Assembly: GCA_963663475.2 (NCBI GenBank)
Contig: CAXXJV010000002.1
Span: 192,001 to 256,000, forward strand
Reading direction: 5' to 3'
DNA length: 64,000 nucleotides
Source of the DNA: Candidatus Cloacimonadales bacterium
GTDB lineage: Bacteria > Cloacimonadota > Cloacimonadia > Cloacimonadales > JAFGVF01
Shown here piece after piece: positions 1 to 64,000 of this stretch (positions are counted from its first letter, which is position 1; each line of letters begins with the position of its first letter). The position numbers were made by a program, and so were the translations under genes. Under the pieces are notes generated by a model, which worked only from the letters and a program-made list of their open reading frames with translations, was not told the DNA's origin and searched no databases.

Positions 1-241
1 GCTTATCTTCTATTAGAAAATAGTTCTTTGCTCCAGGATAGGGTGGAGACTCAACAACATTTTCAATAAATTCTCTACCAGCCTTTGTTGGTTTTATATA
101 TAACTTATTATCACATACTAGAGCAAAGATCTTTTTATCCGAATAGATACCATATTCACCAAACATCATTTTATAGCTTATCTGTCCTGCATCATGAATT
201 TGTTCAACAATATAGTCTATCATTTCTTTGTCTGTCGCCAT
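1..241 (-). CDS. TfoX N-terminal domain protein (3' end outside window)
   Basis: Manual translation from ATG at 241 (GAGGAG RBS upstream): MATDKEMIDYIVEQIHDAGQISYKMMFGEYGIYSDKKIFALVCDNKLYIKPTKAG...PPYPGAK; the MFGEYG and CDNKLYIK motifs are typical of TfoX_N. Absent from the ORF track because it is truncated. Confidence 0.85.
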   Translation of the reverse strand, partial: MATDKEMIDYIVEQIHDAGQISYKMMFGEYGIYSDKKIFALVCDNKLYIKPTKAGREFIENVVESPPYPGAKNYFLIEDK

Positions 242-343
242 TGGTAACTCCTCAAAGTTTTATTAATATTTTGAACTATGCTTCAAGAGTCAATCATTAA
301 ATTATTAATTATTGTATTTTCCTTTAAAAATTTAAAGAAGGAC

Positions 344-372
344 TTGACAGATTGAAAGTAAAAAATAATAAT
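344..372 (+). promoter_or_regulatory. Putative sigma70 promoter of the rimP-nusA-infB operon
   Basis: TTGACA (344-349), 17 bp spacer, AATAAT (367-372). Confidence 0.45.
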
Positions 373-442
373 GTATAAGTATGAATAAAATAGAATAAAT
401 AAACAGATAAAATATTGACATAAATGATTTTATGAGAAGTCT

Positions 443-475
443 AACCACTGTGACGAATTGCTAACAGTGGTTTTT
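443..475 (+). terminator. Leader hairpin/intrinsic terminator upstream of rimP (possible attenuator)
   Basis: Stem AACCACTGT (443-451)/ACAGTGGTT (464-472) followed by a T run, ending 22 nt before the rimP start. Confidence 0.55.
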
Positions 476-497
476 AATTTATTATTAAAGGTGTATA

Positions 498-977
498 GTG
501 ATGATAAGTGAAAGAGAAAAAGTATTAGAAGATGTTGCTAAAAGAGCTGCTAAAGAAGCTGGTGTAGCTTTATATGATGTTGAAGAGAAACAGACAAGTC
601 ATGGTTTAGTAGCATTAATATATATTACAAAGATAGGTGGAGTAGCTGTTGAAGATTGCATAACTGTGAACAGGTTAGCAGGCTCAGAACTAGAGTTACT
701 AGACGTCTATAATAAGAAGTACACATTAGAAGTATCTTCACCAGGATTAGAGCGTGATTTGAAGTATAAGAAACACTACGCAAGTGCTATTAATGAAAAG
801 GTTAAGGTGAAATATCAAGCTGAAGAAAATCGTTTAGTGATTGAAGGTACCTTAACAGAAGTAACCCCACAAGCTATCAAAGTTGTTCCTAAGAATGAAG
901 AAGAGGTTGTAATTCCTTTCACTTCTATAAAAAAAGCAAGAACAATATTTGACTTTTCAGATGAGAAGGAGAGATAA
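498..977 (+). CDS. rimP: Ribosome maturation factor RimP
   Basis: GGV..EDC and YTLEVSSPGLER motifs; first gene of the nusA-infB operon. Confidence 0.95.
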   Translation: MMISEREKVLEDVAKRAAKEAGVALYDVEEKQTSHGLVALIYITKIGGVAVEDCITVNRLAGSELELLDVYNKKYTLEVSSPGLERDLKYKKHYASAINEKVKVKYQAEENRLVIEGTLTEVTPQAIKVVPKNEEEVVIPFTSIKKARTIFDFSDEKER

Positions 978-978
978 G

Positions 979-2214
979 ATGAGTTCTAACATATTAGTAG
1001 TATTGAATCAATTGGCCAATTTTAAGCAACTCGATAAAGAGATGCTTACCGAGATAATTAAAGAGAGTTTGTATTCTACAATCTCTAAAAAGCTATCACC
1101 TGAAAATGAGTTAAAGATTCATCTTGACTTTGCAACGAATGATATTTATGCAACCTTTAAGAAGATAGTTGTTCCAATGGATTCTGAATTAGGTGAGATT
1201 TCTTTAGCTGAAGCAAAAAAACAATATGGTAAAGGTATTGAACTTGGTGATGCTGTAGAAGTTAAAATGCACTTCCATGAATTTGGTCCTAAAATTATTA
1301 AGAATGCTAAAAAGGCTATTCAGGAGAGGATTAAAAGTGAAGATGCTAATAAGACATCACTCCATTTCGAAAACCAGAAGCATACTATTGTTACTGGTAA
1401 GGTAAAGTCTGAAGGCTTCAGTGGTATAAAAGTAGATATTGGTTATACAACAGCCCTACTTCCACCCGAAGAACAGATAGAAGAAGAATATTATAAACAA
1501 GGTGATATTATTAAGGCTTATGTTACTAATATTCGCAGAAAAGATTCTCTAGTAACTGTTATTCTATCTAGGACTAATCCTGAGTTTGTTAAGAAATTAT
1601 TTGAAAATGAAATTCCTGAAATTTTCAATGGTGATATAATAATTAAAAAGATTGTTAGAGAGCCAGGAATTAGAACAAAAGTAGAAGTCTATACCGAAAA
1701 AGACCATATTGATGCTGCTGGTTCTTGCTTAGGTACTAAAGGCCTAAGAATAGACTCTATTAGAAAAGAACTCCATGGTGAGCAAATAGATATAGTAGTC
1801 TCTAATCCTAATAGCGATGAGTATGTCGCAAATGCTATCGGCAAGGATTTAGTAGAACGTGTTATTATTTCTGAAAGAGGAAAATTCGCTAGGGTAATTG
1901 TTAAAGAAAAAAATAAAAACCTAGCAATTGGTAAGAAAGGTAAAAATGTTAGATTAGCTGCTAAGTTAACTAATTATAATATTGATATATTTACAAAAGA
2001 AGAGTATAATTCAAAGTTAGCTGAAGAGAGAAGAATCACTAACCATGTTACTGAGCTAGACGGCGTAACTGCTAATACTGCTCAAATTTTGAAAGCACAT
2101 GGTTATACTTCTGTCCAAGATATTTATCTGGCAACTGTAGATGAATTATGTAACTTAGGAAACATCGGTAGAAAGACTGCTGAAAAATTAAAAGAGTCTG
2201 CGGAGGCTTTCTAA
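979..2214 (+). CDS. nusA: Transcription termination/antitermination factor NusA
   Basis: S1/KH motifs (LSRT, EIPEI, REPGIRTK, AIGKKGKNVRLA) plus C-terminal HhH. Start reset to ATG 979 after the AGGAGA RBS. Confidence 0.97.
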   Translation: MSSNILVVLNQLANFKQLDKEMLTEIIKESLYSTISKKLSPENELKIHLDFATNDIYATFKKIVVPMDSELGEISLAEAKKQYGKGIELGDAVEVKMHFHEFGPKIIKNAKKAIQERIKSEDANKTSLHFENQKHTIVTGKVKSEGFSGIKVDIGYTTALLPPEEQIEEEYYKQGDIIKAYVTNIRRKDSLVTVILSRTNPEFVKKLFENEIPEIFNGDIIIKKIVREPGIRTKVEVYTEKDHIDAAGSCLGTKGLRIDSIRKELHGEQIDIVVSNPNSDEYVANAIGKDLVERVIISERGKFARVIVKEKNKNLAIGKKGKNVRLAAKLTNYNIDIFTKEEYNSKLAEERRITNHVTELDGVTANTAQILKAHGYTSVQDIYLATVDELCNLGNIGRKTAEKLKESAEAF

Positions 2215-2215
2215 G

Positions 2216-2449
2216 TTGTGTTGTGAATCTCACAAGCCTATCCGTACTTGTGTAGTTTGTCGAGAAAAGGATTATCAAGCAAATCTGATTAGATTTCAAG
2301 TAATTGATAATAACCTAGTTTTCGATTTAAAGAGACTACTTACTGGTAGAGGATATTATGTTTGTGATAATAACCAATGTATAGAGAAGTTATCTATATG
2401 GAAACAAAAGAGATTAAAGAGGTTGCAGAAAAAACAGAAGAGAAACTAA
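2216..2449 (+). CDS. ylxR: YlxR/RnpM family (DUF448) nucleic-acid-binding protein
   Basis: PIRTCVVCR, LIRF and GRGYYVC motifs; canonical position after nusA. Confidence 0.88.
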   Translation: MCCESHKPIRTCVVCREKDYQANLIRFQVIDNNLVFDLKRLLTGRGYYVCDNNQCIEKLSIWKQKRLKRLQKKQKRN

Positions 2450-2727
2450 TAAGACTTCTTCAATTTGCCCGGAGAGCAGGTAAATTGAAGTTTGGGATAA
2501 GTATGCTCAAGACTTTGAATAGAAAGATAAAAGTTATAATAATAAGTAAAGACATATCGGAAAATAATTTGAAAAAAATTACTAGATTTAATGATTCGAA
2601 AAGCCCTATAATTCAGATAAGATCAATGCAAAGTATTGGTAAAAGTATTGGCCATGAACCCGTGAGTGTTATTGTAATAACCGATACAGACTTTTCGAAT
2701 GGAATATTGAAATTAATAACTCACTAA
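2398..2727 (+). CDS. L7Ae/YlxQ family RNA-binding protein
   Basis: LLQFARRAGKLKFG, IIISKDISEN and IGKSIG...VIVITD motifs; lies between ylxR and infB. Start uncertain (2377 or 2398). Confidence 0.82.
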   Translation: METKEIKEVAEKTEEKLIRLLQFARRAGKLKFGISMLKTLNRKIKVIIISKDISENNLKKITRFNDSKSPIIQIRSMQSIGKSIGHEPVSVIVITDTDFSNGILKLITH

Positions 2728-2739
2728 TTGGGAGGAATA

Positions 2740-5535
2740 TTGTCTAATACCAGAGTACATGAACTTGCTAAAGAGTTAAAAATTTCTGCTTCTGCCTTGA
2801 AAAAGACTTTAGCCGATTTAGGTATTGTCGTTAAGAGCCATATGAGTTTGCTCGATGATGATGTGGCAACAAAAATTAGAGCTATGTTTAATGATCAAAT
2901 ATCAGCTAATAAAAAGCATGATAAAGAGGATGCACAACGACAAATAAAAGCTCAAGAAGATAAAGCAAGAGAAAAAAAGAAAGAAGTTGAAGAAGAAAGG
3001 GCTAAGGCTGCTAAAGCAGTTAAGAAAGATGAAACAGCCCAAGTTAAGAAAGAAAAGAATGATACTAAAAGAAATGAGAAAGTAGTTAAAGATAATTCTA
3101 GTCTTGAACAAGATACGAAAAATCGACCATCTCATAAAAAAGAAAGTAATAAAGATCATTCTTCTACAAAGAAAGCAAAAGAAGAACCAAAGACTAACGC
3201 TATTCCTATGGCTTCAACTGCTAGTATTTTAGCTCAGCTAAAGAAGAAAAGTCAGCCTGCAACTACTGATTCTTATTATCATGTTGATAATGTTGAAGAA
3301 AGAAAAGCTAATCAACAGAAAAATAATGATAATAGAGATAATAGAAGAGGTGGCTATCGTAGTGATAACCAAAATAGAGACAAAAGAAAGCCATTCACTA
3401 AAGATGGTGGACGTCCTCCTTATGATAAAAAACCAGGTTTTGCTGGCAAAGATGGTGGTCGTAAATTTGATTCTAAAAAGAGGGATTCTCATAATATTAA
3501 GAACTCAGTTATTGCTCCTAGTATTGCCCCAGCTAATGATTTAGCTAATAAACCAGAAATTTCTAAAAAGTTTGGCAAGAATAAGAAATCATCAAAAGAT
3601 TTTGGTGATACTAGTAGACACTTGCAAAACAAAATTAAATCTGCAAAGAAAAGAGATAAATATACTAATATTCCAGTAGAACTTGATGAATCTCAAATTT
3701 CAAAGAATATTAAGATGACACTTAAAAAGACTAAGAAAGTTAAAAAATATCATAAAGAATCTAAGCAAAAACAGCTTCCAGATGATGCAATAGTAAAGAT
3801 TTCAGAATTTACTTCAGTTAGTGAATTAGCTAATATTCTTGGTGTTGCTGCTACTGATATTATTGCAAAATTCTTTGGCTTAGGTCAGATGGTTACTATC
3901 AATCAAAGATTAGATCGTGATTCTCTAGAACTTATGTGTGCTGAATTTGGTATTGACTATGAGTTTGAAGATGAAGTAGGAGAAGAAATCATCTACAAGG
4001 ATGCAGAAGTCTTTGAAGATGCTGAAGAAGTTGAAAGACCTCCTATTGTTACAATTATGGGACATGTTGACCATGGTAAAACTTCAATATTAGATTACAT
4101 CAGAAATGAAAATGTAGTTGCTGGTGAATCTGGTGGTATTACTCAACACATTGGTGCTTATCAAATTTCCTATAATGATAGAAAAATTACCTTCTTAGAT
4201 ACTCCAGGTCATGAAGCATTTTCAGCAATGAGAGCTCGTGGAGCTAATGTTACAGATATAGCTGTAATTGTTGTTGCGGCTACTGATGGTGTAATGCCAC
4301 AAACTATTGAGGCTATAGATCATGCTAAGGCTTCTGGTGTAACTCTCATTATTGCTATTAATAAGATTGATCTTCCTAATGTGAATATCGATAAAACAAT
4401 ATCTCAACTTTTAGAAAAAGGAATTTATCTTGAAGGTTATGGTGGTGATGTTTTATGGACTAAATGTTCAGCTCATACAGGTGAAGGAATTAATGATCTC
4501 TTGGATTTAATGCTTTTAACTACTGATGTTGAAGAGTATAAAGCTAAAAAAGATATTCCTGGTGAAGGAATAGTTATTGAATCTGAAAAAGATGCTAGTA
4601 TGGGAACTATAATTACTCTCCTTCTTCGTCAGGGTTCTATAAAGAAAGGTGATTCAATTATTTGTGGATCAACTTATGGTAAAGTTAGAAAACTTGAAGA
4701 TGAGAGGGGCAAAGAACTCAAAAAGTTAGGTCCGTCTGATGTAGCTAGACTTTATGGTCTTAATGATGTGCCAAAAGCTGGTGATATTCTTAATGTTGTT
4801 GAATCTGACAAGGTAGCTAAAAATATCTCATCTGAAAGAACAATTATCAGAAGAGAAAGAGAAAACTTCCAAAACAAGGCTAGTTTGCATAATATTTTTG
4901 ATAGGATTAAAGAGAATGAAACTCTTACTATTGATCTTATCGTAAAAGCTGATACAGATGGTTCTGTAGAAGCTCTTTGTGATTCCTTTGAAAAGTTATC
5001 AACAGACCAAATTAAAGTGCAAATTATCCGTAAATCAGTTGGTGGTATAAATGAGGCTGATGTTTCTTTAGCTTCTGCTTCTAATGCTATTATAATTGGT
5101 TTCCATGTTCGTACTAACGGCAAGGCTCAGAAGTTAGCTGAACTTGAAGGTGTAGAAATAAAACTCTATCATATTATTTATGATGCTATAGAAGAGCTTA
5201 GATCTGCTATGGAAGGTATGTTAGCACCTAAGCTAGTTGAAAAAGCAACTGGTTCAGCAAGAGTAAAAGAAGTTTTCAAAATCAAGAAAGTTGGAAATAT
5301 TGCGGGTTGTGCTGTGGAGACAGGATATATTGAAAATTCAGGTAAGGCTCGTATTTATAGAAATGATGTTATGCTCTATGAAGGTAAGTTATCTTCATTA
5401 AAACACTTCGCAAATGATGTCAAAGTTGTAAAAGCAGGTACTGAGTGTGGTATTGGTTTTGAGAACTTTAATGATCTTAAAGAAGGTGATGTAATTGAAT
5501 CTTACATCGAAGTAGAAGAAAAACAAAAGTTGTAA
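2740..5535 (+). CDS. infB: Translation initiation factor IF-2
   Basis: [10 protein letters not shown]-terminus; [13 protein letters not shown] and NKID GTPase motifs; TTG start at 2740 after GGAGG. Confidence 0.98.
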
Positions 5536-5536
5536 T

Positions 5537-5896
5537 ATGGCATCAATAAAAATATTAAGATTACAGAAAGAACTAAAAAAACTGTTCAATACTACTGTAT
5601 TATATAGTCTTAGAGATGAACGTCTGAAAAGTGTCTTCTTTTCAGACGTTGAAGTCTCTCCCGATTTACGGCAAGCAAAAATCTATTTCTATGATAATGT
5701 GTCTGATTTATCTCAAGAAGAAATGATTGATTGTTTAACAAGAGCATCTGGTCAGTTTAAAAAACATATAGCAGATGCTAAAATAATGAGAATTATTCCT
5801 GATCTTAGATTCTATTATGATAAATCACAAGACAACTTGATGAAAATTGAATCTATTTTTGATAAAATTCATAGAGAAGACGATGAATCAGAATAA
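5537..5896 (+). CDS. rbfA: Ribosome-binding factor A
   Basis: LRDERL, VEVSPDLRQAKIY and PDLRFYYD motifs; follows infB. Confidence 0.93.
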   Translation: MASIKILRLQKELKKLFNTTVLYSLRDERLKSVFFSDVEVSPDLRQAKIYFYDNVSDLSQEEMIDCLTRASGQFKKHIADAKIMRIIPDLRFYYDKSQDNLMKIESIFDKIHREDDESE

Positions 5897-6893
5897 GATA
5901 AGTAATTTGGAAGAATTACATTCCAAACTATACACTATGCTGTCCTACGTAAAAGATGGCCAATCTTTTGCTATTATTACCCATAATAACCCAGATGGGG
6001 ATGGTTTGGCTGCTTGTTTAGGTATGAGAAGATTTTTTGCTGCTAAGCAGATTAATCTGGATATTGTCTTGCAAGGGGAAAGTCTAGATAAGTTAAGCTT
6101 TTTAGAAGTTGATAAGCACACAAAAGATCTAACAGATGATATGACCTACGATAATTTGCTGATTATTGATTGTCATGGTTATGATAGGATAAATGAAGCC
6201 AAAATTTTAGTTGAGAGAGCCAAAAGAATTCTTGTCATTGATCATCACATTATTACCAGCATAGTAGATAATGCAGATTATTATATCAATAGCCAGGCAA
6301 CATCTGTAGGTATCATTATCTATAATCTATTAAAGAATGAACTTAGATCAATAGATAAGGATAGTCAAAAGTATTTTGCCCAAGCTATTTACACAACTAT
6401 CATTAATGATACTAATAACTTTCTAAATACTAATGTAAATCAAGAAGTCTTTCAAGTTTGTCAAGAACTACTAGACTATGATATCAGCCCAGCTGACATT
6501 AGCTTGAAATTTCTTTATGAGAAAGAAGCAAGTGAATTCAAGATGATTGGTCAAAGCTTAGCTACAATACAAATGCATCATGATGATAAAACTCTTATCT
6601 TTCATACAAAACGTGAATTCTTAGATAGTAATCACTTAGATGATTCAGCAACATCAAAAATGACTCAATGGGTTAAAGGGGTTAAAGATGTTGAAGTTGT
6701 TATTTATTACTGGCATAAAACTAGTAATGAGTATAAGTTTTCTCTTAGATCTGAAAGACATAATGTACAAGAGATTGCTAAGTTATTTGGTGGTGGTGGT
6801 CACGACAAGGCTGCTGGTTTTACTGCCATAGGAAATATTGAAGAGATAATAACTAAGGTGTTGACAGAGATTAAAAATAGAATTTATGGATAA
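5883..6893 (+). CDS. nrnA: DHH/DHHA1 phosphoesterase (NrnA-like oligoribonuclease/pAp phosphatase)
   Basis: HNNPDGD, IDHH, SLRS and GGGGH..AAG motifs; rbfA-nrnA-truB synteny. Confidence 0.88.
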   Translation: MNQNKISNLEELHSKLYTMLSYVKDGQSFAIITHNNPDGDGLAACLGMRRFFAAKQINLDIVLQGESLDKLSFLEVDKHTKDLTDDMTYDNLLIIDCHGYDRINEAKILVERAKRILVIDHHIITSIVDNADYYINSQATSVGIIIYNLLKNELRSIDKDSQKYFAQAIYTTIINDTNNFLNTNVNQEVFQVCQELLDYDISPADISLKFLYEKEASEFKMIGQSLATIQMHHDDKTLIFHTKREFLDSNHLDDSATSKMTQWVKGVKDVEVVIYYWHKTSNEYKFSLRSERHNVQEIAKLFGGGGHDKAAGFTAIGNIEEIITKVLTEIKNRIYG

Positions 6894-7743
6894 ACTAGGC
6901 ATCCTTTTAATTAATAAGCCAGTAGGAATAACTTCATTTGATATTATTAGACGGCTGAGACGAATAACCAATATTAAACAAATTGGTCATGCAGGAACTC
7001 TTGACCCTTTTGCTGAAGGTTTAATGCAAATTCTTGTTGGTAAAGCAACTAAGTTTGCTCAATACCTAACCAACTATGATAAATCTTATCAGGTTACAAT
7101 GCAGTTTGGAATAAAAACTGATACAGGTGATACTAGTGGAGAAATTATTAAAGAAAGCATGATAGAAGACTTAATTATTGATCCCATTCTTCTCAAAGAA
7201 CAAGTTGAAGCTCTAACTGAACAAGTTCCACCTATATATTCAGCAATAAAAGTTAATGGTCAAAGAGCCTATAAACTTGCAAGAAAGAAGGCAGACATTG
7301 CTATGAAAGCCAGACCAATAAAGGTAAGAGATTTCTTGCTTATAGATTATTCTTTCCCCTTTTTAACATATAAATGTAAGGTAAGTAAAGGTACTTATAT
7401 TAGGTCTCTTACTGAGCAGATAGCTGACATGTATTCAACTATTGCTACTACTATAAAATTAGACCGTTTATCAGTATCAGATAGTCAATTATCAGATGCA
7501 GTTAATTTGGACGATTTAACAGCAGAAAATTGGTTTGACTACTTACTTCCTGTTGATAGATTTATAGAGTGGCCTGTTATCCAACTAAATCAAGCAGAAG
7601 TTGATGACTTCTGGTACGGAAGAGAAATCAAGTTGCCTAAACAAGCTGATGCAGAATTAGTGATTGTTAAGCATAATCAAGAGACCAAAGGGATAGGTAG
7701 GTTAGTTAACTCTGTTTTGCAACCTAAAAAGGTATTCAAATAA
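6886..7743 (+). CDS. truB: tRNA pseudouridine(55) synthase
   Basis: KPVGITS, GHAGTLDPFAEG, PPIYSAIK and SKGTYIRSL motifs. Confidence 0.97.
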   Translation: MDKLGILLINKPVGITSFDIIRRLRRITNIKQIGHAGTLDPFAEGLMQILVGKATKFAQYLTNYDKSYQVTMQFGIKTDTGDTSGEIIKESMIEDLIIDPILLKEQVEALTEQVPPIYSAIKVNGQRAYKLARKKADIAMKARPIKVRDFLLIDYSFPFLTYKCKVSKGTYIRSLTEQIADMYSTIATTIKLDRLSVSDSQLSDAVNLDDLTAENWFDYLLPVDRFIEWPVIQLNQAEVDDFWYGREIKLPKQADAELVIVKHNQETKGIGRLVNSVLQPKKVFK

Positions 7744-8651
7744 TGAAAGACTTTGTTTTAACTGTAGGAAATTTTGATGGGGTTCATTTAGGGCACTGTA
7801 AGTTACTTAGTAAGCTCTTACAAGTTGCAGAAGATTATCAAGCTCAACCCTTAATCGTAACCTACCAAACTCATCCTAAGATTACTTTAGATGAAACACC
7901 AAAAGCTTATCTTTTAACTACAACAAGTCAGAAAATTTCTTTGCTTAACCAATGTGGCTTTGATCATATCGAACTACTTAATTTTACCAAAGAATTTGCT
8001 GATATGCCTCCTTATGAGTTTTTGAAAAATGAATTAATCGAAAAATTTCATCCCAAGGCTATTGTACTAGGTTATGATACTAAATTTGGGAAAAATAGAC
8101 AGGGTGATTATGACTTTATAAAAAATCATGAAAGTGAATTTTCTTATAAAACTTTTCAAGTTGAACCACTATCTATCAACAATACTATAGTCTCTTCTTC
8201 AATTATTAGGCAATTAATCAAAGAAGGCCAATTATTTAAAGCAAATGAGTTTTTAGGTAGATTATTTTCTTTTTGGGGTAAAATAATAGAAGGTAAGCGT
8301 CTTGGCAGAAGACTAGGCTATCCAACCATTAATATTAAGGCATTAACAGCTTCTCAGCTTACACCTCCTGATGGTGTTTATCTTACAAAGACATATACTA
8401 ATGATGGTCAATACTTTAGTATTACTAATATTGGTAAGAATCCAACAGTGAGTAATTCTCTTGACCAGAAAATTGAATCTTATATCTTGGATTTTAATAA
8501 AGAAATTTATGGTCAGGTAGTAGAGACCAGATTCATAAAGAAACTTCGTGATGAAATGAAATACTCCAGTATTGATGAACTAAAACATGCTATTGCAACA
8601 GATGTAGTTAATTCCAGAAGGATGATTAATGAACTTAAAGATACTCTTTAA
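7743..8651 (+). CDS. ribF: Bifunctional riboflavin kinase/FAD synthetase
   Basis: GNFDGVHLGH, VSSSIIR and GRRLGYPTIN motifs. Confidence 0.97.
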   Translation: MKDFVLTVGNFDGVHLGHCKLLSKLLQVAEDYQAQPLIVTYQTHPKITLDETPKAYLLTTTSQKISLLNQCGFDHIELLNFTKEFADMPPYEFLKNELIEKFHPKAIVLGYDTKFGKNRQGDYDFIKNHESEFSYKTFQVEPLSINNTIVSSSIIRQLIKEGQLFKANEFLGRLFSFWGKIIEGKRLGRRLGYPTINIKALTASQLTPPDGVYLTKTYTNDGQYFSITNIGKNPTVSNSLDQKIESYILDFNKEIYGQVVETRFIKKLRDEMKYSSIDELKHAIATDVVNSRRMINELKDTL

Positions 8652-10542
8652 ATGGCTTATATTCTTAAGTATGTTAAATGTTACTTGCCTGTTCTCAATT
8701 GAAAGAATTGAAACCCAGCAAATATTAAGTACACCCAGAGACTATTCCCTTTCCTATTTCGAAAATGATACAGCTATTTCTCATTGGTATGGCTCCGATA
8801 CTTGGGCAGTGAAAATTGTTGCTGAAGATTTTAGACCTAATGTTCTTTCAATGACTATTAATGCTGTTAATATTTATTTCCCAACTATTCCAGAAAATCC
8901 TGTTAATATAAGAGCTTTTACTTATGATGAAGATTCTGAGTTAGACCCTTTATTTGGAGATTTAATATCTCAACTAAATCTTCAGAATATAACAATTAAT
9001 GAAATAGGCTGGAATACCTTCCCTCTTACAGGCTCTTATACAGGCCAAGGCATTTGGCTAATTGTAGATAATGTAACTAATTTTTCTGATAATTTTATGG
9101 CTACTACAGCAGGAGAGGGCACTAACAGTTTCTATAAGATTAGTCAAAATGGAGATGTTGCTTTTAATAGCTTCTATGATATAAATGTAAGACAAGAACT
9201 TCTCTATTCTGTTGATGGTTATTTGAACTTAGATTATGATATAGTAGCAGACTCAATAAGAGTGGAATTGCTTGATGTAGCTGTAGATTATAGTCATGAA
9301 GATTTATGGGAATATAAGTATAATATTAGAAATTACTCAGAAGAAAATTTAACTAATGCAGTAATGGAAATTGAAATTCAACATCCTGATCCAGAAGTCT
9401 ATGATACTACCTATACTTATCTTGAATTAAATATACCAGCTTTATCTGATACAAATCATGAGAGCCAAGAGCCAATTTATCTACAGTTACCTATAGAAGA
9501 TTCTCAATATAAAATAACTAGCAGACTACTCAGTGCTTATGATGGCTATCTTCTAGATTCTGATTTATTCAAGGTAACTAATTTTTCTCAAGATTCTGAT
9601 CTAGCAATTATTATGAATTTCTTATCTGCAAACTATGAATTAACAGAGGGACTTTTGGAAAGTCAAAGAGAATTAGCTCAATCCAACTGGTTAATCTTTA
9701 ACTATGGTATTGATGGTTCTGACCAGCTTTTCTATTCTGACTATGCTTATAATTATTATCAAAGTTTAGATATAAATCTAAATCCTTTAACTCTCATTAA
9801 TGGTACAAAATATTTCAATAGCTATAACCTGCCTGCTCTTGAAGCAAACTTGGAAAATAATATCTATTATATTCCTAAAGTTTTTGATATTAGCGATGAA
9901 GGTCTAGAAGAAGAAGACTCAAGTCTCATATATTTTTCTCACTTTAATTATGGACAAAGATATGTTTTTGATACTTTTACAGATGACTTAGCTATGGATG
10001 TCTTTATATCACAGAAAACTAAGCATTATTCTGAAGCAGGTGATGAATTTATCCTTAGCCAAGTAAGTGATGCCTATGCTGATTTTCAACGACTAAATGA
10101 AGAAGGAGAAGGTTACTTCGAATTCTCATATGATACTGACAGTGTAGATAGTCTTATGACTAATGCTAATGGGGAAAAATTTGCTAATGTAATTATTTAT
10201 AGACAGGATTCTAATGAAATTGTCAGCTATCATAGATATAATTTAATAAATAATGTATTAGTCTCTAACCAAGATAATGATCTTCCTAGTCTAGCTCCAA
10301 TTACTATTTATCCTAACCCAATAAATAATGGAAAATACTTTAACATAAAGACTAGTGGAAAAGAAAAAATAGATTTTGTTAGCTTGTATAACCTCAGAGG
10401 ACAGAAAGTTGCCAAGCTTAAGTACGATAATTCTCGTCTTACTTTACCTAAAAATATTGCAAGTGGAATCTATTTCTTAAGAGCTACATATCAAAACTCT
10501 CGTAAAAGTCCTCTGCGCAAATTATCAATTATTAAGGAGTAA
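8629..10542 (+). CDS. Secreted acidic protein with C-terminal T9SS-type-A-like sorting/Ig domain
   Basis: N-terminal signal peptide; C-terminal IYPNP...YNLRGQKV...SGIYFLR...RKLSIIKE motif. Confidence 0.75.
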   Translation: MNLKILFKWLIFLSMLNVTCLFSIERIETQQILSTPRDYSLSYFENDTAISHWYGSDTWAVKIVAEDFRPNVLSMTINAVNIYFPTIPENPVNIRAFTYDEDSELDPLFGDLISQLNLQNITINEIGWNTFPLTGSYTGQGIWLIVDNVTNFSDNFMATTAGEGTNSFYKISQNGDVAFNSFYDINVRQELLYSVDGYLNLDYDIVADSIRVELLDVAVDYSHEDLWEYKYNIRNYSEENLTNAVMEIEIQHPDPEVYDTTYTYLELNIPALSDTNHESQEPIYLQLPIEDSQYKITSRLLSAYDGYLLDSDLFKVTNFSQDSDLAIIMNFLSANYELTEGLLESQRELAQSNWLIFNYGIDGSDQLFYSDYAYNYYQSLDINLNPLTLINGTKYFNSYNLPALEANLENNIYYIPKVFDISDEGLEEEDSSLIYFSHFNYGQRYVFDTFTDDLAMDVFISQKTKHYSEAGDEFILSQVSDAYADFQRLNEEGEGYFEFSYDTDSVDSLMTNANGEKFANVIIYRQDSNEIVSYHRYNLINNVLVSNQDNDLPSLAPITIYPNPINNGKYFNIKTSGKEKIDFVSLYNLRGQKVAKLKYDNSRLTLPKNIASGIYFLRATYQNSRKSPLRKLSIIKE

Positions 10543-10548
10543 TATTTA

Positions 10549-11490
10549 ATGAATAGAATAAATGTAAATGATTTGGCAAACTGTATAAACCAAGAAATTG
10601 ATAGCTACTATATGGTGGTTGAAAAAGATCTCAGGCAAGGTGCAAGAGATTATTTCCTACGCCTGAAATTAGCTGATAATACTGGATTTGTTGTTGCAAA
10701 TATTTGGAAGAATGCAAGTCAATTCTCTGAAATGTTTGAAGTTGGTGAGGTAATTCAAGTCAGTGGATTAGTAATTAAATACAATAAAAATATCCAGATA
10801 ACTATTAACGAAGTTCTAAATATGGAAGAAAAAGACTATGATTTAGCAGAACTCGTACCTGCAACAAAAAAAGATATTAATGAACTAACTGATAGTTTTT
10901 TTGAGTTTGTTGATTCAGTTGAAAATAGCTATTTATCTCAACTACTCAGATCAATCTTTGATAATAAGCAGATTCTAAACCTCTTTATCTCATCTCCAGC
11001 AGCTAAAGGCTGGCATCATAACTATGCTGGTGGATTATTAGAACATACTCTAGCTGTAACTAAAATTTGTGCCTTTGCTTGCCAAATGTATCCTGTTGAT
11101 AAAGACCTCATGATTAGTGGTGCTATTCTGCACGATCTTGGAAAAATCTATGAATATGATTCTGCTATAGGTATAGATTTCTCAGATGAAGGACGGTTAA
11201 TTGGACATTTTGTGATTGTTGATAGAATTATTACTGAACATGCAAGTAAAATAGATCTATTCCCTAAAGAACTATTAATGAAGTTAAGACACATGGTTTT
11301 AGCTCATCATGGAGAGTATGACAAGGGTTCTGTAAGATTACCTCAAACTTTAGAAGCCCATCTCTTGCATTTAGCAGATAATATGGATGCTCAGGTTACT
11401 GGGGTAAAACAGATTATCGAGGCTAGCTCTGATAAATCAAAATGGTCTGAATTCGATAAACTTAATCAAAAATTCTATTATAAAGGTTAA
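10549..11490 (+). CDS. yhaM: 3'-5' exoribonuclease YhaM/Cbf1 family (OB fold + HD domain)
   Basis: N-terminal OB fold; PAAKGWHH, GGLLEH, LHDLGK, HHG and ADNMDA motifs. Confidence 0.88.
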   Translation: MNRINVNDLANCINQEIDSYYMVVEKDLRQGARDYFLRLKLADNTGFVVANIWKNASQFSEMFEVGEVIQVSGLVIKYNKNIQITINEVLNMEEKDYDLAELVPATKKDINELTDSFFEFVDSVENSYLSQLLRSIFDNKQILNLFISSPAAKGWHHNYAGGLLEHTLAVTKICAFACQMYPVDKDLMISGAILHDLGKIYEYDSAIGIDFSDEGRLIGHFVIVDRIITEHASKIDLFPKELLMKLRHMVLAHHGEYDKGSVRLPQTLEAHLLHLADNMDAQVTGVKQIIEASSDKSKWSEFDKLNQKFYYKG

Positions 11491-11493
11491 TAA

Positions 11494-12279
11494 ATGTTAC
11501 GAACTTCTGTATTATCCAGTGGAAGTAAAGGTAACGCTAACCTAATTTTCACTGATAACACATACCTGCTTTTGGATGCTGGCTTGTCAGCAAAAAGAAT
11601 CTTTGAAGCTATGCAAGCGATTGACTTAGACTACAATAAACTAAATGGGATAATAATATCTCACGAGCATAGTGACCATGTTAATGGAGCAGGTATAATA
11701 AGTAGAAAATTAAAAATCCCCATCTATTTTACTAGACAAACTTATTCGTGTTGTCAAAAAAAGATAGGTAAACTCACTCAAGAACCTGTCTTCTTTAATG
11801 TAGGAGATGAATTTTCTATTAGAGATATTCACGTTACATCTTTTGCTTCATCTCATGATGCCATTGATTCTAGTAATTTTGTCTTTCAGCAATTAAATAA
11901 TGATAATCAAAAGTTAGCTATTGCTACTGATTTGGGCTTTGCTACAAAATTACTACTTGAAAAAATTAAGGAGGTTACTACCTTAGTTTTAGAAAGCAAC
12001 CATGATGAAGTAACCTTACTAACTGGTCCTTATCCTTGGGAACTAAAACAGAGAGTTAAGAGCTCTAGAGGCCATTTATCTAATAAACAAGCTGTGGCTG
12101 TTGTTAGTCAAATAATACATAACAGACTGAGTAATTTGGTTCTAGCCCATCTATCTGAGAAAAATAACACTCCTGAGTTAGCTTTGAAAGAAATGTCTGA
12201 CTATTTAAGTGCTATTAAATCAGAGGTTAAACTCTTTTTAGCAGACCAATACAAACCAACTCCAATTATTAAAGTATAG
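11494..12279 (+). CDS. Metallo-beta-lactamase-fold hydrolase, YycJ/WalJ family
   Basis: SSGSKGN, SHEHSDH, ESNHD, GHLSN and HLSEKNN motifs. Confidence 0.88.
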   Translation: MLRTSVLSSGSKGNANLIFTDNTYLLLDAGLSAKRIFEAMQAIDLDYNKLNGIIISHEHSDHVNGAGIISRKLKIPIYFTRQTYSCCQKKIGKLTQEPVFFNVGDEFSIRDIHVTSFASSHDAIDSSNFVFQQLNNDNQKLAIATDLGFATKLLLEKIKEVTTLVLESNHDEVTLLTGPYPWELKQRVKSSRGHLSNKQAVAVVSQIIHNRLSNLVLAHLSEKNNTPELALKEMSDYLSAIKSEVKLFLADQYKPTPIIKV

Positions 12280-12287
12280 AGGATTTA

Positions 12288-13577
12288 ATGAAATTTTATA
12301 TAGAAACCTATGGCTGTCAAATGAATATTGCTGATAGTGAACTAGTAACTACAATTCTTAACAATAATGGCTACCAAGAAGCTGAAAGTTTAGATGAAGC
12401 TGATATTATTATCTTTAATACATGCTCAGTAAGACAACATGCTGAAGAGAGAGTTCTGGGAAGAATCGCTAATGAAAAGTCCCGTAAAAGAACTAAACCT
12501 CAGCTCAAAATTGGGGTGATTGGTTGTATGGCTCAAAGACTCCAGAATGAACTCATGGATATGCAAGATGGAATAGACTTTGTAGTTGGAGTTGATCAAT
12601 ATAGCGAAATACCCCATATCCTACACATGGATTCCACTAACATAAAAGCTGATTTTAATCAAGAAGAAATTTATAATGAAATCTATCCTACCAGACAAGG
12701 CAAACTAAACGCTTTTGTTACTATAATGCGAGGTTGTAATAACTTCTGTTCTTACTGCATTGTGCCTTATACTAGGGGAAGGGAGAGATCTAGACCAATT
12801 TCTGATATACTAACTGAAGTTGAACAAGCTGGTCATAATGGCTACCCTGATGTTACACTCTTAGGCCAAAATGTTAATTCCTATAATTATCAAGGAATTA
12901 AATTCCCAGACTTAATAAGAGAAATTAATAAAATTGAATCTATTCAAAGAATTCGTTTTGTTACTTCCCACCCTAAAGATCTTTCGGATGATTTAATCTT
13001 GGCTATGAAAGAGTCTGATAAAGTCTGCAAGAATATTCATTTTGCTATGCAATCAGGTAATAGTCAAATCCTCAAAAGAATGAATAGAGGCTATACTGCA
13101 GAGCATTTCTATGATAGAATTCTCAAGCTTAGACAACATATGCCAGATATTGCTATTACTACTGATGTAATTGCTGGTTTCCCAGGAGAAACAGAAGAGC
13201 AATTCATGGACACCTATAATTTAATGAAAAAGATTGAATTCGATTATGCCTTTATGTATAAGTATTCTCCAAGAAGAGGAACTAAAGCTGCTGAATTTAC
13301 TGATCAAGTTCCTGAAGAAGTCAGACTTGAAAGACTTCAACGACTTATCGAGATGCAGAGAAAAATCACCTTAGAAAAGTATCAAAAGCAAATTGGTAAG
13401 GTTGTTACAGTTCTTGTAGAAAATACTTCTAAGAAATCTGAAGCTGAACTTTCAGGCAAAACTGATGATTTTAAAATATGTGTTTTCCCTGCTAGTAAGG
13501 ACTTGATAGGAAAATTTGTTAAGGTAAAAATACTTGATGCTACTGCTGGTACTCTAATAGGAGAATTATATGAGTAA
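12288..13577 (+). CDS. miaB: tRNA-2-methylthio-N6-dimethylallyladenosine synthase
   Basis: TYGCQMN, NTCSVR, GCMAQ and radical SAM CNNFCSYC motifs; C-terminal TRAM domain. Confidence 0.96.
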   Translation: MKFYIETYGCQMNIADSELVTTILNNNGYQEAESLDEADIIIFNTCSVRQHAEERVLGRIANEKSRKRTKPQLKIGVIGCMAQRLQNELMDMQDGIDFVVGVDQYSEIPHILHMDSTNIKADFNQEEIYNEIYPTRQGKLNAFVTIMRGCNNFCSYCIVPYTRGRERSRPISDILTEVEQAGHNGYPDVTLLGQNVNSYNYQGIKFPDLIREINKIESIQRIRFVTSHPKDLSDDLILAMKESDKVCKNIHFAMQSGNSQILKRMNRGYTAEHFYDRILKLRQHMPDIAITTDVIAGFPGETEEQFMDTYNLMKKIEFDYAFMYKYSPRRGTKAAEFTDQVPEEVRLERLQRLIEMQRKITLEKYQKQIGKVVTVLVENTSKKSEAELSGKTDDFKICVFPASKDLIGKFVKVKILDATAGTLIGELYE

Positions 13578-14169
13578 AATCCCCATGGAAGATTTACTAA
13601 CTAATAATGAAAAAAAGTCCAAGAAAAAGAAAAAAACTCTTGTTTCCAAGAGATTATTAATTACTTTCCTAGTATTTTCTTTTATTATTGCTACTTCTAT
13701 TATCCTGATAATTAATAAATTAGTTGATTTACCTTTTAAAGCTGAAAGTAGAAATGTTAATCTTGTTGTGCAAGACTCTGTTAATGTTAAAGAAGTTAAA
13801 ATTAATCAAGTCAAACAAGCTTTTTTGCTCATTTTACCTAACTCCTTCTGGGACCATAGTAACTTTACAGATATTGACTATAGCAATAAAACTATAAACT
13901 TAGCCATAAACAATGTCCTAGGCTACGATGATAAAAAACAAAGCTGGGACTATTTTATTGCTGATGATGGAGTCTCTGAAATTGTTTCTGTTGTGGGTAA
14001 ACTAACTCTTGATAATGTTAAATATGAAGCAAATATTCAATTTAATATCCTAGATAACTACACTTATTTTTATGATCTCTATCTCAAAGAAGATAGAAGA
14101 AGAGCCAGGTATCTTCCTGCAACACCAAGACAGAAAAGCCTCTTGATTCAAATGATGTATAGGTCTTAG
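13570..14169 (+). CDS. Hypothetical single-pass membrane protein
   Basis: Lys-rich N-terminus followed by one hydrophobic helix; overlaps the miaB stop; GGAG RBS. Confidence 0.7.
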   Translation: MSKIPMEDLLTNNEKKSKKKKKTLVSKRLLITFLVFSFIIATSIILIINKLVDLPFKAESRNVNLVVQDSVNVKEVKINQVKQAFLLILPNSFWDHSNFTDIDYSNKTINLAINNVLGYDDKKQSWDYFIADDGVSEIVSVVGKLTLDNVKYEANIQFNILDNYTYFYDLYLKEDRRRARYLPATPRQKSLLIQMMYRS

Positions 14170-14200
14170 CTGTTTATATTCAAAACTATAAAGAGGAAAC

Positions 14201-15091
14201 ATGATAGATTTAGATAAGTATAAATGCGGTTTTGTTGCTATTATTGGTAAACCTAATGTTGGTAAATCAACCCTTATGAACCATTTGATAGGAACTAAAC
14301 TTTCAATTATATCTTCCAAACCTCAGACAACCAGACAGAGTCTTAAAGGCTTTTATTCAGACGAAAAAAAACAAATTATCTTTGTTGATACTCCTGGTTT
14401 TCTAAAACCTAGATACGAATTGCATAATAGAATGCTTGATATTATTAAAAATTCTCTCAAAGATTCTGATCTAATTGTCTTTATTACCGATGCTAATCAT
14501 TTCCCAACAGATTATGATAAAGAACTACTCAAAGAATTAAAATCAATAAGAGCTCCTAAAATTGCCCTCCTTAACAAAATTGACCTAGTTACTGAAGATG
14601 TTACTCAAGAAAAACTAGACTTATTGAGAGAATCTTTTGATAGAGCTGAAGGTATTTCAGCCCTTAAAGGTGAGAAAACTGATGAACTCTTAGACATCTT
14701 TGCTGAGATGCTACCCTTTTCTCCACCCCTTTATGATCCAGAAAATTTGTCTGACCTACCTATGCGTTTCTTTGCCCAAGAAATTATTAGGGAGAAGATT
14801 TTCCTCAATTATACCGATGAAATCCCTTACTCCTCAGCTATTCTAATAGATTCTTATCAGGAAGAAGAGGAAAAAGTAAATATAGCTGCTACTATCTGGA
14901 TTGAAAGAAGCTCACAAAAGCCAATAGTTATTGGTAAAGGTGGAGCCTCTATTAAAAAAGTCAGACTTGATGCTCAGAGAGAACTTAAGAAGTTTGTTGG
15001 CAAACCAGTGTCTATCGAGCTATTTGTTAAAATTAAAAAGAACTGGCGTAAAAATAATAGCTCCTTAAATGAATTAGGTTTTAGAAAGTAA
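14201..15091 (+). CDS. era: GTPase Era
   Basis: GKPNVGKS, PQTTR, DTPG and NKID motifs; KH domain VIGKGG. Confidence 0.97.
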   Translation: MIDLDKYKCGFVAIIGKPNVGKSTLMNHLIGTKLSIISSKPQTTRQSLKGFYSDEKKQIIFVDTPGFLKPRYELHNRMLDIIKNSLKDSDLIVFITDANHFPTDYDKELLKELKSIRAPKIALLNKIDLVTEDVTQEKLDLLRESFDRAEGISALKGEKTDELLDIFAEMLPFSPPLYDPENLSDLPMRFFAQEIIREKIFLNYTDEIPYSSAILIDSYQEEEEKVNIAATIWIERSSQKPIVIGKGGASIKKVRLDAQRELKKFVGKPVSIELFVKIKKNWRKNNSSLNELGFRK

Positions 15092-15136
15092 TTAAGATTA
15101 TTTCCAAGTAGTACAGTCTTACATCTTATACCATCT

Positions 15137-15215
15137 TTAACCCCAATGGCTCAATAGAACTTTGGAAAAGAATCTTGCACCCTTCATCAAAGTTCTATTG
15201 GGCCATTCGGTTTAA
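15137..15215. repeat. Family-1 TTAA-bounded palindromic element (MITE-like), copy A
   Basis: Arms TTAACCCCAATGGCTCAATAGAACTTTG / CAAAGTTCTATTGGGCCATTCGGTTTAA; inner GCACCCTTCATC. Confidence 0.8.
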
Positions 15216-15408
15216 CCCAAATAGCGCAGTAGACCTTTTTGGGGATTCAAGACTTATCCCTGACTTGAACTTGAGCCTGCTTTTTGTTGGAGACCAGACT
15301 TCCTCAGCGGTAGGCAAGGGACTTCGGGTGAAGAGTGTCGGAAGTCGCTACTCCTTGAGCAACTCCCGTCACTCTTCACTAAAGCTCTACTACACTATCT
15401 GTGTTTAA
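15212..15408. repeat. Family-1 element, copy B, with nested inserts
   Basis: TTAACCCAAATAGCGCAGTAGACCTTT ... CACTCTTCACTAAAGCTCTACTACACTATCTGTGTTTAA; shares the TTAA at 15212-15215 with copy A. Confidence 0.8.
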
Positions 15409-15466
15409 CTTCCAACTGATGAAAGGGATTTCATCCCTTGTGAGAATTATATTCTACTAAATCTTA

Positions 15467-15558
15467 CCCTATTCATCCTTATTTCTTCCTTTACACTCTT
15501 TCGATGAAAACTGGACTTTCATCGAAAGACTGTAAAGGAAGGATCAATGATGATAGGG
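15467..15558. repeat. Family-2 long palindrome, copy 1
   Basis: CTTCCTTTACACTCTTTCGATGAAA-actggac-TTTCATCGAAAGACTGTAAAGGAAG; homologous to 47022-47100. Confidence 0.85.
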
Positions 15559-15561
15559 GAA

Positions 15562-15745
15562 AAGTAGACTGGAGTTTCTCACCGTAGGCAAGGTACTTAA
15601 ACGGAGAGCACTCTCTCAAGTAGACTGGAGTTCCTCAACCGTAGGCAAGGGACTTCAACGGAGAGCACTCTCTCAAGTAGACCGGAGTTCCTCAACCGCA
15701 GGTAAGGGACTTCGGACGGAGAGGTAAGGGACTTCAACGGAGAGC
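15562..15745. repeat. Family-3 tandem repeat, 56-57 bp unit, about 3 copies plus a fragment
   Basis: Units start at 15562, 15618 and 15675; unit 2 reads AAGTAGACTGGAGTTCCTCAACCGTAGGCAAGGGACTTCAACGGAGAGCACTCTCTC. Confidence 0.9.
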
Positions 15746-15751
15746 TTTATT

Positions 15752-15791
15752 AAAAAAAGAAAAGACCTTCCTGACAAGAGAAGGTCTTTTT
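15752..15791. terminator. Bidirectional intrinsic terminator between convergent era and feoB
   Basis: AAAAGACCTTC/GAAGGTCTTTT stem flanked by A and T tracts. Confidence 0.75.
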
Positions 15792-15817
15792 ATCTGGGAT
15801 GTTAGGAGAAACTATAC

Positions 15818-18052
15818 TTATAAGATTGGTTTCTTTTTATATTTTAGGGAGATGAAAAATACTAGGAAGATAGCCACACTGATAGCTATCCACATGAAAG
15901 ACATGGCAGGATGAAGTGTAAAGGTGCTTATCTGGTAGAATAGGGTAGCAACTACCCATGCTAAGACGGTTAGATAAGCCACTGCAAAGATTGTCCAGTT
16001 TAGATTTGTCTCACGGTAGATAGCTCCTATTGCAGCCACACAAGGTGCATAGATTAAGATAAATAATAAGTAGGCATAGGCTGCAAATTTATCATTATTA
16101 AAACCAGCTTGGACATAGCCCACTAAGGCTGAACCTTCTTCTTCCTCATCAGCTTCTAGCCAACCAAAACCAATTGGTATAGTCAAGAATGAATCTTTAA
16201 TACCAGACCAGAAAGAAAAATCTTCATCTATGTCAGATTCTGAAGTCCAATTAGGATCACGTTGTGAATAGAGAGCATCCATTGTTCCGATAACAGCTTC
16301 CTTAGCAAATATTCCTGTAAACAAGCCTACAGTTGCAGGCCAGTTATCATCAGTTAACCCCATTGGCTTGAAAATTGGAGTTGTTTTCTGTCCAATCCAA
16401 GTTAAGACTGATTTAGATGAATCATCATTGCCAAAGGAACCATCTGTGCCAATTGAATTAACAAAGGATACTAGAATTACAATTAAGAGAATTACCTTAC
16501 CTGCTTTAATCATAAAAGATTTTAACTTGTTCCAAGTATGAAGCATAACACCATTAAAGGTGGGAATATGATAAGTTGGTAATTCCATCACAAATGTTGC
16601 AGCTTCTCCCTTGAGAATTGTTGATTTGAAAAGAAAACCAGAAAGAACTGCTAAGATTATACCACTAAAATAGATAGAAAACATTATTAAACCAGCAGAT
16701 TTAGAGAAAAAGGCAGAAATAAGTAAGGTGTAAACTGGCAATCTAGCTCCACAAGACATAAAAGGGTTCATCAAGATAGCTAACATCCTATCTCGATTGT
16801 TCTCTAAAGTTCTTGTGGCCATGATTGCAGGTACTGTACAACCAAAGCCAACTAACATGGGAATAAAGGCTTTACCTGGTAAACCAATAGTTCTCATAAA
16901 TCTATCCATAATAAAGGCAGCACGAGCCATATATCCAGAATCTTCTAAGATTGATAAAGATAAGAAAATAAAGAAGATTGGGGGAATAAAGGTAGATAAA
17001 GTCTGAAGTCCACCTCCTATTCCATTAGCTAGTAAGGTAGTTAACCACTCGGGAGAGGACATGGCATTGAGGACAAAACGGAAGCCATCAACAAAGATTG
17101 TACCAAAAAGTCCATCAAAAAAGTCTATAAAAGGAGCTCCTACATTCATAGTAAGATAAAAAACTCCCATCATAACTAATAAGAAAATAGGTATTCCCAA
17201 ATACTTATTGATAACAATTTTATCAATTATATCTGTTACAGATTCCCTTGTAACTGTCTTAATAACTAAAACATCCTTGACTAATCCTCTTATGAAACCA
17301 TATCTACCGTCAGCAATGACAACATCAATTGGGTCTCCTGTATGTTTCTCCACTCTCTGAACAGCCTGATTTCTTATATCATTTAGATTTCTTGTTACAA
17401 ATCTATCAGCAATTGGATCACTCTCAAGAATTTTTAAAGTTAACCAACGACTATCAACATTGGCAGCCTTAGCATCTTTACTAACTTCCTTTTCAATTGA
17501 TTTTATCTCTTTTTCTAATTCATCATCATAAGCTATATTGAATTTTGGAGGATTAACTTTGCCAATATGCTCTTTGATTACTTCTTTAAGTTTGTTAATT
17601 CCTTCTTTTTTACTAGCATTTGTGGGAACTACCACACAATCTAAATGTTTTGCAAAATGCTCTACTTCTAAAGTCATATTCTTATCTTTTAAAGTATCCA
17701 TCATATTTAAGACTATAACTAATGGAACATTCATCTCAATCAACTGAACTGTTAAATATAAGTTCCTTTGAAGATTAGACGCGTCTAATACTTGAACGAT
17801 TAAATCAGCATCCTTGCTAAGTATATAATCTCTGGAAACCTTTTCATCTTCCGAAAAGGCCGAAAATGAATAAATCCCTGGCATATCTACAACATCAACT
17901 GCTATATCGCCATCTACATAGGTCCCAACTTTTTTCTCTACAGTAACACCAGGCCAGTTCCCTATAGTCTGCTTTGCCCCTGTAAGAGCATTGAAAACAG
18001 TGGTCTTACCACTATTAGGGTTGCCTGCAAGGGCAATAGTGAACTTTTTCAT
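15818..18052 (-). CDS. feoB: Ferrous iron transport protein B
   Basis: GNPNSGKT, NWPGVTVE, DMPG and NMMD motifs; membrane part with LEDSGYMARAAF, GFGCTVPA and MSCGARLP. Confidence 0.97.
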   Translation of the reverse strand: MKKFTIALAGNPNSGKTTVFNALTGAKQTIGNWPGVTVEKKVGTYVDGDIAVDVVDMPGIYSFSAFSEDEKVSRDYILSKDADLIVQVLDASNLQRNLYLTVQLIEMNVPLVIVLNMMDTLKDKNMTLEVEHFAKHLDCVVVPTNASKKEGINKLKEVIKEHIGKVNPPKFNIAYDDELEKEIKSIEKEVSKDAKAANVDSRWLTLKILESDPIADRFVTRNLNDIRNQAVQRVEKHTGDPIDVVIADGRYGFIRGLVKDVLVIKTVTRESVTDIIDKIVINKYLGIPIFLLVMMGVFYLTMNVGAPFIDFFDGLFGTIFVDGFRFVLNAMSSPEWLTTLLANGIGGGLQTLSTFIPPIFFIFLSLSILEDSGYMARAAFIMDRFMRTIGLPGKAFIPMLVGFGCTVPAIMATRTLENNRDRMLAILMNPFMSCGARLPVYTLLISAFFSKSAGLIMFSIYFSGIILAVLSGFLFKSTILKGEAATFVMELPTYHIPTFNGVMLHTWNKLKSFMIKAGKVILLIVILVSFVNSIGTDGSFGNDDSSKSVLTWIGQKTTPIFKPMGLTDDNWPATVGLFTGIFAKEAVIGTMDALYSQRDPNWTSESDIDEDFSFWSGIKDSFLTIPIGFGWLEADEEEEGSALVGYVQAGFNNDKFAAYAYLLFILIYAPCVAAIGAIYRETNLNWTIFAVAYLTVLAWVVATLFYQISTFTLHPAMSFMWIAISVAIFLVFFISLKYKKKPIL

Positions 18053-18122
18053 ACTCACTCCATTTTTGTTTAATAATTATTTTATACCAAAAAAGTAGGA
18101 TATAAAATAATGTCAAGAAAAA

Positions 18123-18140
18123 TGTTAGTAGTTTCTAACA
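18123..18140. promoter_or_regulatory. Palindromic operator-like site upstream of feoB (TTAG-N6-CTAA, DtxR/MntR-like)
   Basis: TGTTAG-TAGTTT-CTAACA next to a minus-strand TTGACA at 18111-18116. Confidence 0.35.
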
Positions 18141-18255
18141 ATAGACTGATTATATGAGAAAAAATAGTGTAATATCATAAATCTCTCAAGAATAAAAGAC
18201 CTTGACTAAATTAAGGCTGCTACTTAATTAGTGAAAAATACCAAAGGATAAAAAA

Positions 18256-18762
18256 ATGGATAATAACTTTATATTAAAGAAAATAAGATATGCCTTAGAT
18301 TATAATGATTTTAAGCTTATTGATATCTTTAAACTTGGTGGATTAAACTTATCTCGTGATCAAGTCTGTTCTTATTGTGCTAAAGATAATGATGAAAACT
18401 TTCAAGTTTGTGATGAAAAAACTCTTCTAGCATTCTTAAATGGCTTGATTATATATAGAAGGGGAAAGGCAAAAAATAGTCAAGAAACAATCATAGAACC
18501 TGAGCTAGATAACAATCAAGTTCTCAGAAAACTAAGGATAGCTTTAAATTATAAAGATAGTGATATGTTAGAAGTCTTGGCCTTAGATGGAATGAAGTTC
18601 TCTAAGAATCAGCTGAGTGCTTTATTTAGGGCTAAGGATAACCATCATTATCAAGCTTGCAAAGACCAGTTATTAAGAAAGTTTTTACAAGGCTTAGTCA
18701 AGAAATATAGAGATAATAAAAAGAAAGCTCCTTCTGCAATATTGGATTTTGATAACTTTTAA
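18256..18762 (+). CDS. DUF1456 (YehS-like) protein
   Basis: Two internal repeats: NNFILKKIRYAL / NNQVLRKLRIAL and FLNGLI / FLQGL. Confidence 0.85.
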   Translation: MDNNFILKKIRYALDYNDFKLIDIFKLGGLNLSRDQVCSYCAKDNDENFQVCDEKTLLAFLNGLIIYRRGKAKNSQETIIEPELDNNQVLRKLRIALNYKDSDMLEVLALDGMKFSKNQLSALFRAKDNHHYQACKDQLLRKFLQGLVKKYRDNKKKAPSAILDFDNF

Positions 18763-18783
18763 AATTATGGAACTATTACTTGA

Positions 18784-19917
18784 ATGAATCAGCAACTTCT
18801 TTCTGAAAAAGATAATATTCGCAAGATAATCCATGTTGATATGGATGCCTATTTTGCTGCTATAGAGCAGAGAGATTTTCCTGAACTAAGAGGGAAACCA
18901 GTAATAGTAGGTGGCGCAGTAGGTGAGAGAGGAGTAGTTTCTACTTGTTCTTATGAAGCTAGAAAATATGGGATTCATTCAGCAATGCCTGCTACAACTG
19001 CCCATAAGTTATGTCCTCATGGTATCTTTGTTAGACCTAGATTTGAAGCATATAAAGAAGCAACTGAAAAGATATTTGCAATTTTTAGAGAATATACAGA
19101 TTTAGTGCAACCTATGTCTTTAGATGAAGCTTATTTAGATGTAACTACTAATAAAATTGGAATGCCTTCAGCTACCTTAATTGCCAAAGAAATCAGGGCA
19201 AGAATTAAAGCTGAACTTAATTTAACAGCTTCTGCTGGAGTATCTTATAATAAATTTTTAGCTAAAATTGCCTCAGATTTAAATAAACCTGATGGTCTAT
19301 GTGTGATTACTCCTAAAGATGCGATAAAAGTATTATCAAGTCTTCCCATTGGTAAATTTCATGGAATAGGTAAATCAACAACTAGCCAGTTAAAAAAGTA
19401 TGGTATTCATACAGGTGCTGATTTACTAAAAAAAGAACTTACTTGGTTAATAGATAATTTTGGAAAGATTGGCTATCAATATTATTATTTGGTCAGAGGA
19501 ATAGATAACAGGCAGGTTAGTACTAACCATATAAGGAAATCTATAGGCAAGGAAAGTACTTTTCGGATAGATGTTGATGATTTAAGGGTCTTATTTCAAC
19601 ATTTGGAAAGACTAATAAGAAGATTGGTAGAAAAGTTAAAGAAGGAAGAGATAGAAGTTAAAACTTTAACTCTTAAATTACGGTATGATAATTTTGATAC
19701 TTTAACAAGAGGTAAGACTTTAACAGCATATACTTCAGATTATCATGAATTATTAAAAGAATGTAGGCGAATACTAATAGATACTTATGATACAAATCGT
19801 AAAGTTAGATTATTAGGGGTCTCATTTACAAGTTTAAAACATTTAAATGCCCAAGCTTGGGAACAGTTAATTATTGAGTGGGAGGAAAATTATGTCACTA
19901 GTAAAAGCACTAGATGA
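18784..19917 (+). CDS. dinB: DNA polymerase IV
   Basis: HVDMDAYFA, SYEAR, SLDEAYLD, KFLAKIASD and VRLLGV motifs. Confidence 0.96.
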   Translation: MNQQLLSEKDNIRKIIHVDMDAYFAAIEQRDFPELRGKPVIVGGAVGERGVVSTCSYEARKYGIHSAMPATTAHKLCPHGIFVRPRFEAYKEATEKIFAIFREYTDLVQPMSLDEAYLDVTTNKIGMPSATLIAKEIRARIKAELNLTASAGVSYNKFLAKIASDLNKPDGLCVITPKDAIKVLSSLPIGKFHGIGKSTTSQLKKYGIHTGADLLKKELTWLIDNFGKIGYQYYYLVRGIDNRQVSTNHIRKSIGKESTFRIDVDDLRVLFQHLERLIRRLVEKLKKEEIEVKTLTLKLRYDNFDTLTRGKTLTAYTSDYHELLKECRRILIDTYDTNRKVRLLGVSFTSLKHLNAQAWEQLIIEWEENYVTSKSTR

Positions 19918-20659
19918 TCCGAGGGTATATAAAAAATCATATTTAGTTGAGACATATAATACAAGTTATTTTCAGACAATAAAAGTATCAGACCTATTTA
20001 AATATTTACAGGAAGTGGCTTCCTTACATTCTGAATCTATGAAGATAGGCTATAATGATTTAAAATCAATTAATGGAGCTTGGGTTCTTACTAAGCAAAA
20101 ACTTGAAGTAGAAAGACTACCTGAGTCTCTGGAAGAAATAAAAATCCATACTTGGAGTCATAAATATAACAAGATCATTGCGACCAGAAATTTTGTGGTA
20201 ACCGATAGTAACAATGAAATTCTAATAAAGGTAATTTCAGACTGGCTTGTATTAAATTTAAGCAAAAGAAGAATAACTCCATTGACTAAGGTTAACTTAG
20301 ATTCGATAATGTCTTATGATTTGCAATTATTCCCTGAAGATTTAGCTAAGATTGAGATTATTAGAGAGAATTTAGTAAATTCTTTTAGCAAAAAGGTCAG
20401 ATTTTCTGATATTGACTTAAATGGACATATGAATAACACTTCTTATATTGATATGGTTCTTGATTCTATAGCTGAATTCTTTAATCAGCACTATCAGTTA
20501 AAGGTTATTGATACAAATTTTATCCAAGAAGTAAAATATTTAGAAGAAATCCTTATCAATACTTATCAAATAGAAGAATACCTATTTCATCATGAAATTA
20601 TATCTCAACTTGATAATAAACAAGTCTTTACTGCAACCACAAGCTGGGAAAAAGGCTAA
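19892..20659 (+). CDS. Acyl-ACP thioesterase (FatM-like, double hot-dog fold)
   Basis: YLQEVA, WVL and VRFSDIDLNGHMNN motifs; ATG 19892 after GGAGG. Confidence 0.88.
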   Translation: MSLVKALDDPRVYKKSYLVETYNTSYFQTIKVSDLFKYLQEVASLHSESMKIGYNDLKSINGAWVLTKQKLEVERLPESLEEIKIHTWSHKYNKIIATRNFVVTDSNNEILIKVISDWLVLNLSKRRITPLTKVNLDSIMSYDLQLFPEDLAKIEIIRENLVNSFSKKVRFSDIDLNGHMNNTSYIDMVLDSIAEFFNQHYQLKVIDTNFIQEVKYLEEILINTYQIEEYLFHHEIISQLDNKQVFTATTSWEKG

Positions 20660-21696
20660 TGAAGTTTTATTTTCTTAGCCTGGTGATTTCTCTCTTAATA
20701 AGCAGTCTTTTCTCTGTAAATCAATATCCCTTAGATAGTGATTATCATGATTGGGCTTCTCTAGGAGATTCATTACTTCACTACCACCAAGCTAATAGAC
20801 TATTCACAGATATTGAAATAATTGGAAATTCAAGTGTAAACAAGTTACCCTTGTATGCTTTCCATATTCATAAGTCTGATAAAATTAAAAATAAAAAGAA
20901 AAAACTCTGGGAACATAAGCTTGAGAAAAATGTTAAAAAGGTTATCATAATTGGACAGCATCACGGAGAAGAACCGATTGGAGTTGAAATATCTCTTGCT
21001 CTACTTAAGAATTTAACCAGTAATGATGACTTGTCAGACTTGATAAGAAACTATTATTTTGTGATAATTCCAACAGTAAACCCTGAAGCCTTTAAAATAG
21101 TAAATAGTGGTCAATATCCTCTAAAAAGGAAAAATAATTCTGATACCAATAAAAATGGGGTGTTTGACCTTAAAACAGACGGGGTTGATTTAAATAAAAA
21201 TTATCCCAGCAATTGGGAATTAGCTGATTTAAATGACCCCCAAGATCAATACTACAAAGGCCATTCTCCAGGCTCAGAAGCAGAAACTCAGGCAGTTATG
21301 CAACTTGCCCAAAGGTTTTCTTTCGATTATGCATTTTTTTACCACTCATCAGCCAATGGTACTTATCCTGAAATGATATTTTTCCCCTACCATTGGGAGC
21401 AAGAGAAGAGTCAGGATTGGGAAAAAATGAAGACTATTGCTGATTCATTAGCTAGTGATTTACCCTGCTTTTTTAAAGATGAGTATTATCATGTTTACAC
21501 TGGGCAAACAAGCAAGTATGGCTATGCTAGAGATTATTTTTATCGAAATTATGCTACTTATTCCTTCACTATTGAAGTTAGTGGAATTACCCCCCAAGGT
21601 GTCTCATTATTTCTCCCAGATAATAAAGACCTAAGGAAAATAGTTGATAAACATACAAAAGCTCTAATAAAACTCCTTCACGGACTTATAGACTAA
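20659..21696 (+). CDS. Secreted M14 zinc carboxypeptidase
   Basis: Signal peptide; HHGEE (HxxE), PTVNPE, RKN, GVDLNKNY, SEAET, YHS and TIEV motifs. Confidence 0.88.
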   Translation: MKFYFLSLVISLLISSLFSVNQYPLDSDYHDWASLGDSLLHYHQANRLFTDIEIIGNSSVNKLPLYAFHIHKSDKIKNKKKKLWEHKLEKNVKKVIIIGQHHGEEPIGVEISLALLKNLTSNDDLSDLIRNYYFVIIPTVNPEAFKIVNSGQYPLKRKNNSDTNKNGVFDLKTDGVDLNKNYPSNWELADLNDPQDQYYKGHSPGSEAETQAVMQLAQRFSFDYAFFYHSSANGTYPEMIFFPYHWEQEKSQDWEKMKTIADSLASDLPCFFKDEYYHVYTGQTSKYGYARDYFYRNYATYSFTIEVSGITPQGVSLFLPDNKDLRKIVDKHTKALIKLLHGLID

Positions 21697-21738
21697 TCTG
21701 CACTCTTCACTAAAGCTCTACTAGACTATCTGGGTTAA
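21695..21738. repeat. Family-1 element, right-arm fragment (copy C)
   Basis: AATCTGCACTCTTCACTAAAGCTCTACTAGACTATCTGGGTTAA is nearly identical to the right end of copy B. Confidence 0.8.
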
Positions 21739-21898
21739 ATTGCAAAAAAATCAACATTGCTGAAAATTATTACACTTTTGGAACAAAAGTTACATATTAA
21801 AAATCTGTTACATGATGCCCAGTTTAACTGACAACCAAAAGCCATTTAAGCTGATTAATACTAAGAACATATACAGACTAAATTAATAGAGGTAATGT

Positions 21899-24800
21899 AT
21901 GACTCAGAAAAAAAACTTTTTTTGTGTAGTATTCGGACTATTGATACTGCTAACACCTATCTTAGCATATGGACAGTTTCGAGTCGAAAATGAAACCCGC
22001 TCAAACTTGAACATTATTTTCAAAAATCCTGATTTCGAAATCAAACAAGAAACAATTGGTGCAGCTAGTTATGACTATATTAGCTCTCAATCACTCAGCC
22101 TTACTGTAGATGTTGGTTGTCCTGAACTTCCATTTTACTCTTCAGCTATTGAAATTCCTAATACTGGGAAACCTACTATCAATATTAGAGTTCTTGATTC
22201 TGAATTAGTAGAAAATATTAATATTAAACCTTTCAGAGAAAATGAACAAGAAATCTATACTTTTAATAATGAAGTATATACAAAGAACAAATATTATCCC
22301 ACATCTATAGCACAAATCGGGGAACCTGCAATTTTAAGAAATAAAAGAATAGTTAACTTCATAGTTCACCCATTTAGATATAACGATGCTACTAATACAT
22401 TAGAAGTTATTAAAAAGGCTGAAATCGAAATTACTTTCGAAAACCAACCTTCTGTAAATGAAATTACCAGATCATTTATGAAGCCAGATACAAGTTTCGA
22501 AAACTTCTTCGCTTCAACATTATTAAATTATAAAGAACCTACATCTAGAGATGATTACCAAAATCCTACTATCCTCTATATCTATCCTTCAGCTTTAGAA
22601 GGTAATCCTATAGCTAATAACCTTTTCAATTGGAGAAAAGAACAAGGTTGGACTGTTTATACCGCAAGTACAACTCAAACTGGTACTTCAACTTCTACTA
22701 TCAAAGCTTATATTCAAGATGCTTATGATAACTGGGAAAATCCTCCTGCATACGTTACTTTTATAGGCGATGGTTCAGGTTCTTTCTCAATTCCAGTTTA
22801 TACTATCTCTTCTTATAGTGCTGGCGGAGACCACTGGTATGGACTCTTAGAAGGTAATGATGATTTAGAAGATATTTTCTTAGGAAGACTTTCTATTGAA
22901 AATTTAGTTGATCTTTCTACTTTAATTACTAAAACTATAAAGTATGAAAAAGCTACTACTATCCCTGATACAACCTACTACACTAGAAGTCTTTTAGTCG
23001 CTGATACAACTCCATCAGGTCAATCAACTATTATCACTAATCTTTTTGTTAAAGAAATTATGAGTGAATACAATGATGAATATACCTTCATCGAACATTT
23101 TGGTGATTCTCCATCTCCATCTTCAGTATCCAGTGGAATGAATGCTGGTGTTGGTTTCTGGAATTATCGCGGTTGGATTGGTATGGATGGCTGGGGTACT
23201 TCTCAAGCTGCCTCTCTTAATAACGTTAACAAACTTACTGTTTGTGTTATTCTAACCTGTTCAACAGGTACCTTCTACTCAGGAACTTCAGTAACTGAAG
23301 CTGTAGTTCGTTCTGGTTCAGCTTCCTCACCTACTGGTGGTGTTTGTTCTATCGGATTGGCAACTTCAGGTACTCACACAACCTTCAATAATAACCTTAA
23401 TGGTGGTATCATGGGTTACCTCTTCCAAGAAGATGGTTGGACTATGGGTGCTGCTAATAATCGTGGTAAATTCCATCTTTGGGAAGCTTATGGTGTTTCA
23501 AAACCTGAAAGAGTTAACTTCTTCTCTACAATCTGTAACTTAATTGGTGATTCAGCATTGAGAGTTTATAAAGAACAACCAAAATATTTTGAAACAGAAT
23601 ATATCCAAAATGTTGCGGCAGGAACTAATCAGTATAAAGTTAAAACTACTGAAGATGGTTTCGGACTAGAACATGTTTGGGCAACATTAAATATTGGCCA
23701 AGACTATTATACTGGCTATACTAATTCATATGGTGAGATATTCTTTGATATTCCTACTGATGCTAGTGGTGATGGTGTCTTGACTGTTACTAAAGAAGGT
23801 TATAAACCTAACCAATATGACTTAACTTTTGGATTAGAAGCTCCTGTTGTTAATGCTACTGGCTACACTATATATGATGATGCCACTGAAGTAGATTACC
23901 TTACTCCTGGTAAAGACATTAATTTAAAAATTCAAGCTTCAAATGCTGGTTCTGCTGATGTAACAAACATCTCTGCAACTATTTCTGCTATCTCTAATGG
24001 AATTGTTATCAATAATGCTACTGCTGATTTCGGTAACATTTTACAAGGCCAAGATGCTGAAAATACTACAGACTTTGAATTTACAATTCCTAATATTGCT
24101 TTTGAAAACGATATTGCCTTCAGAGTTATCTTCTCTAATGCTACTTATAGCTGGGAAAGACAAATCTTACTCCCAATTCATAGCCCAATTGTACAAGTTG
24201 TCGATTATGAAATGGTAAATACAGACTTTGCTCCAGGTGAAACTTCTGCTATTAATATTGAAGTTACTAATCAAGGTAATGGAGACTTGACTCTTGCTGA
24301 CGCTTACCTATCAACTACTGATAATAGAATTACTATCAATATGGATGAAGCTCTGCTTGGTTCAATAGCTGCTGGTGCAAGTGGAAGTGTTGGTTTCAAT
24401 ATTACTGCTTCTGACGACCTACTTCCTGGTGACTTAGTACCTATGACTCTTACTGTTGAAGATGATGGCTTTGAAACAGCTGCTTACTTCAGTCTTCAAG
24501 TTGGTACTGCAAGTGTTACTGATCCACTTGGTCCTGATGCTTATGGCTACTATATATTCGACTCTTATGATACAGAGTATGATGAATGCCCTGAATATGA
24601 TTGGATTGAACTTGACCCAAGTGAAGGTGGATTTGGTACTATTGTTCCTCTACCTGATGGTGGCGATAACCAAGAACAAGTTGATGTTGTTGACCTTCCT
24701 TTCACATTTAGATTCTATGATAGAGAATATGATAAAATCTCAATCTGTTCTAATGGTTGGTTAGCTATGGGTGAAACTGAACAAGCTACCTTTAGAAACT

Positions 24801-26071
24801 GGAGACTTCCTGGTCCTCTAGGTGCTTCACCAATGATTGCTCCTTTCTGGGATGACCTCATGACTGGTGGCTCAGGCCAAGTCTTTATTGCCCATGACCA
24901 AGCTGAACACTACTTTGTTGTTACTTGGAATGAATGGAAAAATCATTATAATACTTCTTATGAAGAAACTTTCCAGGTTATCTTATATGACCCTGAATAC
25001 TATGGTTCTTCTACAGGAGATGCTCCAATTAAAATTCAATATAAAGTTGTAAATAATATTGATACAGCAGGTGGAAACTCACATGGTGAATATGCAACTG
25101 TTGGTATCGAAGACCATACTGGTACTGTAGGTTTAGAATATACTTATAATAATCAATATCCTCAAGCTGCAAGACCTCTTGAAAATGAAATGGCTCTCTT
25201 TATCACAACTAAGATTGGGCAATTACCTCCATTTGTAACTAATCAACCAAATGATATTACTTTTGAAGAAGACCACTCTGATGAAACAATTGATCTTTAT
25301 AATATCTTTAAAGATCCTAATAATGATATCTTAGAGTTTTCTTTCTCAGAATCTGAAAATCTATCTTTTGAAGTTAATGAAGCTGGTTTCTTAGTTGTTA
25401 CTCCTGCTGATAACTGGCATGGTACAGAAACTGTGACTATTTATGCAGAAGATGGTGTTACCGATATGGTTGTCTCAGTATCCTTCTTAGTTGCTGTTAC
25501 TCCTGTTAATGATAGACCTTCTTTACAAGCTAAGTTCCCAGGAACAACTAACTTTGAATCTACTAATAACTTTGTAAGTTTCGGTGTTGATGTCCTTGAT
25601 GTTGATAGTGAATTAGTTTACGAGTGGAAAGTAGATAATGTTGTAGTTGAAGGTGCAGTTACTGATACTTTAGATTATGTATTTGATAGTGTTGGAGAAT
25701 TCCAAGTTAAATGTTATGCTGCAGATTCAGATTTCACTGTTATTGCTACATGGAATGTTACTGTTCCTGTTTCTAATGATGTTCAAGTCGTTGCTGTTAA
25801 TAACTTAAGCCAGAATATCCCTAACCCATTCAATCCTACTACTACAATAAACTTCTCATTAAGAAAATCTAGTAATGTATCAATTATTGTTTATAATGTT
25901 AAAGGACAAAAAGTAAGAACTCTTGTCTCTGATAACTATAAACAAGGAAATCATACTATCGTTTGGAATGGTTTAGATGATAACCAAAGACCAGTCTCAT
26001 CAGGCGTTTACTTCTACCGTATGTTATCTGATGAATTCCAAGCTACTAAGAAAGCTATAATGATGAAATAA
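21899..26071 (+). CDS. C25 (gingipain-like) family protein with propeptide, Ig-like domains and T9SS-like/FlgD C-terminal domain
   Basis: Propeptide motif GCPELP; C25 motifs IKAYIQDAY, YVTFIGD, DIFLGRLS, KTIKYE and NLIGD; C-terminal QNIPNPFNPTT...YNVKGQKVRTL...WNG...SSGVYFYRM...KKAIMMK. Confidence 0.88.
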   Translation: MTQKKNFFCVVFGLLILLTPILAYGQFRVENETRSNLNIIFKNPDFEIKQETIGAASYDYISSQSLSLTVDVGCPELPFYSSAIEIPNTGKPTINIRVLDSELVENINIKPFRENEQEIYTFNNEVYTKNKYYPTSIAQIGEPAILRNKRIVNFIVHPFRYNDATNTLEVIKKAEIEITFENQPSVNEITRSFMKPDTSFENFFASTLLNYKEPTSRDDYQNPTILYIYPSALEGNPIANNLFNWRKEQGWTVYTASTTQTGTSTSTIKAYIQDAYDNWENPPAYVTFIGDGSGSFSIPVYTISSYSAGGDHWYGLLEGNDDLEDIFLGRLSIENLVDLSTLITKTIKYEKATTIPDTTYYTRSLLVADTTPSGQSTIITNLFVKEIMSEYNDEYTFIEHFGDSPSPSSVSSGMNAGVGFWNYRGWIGMDGWGTSQAASLNNVNKLTVCVILTCSTGTFYSGTSVTEAVVRSGSASSPTGGVCSIGLATSGTHTTFNNNLNGGIMGYLFQEDGWTMGAANNRGKFHLWEAYGVSKPERVNFFSTICNLIGDSALRVYKEQPKYFETEYIQNVAAGTNQYKVKTTEDGFGLEHVWATLNIGQDYYTGYTNSYGEIFFDIPTDASGDGVLTVTKEGYKPNQYDLTFGLEAPVVNATGYTIYDDATEVDYLTPGKDINLKIQASNAGSADVTNISATISAISNGIVINNATADFGNILQGQDAENTTDFEFTIPNIAFENDIAFRVIFSNATYSWERQILLPIHSPIVQVVDYEMVNTDFAPGETSAINIEVTNQGNGDLTLADAYLSTTDNRITINMDEALLGSIAAGASGSVGFNITASDDLLPGDLVPMTLTVEDDGFETAAYFSLQVGTASVTDPLGPDAYGYYIFDSYDTEYDECPEYDWIELDPSEGGFGTIVPLPDGGDNQEQVDVVDLPFTFRFYDREYDKISICSNGWLAMGETEQATFRNWRLPGPLGASPMIAPFWDDLMTGGSGQVFIAHDQAEHYFVVTWNEWKNHYNTSYEETFQVILYDPEYYGSSTGDAPIKIQYKVVNNIDTAGGNSHGEYATVGIEDHTGTVGLEYTYNNQYPQAARPLENEMALFITTKIGQLPPFVTNQPNDITFEEDHSDETIDLYNIFKDPNNDILEFSFSESENLSFEVNEAGFLVVTPADNWHGTETVTIYAEDGVTDMVVSVSFLVAVTPVNDRPSLQAKFPGTTNFESTNNFVSFGVDVLDVDSELVYEWKVDNVVVEGAVTDTLDYVFDSVGEFQVKCYAADSDFTVIATWNVTVPVSNDVQVVAVNNLSQNIPNPFNPTTTINFSLRKSSNVSIIVYNVKGQKVRTLVSDNYKQGNHTIVWNGLDDNQRPVSSGVYFYRMLSDEFQATKKAIMMK

Positions 26072-26126
26072 AATATTAATAAGAGAGAATGTTTGTCTAT
26101 AATCTACCAAACATTCGAAGATATAT

Positions 26127-26152
26127 AGGCCCTGCTTGCAGGGCCTTTTTTT
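26127..26152 (+). terminator. Intrinsic terminator of the C25 gene
   Basis: AGGCCCTGC-TT-GCAGGGCCT followed by a T tract. Confidence 0.88.
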
Positions 26153-26189
26153 ACCCAAAATAATGCAGAAGTCCTTTGTGAATAGCACT
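26151..26189. repeat. Family-1 element, left-arm fragment (copy D)
   Basis: TTACCCAAAATAATGCAGAAGTCCTTTGTGAATAGCACT matches the left arms at 39094, 47112 and 53203. Confidence 0.7.
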
Positions 26190-26480
26190 AACTTATTATG
26201 TTTTGTTTGATGAAAAGTCCTAAATCCTGAAGGGCTAAATTATTTTATCCCTTTCAGGGATACCTTGGATAATCCAACTAATGATAAAATTTTATATTTT
26301 ACTAATTTTCTTCCACCAGACTTGAACTTGATCCAAAAAAAAGTGATAATGATTGCTACTATAGGGAAAACTATAAACTTAGTAAGGGAATAATTGATTA
26401 TGAGTAAAATTTAGGCATACTTATCCTAGTTAGGAAATTGTTTTATGGTTATCAACAGCCTGTATTTATAGAATCTCTAC

Positions 26481-27128
26481 TTATCTAGATTCTTTTACCC
26501 CTATTCTTTGGCAACCATCATAGATAGGGCATTCACTGCATTTTGGTTTGAGAGGGGTACAGAGGTTTTGACCAAAAGCAACAAAATATGAGTTAAAATT
26601 AATCCAATACTTTACAGGTAACTCTTTCCTCAGAGTCATTTCAGTTTCTAGAGGATTCTTTGTCCTTATCATACCAAGTCTGTTAAAAATTCTATGCACA
26701 TGAACATCTACACAAACAGCAGGTTTTTTAAAAGCTATAGCTCTAACTAAATTTGCAGTCTTTCTACCTACTCCTGGTAGTTTGACAAGTTGCTCAATTT
26801 CTTCAGGTATTTGATTGTTAAACTCTTCTCTTAAAACTTTAGGAAGAGCTTTGAGATATTCTGTCTTATGTTTATAAAAGCCTACAGGATAGAGCATTTT
26901 TTCAAGTTCCTGACTAGGAATTTCATCTAAGTCTTCTATTTTTGTAACTTTCTTAAAAAGTTCTTTTACGACCTTAGTAGTAGTACCATCTTTAGTTCTA
27001 GCACTCAATATTGTTGCTACTAGTATTTTAAAGGGGTCTTTTGTTTGTGCTTCAATGAAATCAACAACAGGGGTAGGAAACTCTTTAAAACGAGTCTCAA
27101 GAATTTTATACATCTTATCAAAAGTCAT
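26481..27128 (-). CDS. nth: Endonuclease III
   Basis: HhH motif LPGVGRKTAN, VDVHVHR and the C-terminal Fe-S motif C-x6-C-x2-C-x5-C. Confidence 0.93.
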   Translation of the reverse strand: MTFDKMYKILETRFKEFPTPVVDFIEAQTKDPFKILVATILSARTKDGTTTKVVKELFKKVTKIEDLDEIPSQELEKMLYPVGFYKHKTEYLKALPKVLREEFNNQIPEEIEQLVKLPGVGRKTANLVRAIAFKKPAVCVDVHVHRIFNRLGMIRTKNPLETEMTLRKELPVKYWINFNSYFVAFGQNLCTPLKPKCSECPIYDGCQRIGVKESR

Positions 27129-27464
27129 TTTTACCTCTTTTTTCTAAAATCTCACTGCAATAAAAAACTGTCCAGAAAATTCTTACTTTTCTTATATTTT
27201 CATCCTTATCCTAGATTATTTAGGATTATACATAAGAAATATATGCTATGGATTTTTTTAGATAAAAAGAAATAGTAAATATCGTTTACAGCTGAAAGTC
27301 TAAGAAGGCTTTCTTAATCTGCCATCATCTTAGTTAAGACTGATGGTTGATTAAAAAGTATTTTTTTTCTGTAGAATAGAAATCTAGTAACTAATCACAA
27401 AAGATGAACAAGAGAGAGCTTACTTAGTTTGATAGATAGTAAGCATTATTAGGCAATATCTTAG

Positions 27465-27860
27465 CTATCCCTTATCAATCTGAACGAAATCCTTTACAGA
27501 ATAATCGTATCTCAGGTGATTAACTGGCATATCTCCAATATTATCTAACATCTTCTTCTTATTAAGTTTGCTTATAATTTGACTAAGAAATAAATCTAGT
27601 CCCTCTAAGTAAGGGAATTCTTCCTTATGTTTCATAGGAAGTTCAAAATTTGCAAGAATAACTTCTGTTTCTGTTTCTAAATGAGCTTCAAGTTTTCCCA
27701 CATGATATTCTATTAATATTGTCACATTATTGATTGTAAGAATATCATTATCAAATTTCATATTAAAAGCATAAGTGTTATTTTGATTGATAAACTTACA
27801 CATTCTTGGTAAAAATCTTTTGAATAGCTCAATTTTAAATTGATTCTCTAATGAGTTCAT
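27465..27860 (-). CDS. Hypothetical protein
   Basis: 131 aa ORF with GGGAG RBS; no recognised motif. Confidence 0.65.
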   Translation of the reverse strand: MNSLENQFKIELFKRFLPRMCKFINQNNTYAFNMKFDNDILTINNVTILIEYHVGKLEAHLETETEVILANFELPMKHKEEFPYLEGLDLFLSQIISKLNKKKMLDNIGDMPVNHLRYDYSVKDFVQIDKG

Positions 27861-28077
27861 TTTTTATCTCCCTTACATATTATTTATATAAAAAATTATA
27901 ATGCGTTATTAACAACTAGCAAATATTTATTAGGGAAGAATATTTTAATTTAGATTAAACTGTAACTAATCTCATTATTAACGTTTAAAATTATAGAAGT
28001 TCAGAAATATTTAATTTTTATTGACTTAGATGTTAGTTAATAATAACTTGAAACAAACACAAAAAAAGAGGTAGTTA

Positions 28078-28293
28078 ATGAAAGGTAAAGTAAAATGGTT
28101 TAATGAGAATAAAGGTTACGGATTTATTCTGTCTGAAGATAATGTAGAATACTTTGTACATTGGAAAAGTATTGTAACTCCTAACCCTATGCAACAGAAA
28201 ATACTAATTCAAGATGAAAGAGTAGAATTCGATACAATTGAAACTCCTAGAGGTATTCAGGCTATCAATATCATAAGAGTTGACGCTCAGTAG
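28078..28293 (+). CDS. Cold-shock domain protein
   Basis: KGKVKWFN, KGYGFI (RNP1) and FVHW (RNP2) motifs. Confidence 0.95.
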   Translation: MKGKVKWFNENKGYGFILSEDNVEYFVHWKSIVTPNPMQQKILIQDERVEFDTIETPRGIQAINIIRVDAQ

Positions 28294-28332
28294 TGAGGTG
28301 CTATTTCTGATAAAGTAAAAGGATCTGTTTAG

Positions 28333-30186
28333 ATGGCTAAAATCGGGGCACAGGATTTTTTACCAATATCTCGCCAAGATATGCAAGCGAGGGGGTGGCA
28401 AGAACTAGATATTATTATTGTTTCTGGTGATGCATATATTGACCATCCCAGTTTCGCTGCGTCTGTTATTGGTCGTAGCTTAGAATCTAAGGGTTATAGA
28501 GTCGGAATAATCCCCCAACCCTCTATTACTAATCTAGATGACATCTCTGCTCTAGGACATCCTAGGCTTATGTGGGGAGTAACTTCTGGCAATATGGATT
28601 CTATGGTAAATCACTACACTGCCCAAAAGAAACTCCGCTCAGAAGACGCTTATAGTCCTGATGGACAAATTGGTTTAAGACCTGATAGAGCTGTCTTAAG
28701 ATACACAAATTTAATAAAACAATTTAGCAAAGATAAACCAATAATTATTGGAGGTATAGAGGCTTCAATGCGAAGAATTTCCCACTATGATTATTGGAGT
28801 GATAAAGTAAGAAATTCAATCTTGATAGATTCAAAAGCTGATATGCTTGTCTATGGTATGGGAGAATCAATAATTCAAGAAATAGCAGATAAGTTAAATG
28901 CTGGCTTCCCTATAGAATCCTTACAAGATATTAAAGGCACTGTTACTGTGCTTACTGAAATAGATGAATCTCAAGCCTATGAATTACTCCCAGATGCCTC
29001 AACTTGTTCTGATAAATCTAATTTTATAAAATTAACTCAGATTTTTCAAAATAATTATTCTTCTTCAATAATTTATCAGAAGTATGATAAACGCTATATT
29101 AAACATAACTTACCTGCTGATACTCCTCATTCTCAAGACTTAGATGATATCTATTCTCTACCATTTGTCAGAGATGTTCACCCTATATACAAAAATAAAA
29201 CTTTAAAAGCCTGGGAACAAATCAGAGACTCTATTACTGCTCATAGAGGTTGTGGGGGAGGATGTAATTTTTGTGCTATAGGTTATCATCAGGGGAAAAA
29301 AGTAGCTTCCAGAAGTTTAAAATCAATAATAGAAGAAGTTGAAAATCTAAGTCAAAAAGCATATTTTCATGGTACAATTTCTGACCTTGGTGGCCCTTCT
29401 GCTAATATGTATGGAATGTCATGCAAATTACCTCAAGGATTGGTCTGTAAAAGGTCATCCTGTCTCTACCCAAGTATTTGCCCAAACTTTGATTCAAATC
29501 ATGACTACTACCTAAAACTCCTAGATAAAGTTAATTGTCTTCCAGGTGTTAAAAACCTCTTTATCGCTTCTGGTATCCGTTTTGACCTAGCTCTTAAATC
29601 ACCTAAGTTTATTAAAACTATTACTAAAAGATATATTGGTGGCCATTTAAAATTAGCACCTGAACATAGTGTTCCAAAAGTTCTTAAACTAATGAACAAA
29701 CCAAATATTGATTTATATGAAGACTTTTCTAAACAATTCTTGCACTTCAGTCGGCAGGTAGATAAGAAACAACAAATAATTCCTTACATCATTGTAGGTC
29801 ATCCAGGAACAGACACCAAAGATGCAATCAAATTAGCACTCTACCTGAAAAAACATAATCTGCAATTAGAACAGGTACAAGAGTTTTATCCAACTCCTAT
29901 GACCCCTAGTACTGCTATGTATTATACTGAAAAAGATATTTCCACAGGAAATAAGATATTTGTAGCTAAAGGAAGAAATATCAGACTTCAAAAAGCTTTA
30001 GTTCAGTGGTTTATACCTAGCAACAAGAAATATGTGATTGAAGCTTTAAAATCTCAAGGTATGCTCAATCTCTTAGATGAATTCTACCCTAAGTCTTCAG
30101 CTAAGAAAAGTAAAAACTCAAAATTCTCGCCACAAGATAAGGGAAAGGAATATAGGCAGACTAAAAAGAGAAAGCAGAAAAAATGA
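28333..30186 (+). CDS. ygiQ: YgiQ/UPF0313 family radical SAM protein
   Basis: GDAYIDHPSF, GNMDSMVNHYT, CGGGCNFC, DLGGPSANMY and FYPTPMT motifs. Confidence 0.92.
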   Translation: MAKIGAQDFLPISRQDMQARGWQELDIIIVSGDAYIDHPSFAASVIGRSLESKGYRVGIIPQPSITNLDDISALGHPRLMWGVTSGNMDSMVNHYTAQKKLRSEDAYSPDGQIGLRPDRAVLRYTNLIKQFSKDKPIIIGGIEASMRRISHYDYWSDKVRNSILIDSKADMLVYGMGESIIQEIADKLNAGFPIESLQDIKGTVTVLTEIDESQAYELLPDASTCSDKSNFIKLTQIFQNNYSSSIIYQKYDKRYIKHNLPADTPHSQDLDDIYSLPFVRDVHPIYKNKTLKAWEQIRDSITAHRGCGGGCNFCAIGYHQGKKVASRSLKSIIEEVENLSQKAYFHGTISDLGGPSANMYGMSCKLPQGLVCKRSSCLYPSICPNFDSNHDYYLKLLDKVNCLPGVKNLFIASGIRFDLALKSPKFIKTITKRYIGGHLKLAPEHSVPKVLKLMNKPNIDLYEDFSKQFLHFSRQVDKKQQIIPYIIVGHPGTDTKDAIKLALYLKKHNLQLEQVQEFYPTPMTPSTAMYYTEKDISTGNKIFVAKGRNIRLQKALVQWFIPSNKKYVIEALKSQGMLNLLDEFYPKSSAKKSKNSKFSPQDKGKEYRQTKKRKQKK

Positions 30187-30251
30187 AATTATGTTTGACA
30201 TATTCTTAGCTCTTGCAAAGTTTAAATATCACAAAAGTCTTGGAGAAAGTA

Positions 30252-31445
30252 ATGTTTAGAGTTATTATGATTTTATTAATCTTATCAACTAGTAGTTTGC
30301 TACAAGGATACCAAAGCCAAAATCCTGATGAAATAACTCTTAAAGAAAATGAACTAAAATCTAAGAAAAAAGAGATTCAAGCCTTAAAAGAAGATATAAA
30401 AAAACTACAAGACCAAGAAAATGCTATCAAGAATGATAAATCATTAACAAGTAAAGAAAAGGAAAGAAAAGGAAGAAAGCTCAGACAGCTGATTAAAGAT
30501 AAAACATACCTGAAAAACAATCTCCAATGGTGGGTAAATCAGGCAGAAAATGTGGAAAGTGAACTTAATCAGAAAAAAAATCAATCACAAAAAACTAAAT
30601 CATCCTTCGAGAATCTCCAAAATTCCTATGAAAAAGAACTTATAGCCCTCTTTCTACTCAATATCCCCAAAACTAATAATGATAATGTTCGTAAGAAAAT
30701 GTTATTGAAATCGCTAATGACCTACCAAGAAGACCTTATCTTTAACCTGGATACAGACTATCTGAAAGCTCAAAATGCTATTGCTGAAAACCAAGATAAA
30801 TTAACTAATATAAATGAGAAAATTGAAGATAAGCAAAAGCAACAAAATCAAGTTGACCAAGAATATGAAGAATATAAAAAAGAAACTGATAAACTTGAAA
30901 GTAAAATAGCTAATCTTAGCCAACAAGAAGCTCAAGTTCTCAAGCAAAGAAAGGCACTTCTCTCAGAAAAAGAAAGATTGGAAAGAGAAGCAGCAGAATT
31001 AGAAACTTTCATTGATGATTTGATTAGAGCTAAAGAAGATATTGATGCTTCTAAACTTGTAAATAATATTTTAATAAAAAGACCTTGTCAAGGAAACATA
31101 ATAAAAGAATTTGGTGCTAAACTAAATCAACTGTCAAAAGTAACTAGTAAAGGTATAGAAATAAACGCTAAACCAGGTAGTCCTATTCTTGCTGTTTATG
31201 ATGGACAAGTCCTTTTTAGTGGATTAGTTAAGTCAAGAGGTCAGCTAGTTATTGTAGATCATCTTAATGGATTTGTTTCTGTCTATGCTAATAACAGTTC
31301 CCTGAAAGTCTCTAAAGGAGAGCAGGTTCAACAAGGCCAAGTTATTGGATATTCTGGTACAGATTCAGAAGGCAGACCTATTGTTTACTTTGAATTAAGA
31401 AAAAACGGCAACCCAGTTAACCCAAAAATATATTTTATTAAATAA
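30252..31445 (+). CDS. EnvC-like murein hydrolase activator (coiled coil + degenerate M23)
   Basis: Signal peptide, long coiled coil, M23 fold lacking the Zn ligands (SKGIEI, VYFELR), as in EnvC. Confidence 0.82.
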   Translation: MFRVIMILLILSTSSLLQGYQSQNPDEITLKENELKSKKKEIQALKEDIKKLQDQENAIKNDKSLTSKEKERKGRKLRQLIKDKTYLKNNLQWWVNQAENVESELNQKKNQSQKTKSSFENLQNSYEKELIALFLLNIPKTNNDNVRKKMLLKSLMTYQEDLIFNLDTDYLKAQNAIAENQDKLTNINEKIEDKQKQQNQVDQEYEEYKKETDKLESKIANLSQQEAQVLKQRKALLSEKERLEREAAELETFIDDLIRAKEDIDASKLVNNILIKRPCQGNIIKEFGAKLNQLSKVTSKGIEINAKPGSPILAVYDGQVLFSGLVKSRGQLVIVDHLNGFVSVYANNSSLKVSKGEQVQQGQVIGYSGTDSEGRPIVYFELRKNGNPVNPKIYFIK

Positions 31446-31487
31446 TAATAGAAAATTACTCATAAAAAAAGAATCTCAGGAGCTAAA

Positions 31488-32561
31488 TTGAAGCTTTATA
31501 AGGATATTAAGTTTAAAAATGTAGAAAAGATGATAGATAAATCTTTTCATGCTGATTCAGTTTTTTTACACCATACTGGATTTATGTTCGGAATAGGTGG
31601 AAGTATTGATAGTGAAATCGCTCTGACTAAAATTGCCAAAGTCAAGTCTCGCGATTCACTAAAGGGTTTTGTCGTCTTAGTTTCTAGCCTTGAAACTATC
31701 TTGCAAGCTATAGATAATCCTGATGGCAAAACTTGTCGCTTGTTAGAACAGTACTCACCAGGTAATGTTACTTTTGTGCTAAAATGTTCAGACCCTAGAT
31801 ACAAAAAGGTTGCCCAAGATGGCTATGTTGCTTTTAGACTTCCCCAAAATCCTATACTCTGCTATTTTATCAATAAGATTGGTAGTCCTATAGTCTCTTC
31901 AAGTATAAATCACAATGGTATGCCTCCTGAGACAGACTTAAAAACTATTGTAAAAACTTATATGTCATGGTTTGATTTTGGTTTCACTCCATATAAAAGC
32001 TATAGATTCTCAGATGAACAAGCTTCAACTATTGTTAAGATTGATAAGGATATTGTCTGCCTAAGAGAAGCTTCAATTCCATTTTATGAAATTAAGGAGA
32101 GCTATTACAAATCAATGGTATTATTTGTTTGTACTGGAAATGTATGTCGCTCCCCAATAGCTGAATATCTCCTAAAACAAAAAATTGAAGCTAATCAGCT
32201 ACCCTTTAGAACAGCTTCAGCAGGAGTACTTCAAGATGGTATGGTTATCTCTGCAAATTCAGCAGCCCTGCTTTTAGAAGCAGATATTGATGCTACAAAA
32301 CATATTTCCAGAAAATTAAACGAGAATATTATTAGAGATAGCTGGCTGATCTTAACTATGGAAGAAGATCATAAAAAATATTTCGCTAAGAGGTATCCTC
32401 AGTATGAGCATAAGGTATTTACCCTCTTAGAATTTTGTGGACAAGAAGGCGATATTGAAGATCCTTATCAAGAGAGTATTGAAAAGTATAAAATAGCTTA
32501 TAAGATTATTGAAGAAAAAATAAATTGCTTAATTGATATATTAAAGAAAGAGGTAAAATAG
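31488..32561 (+). CDS. Fusion of Sua5/TsaC-like domain and low-molecular-weight protein phosphatase
   Basis: N-half: K.R...K, PGNVT, FRLP, SSIN and STIV motifs. C-half: FVCTGNVCRSPIAE and IEDPY. TTG start after AGGAG. Confidence 0.85.
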   Translation: MKLYKDIKFKNVEKMIDKSFHADSVFLHHTGFMFGIGGSIDSEIALTKIAKVKSRDSLKGFVVLVSSLETILQAIDNPDGKTCRLLEQYSPGNVTFVLKCSDPRYKKVAQDGYVAFRLPQNPILCYFINKIGSPIVSSSINHNGMPPETDLKTIVKTYMSWFDFGFTPYKSYRFSDEQASTIVKIDKDIVCLREASIPFYEIKESYYKSMVLFVCTGNVCRSPIAEYLLKQKIEANQLPFRTASAGVLQDGMVISANSAALLLEADIDATKHISRKLNENIIRDSWLILTMEEDHKKYFAKRYPQYEHKVFTLLEFCGQEGDIEDPYQESIEKYKIAYKIIEEKINCLIDILKKEVK

Positions 32562-34763
32562 ATGATTGAACCGAAAATTACTCCAGAGATTATCCAAGAA
32601 CATGGGATTAATCAAGAAGAGTGGAAACAAATTTTAGATACTTTGAAGAGACAACCTACCTTCACTGAATTAGGGATTATTTCAGTTATGTGGTCAGAAC
32701 ATGCTAGTTATAAGAATTCAATCAAACTCATTAAAACACTTCCCAGAGATGGACAAGCTATGCTGGCCAAAGCTGGAGATGAAAATGCTGGTGTAGTTGA
32801 TATTGGTGATGGCTTAGCTGTTTCCTTTAAAATCGAATCTCATAATCATCCTTCAGCTGTAGAACCTTATCATGGTGCTGCAACTGGTGTAGGAGGTATC
32901 TTAAGAGATATCTTTACTATGGGAGCAAGACCTGTAGCTGTCTTAGATTCTTTAAGATTTGGTAATCCTAACAGTCCTAATGTTAAGTTCCTTATGCACG
33001 GTGTGGTTGATGGTATAGCTGATTATGGTAATTGTTTTGGCGTTCCTAATGTTGGTGGTGAAGTTTACTTTGAAGATAGTTATACAGGTAATCCTCTAGT
33101 AAATGCCATGGCTGTAGGAGTTTTAAAACATGAAAATCTCGCTAAATCAGGAGCCGAGGGTGTTGGTAACTATGTTATGTATGTAGGAGCTAAAACTGGT
33201 AGAGATGGTATTCATGGAGCCACCTTTGCTTCAGTTGAACTGACTGATGAATCAGAAGAAAAACGTACAGCTGTCCAAGTTGGAGATCCATTTATGGAAA
33301 AACTCCTTCTAGAAGCTACCTTAGAAACTATCGAAGCTGGTGTTATTGTAGCCATCCAAGATATGGGTGCAGCTGGTTTAACCTGCTCAAGTAGTGAAAT
33401 GGCTGGTAAGACAGGTGTAGGAATTGAGCTTGATGTTAACTTAGTTCCCAAACGTGAATCTGGTATGACCCCCTACGAAGTAATGTTGTCAGAATCTCAA
33501 GAGAGAATGTTGATGATTGTGGAAGATAAAAATGTAGAGAAAGTACAAGCTATCTATGAAAAATGGGATCTTCATGCTGAAATAATAGGAAAAGTTACAG
33601 ATGATGGTATGTTAAGAGTTAAAGAGGGTGATCTTGTTAAAGCTGAATTACCTGCTAAAATGCTAGTTCTTGGTGGTGATGCTCCTCAGTATGACCGTGA
33701 ACAGAAAAAACCAGATTATATAGATCAAGTTCAAAATGCTGACTTATCTGATATTCCTCAACCAGATGATTATAATCAGGCATTTATTACTCTTCTCTCA
33801 TCTTATAACATAGCCTCGAAAGCTAGTATCTATAAGCAATATGACCACATGGTTCAGATTAATTCAATGGTCGAACCAGGTTCTGATGCAGGTGTTGTTA
33901 GGGTTAAAGATACTAACAAAGCACTTGCTCTCTCCACAGATTGTAATGGAAGACATTGCTGGCTTAACCCTTATGAAGGTGCTAAAGGTGCTGTTGCTGA
34001 ATCTGCTCGTAATGTTGTTTGTAGTGGAGCTAAGCCTATAGCTATTACCAACTGCTTAAACTTTGGTAATCCTTATAAACCAGAAGTCTACTGGACTTTT
34101 GCCCAAGCAATAAAAGGTATAGGTGATGCTTGTAGAGCTTTCGATACACCTGTTACTGGTGGTAATGTCTCATTCTATAATGAAAATCCTACTACTGCTA
34201 TTTACCCAACTCCTACTATTGGTATGCTAGGACTTATCTCTGATAATAAAAAAATAATGGATCAATACTTCAAAGATGAAGGTGATATAATTATTCTTTT
34301 AGGAGATAAGGCAGATTCCTTTGCTGGTTCAGAATATCTTAAAGAAGTGCATGGAAAGATTTTAGGTAATGCGCCTCAAGTAGATTTAGATAAAGAAAAA
34401 AGATTATATGAAATAGTCTTAGAACTCATTGATAAAGGTCTAATCAAGTCTGCTCATGACTGTTCAGATGGTGGACTAGCTGTAGCACTAGCTGAATCTT
34501 GTTTCTTACCAAACAAAAGTGTTAAGGGAGCTATTATTGATATTGATTTTGAACACAGACCAGACCAAGAACTATTTGGTGAAGCTCATTCTCGTATTGT
34601 AATTTCAACTGTAGCAGAAAATATTCCTGCAATAATCGATATATGTGATGACTTTACTTGCTCTGTAATCGGAGAAGTTAGTGGCGATTCCTTCAAGATT
34701 AATGATATTATTGATATCCCAAAAGATAAACTTTTTGCTAGTTGGTATAATAGAATTAAATAA
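32562..34763 (+). CDS. purL: Phosphoribosylformylglycinamidine synthase subunit PurL
   Basis: [26 protein letters not shown] and [10 protein letters not shown] motifs. Confidence 0.98.
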
Positions 34764-34777
34764 TAATTGACAGAAAA

Positions 34778-34825
34778 TAAAAGAGACACAAAAATAACCT
34801 ATTATTGTGTCTCTTATTTTTTTTT
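34778..34825 (+). terminator. Intrinsic terminator after purL
   Basis: AAGAGACACAA/TTGTGTCTCTT stem followed by a T tract. Confidence 0.75.
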
Positions 34826-34854
34826 GACTAAAAATACTCAAATTTGGAGGAGGA

Positions 34855-35367
34855 ATGAAGATGAACTTTTTATTTTCCAATGCTTTTTGGGGAGTTTTAT
34901 TAATTCTCTGGGGCTTGTCTTTAGTGTTAAAAGCTTTTTTCCCAAGTATTAGATTTCCTATAGCTACAATTTTTATTTCTATTTGCATTATTGTTTTTGG
35001 ATTTCAATTACTAATAGGTGGTTTTGGTTCAAACAGAAGCAGAAACCATAAAAGAATGAGTCATGGCTATACAGAAAGAATTTCCGAAGAATTTTCTGAA
35101 GAACTGAATGTTGTCTTTTCGACTGATAGCATAAGGTTAAACAAGTTAGATGTCTCAACTCAAGACAGATATGTTGATGTAAATGCTGTATTCGGACGAG
35201 CTATAATTTATGTTAGTAGTACAACACCAGTGAGAATTGAGGCAGATGCTGTCTTTGGTAAAATCTATAAAGATTCAAGGTTAAAATGGGCTTCTGGCAA
35301 TGAAACAGCTCTCATCATAAATGCTGATGCTGTCTTTGGATCTGTGGATATTATAGTTTTAGATTAA
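34855..35367 (+). CDS. LiaF-like membrane protein (DUF2154-type C-terminus)
   Basis: Two N-terminal TM helices (FWGVLLILWG) and repeated AVFG motifs. Confidence 0.7.
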   Translation: MKMNFLFSNAFWGVLLILWGLSLVLKAFFPSIRFPIATIFISICIIVFGFQLLIGGFGSNRSRNHKRMSHGYTERISEEFSEELNVVFSTDSIRLNKLDVSTQDRYVDVNAVFGRAIIYVSSTTPVRIEADAVFGKIYKDSRLKWASGNETALIINADAVFGSVDIIVLD

Positions 35368-35370
35368 TCG

Positions 35371-37527
35371 ATGAAAAAAAGCATTTTTCTTGTATGTTTT
35401 CTCATTTGTCTTTTTAGCCTGCAAGCTAAAGACCAAAAAATAGGTCTTGCCCTTAGTGGGGGAGGTGCACGTGGCTTTGCTCATATAGGCTTGCTCAAGG
35501 TTATTGATGAAATAGGCTTAGAAATTGATTATGTTTCAGGAACAAGTTTTGGTGCTTTGATAGGAGCTCTTTATTCCTTAGGCTATTCAGGCAAAGAAAT
35601 TGAAGATATCTTTCTTAAATTTGATTTTAGAAGTAATATTGACGAATCAATAAGTAGAAAAGATCTCTTTATCGAAGAAAAGCGGTGGTTAGATTATGGT
35701 GCTGTTAGTTTCAATATTGATGAAGACCTTTCCTTAGATATTCCTATTTCTATCTTATCTGGTAATAATATGTTGCAGAAACTAGCAAAGTATCTTAACA
35801 CAGGGGCTTATTATCAAAATTTTGATGATTTCCCAATCCCTTTTAGATGCAATGCTACCAACTTAACTACTGGTGAAAGTGTTACCTTCAGCAAGGGTAA
35901 CCTGATTGATGTAGTTCGTGCTTCCATGGCTTTCCCTACCCTATTAGAGCCTTTTTTGGTGAATGATCAACCTTATGTAGATGGTGGCGTTAAAGATAAC
36001 TTACCAGTCCAAGCTCTACTGGACATGGGCGCAGACTTTACAATTGCTAGTAAAGTAAATACTCCACTAAAAGATAAAGATGAATGTGAAGACTTTATAG
36101 CTATCCTAAATCAAACGATCAATATTAATATGAATGTCTGGGTTGAGGAATCAATCAAGAAAACTGATCTTTTGATTGTTCCACAACTAAACAATTTCAC
36201 TAATTCTAGTTTTGAAGATATTAGAGAAATAATTCAAGATGGGGAAGATGCAGCTAGAGCAAATCTAGATAGTCTTAAAAGCTTAGTTAAGCAAAACAAG
36301 TTTAAAAAAGCCAGAAAGAAAGCATATAGAACTCCTGAAAGAATATTTATCAATGATGTAAGTGTCTCAGGAAACAAGACAATTCATAGTAGCAAGGTAA
36401 AGTTATATGCTGGGCTTGATAGTAATAACTTTTATTCTTTCAATCAAATTCTTCAAGCTTCCAAAAAGTGTTATAATACTAAAAACTTCACTTGGGTATA
36501 TCCTAAACTTAAGTATAAAGATGGTAAGTATGACCTGGAAATAGTTACTAAGGAAAGAGGTAAAAGCTTTGCATCTTTTGATGCTATCTATGATACCTCT
36601 GATGATCTAGTAGCGAGACTTACTACAACCCTAAATAATATTATTCAAAAGAACTCTAAGTTTATTGCAAGCTTGCAATTAGGAGGGGTTAATTCTCTTA
36701 AAGTAGACTATGTTAAAAATTTCGGAGACCTTTATGGAGCATATTATCACCTATTTCCATATATAGAAGAAAGCAAACTTTATTACTATAATGAAGAAGG
36801 TGATAAAAGTGTTAGAATCAAGAAATTGGAGTATGGTCTAAATTTAGGAATTGGCTTCTTTATCAAAGATATTTTGGTGGGAGAGGGCTATTTATTCGGT
36901 TTTAGATCTAATCTTTACCAAGATGTAGCTGACTTAGATTTAGAGCAAAGACAGTTTAAATCTTCTGGTCTAGGTCTCAAAGCTTATCATGAAACTTTAG
37001 ATGACCTTTACTTCCCTAGTTCAGGCAATAGAATAATGATGAGTTATCAAAAAGCACTCGATAGCCCTTTAGCTGATGAATCATATGAAAAAATATATAT
37101 AGACTTGTTCAAAGCTTTTCCGCTCTCTAATTCTTTATCTGTGCAAGCTGGAATTGAAAGCGGACTCTTTAGAAATGCAGATTTAGGAATTTCATTTTCC
37201 CCCTATGAAATTGGTGGTATCGATTCATTTACAGGTATTGATAAACATGGACTTAACGAAGAAGCATTTCAAATTAATAGGTTAGGTATGCAATATGAAT
37301 TTAATAATAGATACTACCTTACTATGAGTGGTCAGTATCTCTATAAAGGTGAATTAAAAAAATCAGGACAAGCACTAACTTCTCAAAAGGTTATTGACCT
37401 TAGCCTGGGCTATAAAACACCTCTAGGACCACTTCGCTTAGCTATTTCATACGACTTTGATTCCAATGTTAACTACTATTTAGCATTTGGATTCACTAAG
37501 GATATGTTCAAACTCTCAAAACACTAG
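35371..37527 (+). CDS. Patatin-like phospholipase with POTRA and Omp85-type barrel (PlpD/type Vd-like)
   Basis: Signal peptide; SGGGARG, GTSFG and DGG motifs; POTRA-like VSVSGN; C-terminal barrel LGYKTPLGPL. Confidence 0.85.
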   Translation: MKKSIFLVCFLICLFSLQAKDQKIGLALSGGGARGFAHIGLLKVIDEIGLEIDYVSGTSFGALIGALYSLGYSGKEIEDIFLKFDFRSNIDESISRKDLFIEEKRWLDYGAVSFNIDEDLSLDIPISILSGNNMLQKLAKYLNTGAYYQNFDDFPIPFRCNATNLTTGESVTFSKGNLIDVVRASMAFPTLLEPFLVNDQPYVDGGVKDNLPVQALLDMGADFTIASKVNTPLKDKDECEDFIAILNQTININMNVWVEESIKKTDLLIVPQLNNFTNSSFEDIREIIQDGEDAARANLDSLKSLVKQNKFKKARKKAYRTPERIFINDVSVSGNKTIHSSKVKLYAGLDSNNFYSFNQILQASKKCYNTKNFTWVYPKLKYKDGKYDLEIVTKERGKSFASFDAIYDTSDDLVARLTTTLNNIIQKNSKFIASLQLGGVNSLKVDYVKNFGDLYGAYYHLFPYIEESKLYYYNEEGDKSVRIKKLEYGLNLGIGFFIKDILVGEGYLFGFRSNLYQDVADLDLEQRQFKSSGLGLKAYHETLDDLYFPSSGNRIMMSYQKALDSPLADESYEKIYIDLFKAFPLSNSLSVQAGIESGLFRNADLGISFSPYEIGGIDSFTGIDKHGLNEEAFQINRLGMQYEFNNRYYLTMSGQYLYKGELKKSGQALTSQKVIDLSLGYKTPLGPLRLAISYDFDSNVNYYLAFGFTKDMFKLSKH

Positions 37528-37535
37528 GAGGATAT

Positions 37536-38519
37536 ATGATACCTGTAATTGATCTTCATGCTGATACCTACATGAAGAAGAATATTTTTTCTACCCTACC
37601 TTGGTTAAGAAAGGCCTATTTTAAATTACCTTCTCAACCTGATAAAGAAGTTCAGATGACCGAAGATATCACTAAAGAAAGTCTTGTAGCTGGAAATGTT
37701 AAACTACAAACTCAATCCCTATTTATTGGTCAGATAGGCATTACTAATCCTCTCCATAATAGCTTAAAAATGATATCACAGATAAAACAAGATATTAAGA
37801 AAGATATTGACTTATATCAATATTATGAAAGTAGAGATTTTGACGAACATAAAGATAAATATGGTACCTTGATTTCTATTGAAGGCTTAGAAGTTATAGA
37901 AAATGACCTAGAGTTACTTGATATTTTTGCAGAACTCGGGGTTAGGATAATTGGTCCAACTTGGAACAGATCTCTTCCCTATGTAGGATCTGCTACTGAA
38001 CCATATGGTATTCTTAGACAAGGTAGGAAGCTAGCAGATAAGATTAATGAATTAGGACTGATATTCGATGTCTCACATATGTCTGATCAAGGTTTTTGGG
38101 ATTTCTTAAATATCTTAGAAGTTCCAATTATTGCCTCCCATTCAAATTATCGTAATGTCCTTCCTCATGAAAGAAATTTATCTGAAGAAATGATTAGAGA
38201 AATTGATAATCTCGGAGGTGTTATGGGATTGAACTTCTATCCTGATTTCATGCAAACATCAAAAATTCAAACATTTGCAGATTATCCTAAAGGCTATTCA
38301 GCTATTTATCACATGCTTGATGTAATTGTCTCAGAATTTGGAGATGATGTTGTAGCAATAGGTTCCGATTTTGATGGAATTTCTAAATATTTAGAAGGAG
38401 TTAGAAACCCCAGTTTTTACCAAGATTTCGCAGTCTTTCTAAGAAAACATAATGTTTCTATGAACACAATTGAAAAATTTTATTATAAGAATGCTCTTAG
38501 AGTGTTAAATATGATATGA
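37536..38519 (+). CDS. M19 membrane dipeptidase family protein
   Basis: DLHAD, IEG, DVSH, ASHSN, RNL and GSDFDG motifs. Confidence 0.9.
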   Translation: MIPVIDLHADTYMKKNIFSTLPWLRKAYFKLPSQPDKEVQMTEDITKESLVAGNVKLQTQSLFIGQIGITNPLHNSLKMISQIKQDIKKDIDLYQYYESRDFDEHKDKYGTLISIEGLEVIENDLELLDIFAELGVRIIGPTWNRSLPYVGSATEPYGILRQGRKLADKINELGLIFDVSHMSDQGFWDFLNILEVPIIASHSNYRNVLPHERNLSEEMIREIDNLGGVMGLNFYPDFMQTSKIQTFADYPKGYSAIYHMLDVIVSEFGDDVVAIGSDFDGISKYLEGVRNPSFYQDFAVFLRKHNVSMNTIEKFYYKNALRVLNMI

Positions 38520-38526
38520 GGAAAGT

Positions 38527-39114
38527 ATGAAAAGATGTGAATGGTGCTTATCTGACCCCTTGTATATGAAATACCATGATGAAGAATGGGGAAAACCACT
38601 CTATGATGATCAAAAACTATTTGAGTTTTTAGTCTTAGAGTCTATGCAGGCAGGTTTGAGTTGGCTTACTATTCTTAAAAAGAGAGATAACTTCAGACAG
38701 GCTTTTGCTAATTTCGATATTGCTAAAGTTGCAAGATTTAATGAAGAGAAAGTCCAAGCTCTTTTAGCCAATCCAGGAATCATTAGGAATAAACTGAAAG
38801 TTAGAGCTGCTATTAATAATGCCCAGAGAATCCAAGAAATTCAGGCAGAATTTGCTTCCTTCTCTAGTTATCTTTGGTCTTTTGTAAACGGCAAGCCAAT
38901 AAATAACCACTTTGAGAATATTCATGACCTGCCTAGCTCCACCAACTTATCTGATAAAATATGCAAAGATTTAAAGAAAAGGAAATTTAAGTTTGTAGGT
39001 GGGACTATAATATATTCATTCATGCAAGCAGTAGGTATGGTAAATGATCACATAGTTGATTGTTACAGATATAAGCAAATTCAAGATAATGGATTAACCC
39101 AAATAATGCATTAG
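38527..39114 (+). CDS. tag: DNA-3-methyladenine glycosylase I
   Basis: RCEW, YHDEEWG, QAGLSW, IIRNKLK and GMVNDH..C motifs. Confidence 0.96.
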   Translation: MKRCEWCLSDPLYMKYHDEEWGKPLYDDQKLFEFLVLESMQAGLSWLTILKKRDNFRQAFANFDIAKVARFNEEKVQALLANPGIIRNKLKVRAAINNAQRIQEIQAEFASFSSYLWSFVNGKPINNHFENIHDLPSSTNLSDKICKDLKKRKFKFVGGTIIYSFMQAVGMVNDHIVDCYRYKQIQDNGLTQIMH

Positions 39115-39167
39115 ATCTTTGCGAATAGCACTCTTCATCAAAGTTAAAATGCACTATTCGGGATTAA
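39094..39167. repeat. Family-1 element, compact copy E (overlaps the tag stop codon)
   Basis: TTAACCCAAATAATGCATTAGATCTTTG-CGAATAGCACTCTTCAT-CAAAGTTAAAATGCACTATTCGGGATTAA. Confidence 0.82.
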
Positions 39168-39234
39168 GATAGATAGAAAAATTCGATTATTCTTGACTAC
39201 AAACCCTAGTGGAAAATTACTCAACAAAACAAAA

Positions 39235-39287
39235 TAAACAGAATGATATAGTAGAACTTAAAATAACTACTGTATTATTTGGGTTAA
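39235..39287. repeat. Family-1 element, inverted and internally deleted copy F
   Basis: Ends in CTACTGTATTATTTGGGTTAA, the reverse complement of the left arm; starts with a reverse-complemented right arm. Confidence 0.65.
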
Positions 39288-39297
39288 AGGATTTTTA

Positions 39298-40092
39298 ATG
39301 TATAATAGATTGAAAGAAAGTAAGAATTTTTTTCTTTTAGCAGGACCATGTGTTATTGAATCTGAAGATATGATGTATAAGATTGCTGAGGAACTTAAGA
39401 GATTATCAGTCAAGTTTGATATACCTCTTGTCTTTAAAGCCTCTTACAAAAAAGCTAATAGGACTTCACTAGACTCATTTACTGGTCTTGGTATTGAAAC
39501 AGGTCTTAAACTGTTAGCTCAAATAAAGGCAGATTTTGACCTTCCTATAGTAACAGATGTTCATGAAACTAATGAAATTGAACAAGTTGCTCAGGTAGCT
39601 GATATTATTCAAATTCCTGCTTTTTTATCTAGGCAGACTGACCTCTTAATTCAAGCAGGTAAAACTGGTAAAATAGTAAATATTAAAAAAGCTCAATTTA
39701 TGGCAGGCCAAGACATTATTTCTGCTGCTGAGAAAGTTATATCTACGTCTAACAAAAATATTCTCTTAACTGAAAGAGGAACATCGTTTGGCTATAACAA
39801 TTTAGTTGTAGATTTTAGAAATTTTGCTATAATGCATAAGGCAAATTTTCCTATTGTTTATGATGTAACTCATTCTCTCCAACAACCTTCTCTACACAAA
39901 ATCTCTGGTGGTAGTCCTGAATATGTACCTATGATGGCTAAGGCTGCTCTTGCTACTGGATTGGTAGATGGACTCTTTATTGAAACACACCCACAACCTG
40001 AAAAAGCTCTTAGCGATGCTAAATCAATGATCGCTTTGAACCAAATGGAAAAACTACTTACCGATTGTATAAGGATATGGAATGCAAGATAA
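39298..40092 (+). CDS. kdsA: KDO8P synthase
   Basis: AGPCVIES, KANRTS, QIPAFL, ERGTSFGY and THSLQ motifs. Confidence 0.97.
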   Translation: MYNRLKESKNFFLLAGPCVIESEDMMYKIAEELKRLSVKFDIPLVFKASYKKANRTSLDSFTGLGIETGLKLLAQIKADFDLPIVTDVHETNEIEQVAQVADIIQIPAFLSRQTDLLIQAGKTGKIVNIKKAQFMAGQDIISAAEKVISTSNKNILLTERGTSFGYNNLVVDFRNFAIMHKANFPIVYDVTHSLQQPSLHKISGGSPEYVPMMAKAALATGLVDGLFIETHPQPEKALSDAKSMIALNQMEKLLTDCIRIWNAR

Positions 40093-40609
40093 ATTAAAAA
40101 AGATTAAACTAGTCTGCTTCGATTGTGACGGAGTCTTGACTGATGGAAGAATCATCTATATTCAAACTGAAGATTACAAGGTTTATGAACAAAAAAACTT
40201 TTCTGCTCGAGATGGTATGGGAATAATGATGTTGAATAGGGCAGGTTTAATCCCAGCTGTTATCACTGGTAGAACATCAATGGTCTTACAAAAAAGATGC
40301 CAAGATTTAAAAATTAATCACTTCTATCAAAATATAGATAATAAAGCTATTAAAATGCAAGAATTACTCAACTTGTTAAATCTAGATTGGGAAAATTTAG
40401 CCTATATGGGGGATGATTGGAATGATTATCCTATTCTTGCTAAAGCAGGTTTTGCTGCTTGTCCTTTTGATGGTGAAGATGCTATTAAAGAATATGTTGA
40501 TTTTATCTCTCCTAATTGTGGAGGAAAAGGGGCTGTTAGGCAGTTGATTGACCTCATATTACATGCTCAAGGTTTATATGAAAAAGCTATTGAAAAGTTT
40601 ACTGATTAG
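40082..40609 (+). CDS. kdsC: KDO8P phosphatase (HAD)
   Basis: FDCDGVLTDG, RDGMG, ITGR, GDDWND and GGKGAVR motifs. Confidence 0.93.
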   Translation: MQDKLKKIKLVCFDCDGVLTDGRIIYIQTEDYKVYEQKNFSARDGMGIMMLNRAGLIPAVITGRTSMVLQKRCQDLKINHFYQNIDNKAIKMQELLNLLNLDWENLAYMGDDWNDYPILAKAGFAACPFDGEDAIKEYVDFISPNCGGKGAVRQLIDLILHAQGLYEKAIEKFTD

Positions 40610-41171
40610 TTTTCTCATTCTCCTTGCTTTGCTTTTAGTAGCTTGCGAGACTCCTTCTGACTCTGTTCAAATCCAGATGGATAGAAATGCTCCTGATGAA
40701 AACAGTAAGGGGGTTGAAATGAAAAGATATAATGGTGATAAGCTCGAATATCTTTTACAAGCTAGATCAATTACTCGCTATTATGAAGACCAAAGAACTA
40801 TTGCTGATTCAGTTTATATCATGACAGTTGAAGAGGAAACTGGAATTGTTTCAACTGTTGTTTGTGATACAACAATTATTGATGACCGTTCTAATATAAT
40901 TCGCGGAATAGGAAATGTTGTCTTTAAATATGGAGATTTGAGAAGAATTGAAACAGATTTAGCTCTCTGGGATAGAACTTCTGATAGAATTACCTGCCCT
41001 GGAGAAGTTGATTACTGGGACGCTAACACGTATTTAAACGGCTATAATCTAATAACAAATTCTAAATTAGAAATGACAAAAATGGAAAAAGTATCAGGTC
41101 AAGGAGTGGCGGATGAAAAGACTTTTGGCGATTTTTCTAATCGCAACAAGCCTAACAATAGCTCTGAGTAA
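40578..41171 (+). CDS. lptC: LPS export protein LptC-like (lipoprotein)
   Basis: Lipobox LVAC, beta-jellyroll-like sequence, kdsC-lptC-lptA synteny. Confidence 0.7.
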   Translation: MKKLLKSLLISFLILLALLLVACETPSDSVQIQMDRNAPDENSKGVEMKRYNGDKLEYLLQARSITRYYEDQRTIADSVYIMTVEEETGIVSTVVCDTTIIDDRSNIIRGIGNVVFKYGDLRRIETDLALWDRTSDRITCPGEVDYWDANTYLNGYNLITNSKLEMTKMEKVSGQGVADEKTFGDFSNRNKPNNSSE

Positions 41172-42216
41172 AGAGATTATTCAAGATAAAAGTTATAAGA
41201 TAAAAAATGCTGATAATGTAGTCTTAAATAAAAATATGGATAAGTATATTCTTAATATGAACGGCAATGTGAATTTTATTTATGGCCAGATTGAGTTTTT
41301 CTGTGATAAATCAACAATAGTTGAACAAAATGAAACTGCTAAACTTTTTAATAATGTTATTGTCAAAAAAGATACACTCACCATTACTTCAGATTATGCC
41401 TACTATAATAATCTCCAAGAGATTGTTCAATTCAGTGGCAATGTCATTGCCTCTGAATACGACCCAAACATGAAACTGAAAAGAGTTTTCCAAGCTGATA
41501 CCCTTGTTTATAACAGGAAATTAGAAAAGATAACTGCTTCTAAGAATGTAATTGCTCAAGAACTATCAGAAAATATCTTTGCCTCTTCAGGCTATCTAGA
41601 ATATCATCGTAATGAAGGATATGGCTTTATGAATCTTGATCCTATTCTAGAGAATAAAAAAGATTCTTTAACTATCTCATCTGAAAAAATGGAGTATCAT
41701 GCCAATTTCGATAAAGTTCTTGCTATGTTCAATGTTGAAACAAAACTTAATGAAGCAGATATCTTTTCCAACTTTCTTATTTATTATAATGAAGAAGGTA
41801 AAGCTGTTTTTACTGGCCAACCTAAAATTGAAACTGACTTTGGTCTAGGCTCAGCAGAAACATTCAATCTCTTCTTTGTGGAAAATAATCTTTCGCATGT
41901 AGAATTTATTAATGATTGTAGGTTAGACTTCTCTTTCCAAGAAGAGCAAGACTTTAATAATTGGCTTACTGCTGAAAAAATTGATATTTTCTTTGAAGAG
42001 AAAAAACCAAAATCTATGCTAGCTGAAACTAATGTTATCTATGAAATAATTTCTGAAGAAGAAAGAGAAAATAGTAAAGACTATTCTCGAAATCAATCAT
42101 CTTCTAATAAACTGCAAGTAGTTTTCACTCAAGATAATGAAATTGAAGAGATAAATCAATTAGAAAATATTAAAGGCACTTATATCTTCAAGTCAGCTCC
42201 CAAACAAACAAAATAA
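41113..42216 (+). CDS. LptA/OstA-like periplasmic protein with repeated jellyroll units
   Basis: Signal peptide, repeated GNV/SGNV strands, directly follows lptC. Confidence 0.7.
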   Translation: MKRLLAIFLIATSLTIALSKEIIQDKSYKIKNADNVVLNKNMDKYILNMNGNVNFIYGQIEFFCDKSTIVEQNETAKLFNNVIVKKDTLTITSDYAYYNNLQEIVQFSGNVIASEYDPNMKLKRVFQADTLVYNRKLEKITASKNVIAQELSENIFASSGYLEYHRNEGYGFMNLDPILENKKDSLTISSEKMEYHANFDKVLAMFNVETKLNEADIFSNFLIYYNEEGKAVFTGQPKIETDFGLGSAETFNLFFVENNLSHVEFINDCRLDFSFQEEQDFNNWLTAEKIDIFFEEKKPKSMLAETNVIYEIISEEERENSKDYSRNQSSSNKLQVVFTQDNEIEEINQLENIKGTYIFKSAPKQTK

Positions 42217-42234
42217 GCTTATTTTCTTCTAAAT

Positions 42235-42270
42235 ATATCAAAATGATATTTAGCTATATCAAAATGATAT
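42235..42270. promoter_or_regulatory. Tandem palindromic enhancer-like sites (putative bEBP upstream activating sequence)
   Basis: ATATCA-AAA-TGATAT at 42235-42249 and again at 42256-42270 (21 bp period). Confidence 0.65.
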
Positions 42271-42356
42271 ATATTTTCAGCCTTCTTACAATCTAAAATA
42301 TTCAACTATTTATGATAAGATACTTATAGACAAAGTCTTAAGACTTTTGAAAATCT

Positions 42357-42373
42357 TTGGAACGCCCTGTGCA
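42357..42373 (+). promoter_or_regulatory. Sigma54 (-24/-12) promoter
   Basis: TTGGAACGCCCTGTGCA: GG at 42359-60, N10, GC at 42371-72; 42 nt before the ATG at 42415. Confidence 0.7.
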
Positions 42374-42414
42374 CTTAGGATTAATACGAGATTAAAAAAA
42401 AACTGGAGGATAAA

Positions 42415-43662
42415 ATGAAAAAGTTTTTAATTATTACTGTGTTAATGTCTTTAACATTAACTTTTGTGTTCGCTCAAGAAACTCAGGTCGAAGTCAACAT
42501 GGATAAGTTTGAACAAAAAATGGAAAAATTTGCTGAAGAAATGGAAGATTTAGCTGAAAAATTATCTGAAGAAGAAAATCCATTAGTTATAACCGTAACA
42601 AGTAACAATTCAGGTAGAGTTTATATGGGAGTTTTCCCCAAAGATCTAACATTAGAAGATGTTAGAGAATTAAATTATGACCTAACTTATGGTGTTTTGA
42701 TTTCTGGTGTAGTTACTGGTTCATCAGCCAGCAGACAAAAAATCTTTGCTAATGATATTATCTATGAAATTGATGGTAGAAAGGTTACTAATAATAAAGC
42801 TTTTACAGAGATTCTCAAATCTTATAATCCTGGCGATGTTGCTATGATGAAAATATTCTCAGCTGGTAAGCATATTGAAAAAGAATATACTTTTGAAGCT
42901 AAACCAAAATCAAAAGAAGATATTACTGTTGATATAGAAACAAAGAAAGATGATGTTGATTGGAACTCTATTGCTATCAACTGGATACCTCGTTACTATC
43001 AAATGGACGAAATTGATGATATAAATGAATTATTTACAGGAATGCAGTTTGATGACCTTGATGAAGATGGTATCTTTATGAATGGTTTCGGTTTCAGAAT
43101 TCATGTTGGTAGTGGTTTCTATCTTGGTGGTGAATGGAGCTGGCATGAAGCAGACCAAACAAAAAATATCCAAATGGACACAAGTGTTTTAGCAGCCTAT
43201 CCTGGAAACAATTCTGACCAAAACTACCTGAAAGGTAAAGAAAACTTTGTTAGAGAATTAAAATATTATAATGGCTTCGCTGGAGTCACTTTAGATAAAA
43301 GAATATATTTTACTAAATATTTCCAACCAGGTATTGGTTTCTTGTTAGGTGGGGGAACTCATAAAGTTGAATTTTCTCAAACAAATGGAGACTATGATTG
43401 GACTGATTTAAATAATGAATTTAACCAATCCGGTAACAATCATATGGTAATGAACAGAGATTACGTTATCTTCCAACCACGTGCTGATTTATATATCCCT
43501 ATTCTTTCTTGGGTAGGTGTTAGAGCTGAAGCAGCTTATCTTATCGGCTATACTCCTTACTCAGGCTGGAAATCTGGAGACTATGAATATGGTATTATTA
43601 ATTCTCCAGATACTAAATGCACTGGTTTAACCTTCTCTGTTGGACCATGGATTGAATTTTAA
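42415..43662 (+). CDS. Secreted PDZ-domain protein with probable C-terminal outer-membrane beta-barrel
   Basis: Signal peptide; acidic coiled coil; PDZ (YMGV, GVLISGVVTGSSA, DIIYEIDG); aromatic/Gly amphipathic strands; terminal Phe (GPWIEF). Confidence 0.75.
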   Translation: MKKFLIITVLMSLTLTFVFAQETQVEVNMDKFEQKMEKFAEEMEDLAEKLSEEENPLVITVTSNNSGRVYMGVFPKDLTLEDVRELNYDLTYGVLISGVVTGSSASRQKIFANDIIYEIDGRKVTNNKAFTEILKSYNPGDVAMMKIFSAGKHIEKEYTFEAKPKSKEDITVDIETKKDDVDWNSIAINWIPRYYQMDEIDDINELFTGMQFDDLDEDGIFMNGFGFRIHVGSGFYLGGEWSWHEADQTKNIQMDTSVLAAYPGNNSDQNYLKGKENFVRELKYYNGFAGVTLDKRIYFTKYFQPGIGFLLGGGTHKVEFSQTNGDYDWTDLNNEFNQSGNNHMVMNRDYVIFQPRADLYIPILSWVGVRAEAAYLIGYTPYSGWKSGDYEYGIINSPDTKCTGLTFSVGPWIEF

Positions 43663-43699
43663 GATAAATTAGACAAGTCGTATTAGTATATCCTTCCAC

Positions 43700-43726
43700 G
43701 CCCAATCCACATTCCTCGGATTGGGC
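43700..43726 (+). terminator. Hairpin after the PDZ gene (probable terminator)
   Basis: GCCCAATCC/GGATTGGGC stem; weak U tract. Confidence 0.45.
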
Positions 43727-43816
43727 TTCCCTTAATATTTTATATTTTTTTCTTGTCAGTTATTTTAAAATATGTTTAATTGAATTTGAAGAGTTTTAGT
43801 GATTATTTTAGATATT

Positions 43817-43893
43817 TTAACTTAGATAATGTAGTGTAATTGTTCAGAATAAGGTAATACTTTTCACTACATTTACTACACTTTCTCGGTTAA
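43817..43893. repeat. Family-1 element, degenerate copy G
   Basis: TTAACTTAGATAATGTAGTG ... TACTTTTCACTA ... TACTACACTTTCTCGGTTAA. Confidence 0.55.
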
Positions 43894-43917
43894 ATAACCT
43901 TAATGGGGTAAAAAGAA

Positions 43918-44469
43918 ATGTTTGAGAGTTTTGGAAACTACATTTTAAAAGGTGTAATAACCTTCGGTTTACTTATATTATCTTCTTATGAAGGTAATGA
44001 TGCCAGATTTAGTTCCCTGCAAGTAACTCCCTTAGACGGGGCTATAAGTATTGAATTAAATCTTGATTCTGCTTTTGATAATGATTTTGAAGAGATCTTT
44101 AAAACTGGAAAAAGCATTGATATCTGGTTTCATACCTCAGTTAGTAGTAAGGGTGTAGTTTTGGAAGAGGAAGACTTCAGTCATAAGGTAACTTATAACC
44201 CTCTTCTTGATAGTTATCTCCTGATTAAAGGCTCAGCAAATGAGTCGATTGTCTGTGAAGATTATCAATGCTTAGTTGAAGAACTATCTCTCGTTAAATG
44301 GCATTTTAGAAGACTTAGAAGTGTTTCTGATTATGATTTAGATATTTATGCATATTTAGAAAAAATCTATTTCGAAGATATGGACAAAGAATTTAATCTC
44401 ATGCTTCTATGGAAAAATAAATCACCTCGGTTGAAGGAGAGAATAAAACTCGAAAATGTAAGAAACTAA
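43918..44469 (+). CDS. DUF4390-like periplasmic protein
   Basis: Signal anchor; ..IFKTG.. and VTYNPLLDSY motifs; precedes an NtrY/NtrX-like pair, the usual DUF4390 context. Confidence 0.6.
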   Translation: MFESFGNYILKGVITFGLLILSSYEGNDARFSSLQVTPLDGAISIELNLDSAFDNDFEEIFKTGKSIDIWFHTSVSSKGVVLEEEDFSHKVTYNPLLDSYLLIKGSANESIVCEDYQCLVEELSLVKWHFRRLRSVSDYDLDIYAYLEKIYFEDMDKEFNLMLLWKNKSPRLKERIKLENVRN

Positions 44470-44490
44470 TTTTGGAAGGATAGGGGATAC

Positions 44491-45657
44491 ATGAAATATC
44501 AACCAGGGATAAGGTCATATTTTATAATTACTTTTGTTGTTGTTTTTGGATTAAGTATTTATTTTATAAACAATTATTTTCTTAATCAACAGGAAACCAT
44601 TAAAGCATCTTTTGATAACATTGATACACAACCTTTTGTCCAGAATCTAAGATTGGAAACAAACCAAGATTCTCTCTTAGCTAGCAATCTAATCAATAAT
44701 ATGAACAGCTTGAAAGCACTGACAACAACTACTCTCATCGAAGTGAAAAGTTATTCCTGGATGGTTATTATTGCTATTGCTCTCGTTGCCTTTGGACTCT
44801 TCATTTTCATAGTAATGAAATTTTCTAAACCAATTATCGAACTTCAAAAAGCTACTGAACTAATCCAAAAAGGTTTCTATGAAGTTTCATTGCCTGAAAC
44901 AGGTATTAGAGAGATGAGACAACTTAAAAAATCATTTAATGCTATGTCTAAAGAACTAACTAATACCCAAGAAAAACTTGTAGAATCAGAAAAACAAGCT
45001 ATCTGGAAAGACCTTTCTCGAGCCCTAGCTCACGAAATAAAAAATCCGTTAACTCCTATCCAACTTACTCTGCAAAGACTTGAAGAAAAATATGAAGATA
45101 AAGAAAAATTCTATGATTACTTCCCTCAAGCTTCAGAGGTGATTCATAACGAAATTCAAAATCTACTCTCAATATCTAGAAATTTCTCAACCTTTGCTAA
45201 ACTCGTTATACCTGAAAAATCTGCCTTCTCTCCCAAGCAAATTCTTGAGAATATCATTGATTCTTATAGCTCTGATTATGACATAAATAAGAACTTTCAA
45301 ACAGAGGCTATCGCCTACTTTGACCAAGACCACTTCTATCAAATTATTACTAACTTGCTACAAAATGCTATAGATGCAAGTGAAAGAAATACTCCAATTG
45401 AAGTAAGCTTAAAAGAAAAGCACAGACTAATTATTGTCTGTATTGAAGACCATGGTGTAGGTATTTCTCGGGAAAATATTAACAGAATCTATAACCCATA
45501 CTTCACTCAAAAAGCAAATGGGAGTGGTATAGGTTTGGCCCTAGTTAAGAAATTTATAGAAGCTAATGGATCAACTATCTATGTAAATAGCCAAGAAGGA
45601 ATTGGCACAAAATTTAGATTCTCTATGGAGATTTTTAATGAAAATATTAATAGCTGA
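44491..45657 (+). CDS. HAMP-domain sensor histidine kinase, NtrY-like
   Basis: Two TM helices, HAMP, WKDLSRALAHEIKNPLTPI H-box, NLLQNA, DHGVG and GSGIGL. Confidence 0.92.
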   Translation: MKYQPGIRSYFIITFVVVFGLSIYFINNYFLNQQETIKASFDNIDTQPFVQNLRLETNQDSLLASNLINNMNSLKALTTTTLIEVKSYSWMVIIAIALVAFGLFIFIVMKFSKPIIELQKATELIQKGFYEVSLPETGIREMRQLKKSFNAMSKELTNTQEKLVESEKQAIWKDLSRALAHEIKNPLTPIQLTLQRLEEKYEDKEKFYDYFPQASEVIHNEIQNLLSISRNFSTFAKLVIPEKSAFSPKQILENIIDSYSSDYDINKNFQTEAIAYFDQDHFYQIITNLLQNAIDASERNTPIEVSLKEKHRLIIVCIEDHGVGISRENINRIYNPYFTQKANGSGIGLALVKKFIEANGSTIYVNSQEGIGTKFRFSMEIFNENINS

Positions 45658-46981
45658 TGATGAAATAAATATTGTAAAATTACTGAAAGAAATCTTCGAA
45701 GATGATAAGCATGAAACTGAATCTGCCTATAATGGCCAAGAAGCTCTGGATAAATTTAAAGCCTTTCAACCAGATGTCACATTTTTAGATGTAAAAATGC
45801 CTGTTATGGATGGAGTTAAAACTCTAGAAAAGATAAAAAATTATGCTCCAAATGCTCTAATAATTATGATTTCTGGCCATAGTAATATTCCGATAGCTGT
45901 TAAATCTATAAAAGGAGGAGCCTATGACTTTTTAGAAAAACCTCTCTCTCTTCCCATAGTCAAAGTAACACTCAATAAAGCTATTAAACACATTAGAATC
46001 AATAATAAAGTAGCAAACTTAGAAGAAAATTTAGATGCTAAATATACTATGATCGGTAATTCTCAACCTATGCAAAAACTAAAATCATTGGTTAAAAAAG
46101 TCGCAGTCACTAACTCCAAGGTTCTTATCCAAGGGGAAAGTGGTACTGGAAAAGAACTTGTCGCCTGGGCTATTCATACTCAAAGCTCTAGAGCAGAAAA
46201 TTCTTTTATCCGCTTTAACTCAGCTGCTATACCCAATGAACTGGTGGAAAGCGAACTCTTCGGTTATGAAAAAGGTGCCTTTACTGGAGCAGAAAATTCT
46301 AAAAAAGGTAAGATTGAAGAAGCTGACGGTGGAACACTTTTTTTAGATGAAATAGGGGATATGAGTATGACTGCTCAAGCAAAGATTTTAAGAGTCATTC
46401 AAGAAGGTGAGTTTGAAAGAGTTGGATCAAATCTGCCTATAAAAGTAGATGCTCGTATCATCGCTGCTACTCATAAAAATCTAAGTCAACTTATTAATGA
46501 AGGCAAATTTAGAGAAGACCTCTTTTACCGACTTAATGTCCTTCCTTTAAGTGTTCCCCCTCTAAGAGAACGATTAGATGATATCCCTGTCCTGATTGAA
46601 TATTTTTCTAATAATAATGCCCATGAAATGAAAATTACCCCTAAAAAATTCTCTCCTCAAGCTATTGATTATCTGAAAAAACAAGCCTTTCCTGGAAATA
46701 TCAGAGAATTAAAAAATTTGATAGAAAGACTTTACATTGTCTCGGATGATGAAACTATTGATCTCTCCCTTGTCTCTAATTTCCATAATTCTCATAAGAA
46801 GCAAGGAGACTTCTGGAATGAAACAACTTGTTATAGTGATAAAAAAAATCAATTTGAAAAGAAGTATTTAGAAATTCAACTTAAAAAACACCAAGGTAAT
46901 ATCTCAAAAACTTCCCAAGCTTTAGGACTTCAACAAAGCAACCTTTCCCGAAAAATAAAAGAACTAGGAATTGAACTTTGA
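45638..46981 (+). CDS. Sigma54-dependent response regulator, NtrC/NtrX family
   Basis: REC domain (ADDE, DVKMP, KP); AAA+ GESGTGKE, ESELFG, intact GAFTGA, LFLDEI; C-terminal HTH. Confidence 0.95.
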   Translation: MKILIADDEINIVKLLKEIFEDDKHETESAYNGQEALDKFKAFQPDVTFLDVKMPVMDGVKTLEKIKNYAPNALIIMISGHSNIPIAVKSIKGGAYDFLEKPLSLPIVKVTLNKAIKHIRINNKVANLEENLDAKYTMIGNSQPMQKLKSLVKKVAVTNSKVLIQGESGTGKELVAWAIHTQSSRAENSFIRFNSAAIPNELVESELFGYEKGAFTGAENSKKGKIEEADGGTLFLDEIGDMSMTAQAKILRVIQEGEFERVGSNLPIKVDARIIAATHKNLSQLINEGKFREDLFYRLNVLPLSVPPLRERLDDIPVLIEYFSNNNAHEMKITPKKFSPQAIDYLKKQAFPGNIRELKNLIERLYIVSDDETIDLSLVSNFHNSHKKQGDFWNETTCYSDKKNQFEKKYLEIQLKKHQGNISKTSQALGLQQSNLSRKIKELGIEL

Positions 46982-47021
46982 CATTAGAGGCCATAGACAA
47001 ATCTCACTAATTGTCTTTATC

Positions 47022-47100
47022 CATCCCTTACCCTTCCTTTACGGTCTTTCGATGAAAGTCCCAGTTTCATCGAAAGACCGTAAAGGAAGGGTAAGGGATG
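47022..47100. repeat. Family-2 long palindrome, copy 2 (perfect 36 bp arms, 7 nt loop)
   Basis: CATCCCTTACCCTTCCTTTACGGTCTTTCGATGAAA-gtcccag-TTTCATCGAAAGACCGTAAAGGAAGGGTAAGGGATG. Confidence 0.9.
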
Positions 47101-47111
47101 CTTATAGCATC

Positions 47112-47308
47112 TAAACCCAAATAAAGCAGTAGAACTTTGTGAATAGCAGAATATTATTCTGCAAAAATAAGATCCATGATTTCTCCGAATATATATTATG
47201 ACTTCAAATTATGTAACTTATTTTGCTAAAAGAATCCAGCACTCTTCACCTGTGATACGTAGCTTTAGCGAAGTATTACTAAAGCTCTACTCCACTATCT
47301 GGATTTAA
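47112..47308. repeat. Family-1 element, long copy H
   Basis: TAAACCCAAATAAAGCAGTAGAACTTTGTGAATAGCAG ... GCACTCTTCACCTGTGATACGTAGCTTTAGCGAAGTATTACTAAAGCTCTACTCCACTATCTGGATTTAA. Confidence 0.85.
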
Positions 47309-47377
47309 CAAAGTCCAATAAAATACTTGACTCTAAAAGGCATTCCTAAAGAATTATTAATCAGAGGTATAAGATTA

Positions 47378-49600
47378 ATGAAAAAGATAGTCAGTATTTT
47401 TATTATATTATTTGTTTTTCATGTCCTGTCAGCTGATGTTTATGTAGATTCTTTGAAGCAAGTTATAGAATCACTTCCTTTCTCATATGAAAAAGGAGAT
47501 AAAATTTGGGATTTAGCTATTTATCAAACTAATAATCTCAAACAAGCAGAAAAGGCAATAAAGAACTTTAACTTAGCTACTCAAATGTTTGTAGAGATGG
47601 ATTCTCTGGAAAGTGCTGTTAAAGCTCATGGCAATGTTTTCAAAGTAGCTTTTACCTTCCCTGAAAATTTCGAGTATTCTAAACAAGCGTTTAAGAAACA
47701 TCTTGAGTTTTTAGATAATCCCAAACTTGCTAAAATGAAACGTTCAATGCTAATAAGTATCCAACGGCATCTTTTGAATGCCTATATTTTAAAAGAAATG
47801 GAAGAACTAAAAAAGGGCTTAGCTGAAGTAGAAATATATTTTGATGATAGAGAAAACGATGACCTAAAACTTGAATTTGACCATTATTATATACTCATGA
47901 CCAATTATTACTATGGAGAAGAAAAAGCACTTACAGAATCAATGAAAATCTATGAAAATATCCAAGAGGGGAAATATAACCTTACATATCCTGAAAAGGA
48001 ATTGGCCAGAGTCAAGATGCTATCTAATATGCAAAATTATCACTATTATAGAGGGGATATTGAACAGTCTAGTAAACTTCTAGCTCAAGCCCTGGATATT
48101 GCTAGAGATGTTTCTATAAATTACTCAGACCAACTTACCCCTATTCAACAGATAAACCTTAGAGATAGTATTGGCCAGCTAATGACTTTAAAGACTGATA
48201 ATATTGAAATTAAACTAGAAAACCTAGCAGAAATAGAACAAGGCTATCTCGATGTAAATAAATTTACTAAGTCTTATGACCCAGAAAGAACTTTTAATAA
48301 TTTTACTAAAATAGCCCATGCTTATGATGTAATTTATACAGGTAAACATCCTAAGGTTAAATACTATTTAGATAAAGCACAAGATCAAAGTGGAAACGTG
48401 CAAAATAAGCTGTATTTGACTAATTATTATCTCACAAAGGCTCGATATCTATTAAATAGAAAAGACTATAAGGCAGCTGATTTAGCCTTCGCTAAGGTGG
48501 AAGATTATGTAGAAAAATCAAATCAATCATGGATAAAATTTAACTATATTATGGAAAGATCTCGTTATTACTTTGAACAAGATCAAACTAAAAAAGCCTA
48601 TGATATGATTACTGGTTTTTATAAGTCTATTGATAAAGATTTTTCAAATAATATAGCCGAAAAAACTGCTGAACTAAATAATCAATTAGATACCCAAAAA
48701 TTAATTCATCAACAGACAAGATTAGAGGATGAACTTAGAATTAAATCCTTGCAGAATTCTCGTGAAACTCTTGTAACAACCCTAGTGGGAATAGTCCTTG
48801 GCTTTACTACTCTCTTACTAGTAAATAATGTTAGACTTAATAAAAAGCTTAAAACTAACCTTCATAGACAAGGTTCTCAATTGAAAGAAGAGATGGAAAT
48901 TAGCCAGAAGAGAGCCCAAGAATTAATTTTTTCTGAGAAACTATCTACTTCAGGCCAAATAGCTTCATCGATAGCCCATGAAATTAAAAATCCTCTAACT
49001 AATATTATTACTGCTGCTAAACTCCTCCATGATTCAAGGAATGAAAATGATATTGAGAAGTTTTATAACATTTGTCAAAGAAATTCTTGGTTAGCAATCG
49101 ATAAAATTAATGCCCTACTTGAGTATTCCAAACAAAAGAAAATGAATTTTGTAGCCTATTCTCTTAAATCTGTCATGAAAGAAGCTTATAACTTAAGCAA
49201 GGGAAGCCTGGAGGATAATCAAGTTAATTTTCAGTTAATCTATAATACCCATGATGATGTCTGCACAATAGACCCTAAAGAAATAACAGGTGTTCTCGTA
49301 AACTTAATTCTAAATTCAGTTCAAGCTATGGAAGATGATAATGAAGATAAAAGAATTGATGCTATCTTAGATGCTGAAGATAAGGATTATATTATTACAA
49401 TTAAAGATAATGGCGAAGGAATTGAGACTAGTAGATTAGATAAGATTTTTAACCCCTTCTATACCACTAAAGTAAAGGGTACTGGCCTAGGCTTAAGCTA
49501 TGCTCAAAAAGTAATTCTTGAACATCATGGGTCAATCTCTATTGATTCAAAAGAAGGTAATGGCACTCAAGTAGTTATCAGAATACCAAGGCAAGTATAA
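47378..49600 (+). CDS. Sensor histidine kinase with large helical (TPR-like) extracytoplasmic domain
   Basis: Signal peptide, about 470 aa helical region, TM, IAHEIKNPL, NLILNS, DNGEG and GTGLGL; no adjacent cognate regulator downstream. Confidence 0.88.
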   Translation: MKKIVSIFIILFVFHVLSADVYVDSLKQVIESLPFSYEKGDKIWDLAIYQTNNLKQAEKAIKNFNLATQMFVEMDSLESAVKAHGNVFKVAFTFPENFEYSKQAFKKHLEFLDNPKLAKMKRSMLISIQRHLLNAYILKEMEELKKGLAEVEIYFDDRENDDLKLEFDHYYILMTNYYYGEEKALTESMKIYENIQEGKYNLTYPEKELARVKMLSNMQNYHYYRGDIEQSSKLLAQALDIARDVSINYSDQLTPIQQINLRDSIGQLMTLKTDNIEIKLENLAEIEQGYLDVNKFTKSYDPERTFNNFTKIAHAYDVIYTGKHPKVKYYLDKAQDQSGNVQNKLYLTNYYLTKARYLLNRKDYKAADLAFAKVEDYVEKSNQSWIKFNYIMERSRYYFEQDQTKKAYDMITGFYKSIDKDFSNNIAEKTAELNNQLDTQKLIHQQTRLEDELRIKSLQNSRETLVTTLVGIVLGFTTLLLVNNVRLNKKLKTNLHRQGSQLKEEMEISQKRAQELIFSEKLSTSGQIASSIAHEIKNPLTNIITAAKLLHDSRNENDIEKFYNICQRNSWLAIDKINALLEYSKQKKMNFVAYSLKSVMKEAYNLSKGSLEDNQVNFQLIYNTHDDVCTIDPKEITGVLVNLILNSVQAMEDDNEDKRIDAILDAEDKDYIITIKDNGEGIETSRLDKIFNPFYTTKVKGTGLGLSYAQKVILEHHGSISIDSKEGNGTQVVIRIPRQV

Positions 49601-49632
49601 CACTCCTTAATTTTCTATATCTTACTAAATCT

Positions 49633-50676
49633 CTAACTCTTATATTTATCATTGAGATAAGCAAGAAGACACTTGGATATTGCTCCTTCTATATGAGGTC
49701 TTTCTGCTTTGAATTTCCACTCATTACTCTCAAAATAGTAGTAACCCTTGTTCTTAACTATTACGTTTACCCCAAAATGCTGAGCTTGAAATTCTATTAA
49801 ATGATACTTTTCCCCATCATAAGCTACATCAATGGAAAGAGAAGGAGTCTTAAACTTCTTAAAGATATCCATAGCAAAATCCAATAAGGCAGGATCTGCA
49901 GTAAAATCAGAATCAAACTTCTTAGCACCAGATGCCCTAAAATCATTATCCCTATTCCACCTTCTTGTTACCCATAAATTATTGTATAAAACCAAAACGC
50001 GATAATCATACTTTAAATTAGGAATAAATGGTTGCAAAATAAAAGAACGCTCTGGCTTGATATGCTTCTCATATTGTAGAGCATCAATTCTACTGTTGAA
50101 ATCAGGATATTCCTTGAACTTCTTAGATCTTAAATAGGCCCTTCTCAATAAATCTATTTTTTCTGAAAAAGTAATTTTCTCCCACTTCTTCAGCTTCTTT
50201 ACTAATTCTTCTTGCGACTTAACTAAAAATACTCCATTACCATTTGAGCCATCAATAGTCTTCAAAACAATAGGATAATCTATTTTGTAATTATGGATAT
50301 CATCACTTGAAGAAAAGAAAAGACTATTTAATGAGTCAATTCCCCGCATTTTTTTAAATATTTCCTGGTAACCTTTATCTTCATGACAAAGCAACAAAGG
50401 AAGCTCTGGTATTACATCATAATCTTTCATATAAAAATAATGGATCATATCTCCAATATAATGGCGGAGATTCTCTTTTTGACTAAAGGTGTAAAAAACA
50501 GGCATACCAGAAAGGTCAATATTCTTATTGAAAACTTCATGATATGTATAATGAAATGGTTGGTAACCACCCTGTAAAATTAAGTCTTCTATCTGCTTAA
50601 TGTCTGCTGATACCCAAGGCTTTCTTGTCTGTCCATAGAATTTACCATCTCGTGTAATAATTGCTATCTTTTTCAA
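49633..50676 (-). CDS. ATP-grasp fold protein (RimK-like)
   Basis: EDK, YPIVLK..GSNGNGVFLV, ILQPFIP, DYRVLV, DFRASG and SIDVAY...LIE motifs; TTG start with GAGGT RBS. Confidence 0.8.
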   Translation of the reverse strand: MKKIAIITRDGKFYGQTRKPWVSADIKQIEDLILQGGYQPFHYTYHEVFNKNIDLSGMPVFYTFSQKENLRHYIGDMIHYFYMKDYDVIPELPLLLCHEDKGYQEIFKKMRGIDSLNSLFFSSSDDIHNYKIDYPIVLKTIDGSNGNGVFLVKSQEELVKKLKKWEKITFSEKIDLLRRAYLRSKKFKEYPDFNSRIDALQYEKHIKPERSFILQPFIPNLKYDYRVLVLYNNLWVTRRWNRDNDFRASGAKKFDSDFTADPALLDFAMDIFKKFKTPSLSIDVAYDGEKYHLIEFQAQHFGVNVIVKNKGYYYFESNEWKFKAERPHIEGAISKCLLAYLNDKYKS

Positions 50677-50791
50677 TTAGAATACCTCAAAAGTTTATTT
50701 TATCCCAAGTAGTAGAAATGAATCTGCACCCGCTAGCGAAGTTCTACAAAATGTTAATGTTAATATCCTGACTTTTATTAATTATGTCAAT

Positions 50792-50839
50792 AAAAAAATG
50801 CAGCAAATGAAAGAAAGGGATTCTTAAATTTACTGCATT
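50792..50839 (-). terminator. Intrinsic terminator of nrdD
   Basis: Minus strand AATGCAGTAAAT...ATTTGCTGCATT followed by a T tract. Confidence 0.65.
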
Positions 50840-50853
50840 ATAAATTACATATG

Positions 50854-52938
50854 TTATCCTACATTAAAAGTCTTTCTCATTTTAAACTCTTCTTGCTTAC
50901 CTTCATTCCACTGCTTGACAGGTCTTAGATAACCCACAACACGAGAATATATCTCTGTCTCTGTCTGACAAATAGGACAGCGACTTTCTTCACCCTTAAT
51001 GTATCCATGTTCTGGACAGACTGAGAAAGTAGGTGAGAAGGTAAAGTAGGGAAGATGATAATTAGAGCATACTTTTCTTACCAGATTTTTAACCGACTGG
51101 ATGTTACTAATTCTCTCTCCACCAAAAATATGAAGGACTGTTCCGCCTGTATATTTTGATTGTAAAGGATCCTGTAAGTCTAATGCTTCAAAAACATCAT
51201 CAGTGAAGTTGACTGGCAACTGAGTAGAGTTTGTATAGAAAGGCTTATCTGAATATGGATCATTATTAGCTACTATTATCTCAGGGAACTTCTTCCTATC
51301 AAGTCTGGCTAACCTATAAGTAGTTCCTTCTGCAGGAGTTGCTTCTAAGTTATAATTATTCCCTGTCTCTTCCTGATACTCAATAAGTTTCTCCCGCATA
51401 TAATCCATTATCTCAATAGCAAACTGTGAGCCTTCTTTACCTGTAATATCTTGCCCAAGGAAGTTTAAACATACCTCATTCATACCTATAAGCCCTATAG
51501 TGGAGAAGTGATTCTTCCAATATTGATTAAATCTTTGCTTAACATCTTGTAGATAGAAACTTGTATAAGGATAGAGATTTGATTCTGTAAAAGTCTCAAG
51601 AACTTTTCGCTTAATCTCCAAACTCTTTTTGGCTAAATCCATTTTCTCACTAAGTCTGTTGTAAAAATCTTCCTTACCCTTAGCTAAGTAAGCTATTCTT
51701 GGTAAATTAATGGTTACTACCCCAATTGAACCTGTTAATGGATTTGCACCAAATAAGCCACCACCTCTAGCTTCTAATTTACGGGTGTCAAGACGTAATC
51801 GACAGCACATGGAACGAGCATCTTCAGGACTCATCTCAGAGTTAACAAAATTTGAGAAGTAAGGTATGCCATACTTGCCTGTGGCTTCCCATAATAAATC
51901 TAAATCAGGATTATCCCAATCAAAGTCTTCTGTGATATTATAGGTAGGAATTGGGAAGGAGAAAACTCTTCCTTTAGCGTCACCTTCTGTCATGATTTCT
52001 AAAAATGCTTTATTAATCATAATCATTTCTTCCGCAAAGTCTCCGTATGTCTCTTCCATGACCTCTCCACCTATAATTACATTTTGATCTTTATAAATCT
52101 TAGGTGGGATTAAATCCATAGTGATATTAGTGAAAGGTGTTTGAAAACCAACCCTGGTAGGAACATTTATATTAAAAATAAACTCCTGCATGGCTTGCTT
52201 AACCTCAGCATAAGTTAAATTATCATACTTGATAAATGGGGCTAAAAGAGTATCAAAACTTGAAAATGCTTGTGCCCCAGCTGCTTCACCTTGCAGAGTA
52301 TAAAAGAAGTTAACAATTTGTCCAAGTAAACTTCTAAAATGCTTAGCTGGTTTACTCTCAATTTTACCCACAGCACCTGTAAAACCAACCTTGATTAAAT
52401 TATACAAATCCCAGCCTACACAATAAACTGACAATAACCCTAAATCATGGATATGAATATCACCTTGACTATGATTGTCTTTAATTTCTGTAGGATAAAT
52501 TTTATTTAACCAATATGTTTTGCTTACCTCTGAAGCAATATAATTGTTTAATCCCTGCAAAGAATAAGCCATATTACTATTTTCATTAACTTGCCAATCA
52601 AGTTTCTTTAAATATTGATCAATTAAATCAACATTTGATTTTGAGACAATTTCTCTAATTTTTGCATGCTGATCACGATAAATTATGTAACTCTTAGCTG
52701 TCTTCTTAAATGTTGATGAAAGTAGAATTTCTTCTACAATATCTTGAATCTTTTCTATAGTTATAATCTTGTCATTATGTAGTTGCAAAATTAAATTAAC
52801 TACCTTCATTGTCAGTTGCTCAGATGTCTCTTCTCCAAACTCTGCCGTAGCTAATCCTGCTCTTAAAATTGCCTTATTTATTTTATCTTTATCAAAAGCT
52901 ACTAATTCCCCTGTCCTCTTTAAAACAGCCTTAATCAT
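50854..52938 (-). CDS. nrdD: Class III anaerobic ribonucleoside-triphosphate reductase with ATP cone
   Basis: ATP cone KRTG..FDKDKI; HIHDL, SMCCRL, EATPAEG, YTGGT, Zn motif C..H...C..C and glycyl-radical YSRVVGY. Confidence 0.96.
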   Translation of the reverse strand: MIKAVLKRTGELVAFDKDKINKAILRAGLATAEFGEETSEQLTMKVVNLILQLHNDKIITIEKIQDIVEEILLSSTFKKTAKSYIIYRDQHAKIREIVSKSNVDLIDQYLKKLDWQVNENSNMAYSLQGLNNYIASEVSKTYWLNKIYPTEIKDNHSQGDIHIHDLGLLSVYCVGWDLYNLIKVGFTGAVGKIESKPAKHFRSLLGQIVNFFYTLQGEAAGAQAFSSFDTLLAPFIKYDNLTYAEVKQAMQEFIFNINVPTRVGFQTPFTNITMDLIPPKIYKDQNVIIGGEVMEETYGDFAEEMIMINKAFLEIMTEGDAKGRVFSFPIPTYNITEDFDWDNPDLDLLWEATGKYGIPYFSNFVNSEMSPEDARSMCCRLRLDTRKLEARGGGLFGANPLTGSIGVVTINLPRIAYLAKGKEDFYNRLSEKMDLAKKSLEIKRKVLETFTESNLYPYTSFYLQDVKQRFNQYWKNHFSTIGLIGMNEVCLNFLGQDITGKEGSQFAIEIMDYMREKLIEYQEETGNNYNLEATPAEGTTYRLARLDRKKFPEIIVANNDPYSDKPFYTNSTQLPVNFTDDVFEALDLQDPLQSKYTGGTVLHIFGGERISNIQSVKNLVRKVCSNYHLPYFTFSPTFSVCPEHGYIKGEESRCPICQTETEIYSRVVGYLRPVKQWNEGKQEEFKMRKTFNVG

Positions 52939-53202
52939 TATAGTCTCCCAATTTTATTAATGTCTTATAGTCCAATACCTTAACTATATTAATTTTAATT
53001 TTTAAACTAATCTTTCAATTAATCTATGATATTAAAAAATATGGAATTACTATCTTGTCAAACATTAAATAATTAATATTTTTCTTAACTATTTCAGATA
53101 ACTATTTACTATGAATTTAGAGAAAATTATTAAAGGAAATTACAGATGACTTATTAATAATTTCTTAAGATTAACTCTTTCTTTTTTATTAAAAATTAAC
53201 AA

Positions 53203-53334
53203 TTAAACCAAAATAATACAGCAGACCTTTGCGAATAGCAGAATCTTATTTTGCTAAAAGAATCTAGCACTCTTCACCTGTGATACGTAACTTTAGCGAA
53301 GTATTATCAAAGTTCTACTGGACCATTCGGTTAA
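53203..53334. repeat. Family-1 element, copy I
   Basis: Interior CTTATTTTGCTAAAAGAATCTAGCACTCTTCACCTGTGATACGTAACTTTAGCGAAGTATTA is nearly identical to copy H. Confidence 0.85.
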
Positions 53335-53434
53335 AATATACAAACTTCATTATTCGTAATTATTCAAAAATTTTAAAGAAAGACTAATAAACATAATATT
53401 TCTTGTATTATAAACTTTATCAATTATAATATTA

Positions 53435-53539
53435 TAAAACCCAAATAATGAAGTAGATTTTTGAGAATATGTACTCTTCACCTGTGATACCTAGTTTTAA
53501 CAAAGTATTACTCAAGTTCTACTCTACCATTCGGGTTAA
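53435..53539. repeat. Family-1 element, copy J
   Basis: AAACCCAAATAATGAAGTAGA ... ACTCTTCACCTGTGATAC ... AAGTTCTACTCTACCATTCGGGTTAA. Confidence 0.8.
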
Positions 53540-53557
53540 AAAAAGAGCGGAGGATTT

Positions 53558-55039
53558 ATGCGTCCCAAAATCACTATCATAGGAGCTGGACCTGGAGGTT
53601 TAACTGCTGGTATTTTACTACAAAATAGAGGCTTTGATGTAACTATCTATGAAAAAGATAGCAGGCCAGGAGGAAGAAATCAAGCACTTGAACTCGGTGA
53701 TTATCGCTTCGATACAGGTCCTACCTTCTTGATGATGAAGTTTTTCTTAGATGAGATTTTTAAAGAAACTGGTAGAGATATTAATGATTATCTAGACTTT
53801 TACGAGCTTGATCCCCTATATTCATTGATTTTTAAAGATAAAACAATGGTCCACTATAAGGATAAAACTAAAATGAAAGCCGAGATTGAGAAACACTTTC
53901 CTGGTCAATCTACTGGTTTTGATAAACTAATGGAATATGAAGAGGAAAGATACCGTAGACTCTACCCCTGCCTGAAAAAAGATTATTCTTATCCGCAAAG
54001 AATGATAGAATCAGATATTCTCTATGCCTTTCCTTATCTTCAGCTACACAAAACTATGCATCAAGCTCTGGGAGCTTACTTTCATTCTGAAGATCTAAAA
54101 TTAGCCTTCACTTTTCAAGCTAAATACCTTGGAATGTCTCCTTGGTCTTGCCCAGCCCTCTTTACTATGGTCCCCTATATAGAACATGAATACGGTATCT
54201 ATCACGTAAAAGGTGGCCTAAATATGATTTCTCAAGCAATGGCAAAGGTCTTTTCAGAAGAAGGAGGCAATATTATTTATAATACCCCAGTAAAAGAGTT
54301 AATCACTAATTTCGGTGAAGTACTCGGAGTTGTTCTAGATAATTGCGAAAAAGTTTATTCTGAAGATGTAGTTATTAATTCTGATTTTGCCTATTCTTTC
54401 TCAAACTTATATAAAAATTCTAAAAAGTGGTCTCCTAAAAAACTTAAAGGGAAAGACTTCTCTTGCTCTACTTTTATGATTTATCTAGGCTTAGATAAAA
54501 TCTATGATTTACCTCACCATAGTATATATTTCGCTGATGATTACAAAAGCAATATTGATGATATAAGTATCTATCGAAGAATAGGGGAAGACTTCTCAAT
54601 ATATGTTCAAAATGCTTCAGTTACTGATCCTAGTCTAGCTCCCCAAGGACATTCTACTCTCTATATTCTTGTCCCCATTACTAATCTTAAGAGTGGTATA
54701 GATTGGGAAAAGTTTGCTCCTGAATTTAGAGACAAGGTCATTGACCTCCTTAAAGAAAAAGCAGGTATGACTGACCTGCAAGAACATATCATGCAAGAAA
54801 AGATTATTAGCCCTCAAAATTGGCAAGATGATTATAATGTCTTCTTAGGTGCTACTTTTAACCTAGGGCATGGTGTTAACCAAATGTTGTACTTCAGACC
54901 ACATAATAGATTTGAAGAATTAGGAAATTGCTTCCTAGTTGGTGGTGGTACTCATCCTGGTTCTGGTTTGCCAACCATTTATGAATCAGGAAGAATCTCT
55001 GCTAAGATGATCTGCAAGAAACATGGAGTTAAATACTAA
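53558..55039 (+). CDS. Phytoene/diapophytoene desaturase family (CrtI/CrtN) flavoprotein
   Basis: GAGPGG Rossmann motif, FDTGPT, SCSTFMIYLG, HHSIYF and LVGGGTHPGSGLP. Confidence 0.9.
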   Translation: MRPKITIIGAGPGGLTAGILLQNRGFDVTIYEKDSRPGGRNQALELGDYRFDTGPTFLMMKFFLDEIFKETGRDINDYLDFYELDPLYSLIFKDKTMVHYKDKTKMKAEIEKHFPGQSTGFDKLMEYEEERYRRLYPCLKKDYSYPQRMIESDILYAFPYLQLHKTMHQALGAYFHSEDLKLAFTFQAKYLGMSPWSCPALFTMVPYIEHEYGIYHVKGGLNMISQAMAKVFSEEGGNIIYNTPVKELITNFGEVLGVVLDNCEKVYSEDVVINSDFAYSFSNLYKNSKKWSPKKLKGKDFSCSTFMIYLGLDKIYDLPHHSIYFADDYKSNIDDISIYRRIGEDFSIYVQNASVTDPSLAPQGHSTLYILVPITNLKSGIDWEKFAPEFRDKVIDLLKEKAGMTDLQEHIMQEKIISPQNWQDDYNVFLGATFNLGHGVNQMLYFRPHNRFEELGNCFLVGGGTHPGSGLPTIYESGRISAKMICKKHGVKY

Positions 55040-55078
55040 AATTATCTTGACTTAATTTCTATTATATGCAATAAAGAT

Positions 55079-55175
55079 TTAATCTCATATAATGCAGTTA
55101 TGCTAGTCATCTTCACTAATAAACTTTAGGTTATTTGTCGCTAGATAACTAGTTCTACTACAATATAAGGGTAAA
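55079..55175. repeat. Family-1 element, degenerate copy K
   Basis: TTAATCTCATATAATGCAGT ... TCTTCACTAA ... AGTTCTACTACAATATAAGGGTAAA. Confidence 0.5.
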
Positions 55176-55193
55176 TAAAAAACAGGAGAAATA

Positions 55194-55799
55194 ATGAAAA
55201 AAGGTTTAATTATAACATTAGTCGTCTTAGGTTTAATAGTATTTATCGGATTTTCTTATGTCCGAGGTGTTTATAATGGAATGGTTGAAAAAGAACAGGC
55301 AGTAATTGCTGCATGGTCACAAGTTGAAAATGTTTACCAGCGTAGAATGGATCTAATCCCTAATCTCGTTGAAGTAGTAAAAGGCTATGCCTCTCATGAA
55401 AGAGAAACTTTATCAGCTGTAACAGAAGCTCGCTCAAGAGTTGGTGGTGTTATGCAACTTTCTGCTCAAGATCTAAATGACCCTCAAGCTGTTGCTAGAT
55501 TCCAAGAAGCTCAAGCTAGCTTAGGTGGTACCTTACAACGCTTGATGATGCTTACCGAAAACTATCCAAATTTAAAGGCAAATGAATCTTTCTTACAACT
55601 GCAAAATGAACTTGCTGGAACCGAAAATAGGATTTCTACAGAAAGAAGAAGATTTAATCTCTCTGCTCAAGAATTCAATACTTACATTAAACGCTTCCCT
55701 CAGGTTATCTTAGCTAATAATTTTGGTTTTTCACCTAAAGCATATTTCAAGGCTAATGAAGGTGCAGAGCAAGCTCCCAAAATTGATATGAGTAATTAA
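55194..55799 (+). CDS. lemA: LemA family protein
   Basis: QRRMDLIPNLVEVVKGYA.HE, ENYPNLKA and TENRI motifs. Confidence 0.95.
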   Translation: MKKGLIITLVVLGLIVFIGFSYVRGVYNGMVEKEQAVIAAWSQVENVYQRRMDLIPNLVEVVKGYASHERETLSAVTEARSRVGGVMQLSAQDLNDPQAVARFQEAQASLGGTLQRLMMLTENYPNLKANESFLQLQNELAGTENRISTERRRFNLSAQEFNTYIKRFPQVILANNFGFSPKAYFKANEGAEQAPKIDMSN

Positions 55800-55801
55800 G
55801 C

Positions 55802-56464
55802 ATGGCTACTTTAAGCAAGAAAGATAAAGAAATAATCTCTCAAGCTGTTGCTAAGGCAGAAAAAAATACTTCTGGAGAAATTGCAGTAGTTGTTGCTAAA
55901 CAAAGCTGTGATTATGCAATCTATGAACTTACTTTTGCTGTGCTAGTAGGCCTTGTCTTCATGGTATTATCCTTGATCTACTTTCCTAATATAGATTCTT
56001 TTATTAAGGATATGTTTTGGAGTAATTCTCCTATCTTAACAACTTCAATAATTGGCTTAGGTACTTTTGCTATTATTACTGTCTTTTATTTCTTAGCAAA
56101 CCTTCCTTTTATTGATAGACTTATCATACCAAAATCAGTTAAAGAAGAAAAAGTTAAAGAAAAGGCAGACTTGTGTTTTTTAGAGTATGGAGTTAGTAAT
56201 ACACGTGATAGAACAGGAGTATTAATCTTTATCTCTAAATTAGAGAAAAAAGTCATGATTCTTGCAGATACTGGCATAGCTCAAGTATATTCAAATGATT
56301 CATGGCAAAAACAAGTTGATAGGATTATCAATGGTATCAAAACAAAGAACTTCACTGCAGAATTAAGTGAAGTAATAAGGGAAATTGGACAAGTACTTTC
56401 TCAGAATTTCCCTATAAAATCAGATGATACAAATGAACTATCAGACCACGTAAGGGAGATTTAA
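55802..56464 (+). CDS. TPM-domain membrane protein (LemA operon)
   Basis: AEKNTSGEI, TRDRTGVLIF, ADTG and FP..DDTNEL motifs. Confidence 0.88.
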   Translation: MATLSKKDKEIISQAVAKAEKNTSGEIAVVVAKQSCDYAIYELTFAVLVGLVFMVLSLIYFPNIDSFIKDMFWSNSPILTTSIIGLGTFAIITVFYFLANLPFIDRLIIPKSVKEEKVKEKADLCFLEYGVSNTRDRTGVLIFISKLEKKVMILADTGIAQVYSNDSWQKQVDRIINGIKTKNFTAELSEVIREIGQVLSQNFPIKSDDTNELSDHVREI

Positions 56465-56465
56465 T

Positions 56466-57191
56466 ATGTTTAAAAAAAGTATCATGGTTTTCTCCCTTCT
56501 CCTACTGTCTCTATCCTTACTAGCTATTTCTTTTCCTGAATTATCAGGTAGAGTAGTTGATCAAGCAGGTATATTTTCTAATTCTGAGGAAAGACAGCTT
56601 ACTTCCCTATTGCAAGGTTTAGAAAAAGATTCTGATATCCAAGCAGTAGTAGTTTCAGTAAAATCCCTTGAAGGTTATGCAGTTGAAGACTATACTATTA
56701 GACTTGCTGAAGACTGGGGTATAGGGTCAAGATCAAGTGATAATGGTCTTATCTTATTAGTTGCACCTAATGAAAGAGACGTCCGTATTGAAGTTGGTTA
56801 TGGTTTAGAACATAAGTTAACTGACGGGATGAGTGGTTATATCTTAAGAAAAGATATTATCCCTAACTTCAGAAATGGTGGTTACTTTGCTGGTATAAAA
56901 GCTGGCCTAATAACAATAAACAATGTAATGACTGGTAAAACAAATATTAGTCAAGAAGATATATCAAGGTCTAGAAGAGAGGAGAAAAAAGGCTCTTCTA
57001 TTGGCTATATTATTTTCTTAATTATTATCTCTCTGCTTTTTAGAGGAAGACTCTTTCCGCTTCTTCTCTTTGGTTCACTCATGGGAGGCGGAGGAAGAGG
57101 TGGTCGCGGAGGCGGTAGCTTCGGTGGCGGAGGTGGTTTCTCTGGCGGAGGCGGTGGCTTCGGCGGTGGAGGAGCTTCAGGCTCTTGGTAA
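56466..57191 (+). CDS. TPM-domain protein, YgcG-like, with Gly-rich tail
   Basis: VVDQAG, DNGLILLVA, RIEVGYGLE and GGGGFGGGGASGSW motifs. Confidence 0.92.
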   Translation: MFKKSIMVFSLLLLSLSLLAISFPELSGRVVDQAGIFSNSEERQLTSLLQGLEKDSDIQAVVVSVKSLEGYAVEDYTIRLAEDWGIGSRSSDNGLILLVAPNERDVRIEVGYGLEHKLTDGMSGYILRKDIIPNFRNGGYFAGIKAGLITINNVMTGKTNISQEDISRSRREEKKGSSIGYIIFLIIISLLFRGRLFPLLLFGSLMGGGGRGGRGGGSFGGGGGFSGGGGGFGGGGASGSW

Positions 57192-57206
57192 TAAGATAAT
57201 GAAATT

Positions 57207-57281
57207 TAAGGAGACATAATCCCAGATAGTGTAGTATTACTAAATCTCTACTACTACACTATCTAGGATTATGTCTCCTTA
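57207..57281. repeat. Near-perfect 30 bp inverted repeat built from family-1 right-arm sequence (copy L)
   Basis: TAAGGAGACATAATCCCAGATAGTGTAGTA / TACTACACTATCTAGGATTATGTCTCCTTA; one mismatch. Confidence 0.85.
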
Positions 57282-57355
57282 TTTACTCTGATAATGACTA
57301 AATTAGTAAACTAAGTTCTTATTATACTTATTTATCGAAAAAAGGAAGAAAAAAC

Positions 57356-58123
57356 TTGAAACCTGAAAAAAGAAATCTAATCTTTATATTTGATTTGAAA
57401 AAATACATTCATCTATTAGAAAAAACTGATGAATTTTTAACAGCTTCGGAAAAAGAAAAGGCTAAAGAATTTATATCTCCCCTTAATGAGTATAAATTAT
57501 TATCTCAAATTATTAGGAGACTCATTCTCTCTTTCTTTTTAGATTGTCCTCCTCAAGAGATTACCTATAAATATCAAGAAAAAGGGAAACCAATACTTGA
57601 TAATGATAATTTATTCTTTAATATCTCTCATTCTAAAAACTATATGGCTATGGCACTTAGTATTAATAATGATATTGGTATTGATATTGAAGCTTTGGCT
57701 TATATTCCCAAGCTTAATTCATTCTTAAATACTTATCTAAACCCTGAAGAAAAAGCTAAATTTAAGAAAGAATTTAGCAATAATAAGGAATATTATGCCT
57801 ATACTTATTGGACAATGAAAGAAGCCTATCTTAAAGGAAGAGCTTTAGGCCTAGACTTTGATATGAAGAGAATTAGTCTAGTAAACGCCAGTAATCTTCA
57901 ACAAGATTCTTTAATGTTTGCTTGCAAAGTTGATGGAGTCTTAGATAAAAAATCATACACTACTATTTTAAAAATAAATGATGAAAAAGAACTTATGTGT
58001 GCAGTGAGCTTACGGAGTAATGAGGCTTTTAATATTGGTCAAAATCAGATAATCCAATTTCTAAATCCCCAACTATCAAAAGCATATATTTTTACTAAAC
58101 TTAACAAAAATGTAGAGGAATAA
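57356..58123 (+). CDS. 4'-phosphopantetheinyl transferase, Sfp type
   Basis: GKP, FNISHS, IGIDIE and WTMKEAYLKG motifs; TTG start. Confidence 0.92.
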   Translation: MKPEKRNLIFIFDLKKYIHLLEKTDEFLTASEKEKAKEFISPLNEYKLLSQIIRRLILSFFLDCPPQEITYKYQEKGKPILDNDNLFFNISHSKNYMAMALSINNDIGIDIEALAYIPKLNSFLNTYLNPEEKAKFKKEFSNNKEYYAYTYWTMKEAYLKGRALGLDFDMKRISLVNASNLQQDSLMFACKVDGVLDKKSYTTILKINDEKELMCAVSLRSNEAFNIGQNQIIQFLNPQLSKAYIFTKLNKNVEE

Positions 58124-59263
58124 ATGAAAGAATATAATTTCAGTGATAGAATTGAAGATACGGAAGTCAAGAGAGTTTATAAAGTTGTTAAAAATCATAA
58201 AGAACTAACAAAAGTAATTGATGAAATGCCAATTTGGATTTTAATTCTCAATAAAACTAGGCAAGCAGTATATTATAACAAAAAGTTATCAGATGATTTG
58301 CAAGTTAAAGATAAATGGGATGTTCTTGGTTTAAGACCTGGGGAGCTCTTCTCTTGTCAACATGCATGGGCTGATCAGGCTGGATGTGGTAATTCTGAAT
58401 TCTGTAAATATTGTGGAGCAGTAAAATCTATTCGTAATTCTCATTTTGGTAAAAAAGATGTTCAAGAATGTAGATTGTTAATAAATAATAATAAGCAAAT
58501 CAATGCAATGGATTTAGAAGTTTCTTCATCTCCCTTAGTCTTGGATTCTGAAGAACTCACCCTATTCTCAATCTTAGATATATCTGCTTTAAACAAGTCC
58601 CTATACATTGAAAAGACCTTCTTACACGATATTAGAAATACTGCTGCTGCTATAGTCTCCAATGCAGATTTAATAAGCCTTGAAGAAGATCCTGAAATTA
58701 AAGATGAACTGCTAAAATTATTAACTCCAACAGCTCATCAACTAATAGAAGAAATAGCAGCTCAACAGGAAATTAGAAGTGCTGATCTAGGTGAATGGAA
58801 ACCTGCTAATAAAACCGTTGAAAGTAGAGAGGTAGTTGATAAAGTAATTGATACATGTAAGCATTATATTATAGACTCTGATATTAAAATTGTTAAATCA
58901 ATCGAATCTTTTTCACTTAAAACTGAAGAAATATTACTGAAGAGAGTATTAATAAATATGCTCAAGAATGCTATAGAAGCATCAAAAGATGGGGATATTA
59001 TTACTATCCAAGGGAAGAATTTAAATGATGTCTCAGTAATTTTTTCTGTCCATAATCCTAAGTATATTCCTGATGATATAAGACTTCAACTCTTTCATCG
59101 CACCTTTTCCACCAAAGGAAATAATCGCGGTTTGGGAACATATAGCATAAAAATGATAACAGAAAACTATCTTAATGGAGAAGTTAGCATTCATTCAGAT
59201 AAGATACACGGAAGCGTATTTTCAATAACTATTCCCAAAGATAATCAATCTGAAAATGATTAG
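58124..59263 (+). CDS. Cytoplasmic histidine kinase with Cys-rich PAS-like sensor
   Basis: RPGELFSC...GCG...CKYC...ECR; H-box FLHDIRN; NMLKNA, FSTKG and GLGTY; no TM helix. Confidence 0.88.
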   Translation: MKEYNFSDRIEDTEVKRVYKVVKNHKELTKVIDEMPIWILILNKTRQAVYYNKKLSDDLQVKDKWDVLGLRPGELFSCQHAWADQAGCGNSEFCKYCGAVKSIRNSHFGKKDVQECRLLINNNKQINAMDLEVSSSPLVLDSEELTLFSILDISALNKSLYIEKTFLHDIRNTAAAIVSNADLISLEEDPEIKDELLKLLTPTAHQLIEEIAAQQEIRSADLGEWKPANKTVESREVVDKVIDTCKHYIIDSDIKIVKSIESFSLKTEEILLKRVLINMLKNAIEASKDGDIITIQGKNLNDVSVIFSVHNPKYIPDDIRLQLFHRTFSTKGNNRGLGTYSIKMITENYLNGEVSIHSDKIHGSVFSITIPKDNQSEND

Positions 59264-62200
59264 TTTTTCTGCTCAAGTAGCATCTTAGATATTACTTTTG
59301 AGATATCTTCGACATAAGGGTATTTCAATACAGTTGTATGGGAACCTTTCACTGAATAATAATTAATTTTATTTACCATCCCTGACCAACCATATTTAGG
59401 GTCAGGGATTAATCCTTCTAGAGCTTGTTCAGCTAAAAAGAGATTAATTTCACCTGCTAAATCAGACATTGTATGATTATTCAATGCATCAATATTATAG
59501 CGATATATTCTTTTAAGTTTATCTATTTCTTCTTGAGATTTCCCTCCTAAGCTTTCTGTTATATTCTCAATAAAATCTTCTTCTAAAACTTTATGAATAT
59601 TAGAGAAGTTACTCAGTTTAGTATGGAGATAAGACTTCCAGAATTCTGGTCCTAAAATCACAGCATTAAATAACCTTCTCAATTGGTAGGTAATCTTTCT
59701 AAGTTTAGTATTTGGTCTGCCCCAAGTCTCTATTAAATAAAGGTTAACTTGAGTCTTGCCTCTCTTCTTTAGTTCATTTCCGATTTCATAGGCTAGAATA
59801 CCACCATAACACCATCCTCCTATATAGTAGGGACCAGTTTTTTGGATTTTTAAAATCTCAGCAGTATATTTTTCTACCATATCTTTAAAACAAGTATGGC
59901 ATTCAGCAGAGCTTAAGCCTTGAGATTGGATTCCATAAACTGGTATCTTATTGTCTAAGGAGTGAATTAGGTTCACATAGCCAAGAACATCTCCAGGAGT
60001 AGTGTGGGTTAGGAAAAGAGGTTTGTAATTTTTATCTCCACTCTGCAGAGGTGTAATTATGGAAAAATCAGCTTGTTTTTCTTCTTGTAGATAGCGAGAT
60101 AAGTCTCTCACTGTAGAATGCTGATAGAGTGATGAAGAGTTTATCTTCATATTTAAAGCTTTTTCTAAAGATACAATGAGCTCGATAGCTTTAAGAGAAT
60201 CACCTCCTTCTTTAAAAAAGTTATCATCAGGTTTAATTTGTTTACCTAAAACTTGTCTAAAGAGGGGAAGTATTTTGAGTTCATATAAGTTATAAGCTTG
60301 GACATTTACTTGCTTTTCTTGGATTTTAGGTTCAGGAAGTAAGGACTTATTAATTTTTCCATTAGGGTTTAAAGGAAGTTTATCAATTCTAATAAACTCA
60401 CTTGGCAACATATATTCTGGAAGATATTCTTTGGCAATAGCTCTTAAATTATCCTTGTCCATATCACTATTACTTAGGTAATAGAGGTAGATTTGACGGT
60501 GGTTTTCTTGACCTCTAATGTCTGCAAAAACAGTTTTTAAGGAAGTTCTTTGCATAAAAGTATTTTCAATTTCTGATAATTCAATACGGTAGCCATTCAG
60601 CTTTATTTGATCATCATCTCTTCCTAAGAATTTTATTTTGCCTGATTTATAAAAGAGACCTAAATCACCAGTAGCATATATTCTACCATATTCAGAAGTC
60701 TCAATAAACTTCTCATTTGTAAGTTTAGGGTTAGCAAAATAGCCTGGAGTAAGGCCAAAACCTCCAATATAGATTGATCCACTAAGGCCTATTGGTCTAG
60801 GTTTAAGGAACTTATCTAAGATATGGATAGAAGTATTTGGCATAGGTTTTCCGATTGTATCATCAATTCCCTCATCAATAGTAGCAATGATAGTAGCTTC
60901 AGTTGGACCGTAAGTATTGAAGATTTTCGTATGTTTAGGTCCATGTTCTTGCCAGAAGGAATAGATATCTTGCGAGGCTTTTTCTCCACCAATGACAAGA
61001 GTTTTTACTTTATCTGAGAAAGTATTTTGAGTTAAGGATTTGGTGATTTGCTGCCAAAAAGCTGTAGGAAGATTCACTATAGTTATTTTTTTAGATGCGA
61101 TAAAATCTAAGAATTGAGAAGCAGATTTATTGATTTCTTCATCTCTAAGGACAAGGCTAGCTCCAGCCAAGAGAGTAGGGAAAATCTCTTCCACCGAGAT
61201 GTCAAAACTTATGGAAGCGAATTGCATAACCCTGTCAATGCTTGTGATATCATATCTATCTTTAACAATGAGATTATGGTTGATTAGGTTAAAATGACTT
61301 ACTGTAACGCCTTTAGGCTTGCCAGTAGTGCCAGAAGTGTAGATAATATAGGCTAAGTCTTGCGGATTTATTTTTATCTCATTTTTGTTATTTGACAGGT
61401 ATTTCTGGTAATTAGTCACTGATAAAAAGTCTAAATTTTCCAAGGAAGAATAAGATAAATCAGAGAAAATAGTTTTACATTTAGAATTTTCGATTATATG
61501 TTTAATTCTTTCATGGGGATAATCAGGGTCAATAGGCAGATAGGCATTTCCACTTTTGAGAATTGCTAAGATAATAATTATCATTTCTAGGCATCTATCA
61601 GTTGAAATAGCGATGAAATGTCCTTGTCCATATTCATTGAAGAGGTAGTTAGCTAAATCATCAGAAATTTCATCAAGATGCTTGTAAGTGATGTGTTTAT
61701 CAGCATGTTCTACTGCAATATTATCTGGGTATTTACTTACCGAATCTTTGAATAAATCAATATAAGAAACATTTTTTGGTAAAGGTAATTTTACAGAATT
61801 CCATTGCTTAATTAGGGATAAATCAGTCTCATTGATAAGTAATATATCCTTTAGAGGTAAATGATCTTGGAGATTAGATTTGAAGGTTGAATAAAGAAGA
61901 TTATCTTCAATAACTTCATAATTAGTAAGGATTTTAGCAAGATAAGCAAGGTCTGGGAATCGATAGAAAATACTTTTTAATAAGGATTTATGTTTTTTGA
62001 TTCTTGAAATACTTTTCTGAATATTTGTGATATTTTCTTGAAGAGATAACTTGAAATCTACTTTAATATTAAGCAGGAGTTTATTCATCAGAAGTGGATT
62101 ATTGTTTTTATAAGTAATTGCAAGAGAGAAATTAGATTGGGTATAAAGACGAGCAATAAAGCAAATGTAAGTTGCTAAGTCTGGATTATCAAAGTCCAAA

Positions 62201-64000
62201 TTATCAGAATTACTTACTTTATTATATTTGCCATTAAGGTCTTCTAAAGCTTGGTATTTAGCAAATTGTTTAAGCCAAAAGGCCTGATTTTTGATAGCAT
62301 CTTTATAAGATGCCAAATCTTCTAAAGTAGGTGGTTGCCAAGACTTCTCATCTCTTAGATCATGTAAGTTAATTTCTTGACCTGTAAGATTATAAAGTTT
62401 ATTAGCTATGATTAATCCATCTTTTAGATTTATCTCACAAGTTGATTGGCTAATGCTGAGATTTTTTGCATCACTAGTAGAGTTGCGCTTAAATTGAGCT
62501 TGTCCAATATGATAAAATTCATTAGCAATTTTGATTTTAAGACTTGCCACAGGGTTTTCAGTATCACCAAAAATACTAGCTCTGTATAAATTATCAGCTT
62601 GATCAATGCCTGTATCTGCTAGTAAAGAACAAGAATAATCAGGTCTATAGTCAGCGGGGAAATAAGTTCTTTTGCTTAAGTCTTGTGGATAAGTTTGCAA
62701 ATCATTATCATTAATAGAATCAAGTAAAGATGAAAAGGCATCTAGTGCTGCTTCATAGCATTTCATATTCAAAGAAAGAGAAGTATCTTCTTTGTTAACT
62801 TCTACTTGCTTTTGAATTAGTATCTGTCCAGTATCAATACCTTGGTCTACTTGATGCCAGGTAATACCGTGGTTTGTCTCATTATTTATAATAGCCCAAT
62901 AAGTAGCATAAAGTCCAGCATATTTAGGAAGTAAGGAATCATGATAATTAATAGCTTTCTTAATTGGACTAGCTAGAATCTCTTCATCTAAGACAATACT
63001 ATTGACAATACTAAAAAGGTAGTCATAAGGGTACTTCTTTAATATTTCTTTGATTTGATTCTTGGTTAAATCAAGAGAATAGATTCCTTGGCTTATAGCC
63101 CAGTCTCTAACTTGCTTATTTGGTGAAAATATTCCATAAATGTGAAAACCTTTGGCAATAAGTAATTGGGCAGATTTAATGCCCAGACTTGTCTCAGTTA
63201 AGATAAAGCAAGTATTTTTATTAGCTGTTACAGTAGGAGGATTCAAGTTATCAAGTAAATCTAAAAATCTCTCTTTTACTTCCTGGATTAGTGATTCTTG
63301 ATAGAAATCGGTATTATATTCTAACCAGAACTCCATTCCTGTTTGGATTTCTTCAGCATTTAAGATGATATCAGTTTTAGAAGTATTAGCCCCGATTTCT
63401 TTTTCTGATTTGATGATAGAATTTTCATCTGTTCCATGCCAATTTTGCATAACAAAAATAGCTTGATAGAGAGGAGTTTTAGATTTATCTATAGGTAGGT
63501 TAAAACTTTTAACTACATCTCCAAATGGTTGAGAACTATGGTCTAGGGCTGCCATAACTTGCTTGTGAATTTCAGTTATGATATCTTTAAAGGATTTATT
63601 AAAAAGCATAGCTCTTACAATAACCATGTTAGTATAATAACCTATTAATTGCTCTTCAATCTTACTTTTTCTTCCAGCAAATGGGAAGGCAACTGTGATA
63701 TCACTTCTTTGGGATTTTTCGGCAAGAACTATTTGATATATTGCTAGAAGAAGTGAGAAGAGAGAAACTGAGTTTGCTTGAGCAAACTTACTAATCTTTT
63801 CTAAGTGAATATTATCAATCTTAAACCAAATTCTCTTACCTTTAGGACTAAGATACTTATGCTTTATTCTATCTGGAATAAGGGCTAGGTCTGGAGAGAA
63901 GGGTTTAAGGACTTTATGCCAGTAGTCTTGATCTGTCTCATAGCTATTTGCCTTATCTTGTAGCCATTGGGCATAGTCTATATTCTCTACTTTTGCTTTT
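59260..64000 (-). CDS. Non-ribosomal peptide synthetase, 3' part: C - formyltransferase - A - PCP - TE (5' end outside window)
   Basis: The frame is open from the window edge (KAKVENIDYAQWL...YW...FAGR...IGYYTNMV, a C domain). It continues through F (NYHDSLLPKYAG, GIDTG), A (YTSGTTGKPKG, YGPTE, TGDL, NGK), PCP (FF..GGDSL) and TE (GWCYG, GSH). Confidence 0.95.
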   Translation of the reverse strand, partial: KAKVENIDYAQWLQDKANSYETDQDYWHKVLKPFSPDLALIPDRIKHKYLSPKGKRIWFKIDNIHLEKISKFAQANSVSLFSLLLAIYQIVLAEKSQRSDITVAFPFAGRKSKIEEQLIGYYTNMVIVRAMLFNKSFKDIITEIHKQVMAALDHSSQPFGDVVKSFNLPIDKSKTPLYQAIFVMQNWHGTDENSIIKSEKEIGANTSKTDIILNAEEIQTGMEFWLEYNTDFYQESLIQEVKERFLDLLDNLNPPTVTANKNTCFILTETSLGIKSAQLLIAKGFHIYGIFSPNKQVRDWAISQGIYSLDLTKNQIKEILKKYPYDYLFSIVNSIVLDEEILASPIKKAINYHDSLLPKYAGLYATYWAIINNETNHGITWHQVDQGIDTGQILIQKQVEVNKEDTSLSLNMKCYEAALDAFSSLLDSINDNDLQTYPQDLSKRTYFPADYRPDYSCSLLADTGIDQADNLYRASIFGDTENPVASLKIKIANEFYHIGQAQFKRNSTSDAKNLSISQSTCEINLKDGLIIANKLYNLTGQEINLHDLRDEKSWQPPTLEDLASYKDAIKNQAFWLKQFAKYQALEDLNGKYNKVSNSDNLDFDNPDLATYICFIARLYTQSNFSLAITYKNNNPLLMNKLLLNIKVDFKLSLQENITNIQKSISRIKKHKSLLKSIFYRFPDLAYLAKILTNYEVIEDNLLYSTFKSNLQDHLPLKDILLINETDLSLIKQWNSVKLPLPKNVSYIDLFKDSVSKYPDNIAVEHADKHITYKHLDEISDDLANYLFNEYGQGHFIAISTDRCLEMIIIILAILKSGNAYLPIDPDYPHERIKHIIENSKCKTIFSDLSYSSLENLDFLSVTNYQKYLSNNKNEIKINPQDLAYIIYTSGTTGKPKGVTVSHFNLINHNLIVKDRYDITSIDRVMQFASISFDISVEEIFPTLLAGASLVLRDEEINKSASQFLDFIASKKITIVNLPTAFWQQITKSLTQNTFSDKVKTLVIGGEKASQDIYSFWQEHGPKHTKIFNTYGPTEATIIATIDEGIDDTIGKPMPNTSIHILDKFLKPRPIGLSGSIYIGGFGLTPGYFANPKLTNEKFIETSEYGRIYATGDLGLFYKSGKIKFLGRDDDQIKLNGYRIELSEIENTFMQRTSLKTVFADIRGQENHRQIYLYYLSNSDMDKDNLRAIAKEYLPEYMLPSEFIRIDKLPLNPNGKINKSLLPEPKIQEKQVNVQAYNLYELKILPLFRQVLGKQIKPDDNFFKEGGDSLKAIELIVSLEKALNMKINSSSLYQHSTVRDLSRYLQEEKQADFSIITPLQSGDKNYKPLFLTHTTPGDVLGYVNLIHSLDNKIPVYGIQSQGLSSAECHTCFKDMVEKYTAEILKIQKTGPYYIGGWCYGGILAYEIGNELKKRGKTQVNLYLIETWGRPNTKLRKITYQLRRLFNAVILGPEFWKSYLHTKLSNFSNIHKVLEEDFIENITESLGGKSQEEIDKLKRIYRYNIDALNNHTMSDLAGEINLFLAEQALEGLIPDPKYGWSGMVNKINYYSVKGSHTTVLKYPYVEDISKVISKMLLEQKN

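What the first reader, a model, noticed from the sequence alone, without database searches (positions are those of the whole stretch)
59263..60050. Terminal thioesterase has a cysteine nucleophile (GWCYG) and Glu at the usual Asp position
Seen: the nucleophile elbow reads GG-W-C-Y-GG (TGT codon at 59809-59811) instead of GxSxG. The strand that normally ends in Asp reads LYLIETW, and the C-terminal His (KGSHTTV) is retained. Established: Cys-type NRPS TEs are uncommon and include the beta-lactone-forming ObiF1 TE and the beta-lactam-forming SulM TE. Inference: release may involve unusual chemistry such as strained-ring closure or aminolysis rather than hydrolysis, though Cys alone does not prove this.
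Basis: partly seen in the sequence, partly recalled or inferred. Interest (0 to 1): 0.75.

Follow-up and report, generated by a model that had tools for sequence, protein, structure and literature searches.

The report
Cysteine-glutamate release domain of peptide synthetase
The last domain of this two-module peptide-making enzyme really does use cysteine and glutamate where textbooks show serine and aspartate, but this is the shared habit of a large, uncharacterised enzyme branch and not a sign of beta-lactone or beta-lactam chemistry.

Summary
The terminal thioesterase (TE, window 59263-60111, minus strand) reads GGWCYGG (TGT at 59809-59811), LYLIETW (GAG at 59728-59730) and KGSHTT (CAT at 59338-59340).

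It is not a sequencing error. Contigs of 4 runs from 3 studies show no other letter at the Cys codon. Seven orthologues use TGT or TGC. 43 of 47 word-search homologues carry Cys.

The TE belongs to a large Cys branch. Among 193 related TE domains, 98 are Cys/Glu, 34 Cys/Asp and 47 Ser/Asp. The nearest solved relative is the uncharacterised Acinetobacter AB3403 (profile E 3.6e-54, Z 26.6). ObiF1 scores E 0.036, and SulM is not among the 60 listed hits.

The acid follows strand 6, as in EntF and AB3403. It does not follow strand 7, as it does in ObiF1 and SulM. Asp and Glu swapped at least 16 times on the tree, so Glu looks like a conservative variant.

The gene is a stand-alone A-T-C-formyltransferase-A-T-TE synthetase. 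Most likely it forms an acyl-S-Cys intermediate carrying a small formylated dipeptide that ends in a basic-type residue. Whether water or an amine releases the product is unresolved. Strained-ring closure is not supported. Interest is moderate.

The parts
59260..64000 (-). 3' two thirds of the NRPS gene. The whole gene is 2332 aa from an ATG at window-equivalent 66258 (or 2344 aa from a TTG at 66294), both beyond the window end. Architecture: A-T-C-formyltransferase-A-T-TE.
59263..60111 (-). Terminal type I thioesterase domain, 283 aa. TE numbering below starts at 1 here.
   Evidence: PF00975 hit; AlphaFold2 model with mean pLDDT 90.7 and an alpha/beta fold; best solved match AB3403 4ZXH, VIA Z 26.6, rmsd 2.9 A, 247 aligned
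59809..59811 (-). TGT, Cys101 of the TE: the nucleophile in the GGWCYGG elbow, right after model strand 95-100
   Evidence: no other letter in contigs of 4 runs; Cys in 43 of 47 homologues
59728..59730 (-). GAG, Glu128 of the TE: the acidic residue directly after model strand 122-127 ('position I'), aligned with the Asp of AB3403 and EntF
59338..59340 (-). CAT, His258 of the TE, in the loop after model strand 246-254
   Evidence: His in 98% of Cys/Glu rows
59401..59403 (-). Asp237 of the TE (IPDPKYGW), a conserved Asp in the long loop between strands 7 and 8. Its role is unknown and it could not be excluded as a second acid.
   Evidence: Asp in 82 of 98 Cys/Glu, 23 of 34 Cys/Asp and 31 of 47 Ser/Asp rows
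60088..60273 (-). Second carrier (PCP) domain with the GGDSL serine, feeding the TE
   Evidence: PF00550 at residues 1243-1304 of P0001; translation
60736..61752 (-). Second adenylation domain. The ten pocket residues read DIENVGTIIK, with an acidic residue at pocket position 239.
   Evidence: PF00501; pocket residues picked by motif anchors. The anchor positions are recalled, not tool-derived.
62734..63069 (-). Formyltransferase domain inserted between the condensation domain and the second adenylation domain. The Asn/His/Asp catalytic motif is present.
   Evidence: PF00551, 74.8 bits; alignment to ArnA, sugar N-formyltransferases and the LgrA F domain
63244..63978 (-). C-terminal part of the condensation domain. 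Its HHxxxDG motif lies beyond the window end.
   Evidence: PF00668; full protein printed
57356..58123 (+). Sfp-type 4'-phosphopantetheinyl transferase gene, two genes from the 3' end of the NRPS; the likely activator of its carrier domains
   Evidence: PF01648 and PF22624; an ORF of like size (248-272 aa) stands at the same place in 4 same-genus genomes, but it was not scanned against Pfam

Best explanation
This is a working terminal type I thioesterase of the EntF/AB3403 structural group. It uses a Cys101-His258-Glu128 triad, with the acid in the usual NRPS place after strand 6. The dipeptidyl chain on the second carrier domain is passed to Cys101, giving a thioester acyl-enzyme, and is then released. 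The substrate is small: one residue from module 1 joined to a basic-type (Lys-like) residue from module 2, formylated by the in-line formyltransferase. Cys and Glu are inherited traits of a large, uncharacterised TE branch that mostly ends one- or two-module synthetases. They are not special to this gene. What is shown: the residues, their conservation, the fold, the kinship and the domain order. What is inferred: the covalent thioester step, the nature of the substrate and the release step. For release I lean slightly to attack by an amine (about 45%) over water (about 40%). The amine would be either the side-chain amine of the basic residue or an outside amine. Four-membered ring closure is unlikely (under 5%).
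For: The residues were read directly.

Conservation:
- 43 of 47 word-search homologues have GWC[YF]G; the 4 weakest (E 1e-12 to 6e-5) have Ser.
- Of 193 TE domains in the tree, 98 are Cys/Glu, 34 Cys/Asp, 47 Ser/Asp, 1 Ser/Glu and 13 other.
- The window sits in well-supported sets of 17, 20 and 33 rows, which hold only Cys types (32 Cys/Glu and 1 Cys/Asp in the largest).
- Synonymous codons are used for Cys, Glu and His among 7 orthologues.

Fold:
- The model has pLDDT 90.7. Cys follows strand 95-100, Glu follows strand 122-127 and His follows strand 246-254.
- The best solved match is AB3403: Foldseek E 5.6e-18; VIA Z 26.6 against 24.6 for the next; profile E 3.6e-54.
- Glu128 aligns with the AB3403 and EntF Asp.

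Substrate size and type:
- All 76 Cys/Glu proteins with an adenylation domain are 2700 aa or shorter.
- 51 of the 72 with a readable pocket have Glu at pocket position 239 plus D/N/S/Q/A at 278; 12 are Pro-like and 3 Gly-like.

The gene stands alone. The same neighbours occur in 4 same-genus genomes and quite different neighbours in the sister genus.

The lean to non-hydrolytic release rests on three points. The studied Cys TEs ObiF1 and SulM close rings, and the SulM Cys-to-Ser variant hydrolyses the product (passages). SrbD, AntB and BbchF are proposed to release with homocysteine (passage). Thioesters react with amines more readily than oxoesters do (general chemistry, recalled).
Against: No member of this branch has a known product, and AB3403 itself is called uncharacterised.

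The conserved Asp237 in the loop between strands 7 and 8 cannot be excluded as the acid.

Against amine release:
- Branch members with Pro-like or Gly-like pockets have no side-chain amine.
- No acceptor-making genes lie nearby.
- Here both amines of the basic residue may already be used, one by formyl and one by residue 1.

The nucleophile changed at least 8 times on the tree, so Cys and Ser may be closer to interchangeable than I assume.

The Lys-like reading of the pocket rests on recalled positions and recalled published codes. The only tool hint is a good NCBIfam score to the Lys-using MxcG model (363.8 bits, far below its cut-off of 2300).

The Cys/Glu association could not be shown to be co-evolution. 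In 10 of 11 independent pairs that differ in the acid, the nucleophile does not differ.
Confidence: 0.7

Rival explanations
1. Plain hydrolase. The TE simply hydrolyses the dipeptidyl thioester to a linear acid. Cys is a lineage habit equivalent to Ser, and Glu is equivalent to Asp.
For: The product is short and linear by domain order. No partner genes lie in the flanks. Cys/Ser changed at least 8 times and Asp/Glu at least 16 times among 193 TE domains. Branch members with Gly-like and Pro-like pockets lack an internal nucleophile.
Against: Cys is kept without exception in the 33-row supported set around the window, although Ser is one base away. It is also kept in relatives down to about 25-30% identity, but those were fetched with a motif that contains Cys. 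In the two Cys TEs tested by others, Cys was needed for non-hydrolytic release (passages).
Confidence: 0.38
2. ObiF1/SulM-like strained-ring closure. The Cys thioester is attacked by a beta-hydroxyl or beta-amine of the last residue to give a beta-lactone or beta-lactam.
For: It shares a Cys nucleophile and a small substrate with ObiF1 and SulM. The exact chain length of the basic-type residue chosen by module 2 is not known, so a short diamino acid is not strictly excluded.
Against: ObiF1 and SulM have the Asp after strand 7 and no acid after strand 6. Putting an acid or a bulky residue at the strand-6 site of ObiF1 cut activity (passages). This TE has a conserved Glu at that site. The profile gives E 0.036 for ObiF1 against 3.6e-54 for AB3403, and SulM is not in the 60 listed hits of 81. 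Neither is among the 50 best structural matches. No transaldolase, diaminopropionate or sulfotransferase genes were seen in the flanks.
Confidence: 0.04
3. Artefact or relic. The TGT is a sequencing or assembly error for a Ser codon, or the TE is a decaying domain.
For: TGT is one base from AGT and TCT. The laid runs are contigs, not raw reads.
Against: Four runs from three studies agree. Orthologues in 5 of 6 other same-genus genomes and in one sister genus keep Cys with both codons. The triad and 50 further positions are at least 80% conserved in the Cys/Glu group. The reading frame is open over 2332 aa.
Confidence: 0.01

Closest known systems
Thioesterase domain of AB3403 (ABBFA_003403), Acinetobacter baumannii, PDB 4ZXH/4ZXI
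   Same: It is the best solved match by sequence (E 2.3e-18), by clade profile (3.6e-54) and by structure (Z 26.6). It has the GGWC[FY]GG Cys elbow, an acid after strand 6 and His after strand 8. Its product is also unknown (passage in PMC11298585).
   Different: AB3403 has Asp, not Glu. Its loop after strand 3 reads HPIGG, whereas this branch has HTTPGD. It ends a single C-A-T-TE module that binds Gly (passage in PMC10212144). There is no formyltransferase. Identity is only about 24% over the TE.
EntF thioesterase (enterobactin), PDB 3TEJ, 2ROQ, 5JA1
   Same: Same fold and same triad positions (Z 24.5 and 23.8; E 7e-12). The NCBIfam EntF model aligns through the whole A-T-TE part.
   Different: EntF has a Ser/Asp/His triad and trimerises and cyclises DHB-Ser (its function is recalled). 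It lacks Asp237 (gap in the alignment).
ObiF1 (obafluorin beta-lactone) and SulM (sulfazecin beta-lactam) thioesterases
   Same: Cys nucleophile and small products (passages).
   Different: Their Asp sits after strand 7 with no acid after strand 6, a RifR-like arrangement. Sequence kinship is only marginal (ObiF1 E 0.036; SulM not among the 60 listed of 81). Their substrates carry a beta-hydroxyl or a sulfamated beta-amine supplied by cluster genes, and none were found here.
SrbD, AntB and BbchF thioesterases (sorangibactin, anthrochelin, bulbichelin)
   Same: Cys in place of Ser. They are proposed to release with an amine-bearing outside nucleophile, homocysteine (one passage of PMC13573596). 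This is a precedent for aminolysis.
   Different: The alignment is in a supplementary figure that I did not see. They end multi-module siderophore lines.
Formylation (F) domain of linear gramicidin synthetase LgrA, and sugar N-formyltransferases / ArnA
   Same: The inserted domain matches ArnA (E 4e-16), sugar N-formyltransferases (1e-13) and LgrA (3e-12), with the Asn-His...Asp motif aligned.
   Different: In LgrA the F domain opens the first module (recalled). Here it lies inside the protein, between a condensation and an adenylation domain.

Membership tests
Type I thioesterase domain of NRPS termination modules (Pfam PF00975, alpha/beta hydrolase) | Pfam Thioesterase match above the gathering score, fused directly after a carrier domain at the protein's C-terminus | tested here: met
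   60.1 bits against a cut-off of 26.4; PP-binding at residues 1243-1304 and TE from 1327 to the stop codon
Type I thioesterase domain of NRPS termination modules (Pfam PF00975, alpha/beta hydrolase) | Alpha/beta-hydrolase fold with the nucleophile elbow after strand 5 and a helical lid between strands 6 and 7 | tested here: met
   Model pLDDT 90.7; elbow after strand 95-100; four helices at 136-211 between strands 122-127 and 218-227; Z 20-27 to 50 solved TE entries
Type I thioesterase domain of NRPS termination modules (Pfam PF00975, alpha/beta hydrolase) | Serine nucleophile in GxSxG | tested here: not met
   GWCYG, with Cys encoded by TGT; the literature accepts Cys as a less common alternative
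Type I thioesterase domain of NRPS termination modules (Pfam PF00975, alpha/beta hydrolase) | Acidic triad residue after strand 6 (position I) and His after strand 8 | tested here: met
   Glu128 instead of Asp, and His258; both placed by model topology and by alignment to AB3403 and EntF. Distances were not measured because no coordinates were given.
AB3403-type Cys thioesterases | Closest kinship to AB3403 among solved chains | tested here: met
   Rank 1
AB3403-type Cys thioesterases | Cys in the GGWC[FY]GG elbow with the acid at position I | tested here: met
   the acid is Glu here and Asp in AB3403
AB3403-type Cys thioesterases | Single C-A-T-TE module with a Gly-binding adenylation domain | tested here: not met
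   Two modules plus a formyltransferase; the pocket is not Gly-like
ObiF1/SulM-type ring-closing Cys thioesterases | Cys nucleophile | tested here: met
ObiF1/SulM-type ring-closing Cys thioesterases | No acid at position I (Gly in ObiF1) | tested here: not met
   Glu128 at position I; an acid (Glu or Asp) stands there in 132 of the 145 Cys rows of the tree set; feature taken from passages
ObiF1/SulM-type ring-closing Cys thioesterases | Triad Asp on the loop after strand 7 (position II) | tested here: inconclusive
ObiF1/SulM-type ring-closing Cys thioesterases | Sequence kinship to ObiF1 or SulM | tested here: not met
   ObiF1 E 0.036 and 16.7 bits against 187 bits for AB3403; SulM is not among the 60 listed of 81 hits
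ObiF1/SulM-type ring-closing Cys thioesterases | Cluster genes that supply a beta-hydroxy or beta-amino last residue | tested here: not met
   None among 16 neighbouring proteins here or among 6 neighbours of the sister-genus orthologue; only the flanks were examined
LgrA-type NRPS formylation domain | Formyl_trans_N fold with catalytic Asn, His and Asp | tested here: met
   PF00551, 74.8 bits; motif aligned to ArnA
LgrA-type NRPS formylation domain | N-terminal position in an initiation module | tested here: not met
   The domain lies after A-T-C at residues about 1064-1175 of 2332

The most novel reading that the evidence does not exclude
The Cys-His-Glu branch, recognisable by HTTPGD ... 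GWC[YF]GG ... ET ... G.H, could be a dedicated release family for small N-capped basic amino acids. A formyl, acetyl or aminoacyl cap would be put on by a fused formyltransferase, GNAT or condensation domain. The Cys thioester would then be resolved by an amine rather than water. That amine could be the residue's own side chain, giving an N-acyl aminolactam, or an outside acceptor. The C-formyltransferase-A-T-TE module would then be an undescribed module type making formylated dipeptide lactams or amides in a Bacteroidota-type anaerobe.
Probability: 0.2. Interest if true: 0.7.

Novelty: new variant of a known kind. Interest (0 to 1): 0.42.

Why it matters
Cys-type release domains are usually discussed through two famous ring-closing enzymes, ObiF1 and SulM. 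This case shows that a much larger Cys branch exists. At least 329 loci in one-genome-per-species collections match one Cys motif. This branch has the ordinary triad geometry, often has Glu as the acid, and has no known product. It mostly ends one- or two-module synthetases, and in the sample here these often carry a formyl- or acetyl-transferase and a basic-type pocket. A single stand-alone 7-kb gene with its activating transferase next door is an easy target for expression. It could give the first product and release chemistry for the whole branch, AB3403 included. If release turns out to be plain hydrolysis, the finding is only an annotation caution: Cys does not mean beta-lactone.

Tried and rejected
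I used profile scores against solved chains instead.
- Triad distances: structure prediction returns no coordinates (one search shows none in /data), so only topology was used.
- Co-evolution of Cys with Glu: the independent-pairs test gave 3 and 11 supported pairs, with the other trait unchanged in nearly all. There is no support.
- The search for related loci used a motif with Leu where the window and its orthologues have Ile. It therefore missed the close relatives and returned only Cys-bearing distant ones by construction. These loci say nothing about how often Cys occurs.
- Naming the organism: cluster look-up gave no names. I place it only as Bacteroidota-type, from type IX secretion sorting domains.
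- The ESM Atlas gave only generic 'thioesterase' clusters.
- Earlier scan notes by place and by sequence: nothing.
- Literature: 'Cys-His-Glu' with 'thioesterase' gave 2 papers, neither on NRPS TEs by title. 'Formyltransferase domain' + nonribosomal + Bacteroidetes gave 0. Caprolactam + thioesterase domain gave 3, none relevant by title. GXCXG + thioesterase gave 4, of which only the ObiF1 paper concerns NRPS.
- The FastTree topology carries long-branch warnings. No slower, more careful tree was run.
- No RNA run holds the stretch, so expression is unknown.
Full report
**What is there.** A minus-strand ORF ends at window 59260 and runs off the window's right end. Pfam finds Condensation, Formyl_trans_N, AMP-binding, PP-binding and Thioesterase in the window part. 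The full protein begins with a further adenylation and carrier domain. The order is therefore A-T-C-formyltransferase-A-T-TE.

The last 283 residues (59263-60111) are the TE. Its elbow reads GGWCYGG with TGT at 59809-59811. The strand-6 end reads LYLIETW with GAG at 59728-59730. The C-terminal His sits in KGSHTT with CAT at 59338-59340.

**Not an error.**
- Contigs from four public runs were laid on the TE. Two carry one organism label and may be the source; one is from wastewater and one from a microbial mat; they come from three studies. All cover the Cys codon, and no other letter is listed there, although the two metagenome runs differ from the window at 7 and 22 other listed places. These are assembled contigs, not raw reads.
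- A search of 41 related genomes with the TE found it in 14, including the window's own genome. It was found in 5 of 6 other genomes of the same genus; the one without a match is 97% complete in 230 contigs. It was also found in a sister genus at 61% identity.
- I fetched 11 of the 13 matches outside the window's own genome, and all 11 read GWC[YF]GG.
- The own gene and six orthologues use TGT four times and TGC three times for the Cys. They use GAG or GAA for the Glu and CAT or CAC for the His (the script stopped after 7 of 12 loci).

**A clade trait.**
- The word-based protein search returned 47 homologues. 43 of them (E up to 1e-31) have GWC[YF]G, and the four weakest have Ser.
- The exhaustive representative search counted 24,820 proteins at E up to 0.001 and listed the best 150.
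- After cutting out and aligning TE domains, 193 rows went into a FastTree: 98 Cys/Glu, 34 Cys/Asp, 47 Ser/Asp, 1 Ser/Glu and 13 other. These rows were chosen by likeness to a Cys/Glu query, so the shares are not general frequencies.
- The window lies in well-supported sets of 17, 20 and 33 rows. These hold 32 Cys/Glu and one Cys/Asp.
- On the tree the nucleophile changes at least 8 times and the acid at least 16 times.
- The one close orthologue-like protein with Asp (P0015, 53% identical) shows the swap inside the same architecture.
- An independent-pairs test gives no support for Cys and Glu evolving together. Glu is almost confined to Cys-type domains, but Asp/Glu flips mostly happen on an unchanged Cys background.
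- Cys-type rows also share HxxPGD after strand 3, where Ser-type rows have HxxGG.
- A scan of one genome per species with one Cys motif of this branch found 329 relatives. These were mostly uncultured Verrucomicrobiota, Victivallales, Kiritimatiellales and Desulfomonile. Cys is in that motif by construction, and the motif missed the window's closest kin.

**Which known TE it resembles.**
- By sequence the best solved chain is AB3403 of Acinetobacter baumannii (E 2.3e-18). AB3403 also reads GGWCFGG and has Asp where this TE has Glu. EntF follows.
- A profile of 70 clade members scores AB3403 at 3.6e-54 (187 bits), EntF near 1e-30, surfactin TE at 9e-12, RifR at 5e-3 and ObiF1 at 0.036 (16.7 bits). 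SulM is not among the 60 listed of 81 hits.
- The AlphaFold2 model (pLDDT 90.7) puts Cys101 right after strand 95-100, Glu128 right after strand 122-127 and His258 after strand 246-254.
- Foldseek ranks 4ZXH first. VIA-align gives it Z 26.6 (rmsd 2.9 A, 247 residues), two units above the next entries. Neither ObiF1 nor SulM is in the 50 listed.
- No coordinates were returned, so I could not measure triad distances. A conserved Asp237 in the long loop between strands 7 and 8 remains a possible alternative acid. It is equally conserved in Ser/Asp domains and absent from EntF and AB3403 in the alignments.

**What the papers say** (passages only).
- The SulM structure paper states that ObiF1 and SulM alone place the Asp after strand 7. 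It states that AB3403 is the only other solved NRPS TE with Cys, that it keeps the Asp after strand 6, and that it is uncharacterised. It also reports that SulM Cys-to-Ser hydrolyses the product (PMC11298585).
- The ObiF1 paper shows Gly at the strand-6 site and loss of activity when an Asp or Leu is placed there (PMC6668435).
- A 2026 paper notes Cys in the TEs of SrbD, AntB and BbchF, which are proposed to release with homocysteine (PMC13573596). Its alignment is in a supplement I did not see.
- So the ring-closing precedent does not fit this TE's geometry, while an amine-release precedent exists.

**Context and substrate.**
- The neighbours are glycine-cleavage P-protein genes on one side. 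On the other side are an ATPase-domain protein, an Sfp-type phosphopantetheinyl transferase, two TPM-domain proteins, LemA and an amine oxidase.
- Four same-genus genomes keep this order by ORF sizes. The sister-genus orthologue lies among restriction-modification genes and a PhzF-like gene. The synthetase therefore looks self-contained.
- I picked the ten pocket residues of the adenylation domain next to each TE by motif anchors whose positions I recall from the literature. The window's second domain reads DIENVGTIIK, and its orthologues differ at one or two places.
- Of 72 Cys/Glu proteins with a readable pocket, 51 have Glu at position 239 with D/N/S/Q/A at 278. From recall, this pattern is typical of domains for basic amino acids such as Lys. 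A further 12 are Pro-like and 3 Gly-like. All 76 Cys/Glu proteins with an adenylation domain are at most 2700 aa.
- Pfam on eight relatives shows formyltransferase-A-T-TE, GNAT-A-T-TE, A-T-TE and A-T-C-formyltransferase-A-T-TE layouts.
- The inserted formyltransferase matches ArnA, sugar N-formyltransferases and the LgrA F domain, with the catalytic Asn, His and Asp aligned.

**Most likely mechanism.** The chain on the second carrier domain is a formylated dipeptide ending in a basic-type residue. It is passed to Cys101, which is activated by His258 and Glu128, to give a thioester acyl-enzyme, and is then released. The covalent step and the substrate are inferences from homology.

The release step is open. 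Three things favour an amine nucleophile: the behaviour of the few studied Cys TEs, thioester chemistry, and the tight retention of Cys near the window. Three things favour water: branch members with Gly or Pro pockets, the lack of partner genes, and the likelihood that both amines of the last residue are already used. I put amine release at about 45%, hydrolysis at about 40% and four-membered ring closure under 5%.

**Verdict.** The ObiF1/SulM analogy is not supported. The Glu is a conservative clade variant. The domain is a new variant within the known, structurally represented but functionally unknown AB3403-like Cys TE group, carried by an undescribed C-formyltransferase-A-T-TE module. Other notes of this scan reached similar views on AB3403-like Cys TEs in other genomes. 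They are leads, not evidence.

Noticed in passing
window 62734-63069 (minus strand): A formyltransferase domain sits inside the synthetase, between the condensation domain and the second adenylation domain, with its catalytic Asn/His/Asp motif intact. It is kept in all close orthologues. My paper searches turned up no description of such an internal position.
   Followed up: partly
window 61753-62733 (minus strand): About 325 residues between the formyltransferase N-domain and the adenylation domain have no Pfam match here. In relative P0016 a Formyl_trans_C domain is detected in the same place, and in GNAT-type relatives only the last 50 positions of a condensation domain remain before the adenylation domain.
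   Followed up: no
window 57356-58123 (+) and 58124-59263 (+): An Sfp-type phosphopantetheinyl transferase and a 379-aa protein with only a histidine-kinase-type ATPase domain converge on the 3' end of the synthetase. ORFs of the same sizes stand there in four same-genus genomes.
   Followed up: partly
TE residues 36-45, window 59977-60006 (minus strand): Cys-type thioesterases of this sample carry HxxPGD in the loop after strand 3 (Pro 91% and Asp 94% in Cys/Glu rows; Pro 74% and Asp 82% in Cys/Asp rows). Ser-type rows have HxxGG (Gly 68%). AB3403 itself has the GG form.
   Followed up: partly
L100 (G024:C1:1809000-1828999): In another family of the same order, a 3126-aa synthetase with a Cys/Asp TE lies between a GNAT, an NDP-sugar dehydratase/epimerase and a Wza-like polysaccharide export gene. 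This looks like a surface-polysaccharide locus.
   Followed up: no
L099 (G007:C1:297000-316999): A sister genus of the same family has a 1930-aa A-T-C-A-T-TE synthetase with a Cys/Glu TE but no formyltransferase. It lies next to an 1859-aa gingipain-family (C25) peptidase gene.
   Followed up: no
window 50854-52938 (-); L001 11691-13358 and 14180-16282: An anaerobic ribonucleotide reductase gene lies here, together with two proteins carrying type IX secretion sorting tails. This points to a Bacteroidota-type, probably anaerobic organism. Near-identical DNA occurs in wastewater and microbial-mat metagenome assemblies.
   Followed up: partly

What the first reader, a model, noticed from the sequence alone, without database searches (positions are those of the whole stretch)
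62300..64000. NRPS with a formyltransferase domain embedded inside an elongation/termination module (C-F-A-PCP-TE)
Seen: the frame is open to the window edge and encodes the C-terminal part of a condensation domain (DYAQW, YW, FAGR, IGYYTN, QPF, KTDI). Directly after it comes a formyltransferase with intact Asn-x-His (NYHDSLLP, about 62914-62949) and Asp (GIDTG), then a diverged linker, then A-PCP-TE. Established: characterised NRPS F domains such as linear gramicidin LgrA sit at the N-terminus of the initiation module and formylate the alpha-amine. Inference: a formylated alpha-amine cannot act as a C-domain acceptor, so this F domain may formylate a side-chain amine, start a second branch, or be a former F-A-T starter fused behind another assembly line. 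Any of these implies non-canonical NRPS logic.
Basis: partly seen in the sequence, partly recalled or inferred. Interest (0 to 1): 0.85.

Follow-up and report, generated by a model that had tools for sequence, protein, structure and literature searches.

The report
Formyltransferase domain inside NRPS elongation module
A two-module peptide-making enzyme carries a formyl-adding domain in the middle of its second module instead of at the very start, a conserved but unstudied layout that probably makes a formylated dipeptide by non-textbook logic.

Summary
On the minus strand, window 59260 to beyond 64000 (true start at 66258) encodes one 2332-aa NRPS: A-T-C-F-X-A-T-TE. F is a complete two-subdomain formyltransferase of the ArnA/FMT fold with N-x-H, SLLP and Asp intact. 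The upstream C domain keeps HHLIFDG.

It is not a misassembly. Contigs from two other studies span the C-F junction without indels. Seven of 12 genomes of the family carry an open orthologue at 47-60% identity.

The layout recurs: 50 of 264 relatives have C directly before F. In 43 of 44 such modules the A-domain code is of one Glu239 type, as in Lys- and Arg/Tyr/Lys-activating domains. Only 11 of 144 N-terminal F modules have it. Most have a Cys thioesterase.

Best reading (about 0.5): a former F-A-T-TE starter fused behind A-T-C. F formylates one amine of a carrier-bound diamino acid, probably Lys, and C uses the other. No paper describing this was found. It is a new variant of a known kind, untested biochemically.

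The parts
59260..64000 (-). 3' 4741 bases of a single 6999-base NRPS gene (window-equivalent 59260..66258; 2332 aa from the likely ATG). Architecture A1-T1-C-F-X-A2-T2-TE. A1, T1 and the first half of C lie beyond the window end.
   Evidence: ORF list and translations; Pfam; start chosen by comparison with orthologue N-termini; motif coordinates.
63244..64000 (-). C-terminal part of the condensation domain (Pfam residues 605-1017 of P0002). Its HHLIFDG motif is at window-equivalent 64081-64101, outside the window.
   Evidence: Pfam Condensation 1.5e-76 on the full protein; HHLIFDG located; the motif is kept in the C domain before F in 47 of 50 relatives, 45 strictly as HHxxxDG.
62698..63213 (-). 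Formyltransferase domain, N-terminal (Rossmann-type, catalytic) subdomain; boundaries approximate. N-Y-H-D-S-L-L-P at 62926-62949; Asp of G-I-D-T-G at 62827-62841.
   Evidence: Pfam Formyl_trans_N 9.4e-21; PDB sequence hits ArnA 4.4e-16, sugar N-formyltransferases, LgrA F domain 2.9e-12; N107, H109, D110 invariant and D145 at least 90% conserved in 20 aligned relatives; AF2 model pLDDT 88.4 with Foldseek hits ArnA/FMT at E 1e-20 to 2e-21.
62368..62697 (-). Formyltransferase C-terminal subdomain, as in FMT and ArnA. It is absent from the LgrA F domain, which a review gives as 193 residues. Boundaries approximate.
   Evidence: Foldseek alignments cover about 300 columns of full two-subdomain FMT/ArnA formyltransferase chains, TM (target-normalised) 0.73-0.83; some relatives carry Pfam Formyl_trans_C PF02911; LgrA F length from passages of PMC10510592.
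61798..62355 (-). It has no HHxxxDG.
   Evidence: hhalign of an X alignment (220 rows) against the alignment of 43 upstream C domains: probability 90%, E 1.6e-6, X columns 29-100 on C columns 251-329 of 421. A separate AF2 model has pLDDT 90.6. Every row shown by Foldseek is an NRPS condensation-type domain, alone or within a larger NRPS chain, but matches are weak: EntF 2.3e-4, RzmA starter C 1.3e-3, TMq 0.37-0.54.
60325..61752 (-). Adenylation domain A2. Specificity-code positions 235, 236, 239, 278, 299, 301, 322, 330, 331 read D-I-E-N-V-G-T-I-I.
   Evidence: Pfam AMP-binding. Code extracted. Column choice checked against ApnA-A1 (alignment) and the Stachelhaus numbering quoted in PMC5311044 (W277, S278, 322, 331). 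The same columns recover DFWNIGMV, listed as PvdD-M2-Thr in Table 2 of PMC3207962, from other rows.
60088..60273 (-). Carrier domain T2, with the phosphopantetheine serine in GGDSL at 60193-60207.
   Evidence: Pfam PP-binding; motif coordinates.
59263..60021 (-). Thioesterase domain with Cys, not Ser, at the nucleophile position (G-W-C-Y-G, 59803-59817). G-S-H at 59332-59349.
   Evidence: Pfam Thioesterase 5e-16; motif coordinates. Cys at the aligned position in 35 of 41 internal-F relatives that have a TE, against 10 of 56 N-terminal-F relatives with other A codes.
57356..58123 (+). 4'-phosphopantetheinyl transferase gene, two genes from the NRPS. It is the likely activator of T1 and T2.
   Evidence: Pfam ACPS 2e-12 and AASDHPPT_N 1.1e-6. 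An ORF of the same size sits in the same position in four same-genus genomes; this was compared by ORF size and order only, not by Pfam in those genomes.

Best explanation
The gene encodes a self-contained two-module NRPS, A1-T1-C-F-X-A2-T2-TE. The second half (F, half-C remnant X, A2, T2, Cys-TE) is the same unit that in most relatives stands alone at the N-terminus as a formylating starter. Here it has been fused behind a complete A1-T1-C. Shown: all domains are present with their catalytic motifs, and the layout is conserved. Inferred: A2 loads a long basic amino acid with two amines, most likely lysine, on T2. F transfers a formyl group from N10-formyl-tetrahydrofolate to one of the two amines. 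The intact C domain joins the T1-bound first residue (a hydrophobic-type pocket) to the other amine. That would remove the paradox that a formylated amine cannot be a C-domain acceptor. I slightly favour N-alpha formylation with an N-epsilon isopeptide, because it needs no change in F-domain regiochemistry. N-epsilon formylation with a normal peptide bond is nearly as likely. The Cys thioesterase then releases the formylated dipeptide, possibly by cyclisation. The neighbouring PPTase primes the carriers.
For: Architecture and motifs. F is a complete formyltransferase with an invariant N-x-H-D, SLLP and conserved Asp. Both C and F look competent wherever they are adjacent: of 50 relatives with C directly before F, 47 keep an HHxxxD[GA] motif (45 strictly HHxxxDG) and 50 keep N-x-H-x-x-x-L-P plus D-x-G. 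Purifying selection: 7 of 12 genomes of the family, G000 included, have a 2117-2352-codon open frame around the match without stops, at 47-60% identity in F-X for the six relatives. Same unit as a starter: 209 of 264 relatives begin with F; P0134 begins M-A-N-N-K-K then F, has the same code type and G-W-C-Y-G, and sits next to the window's clade on the tree. Code association: 43 of 44 internal-F modules have D-x-E-[DN]-[IVA]-G-[TS]-[IV]-[IV], against 11 of 144 N-terminal F modules, whose codes are otherwise varied. Glu239-type codes belong to Lys modules (DAESIGSV is BacB-M1-Lys, and DGEDHGTV is matched to it, in Table 2 of PMC3207962). The closest solved A domain in the pocket region is ApnA-A1 (84.8 bits against 57 for the next), whose genotypes give Arg/Tyr, Arg/Lys and Arg/Tyr/Lys peptides (passages of PMC5311044). 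Self-contained pathway: in the second genus the neighbours are restriction-modification and unrelated genes.
Against: No biochemistry exists; substrate, formyl acceptor and product are all inferred. The nearest solved A domain activates Arg and Tyr. The solved Lys-activating epsilon-poly-L-lysine synthetase A domain scores only 30.8 bits. If A2 loads Arg or Tyr there is no obvious second amine. The code association is not phylogenetically robust: only 6 independent pairs, in which the code changed the same way in about 3.7, the other way in 0 and did not differ in 2.3 (median p 0.125). The 264 proteins include close relatives and fragments from two differently filtered searches. Exceptions: 1 of 44 internal modules has a different code (DILDFGATS). 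Six of 50 gave no code, three of them of the same monooxygenase-interrupted type as that exception. Eleven N-terminal F modules share the Glu239 code, so it is not exclusive. No tool result separates alpha from epsilon formylation. C and A2 are separated by about 500 residues, so it is not shown that T2 can reach the C acceptor site.
Confidence: 0.5

Rival explanations
1. F formylates the alpha-amine of the first residue. This could happen on T1 before condensation (a starter-type F domain merely placed after C in the polypeptide) or on the dipeptidyl-S-T2 after condensation. The product would be an ordinary N-terminally formylated dipeptide.
For: This keeps the known chemistry of F domains, which formylate the amine of a carrier-bound aminoacyl thioester at the chain start (passages of PMC10510592). 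C and F are both intact. T2 lies just after A2, which follows F-X, as T1 follows F-A in LgrA. The LgrA structures described in that review show a carrier domain travelling to an upstream F domain.
Against: It does not explain why 43 of 44 internal-F modules share one Glu239-type A code while first-module codes vary (DALLYGVCI, DVYILGGVY, DSCLQGLVD, DVWFISLVD, DAWLHGLVI). F would also have to ignore the free alpha-amine of the aminoacyl-S-T2 that it meets first. In relatives with further modules after the F module (A-T-C-F-X-A-T-C-A-T-TE) the F domain would be even further from the chain start.
Confidence: 0.22
2. The F domain is a catalytically silent or purely structural relic of the fusion, and the enzyme makes a plain dipeptide.
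For: Fused domains can decay. X itself is a decayed half condensation domain that has been kept. No formylated product is known for this family.
Against: The catalytic N-x-H-D, the SLLP motif and the Asp are kept in 50 of 50 relatives with C before F. N, H and the following D are invariant in the 20-sequence alignment, across identities down to 25-30%. Orthologues at 47-60% identity keep the whole domain open. The model is confident (pLDDT 88.4).
Confidence: 0.08
3. Two uncoupled lines sit in one protein. F-X-A2-T2-TE still acts as its own starter and releases a formylated single amino acid. A1-T1-C does something else, for example acylating a soluble amine or stalling.
For: Stand-alone F-A-T-TE proteins of the same type exist (P0134, P0096). 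Alpha-formylation of residue 2 would block normal condensation.
Against: The A-T-C-F-...-A-T-TE arrangement is conserved in several clades with C motifs intact (36 proteins listed; 47 of 50 motifs). The C-F linker is short and constant: a gap of 5-26 residues between the mapped C and F segments in 44 of 50. A useless or uncoupled first module would not be expected to persist at 47-60% identity.
Confidence: 0.12
4. Assembly artefact: the C and F parts were joined by misassembly, or a stop or frameshift was overlooked.
For: None found. The source genome has two contigs and relatives are metagenome-assembled.
Against: Contigs from two other studies (22,290 and 5,172 bases) cover 62000-64000 in one piece with no insertions or deletions and 34 and 53 substitutions. 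A 5,078-base contig from another sample covers 62413-64000 with no difference. Six other genomes have the same junction in an open frame.
Confidence: 0.01

Closest known systems
LgrA initiation module of linear gramicidin synthetase (F-A-T-C-A-T-E)
   Same: A formyltransferase domain is fused upstream of an A domain in an NRPS. The Formyl_trans_N catalytic core aligns (LgrA chains 2.9e-12 to 1.3e-11, query 81-206 on LgrA 45-171). According to the review, F takes the place that a C domain has next to A (passages of PMC10510592).
   Different: LgrA F is at the N-terminus, is 193 residues long and abuts A directly. Here F follows A-T-C, has the extra FMT/ArnA-type C-terminal subdomain and is separated from A by a half condensation domain. 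By sequence it is closer to ArnA and sugar N-formyltransferases than to LgrA.
N-terminal F-X-A-T-(TE/R) starters of the same sequence family, such as a Legionella sp. MAG protein (P0096), F-A-T-R proteins (P0036) and cyanobacterial F-A(monooxygenase-interrupted)-T proteins named MupA/Atu3671 family (P0049). The mollusc FmtATR of the bursatellin pathway has the same domain order.
   Same: Same F (N and C subdomains), X and A unit at 25-45% identity over the region. FmtATR is described as Fmt-A-T-R predicted to make N-formyl-tyrosinol (passages of PMC11869996).
   Different: In those proteins F is the first domain and A codes are varied. In the window's protein the unit is preceded by A-T-C and the code is of the Glu239 type. 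I did not compare the FmtATR sequence itself. Its formylation step was not reconstituted in that paper.
ArnA N-terminal formyltransferase domain and methionyl-tRNA formyltransferase
   Same: Best sequence and fold matches for residues about 19-300 of the F region (ArnA 4.4e-16; Foldseek E 1e-20 to 2e-21, TM 0.76-0.83 on the target). Same N-x-H and Asp catalytic residues and SLLP motif.
   Different: Those are free-standing or differently fused enzymes acting on UDP-Ara4N or Met-tRNA, not on carrier-bound amino acids.
ApnA-A1 adenylation domain of anabaenopeptin synthetase (PDB 4D4G)
   Same: Closest solved A domain across the specificity pocket (84.8 bits). It shares Asp235, Glu239, Gly301 and Ile330, with conservative changes at 236 and 299 (read from the alignment).
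   Different: ApnA-A1 has Ser278, Val322 and Ala331, and activates Arg and Tyr, with some genotypes giving Lys peptides. The window's A2 has Asn278, Thr322 and Ile331, and its substrate is untested.
Stand-alone side-chain formyltransferases of hydroxamate siderophore pathways (PvdF/CchA type; named from my own knowledge, not from a call)
   Same: They would be the precedent for formylating a side-chain nitrogen of a diamino acid destined for an NRPS.
   Different: They are separate enzymes that act on N-hydroxy-ornithine and work with a Lys/Orn N-hydroxylase. Here the formyltransferase is embedded. The genome shows only weak partial PF13434 matches (21 bits) of the kind that also occur in 12 of 14 control genomes.

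Membership tests
NRPS formylation (F) domain, LgrA type | Formyl_trans_N fold with catalytic Asn-x-His and Asp and the SLLP folate-site motif | tested here: met
   Pfam 9.4e-21; N107, H109 and D110 invariant and D145 at least 90% conserved; ArnA/FMT fold; LgrA F aligned at 2.9e-12.
NRPS formylation (F) domain, LgrA type | Located at the N-terminus of the initiation module | tested here: not met
   F starts at about residue 1028 of 2344, after A1-T1-C. The review gives the N-terminal position as the rule.
NRPS formylation (F) domain, LgrA type | F directly abuts the A domain (about 190-residue F, no C-terminal subdomain) | tested here: not met
   F has a C-terminal subdomain, and about 190 residues of C-lobe remnant lie between F and A.
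NRPS formylation (F) domain, LgrA type | Transfers formyl from N10-formyl-THF to the alpha-amine of a carrier-bound aminoacyl thioester | not testable with these tools
   Needs enzyme assays.
Canonical NRPS elongation module (C-A-T) | C domain with HHxxxDG | tested here: met
   HHLIFDG at residues 732-738; Pfam Condensation 1.5e-76, profile 3-433 of 456.
Canonical NRPS elongation module (C-A-T) | C joined to A by a short linker, forming the C-A platform | tested here: not met
   About 500 residues (F and X) lie between the end of C (1017) and the start of A2 (1515).
Lysine-activating A domains | Specificity code matching a biochemically assigned Lys code | tested here: inconclusive
   D-I-E-N-V-G-T-I shares D235, E239 and G301 with DAESIGSV (BacB-M1-Lys), with conservative changes elsewhere. 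Relatives' DGEDIGTV is 7 of 8 identical to DGEDHGTV, which Table 2 of PMC3207962 matches to that Lys code. But the nearest solved A domain is the Arg/Tyr-type ApnA-A1, and the solved Lys A domain 7wew scores low.
Hydroxamate-type side-chain formylation (PvdF/CchA-like system) | Partner Lys/Orn N-hydroxylase (PF13434) in the genome or cluster | tested here: not met
   Only two weak partial matches on the other contig (E 1.5e-4 and 2.5e-4). The same search rings in 12 of 14 control genomes.
Type I NRPS thioesterase (Ser-His-Asp) | Serine nucleophile in GxSxG | tested here: not met
   G-W-C-Y-G; Cys at the aligned position in 35 of 41 internal-F relatives with a TE. Pfam Thioesterase fold met.

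The most novel reading that the evidence does not exclude
This is the type example of an undescribed class of NRPS branch-point modules. A starter-type formyltransferase plus half condensation domain is inserted between C and A of a lysine module. F caps N-alpha with formyl, so the upstream C domain must build an isopeptide on N-epsilon. A cysteine thioesterase then closes the free N-terminal amine onto the lysine carboxyl, giving a small, strained, formamide-bearing macrolactam. The class has a variable first residue and a constant formyl-lysine core. It is spread by gene transfer among uncultured bacteria of wastewater and microbial mats.
Probability: 0.2. Interest if true: 0.8.

Novelty: new variant of a known kind. 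Interest (0 to 1): 0.62.

Why it matters
Textbook NRPS logic places formylation domains only at the chain start, because a formylated amine cannot be extended (review passages). This gene and at least 49 relatives show a conserved, apparently functional layout that breaks the rule. It is tied to one A-domain code type and usually to a cysteine thioesterase. That gives a concrete single-gene system for asking three questions: how a tailoring domain picks between two amines on a carrier-bound residue, how a C domain works when separated from its A domain by 500 residues, and what the product family is. The gene needs only a PPTase, which sits next door. It would also improve automated structure prediction for such clusters, which on the N-terminal-only rule has no logic for an F domain that follows a C domain.

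Tried and rejected
- Rfam scan of the gene, its upstream region and the divergent gcvP genes found no family at gathering score.
- The promoter and terminator scan gave counts equal to shuffles (35 against 33.4; 6 against 4.2), so no start or stop signals are claimed.
- No RNA holder is listed among the sequencing runs, so nothing can be said on expression.
- A hydroxamate (N-hydroxy, N-formyl) route was considered and set aside. There is no convincing Lys/Orn N-hydroxylase and none among the neighbours.
- The genome-contig scan with one protein gave only 2 loci, one of them a relevant same-genus record. The genome search was more useful.
- Literature searches for 7-10-residue specificity codes found nothing and one paper.
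- Searches for an internal or embedded F domain found no paper describing one.
- A search for formyl-lysine in NRPs led only to the ureido 'CO' monomer issue in Norine, which is not relevant.
- The phylogenetically independent test of 'internal position goes with Glu239 code' has too few pairs (6) to reach significance.
- The F-domain tree is FastTree only and midpoint-rooted. I draw no conclusion on how many times the fusion arose (14 state changes).
- Complex prediction was not used. A carrier-enzyme docking question is a poor fit for it.
- A Foldseek search of the whole F-X model returned only formyltransferases, so X was folded and searched separately.
- Supplementary files of papers were not available. 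Supplementary tables of A-domain codes could bear on the Lys assignment.
Full report
**What is there**

The finding lies on the minus strand. The frame 59260..63999 is open to the window edge. Pfam finds, in order along the protein: the C-terminal part of a Condensation domain (3.5e-43), Formyl_trans_N (9.4e-21), AMP-binding (7.4e-77), PP-binding (1e-15) and Thioesterase (5e-16).

The window is G000:C2:192001-256000. Fetching the next 20 kb shows that the gene continues to window-equivalent 66294 as listed by the ORF tool, from a TTG. Orthologues begin at the position of the ATG 12 codons further in. I therefore take 66258 as the start, giving 2332 aa.

The full order is A1-T1-C-F-X-A2-T2-TE. 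The C domain has HHLIFDG at 64081-64101, just outside the window. NYHDSLLP is at 62926-62949, GIDTG at 62827-62841, the T2 serine motif at 60193-60207, and the thioesterase nucleophile motif G-W-C-Y-G at 59803-59817.

**The F domain is a real, complete formyltransferase**

- Against solved structures by sequence, the best hits are ArnA (4.4e-16), several sugar N-formyltransferases (about 1e-13) and the LgrA F domain (2.9e-12).
- In an alignment of 20 relatives at 25-60% identity, N107, H109 and D110 of I-N-Y-H-D-S-L-L-P are invariant. The Asp of G-I-D-T-G is at least 90% conserved.
- An AlphaFold2 model of residues 1010-1520 has mean pLDDT 88.4.
- Its first 300 residues or so superpose on full two-subdomain formyltransferases. 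ArnA and Met-tRNA formyltransferases score Foldseek E 1e-20 to 2e-21 with target-normalised TM 0.76-0.83.
- It therefore has the C-terminal subdomain, which the 193-residue LgrA F domain described in a review does not have room for (passages of PMC10510592).

**The "diverged linker" is half a condensation domain**

- I aligned the stretch between F and A2 from 220 relatives and compared it by hhalign with an alignment of the 43 full-length upstream C domains. It matches C-domain columns 251-329 of 421 with probability 90% and E 1.6e-6.
- Folded alone it is confident (pLDDT 90.6).
- All Foldseek rows shown are NRPS condensation-type domains, alone or within larger NRPS chains (EntF, RzmA starter C, Cy domains, Txo1, CDA-C1). 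The matches are weak: best E 2.3e-4, query-normalised TM 0.37-0.54.
- It has no HHxxxDG.
- I read it as a C-lobe remnant that probably keeps the contact with the A domain. That role is inference.

**It is not an artefact**

- Logan contigs from two other studies (22,290 and 5,172 bases) cover 62000-64000 in one piece. They have no insertions or deletions and 34 and 53 substitutions.
- A 5,078-base contig from another sample of the first study covers 62413-64000 without a difference. The C-F junction is at about 63240.
- Seven of 12 genomes in the GTDB family (G000 included) carry an F-X match. This is five of six other genomes of the genus and one of one in a second genus.
- The open frames around the match are 2117-2352 codons long with no stops, and the six relatives are 47-60% identical in F-X.
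- In the whole phylum the count is 7 of 232 genomes and 2 of 66 genera, G000 included.
- One same-genus record is titled a MAG of Candidatus Cloacimonadales.

**Neighbours**

Within the genus, the order of ORFs by size and position is kept: split gcvP, the NRPS, a histidine kinase, a PPTase, two TPM-domain proteins and LemA. In the other genus the neighbours are restriction-modification genes and other unrelated genes. The NRPS therefore seems to need nothing beyond a PPTase.

**The layout recurs widely**

- A full HMMER search of 1.84 billion representatives with F-X gave 1060 proteins at E up to 1e-30. In 24 of the best 150, the match starts beyond residue 200.
- I mapped domains on all 264 proteins returned, plus the query itself, by phmmer with pieces of the window's protein.
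- The result was 209 proteins beginning with F, 50 with a C domain directly before F, and 5 of other kinds.
- Among the 50, 47 keep an HHxxxD[GA] motif (45 strictly HHxxxDG, 3 with none found). All 50 keep N-x-H-x-x-x-L-P and D-x-G.
- A few continue with further modules after the F module (A-T-C-F-X-A-T-C-A-T-TE).
- Caveats: the two searches had different length filters, the set contains close relatives and fragments, and domain calls rest on one query protein.

**A clue to the logic**

I read the A-domain specificity positions from a MAFFT alignment of the 188 A domains that follow F. The columns were checked in three ways:
- In the HMMER alignment to ApnA-A1, the window's N, T and I-I align with that protein's S, V and I-A.
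- PMC5311044 numbers those ApnA-A1 positions as 278, 322 and 330-331 after Stachelhaus (passages).
- The same columns give DFWNIGMV in other rows, which Table 2 of PMC3207962 lists as PvdD-M2-Thr.

The window's A2 reads D-I-E-N-V-G-T-I-I. Of 44 modules with C before F, 43 read D-x-E-[DN]-[IVA]-G-[TS]-[IV]-[IV]. Of 144 N-terminal F modules only 11 do, and the rest are highly varied.

Glu239 codes belong to modules for long basic or polar residues:
- DAESIGSV is BacB-M1-Lys, and DGEDHGTV is matched to it in that table.
- ApnA-A1 is by far the closest solved A domain in the pocket region (84.8 against 57 bits). It is the Arg/Tyr bispecific domain whose genotypes also give Arg/Lys peptides.

The first-module codes vary between clades. 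Most internal-F proteins with a thioesterase have Cys at the nucleophile position (35 of 41). N-terminal-F proteins with other codes mostly do not (10 of 56).

**How it most likely works**

Shown: the domains, their motifs and their conservation.

Inferred: the unit F-X-A2-T2-TE is a former formylating starter. Stand-alone versions exist, including P0134, which starts with Met and a nine-residue leader. It has the same code type and G-W-C-Y-G, and it sits beside the window's clade on a FastTree of F domains. This unit became fused behind A1-T1-C.

F formylates one amine and C acylates the other. I slightly prefer N-alpha formylation with an N-epsilon isopeptide, because it keeps the usual F-domain chemistry. 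N-epsilon formylation with a normal peptide bond is nearly as likely. The Cys thioesterase may favour a difficult cyclisation; that is speculation. I give the two-amine reading about 0.5.

**Evidence against, and rivals**

- The closest solved A domain activates Arg and Tyr, while the solved Lys A domain 7wew scores only 30.8 bits.
- The association of code with position rests on few independent events. There are six independent pairs; the code changed the same way in about 3.7, never the other way, and did not differ in 2.3 (median p 0.125).
- One of 44 internal modules has another code. Three of the six without a recovered code are of the same monooxygenase-interrupted type as that one.
- Rival 1 (0.22): F formylates the N-terminal amine of residue 1, on T1 or after condensation. 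This does not explain the constant A2 code.
- Rival 2 (0.08): F is silent. This is contradicted by conservation of the catalytic residues.
- Rival 3 (0.12): the two halves are uncoupled. This is contradicted by conservation of the C motifs and of the whole arrangement.
- Rival 4 (0.01): misassembly. This is excluded.

**Comparison with what is known**

The domain works like, and is homologous to, NRPS F domains. It fails two defining features of the LgrA type: N-terminal position and direct abutment on A. The module fails the canonical C-A platform.

A review covering work up to 2022 states that F domains exist at the N-terminus because formylation blocks the amine. A 2025 paper calls F domains rare in bacterial NRPSs and describes an N-terminal Fmt-A-T-R enzyme (passages of PMC11869996). 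Entotheonella clusters with formyl starters also place Fmt in the loading module (passages of PMC12858407).

Four full-text searches for an internal or embedded F domain found no description. Subscription journals and supplements were not searchable. I therefore call this a new variant of a known kind. It is present in public databases under generic names but apparently uncharacterised.

**Verdict**

Interest is 0.62: a conserved exception to a stated NRPS rule, with a testable single-gene system, but with all chemistry still inferred.

Noticed in passing
window 59803-59817 (minus strand): The thioesterase has Cys instead of Ser at the nucleophile position (G-W-C-Y-G). The same holds in 35 of 41 internal-F relatives with a TE, against 10 of 56 N-terminal-F relatives with other A codes. 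From my own knowledge, Cys thioesterases are linked to strained-ring formation in a few NRPSs; this was not checked here.
   Followed up: partly
window 57356-59263 (plus strand): A PPTase gene (57356-58123) is immediately followed by a GHKL histidine-kinase-like gene (58124-59263) that converges on the NRPS. ORFs of matching size keep this order in four same-genus genomes. No response regulator was looked for.
   Followed up: partly
L002 7619-10416 (window-equivalent 66619-69416, plus strand): Split glycine-cleavage P protein genes (gcvPA/gcvPB type) lie divergent from the NRPS start and are syntenic in the genus. Glycine cleavage feeds the one-carbon folate pool that an F domain draws on; whether this adjacency means anything is unknown. 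No glycine riboswitch was found at gathering score.
   Followed up: partly
relatives P0049, P0060, P0087, P0100 and others: Many cyanobacterial relatives are about 1550-aa proteins named 'MupA/Atu3671 family FMN-dependent luciferase-like monooxygenase'. In the one sequence I read (P0049), the order is F, X, then an A domain interrupted by the monooxygenase, then T. Their A code is mostly D-I-L-D-F-G-A-T-S. This is another uncharacterised F-starter family.
   Followed up: no
L002 11690-13357 and 14179-16281 (minus strand): Two proteins carry Por_Secre_tail (T9SS-type C-terminal sorting domain), which is informative for the lineage. A same-genus record is titled Candidatus Cloacimonadales.
   Followed up: no
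whole phylum: The gene is confined to one family (7 of 232 genomes, 2 of 66 genera, G000 included), while relatives at 30-37% identity carry labels from other phyla (Kiritimatiellales, Gammaproteobacteria, Larkinella). This patchiness suggests horizontal transfer, which was not tested.
   Followed up: no
window 62000-64000 in runs X5-X15: Near-identical copies (97-98% over 2 kb in the two laid in one piece) occur in wastewater and microbial-mat metagenomes from several studies.
   Followed up: partly
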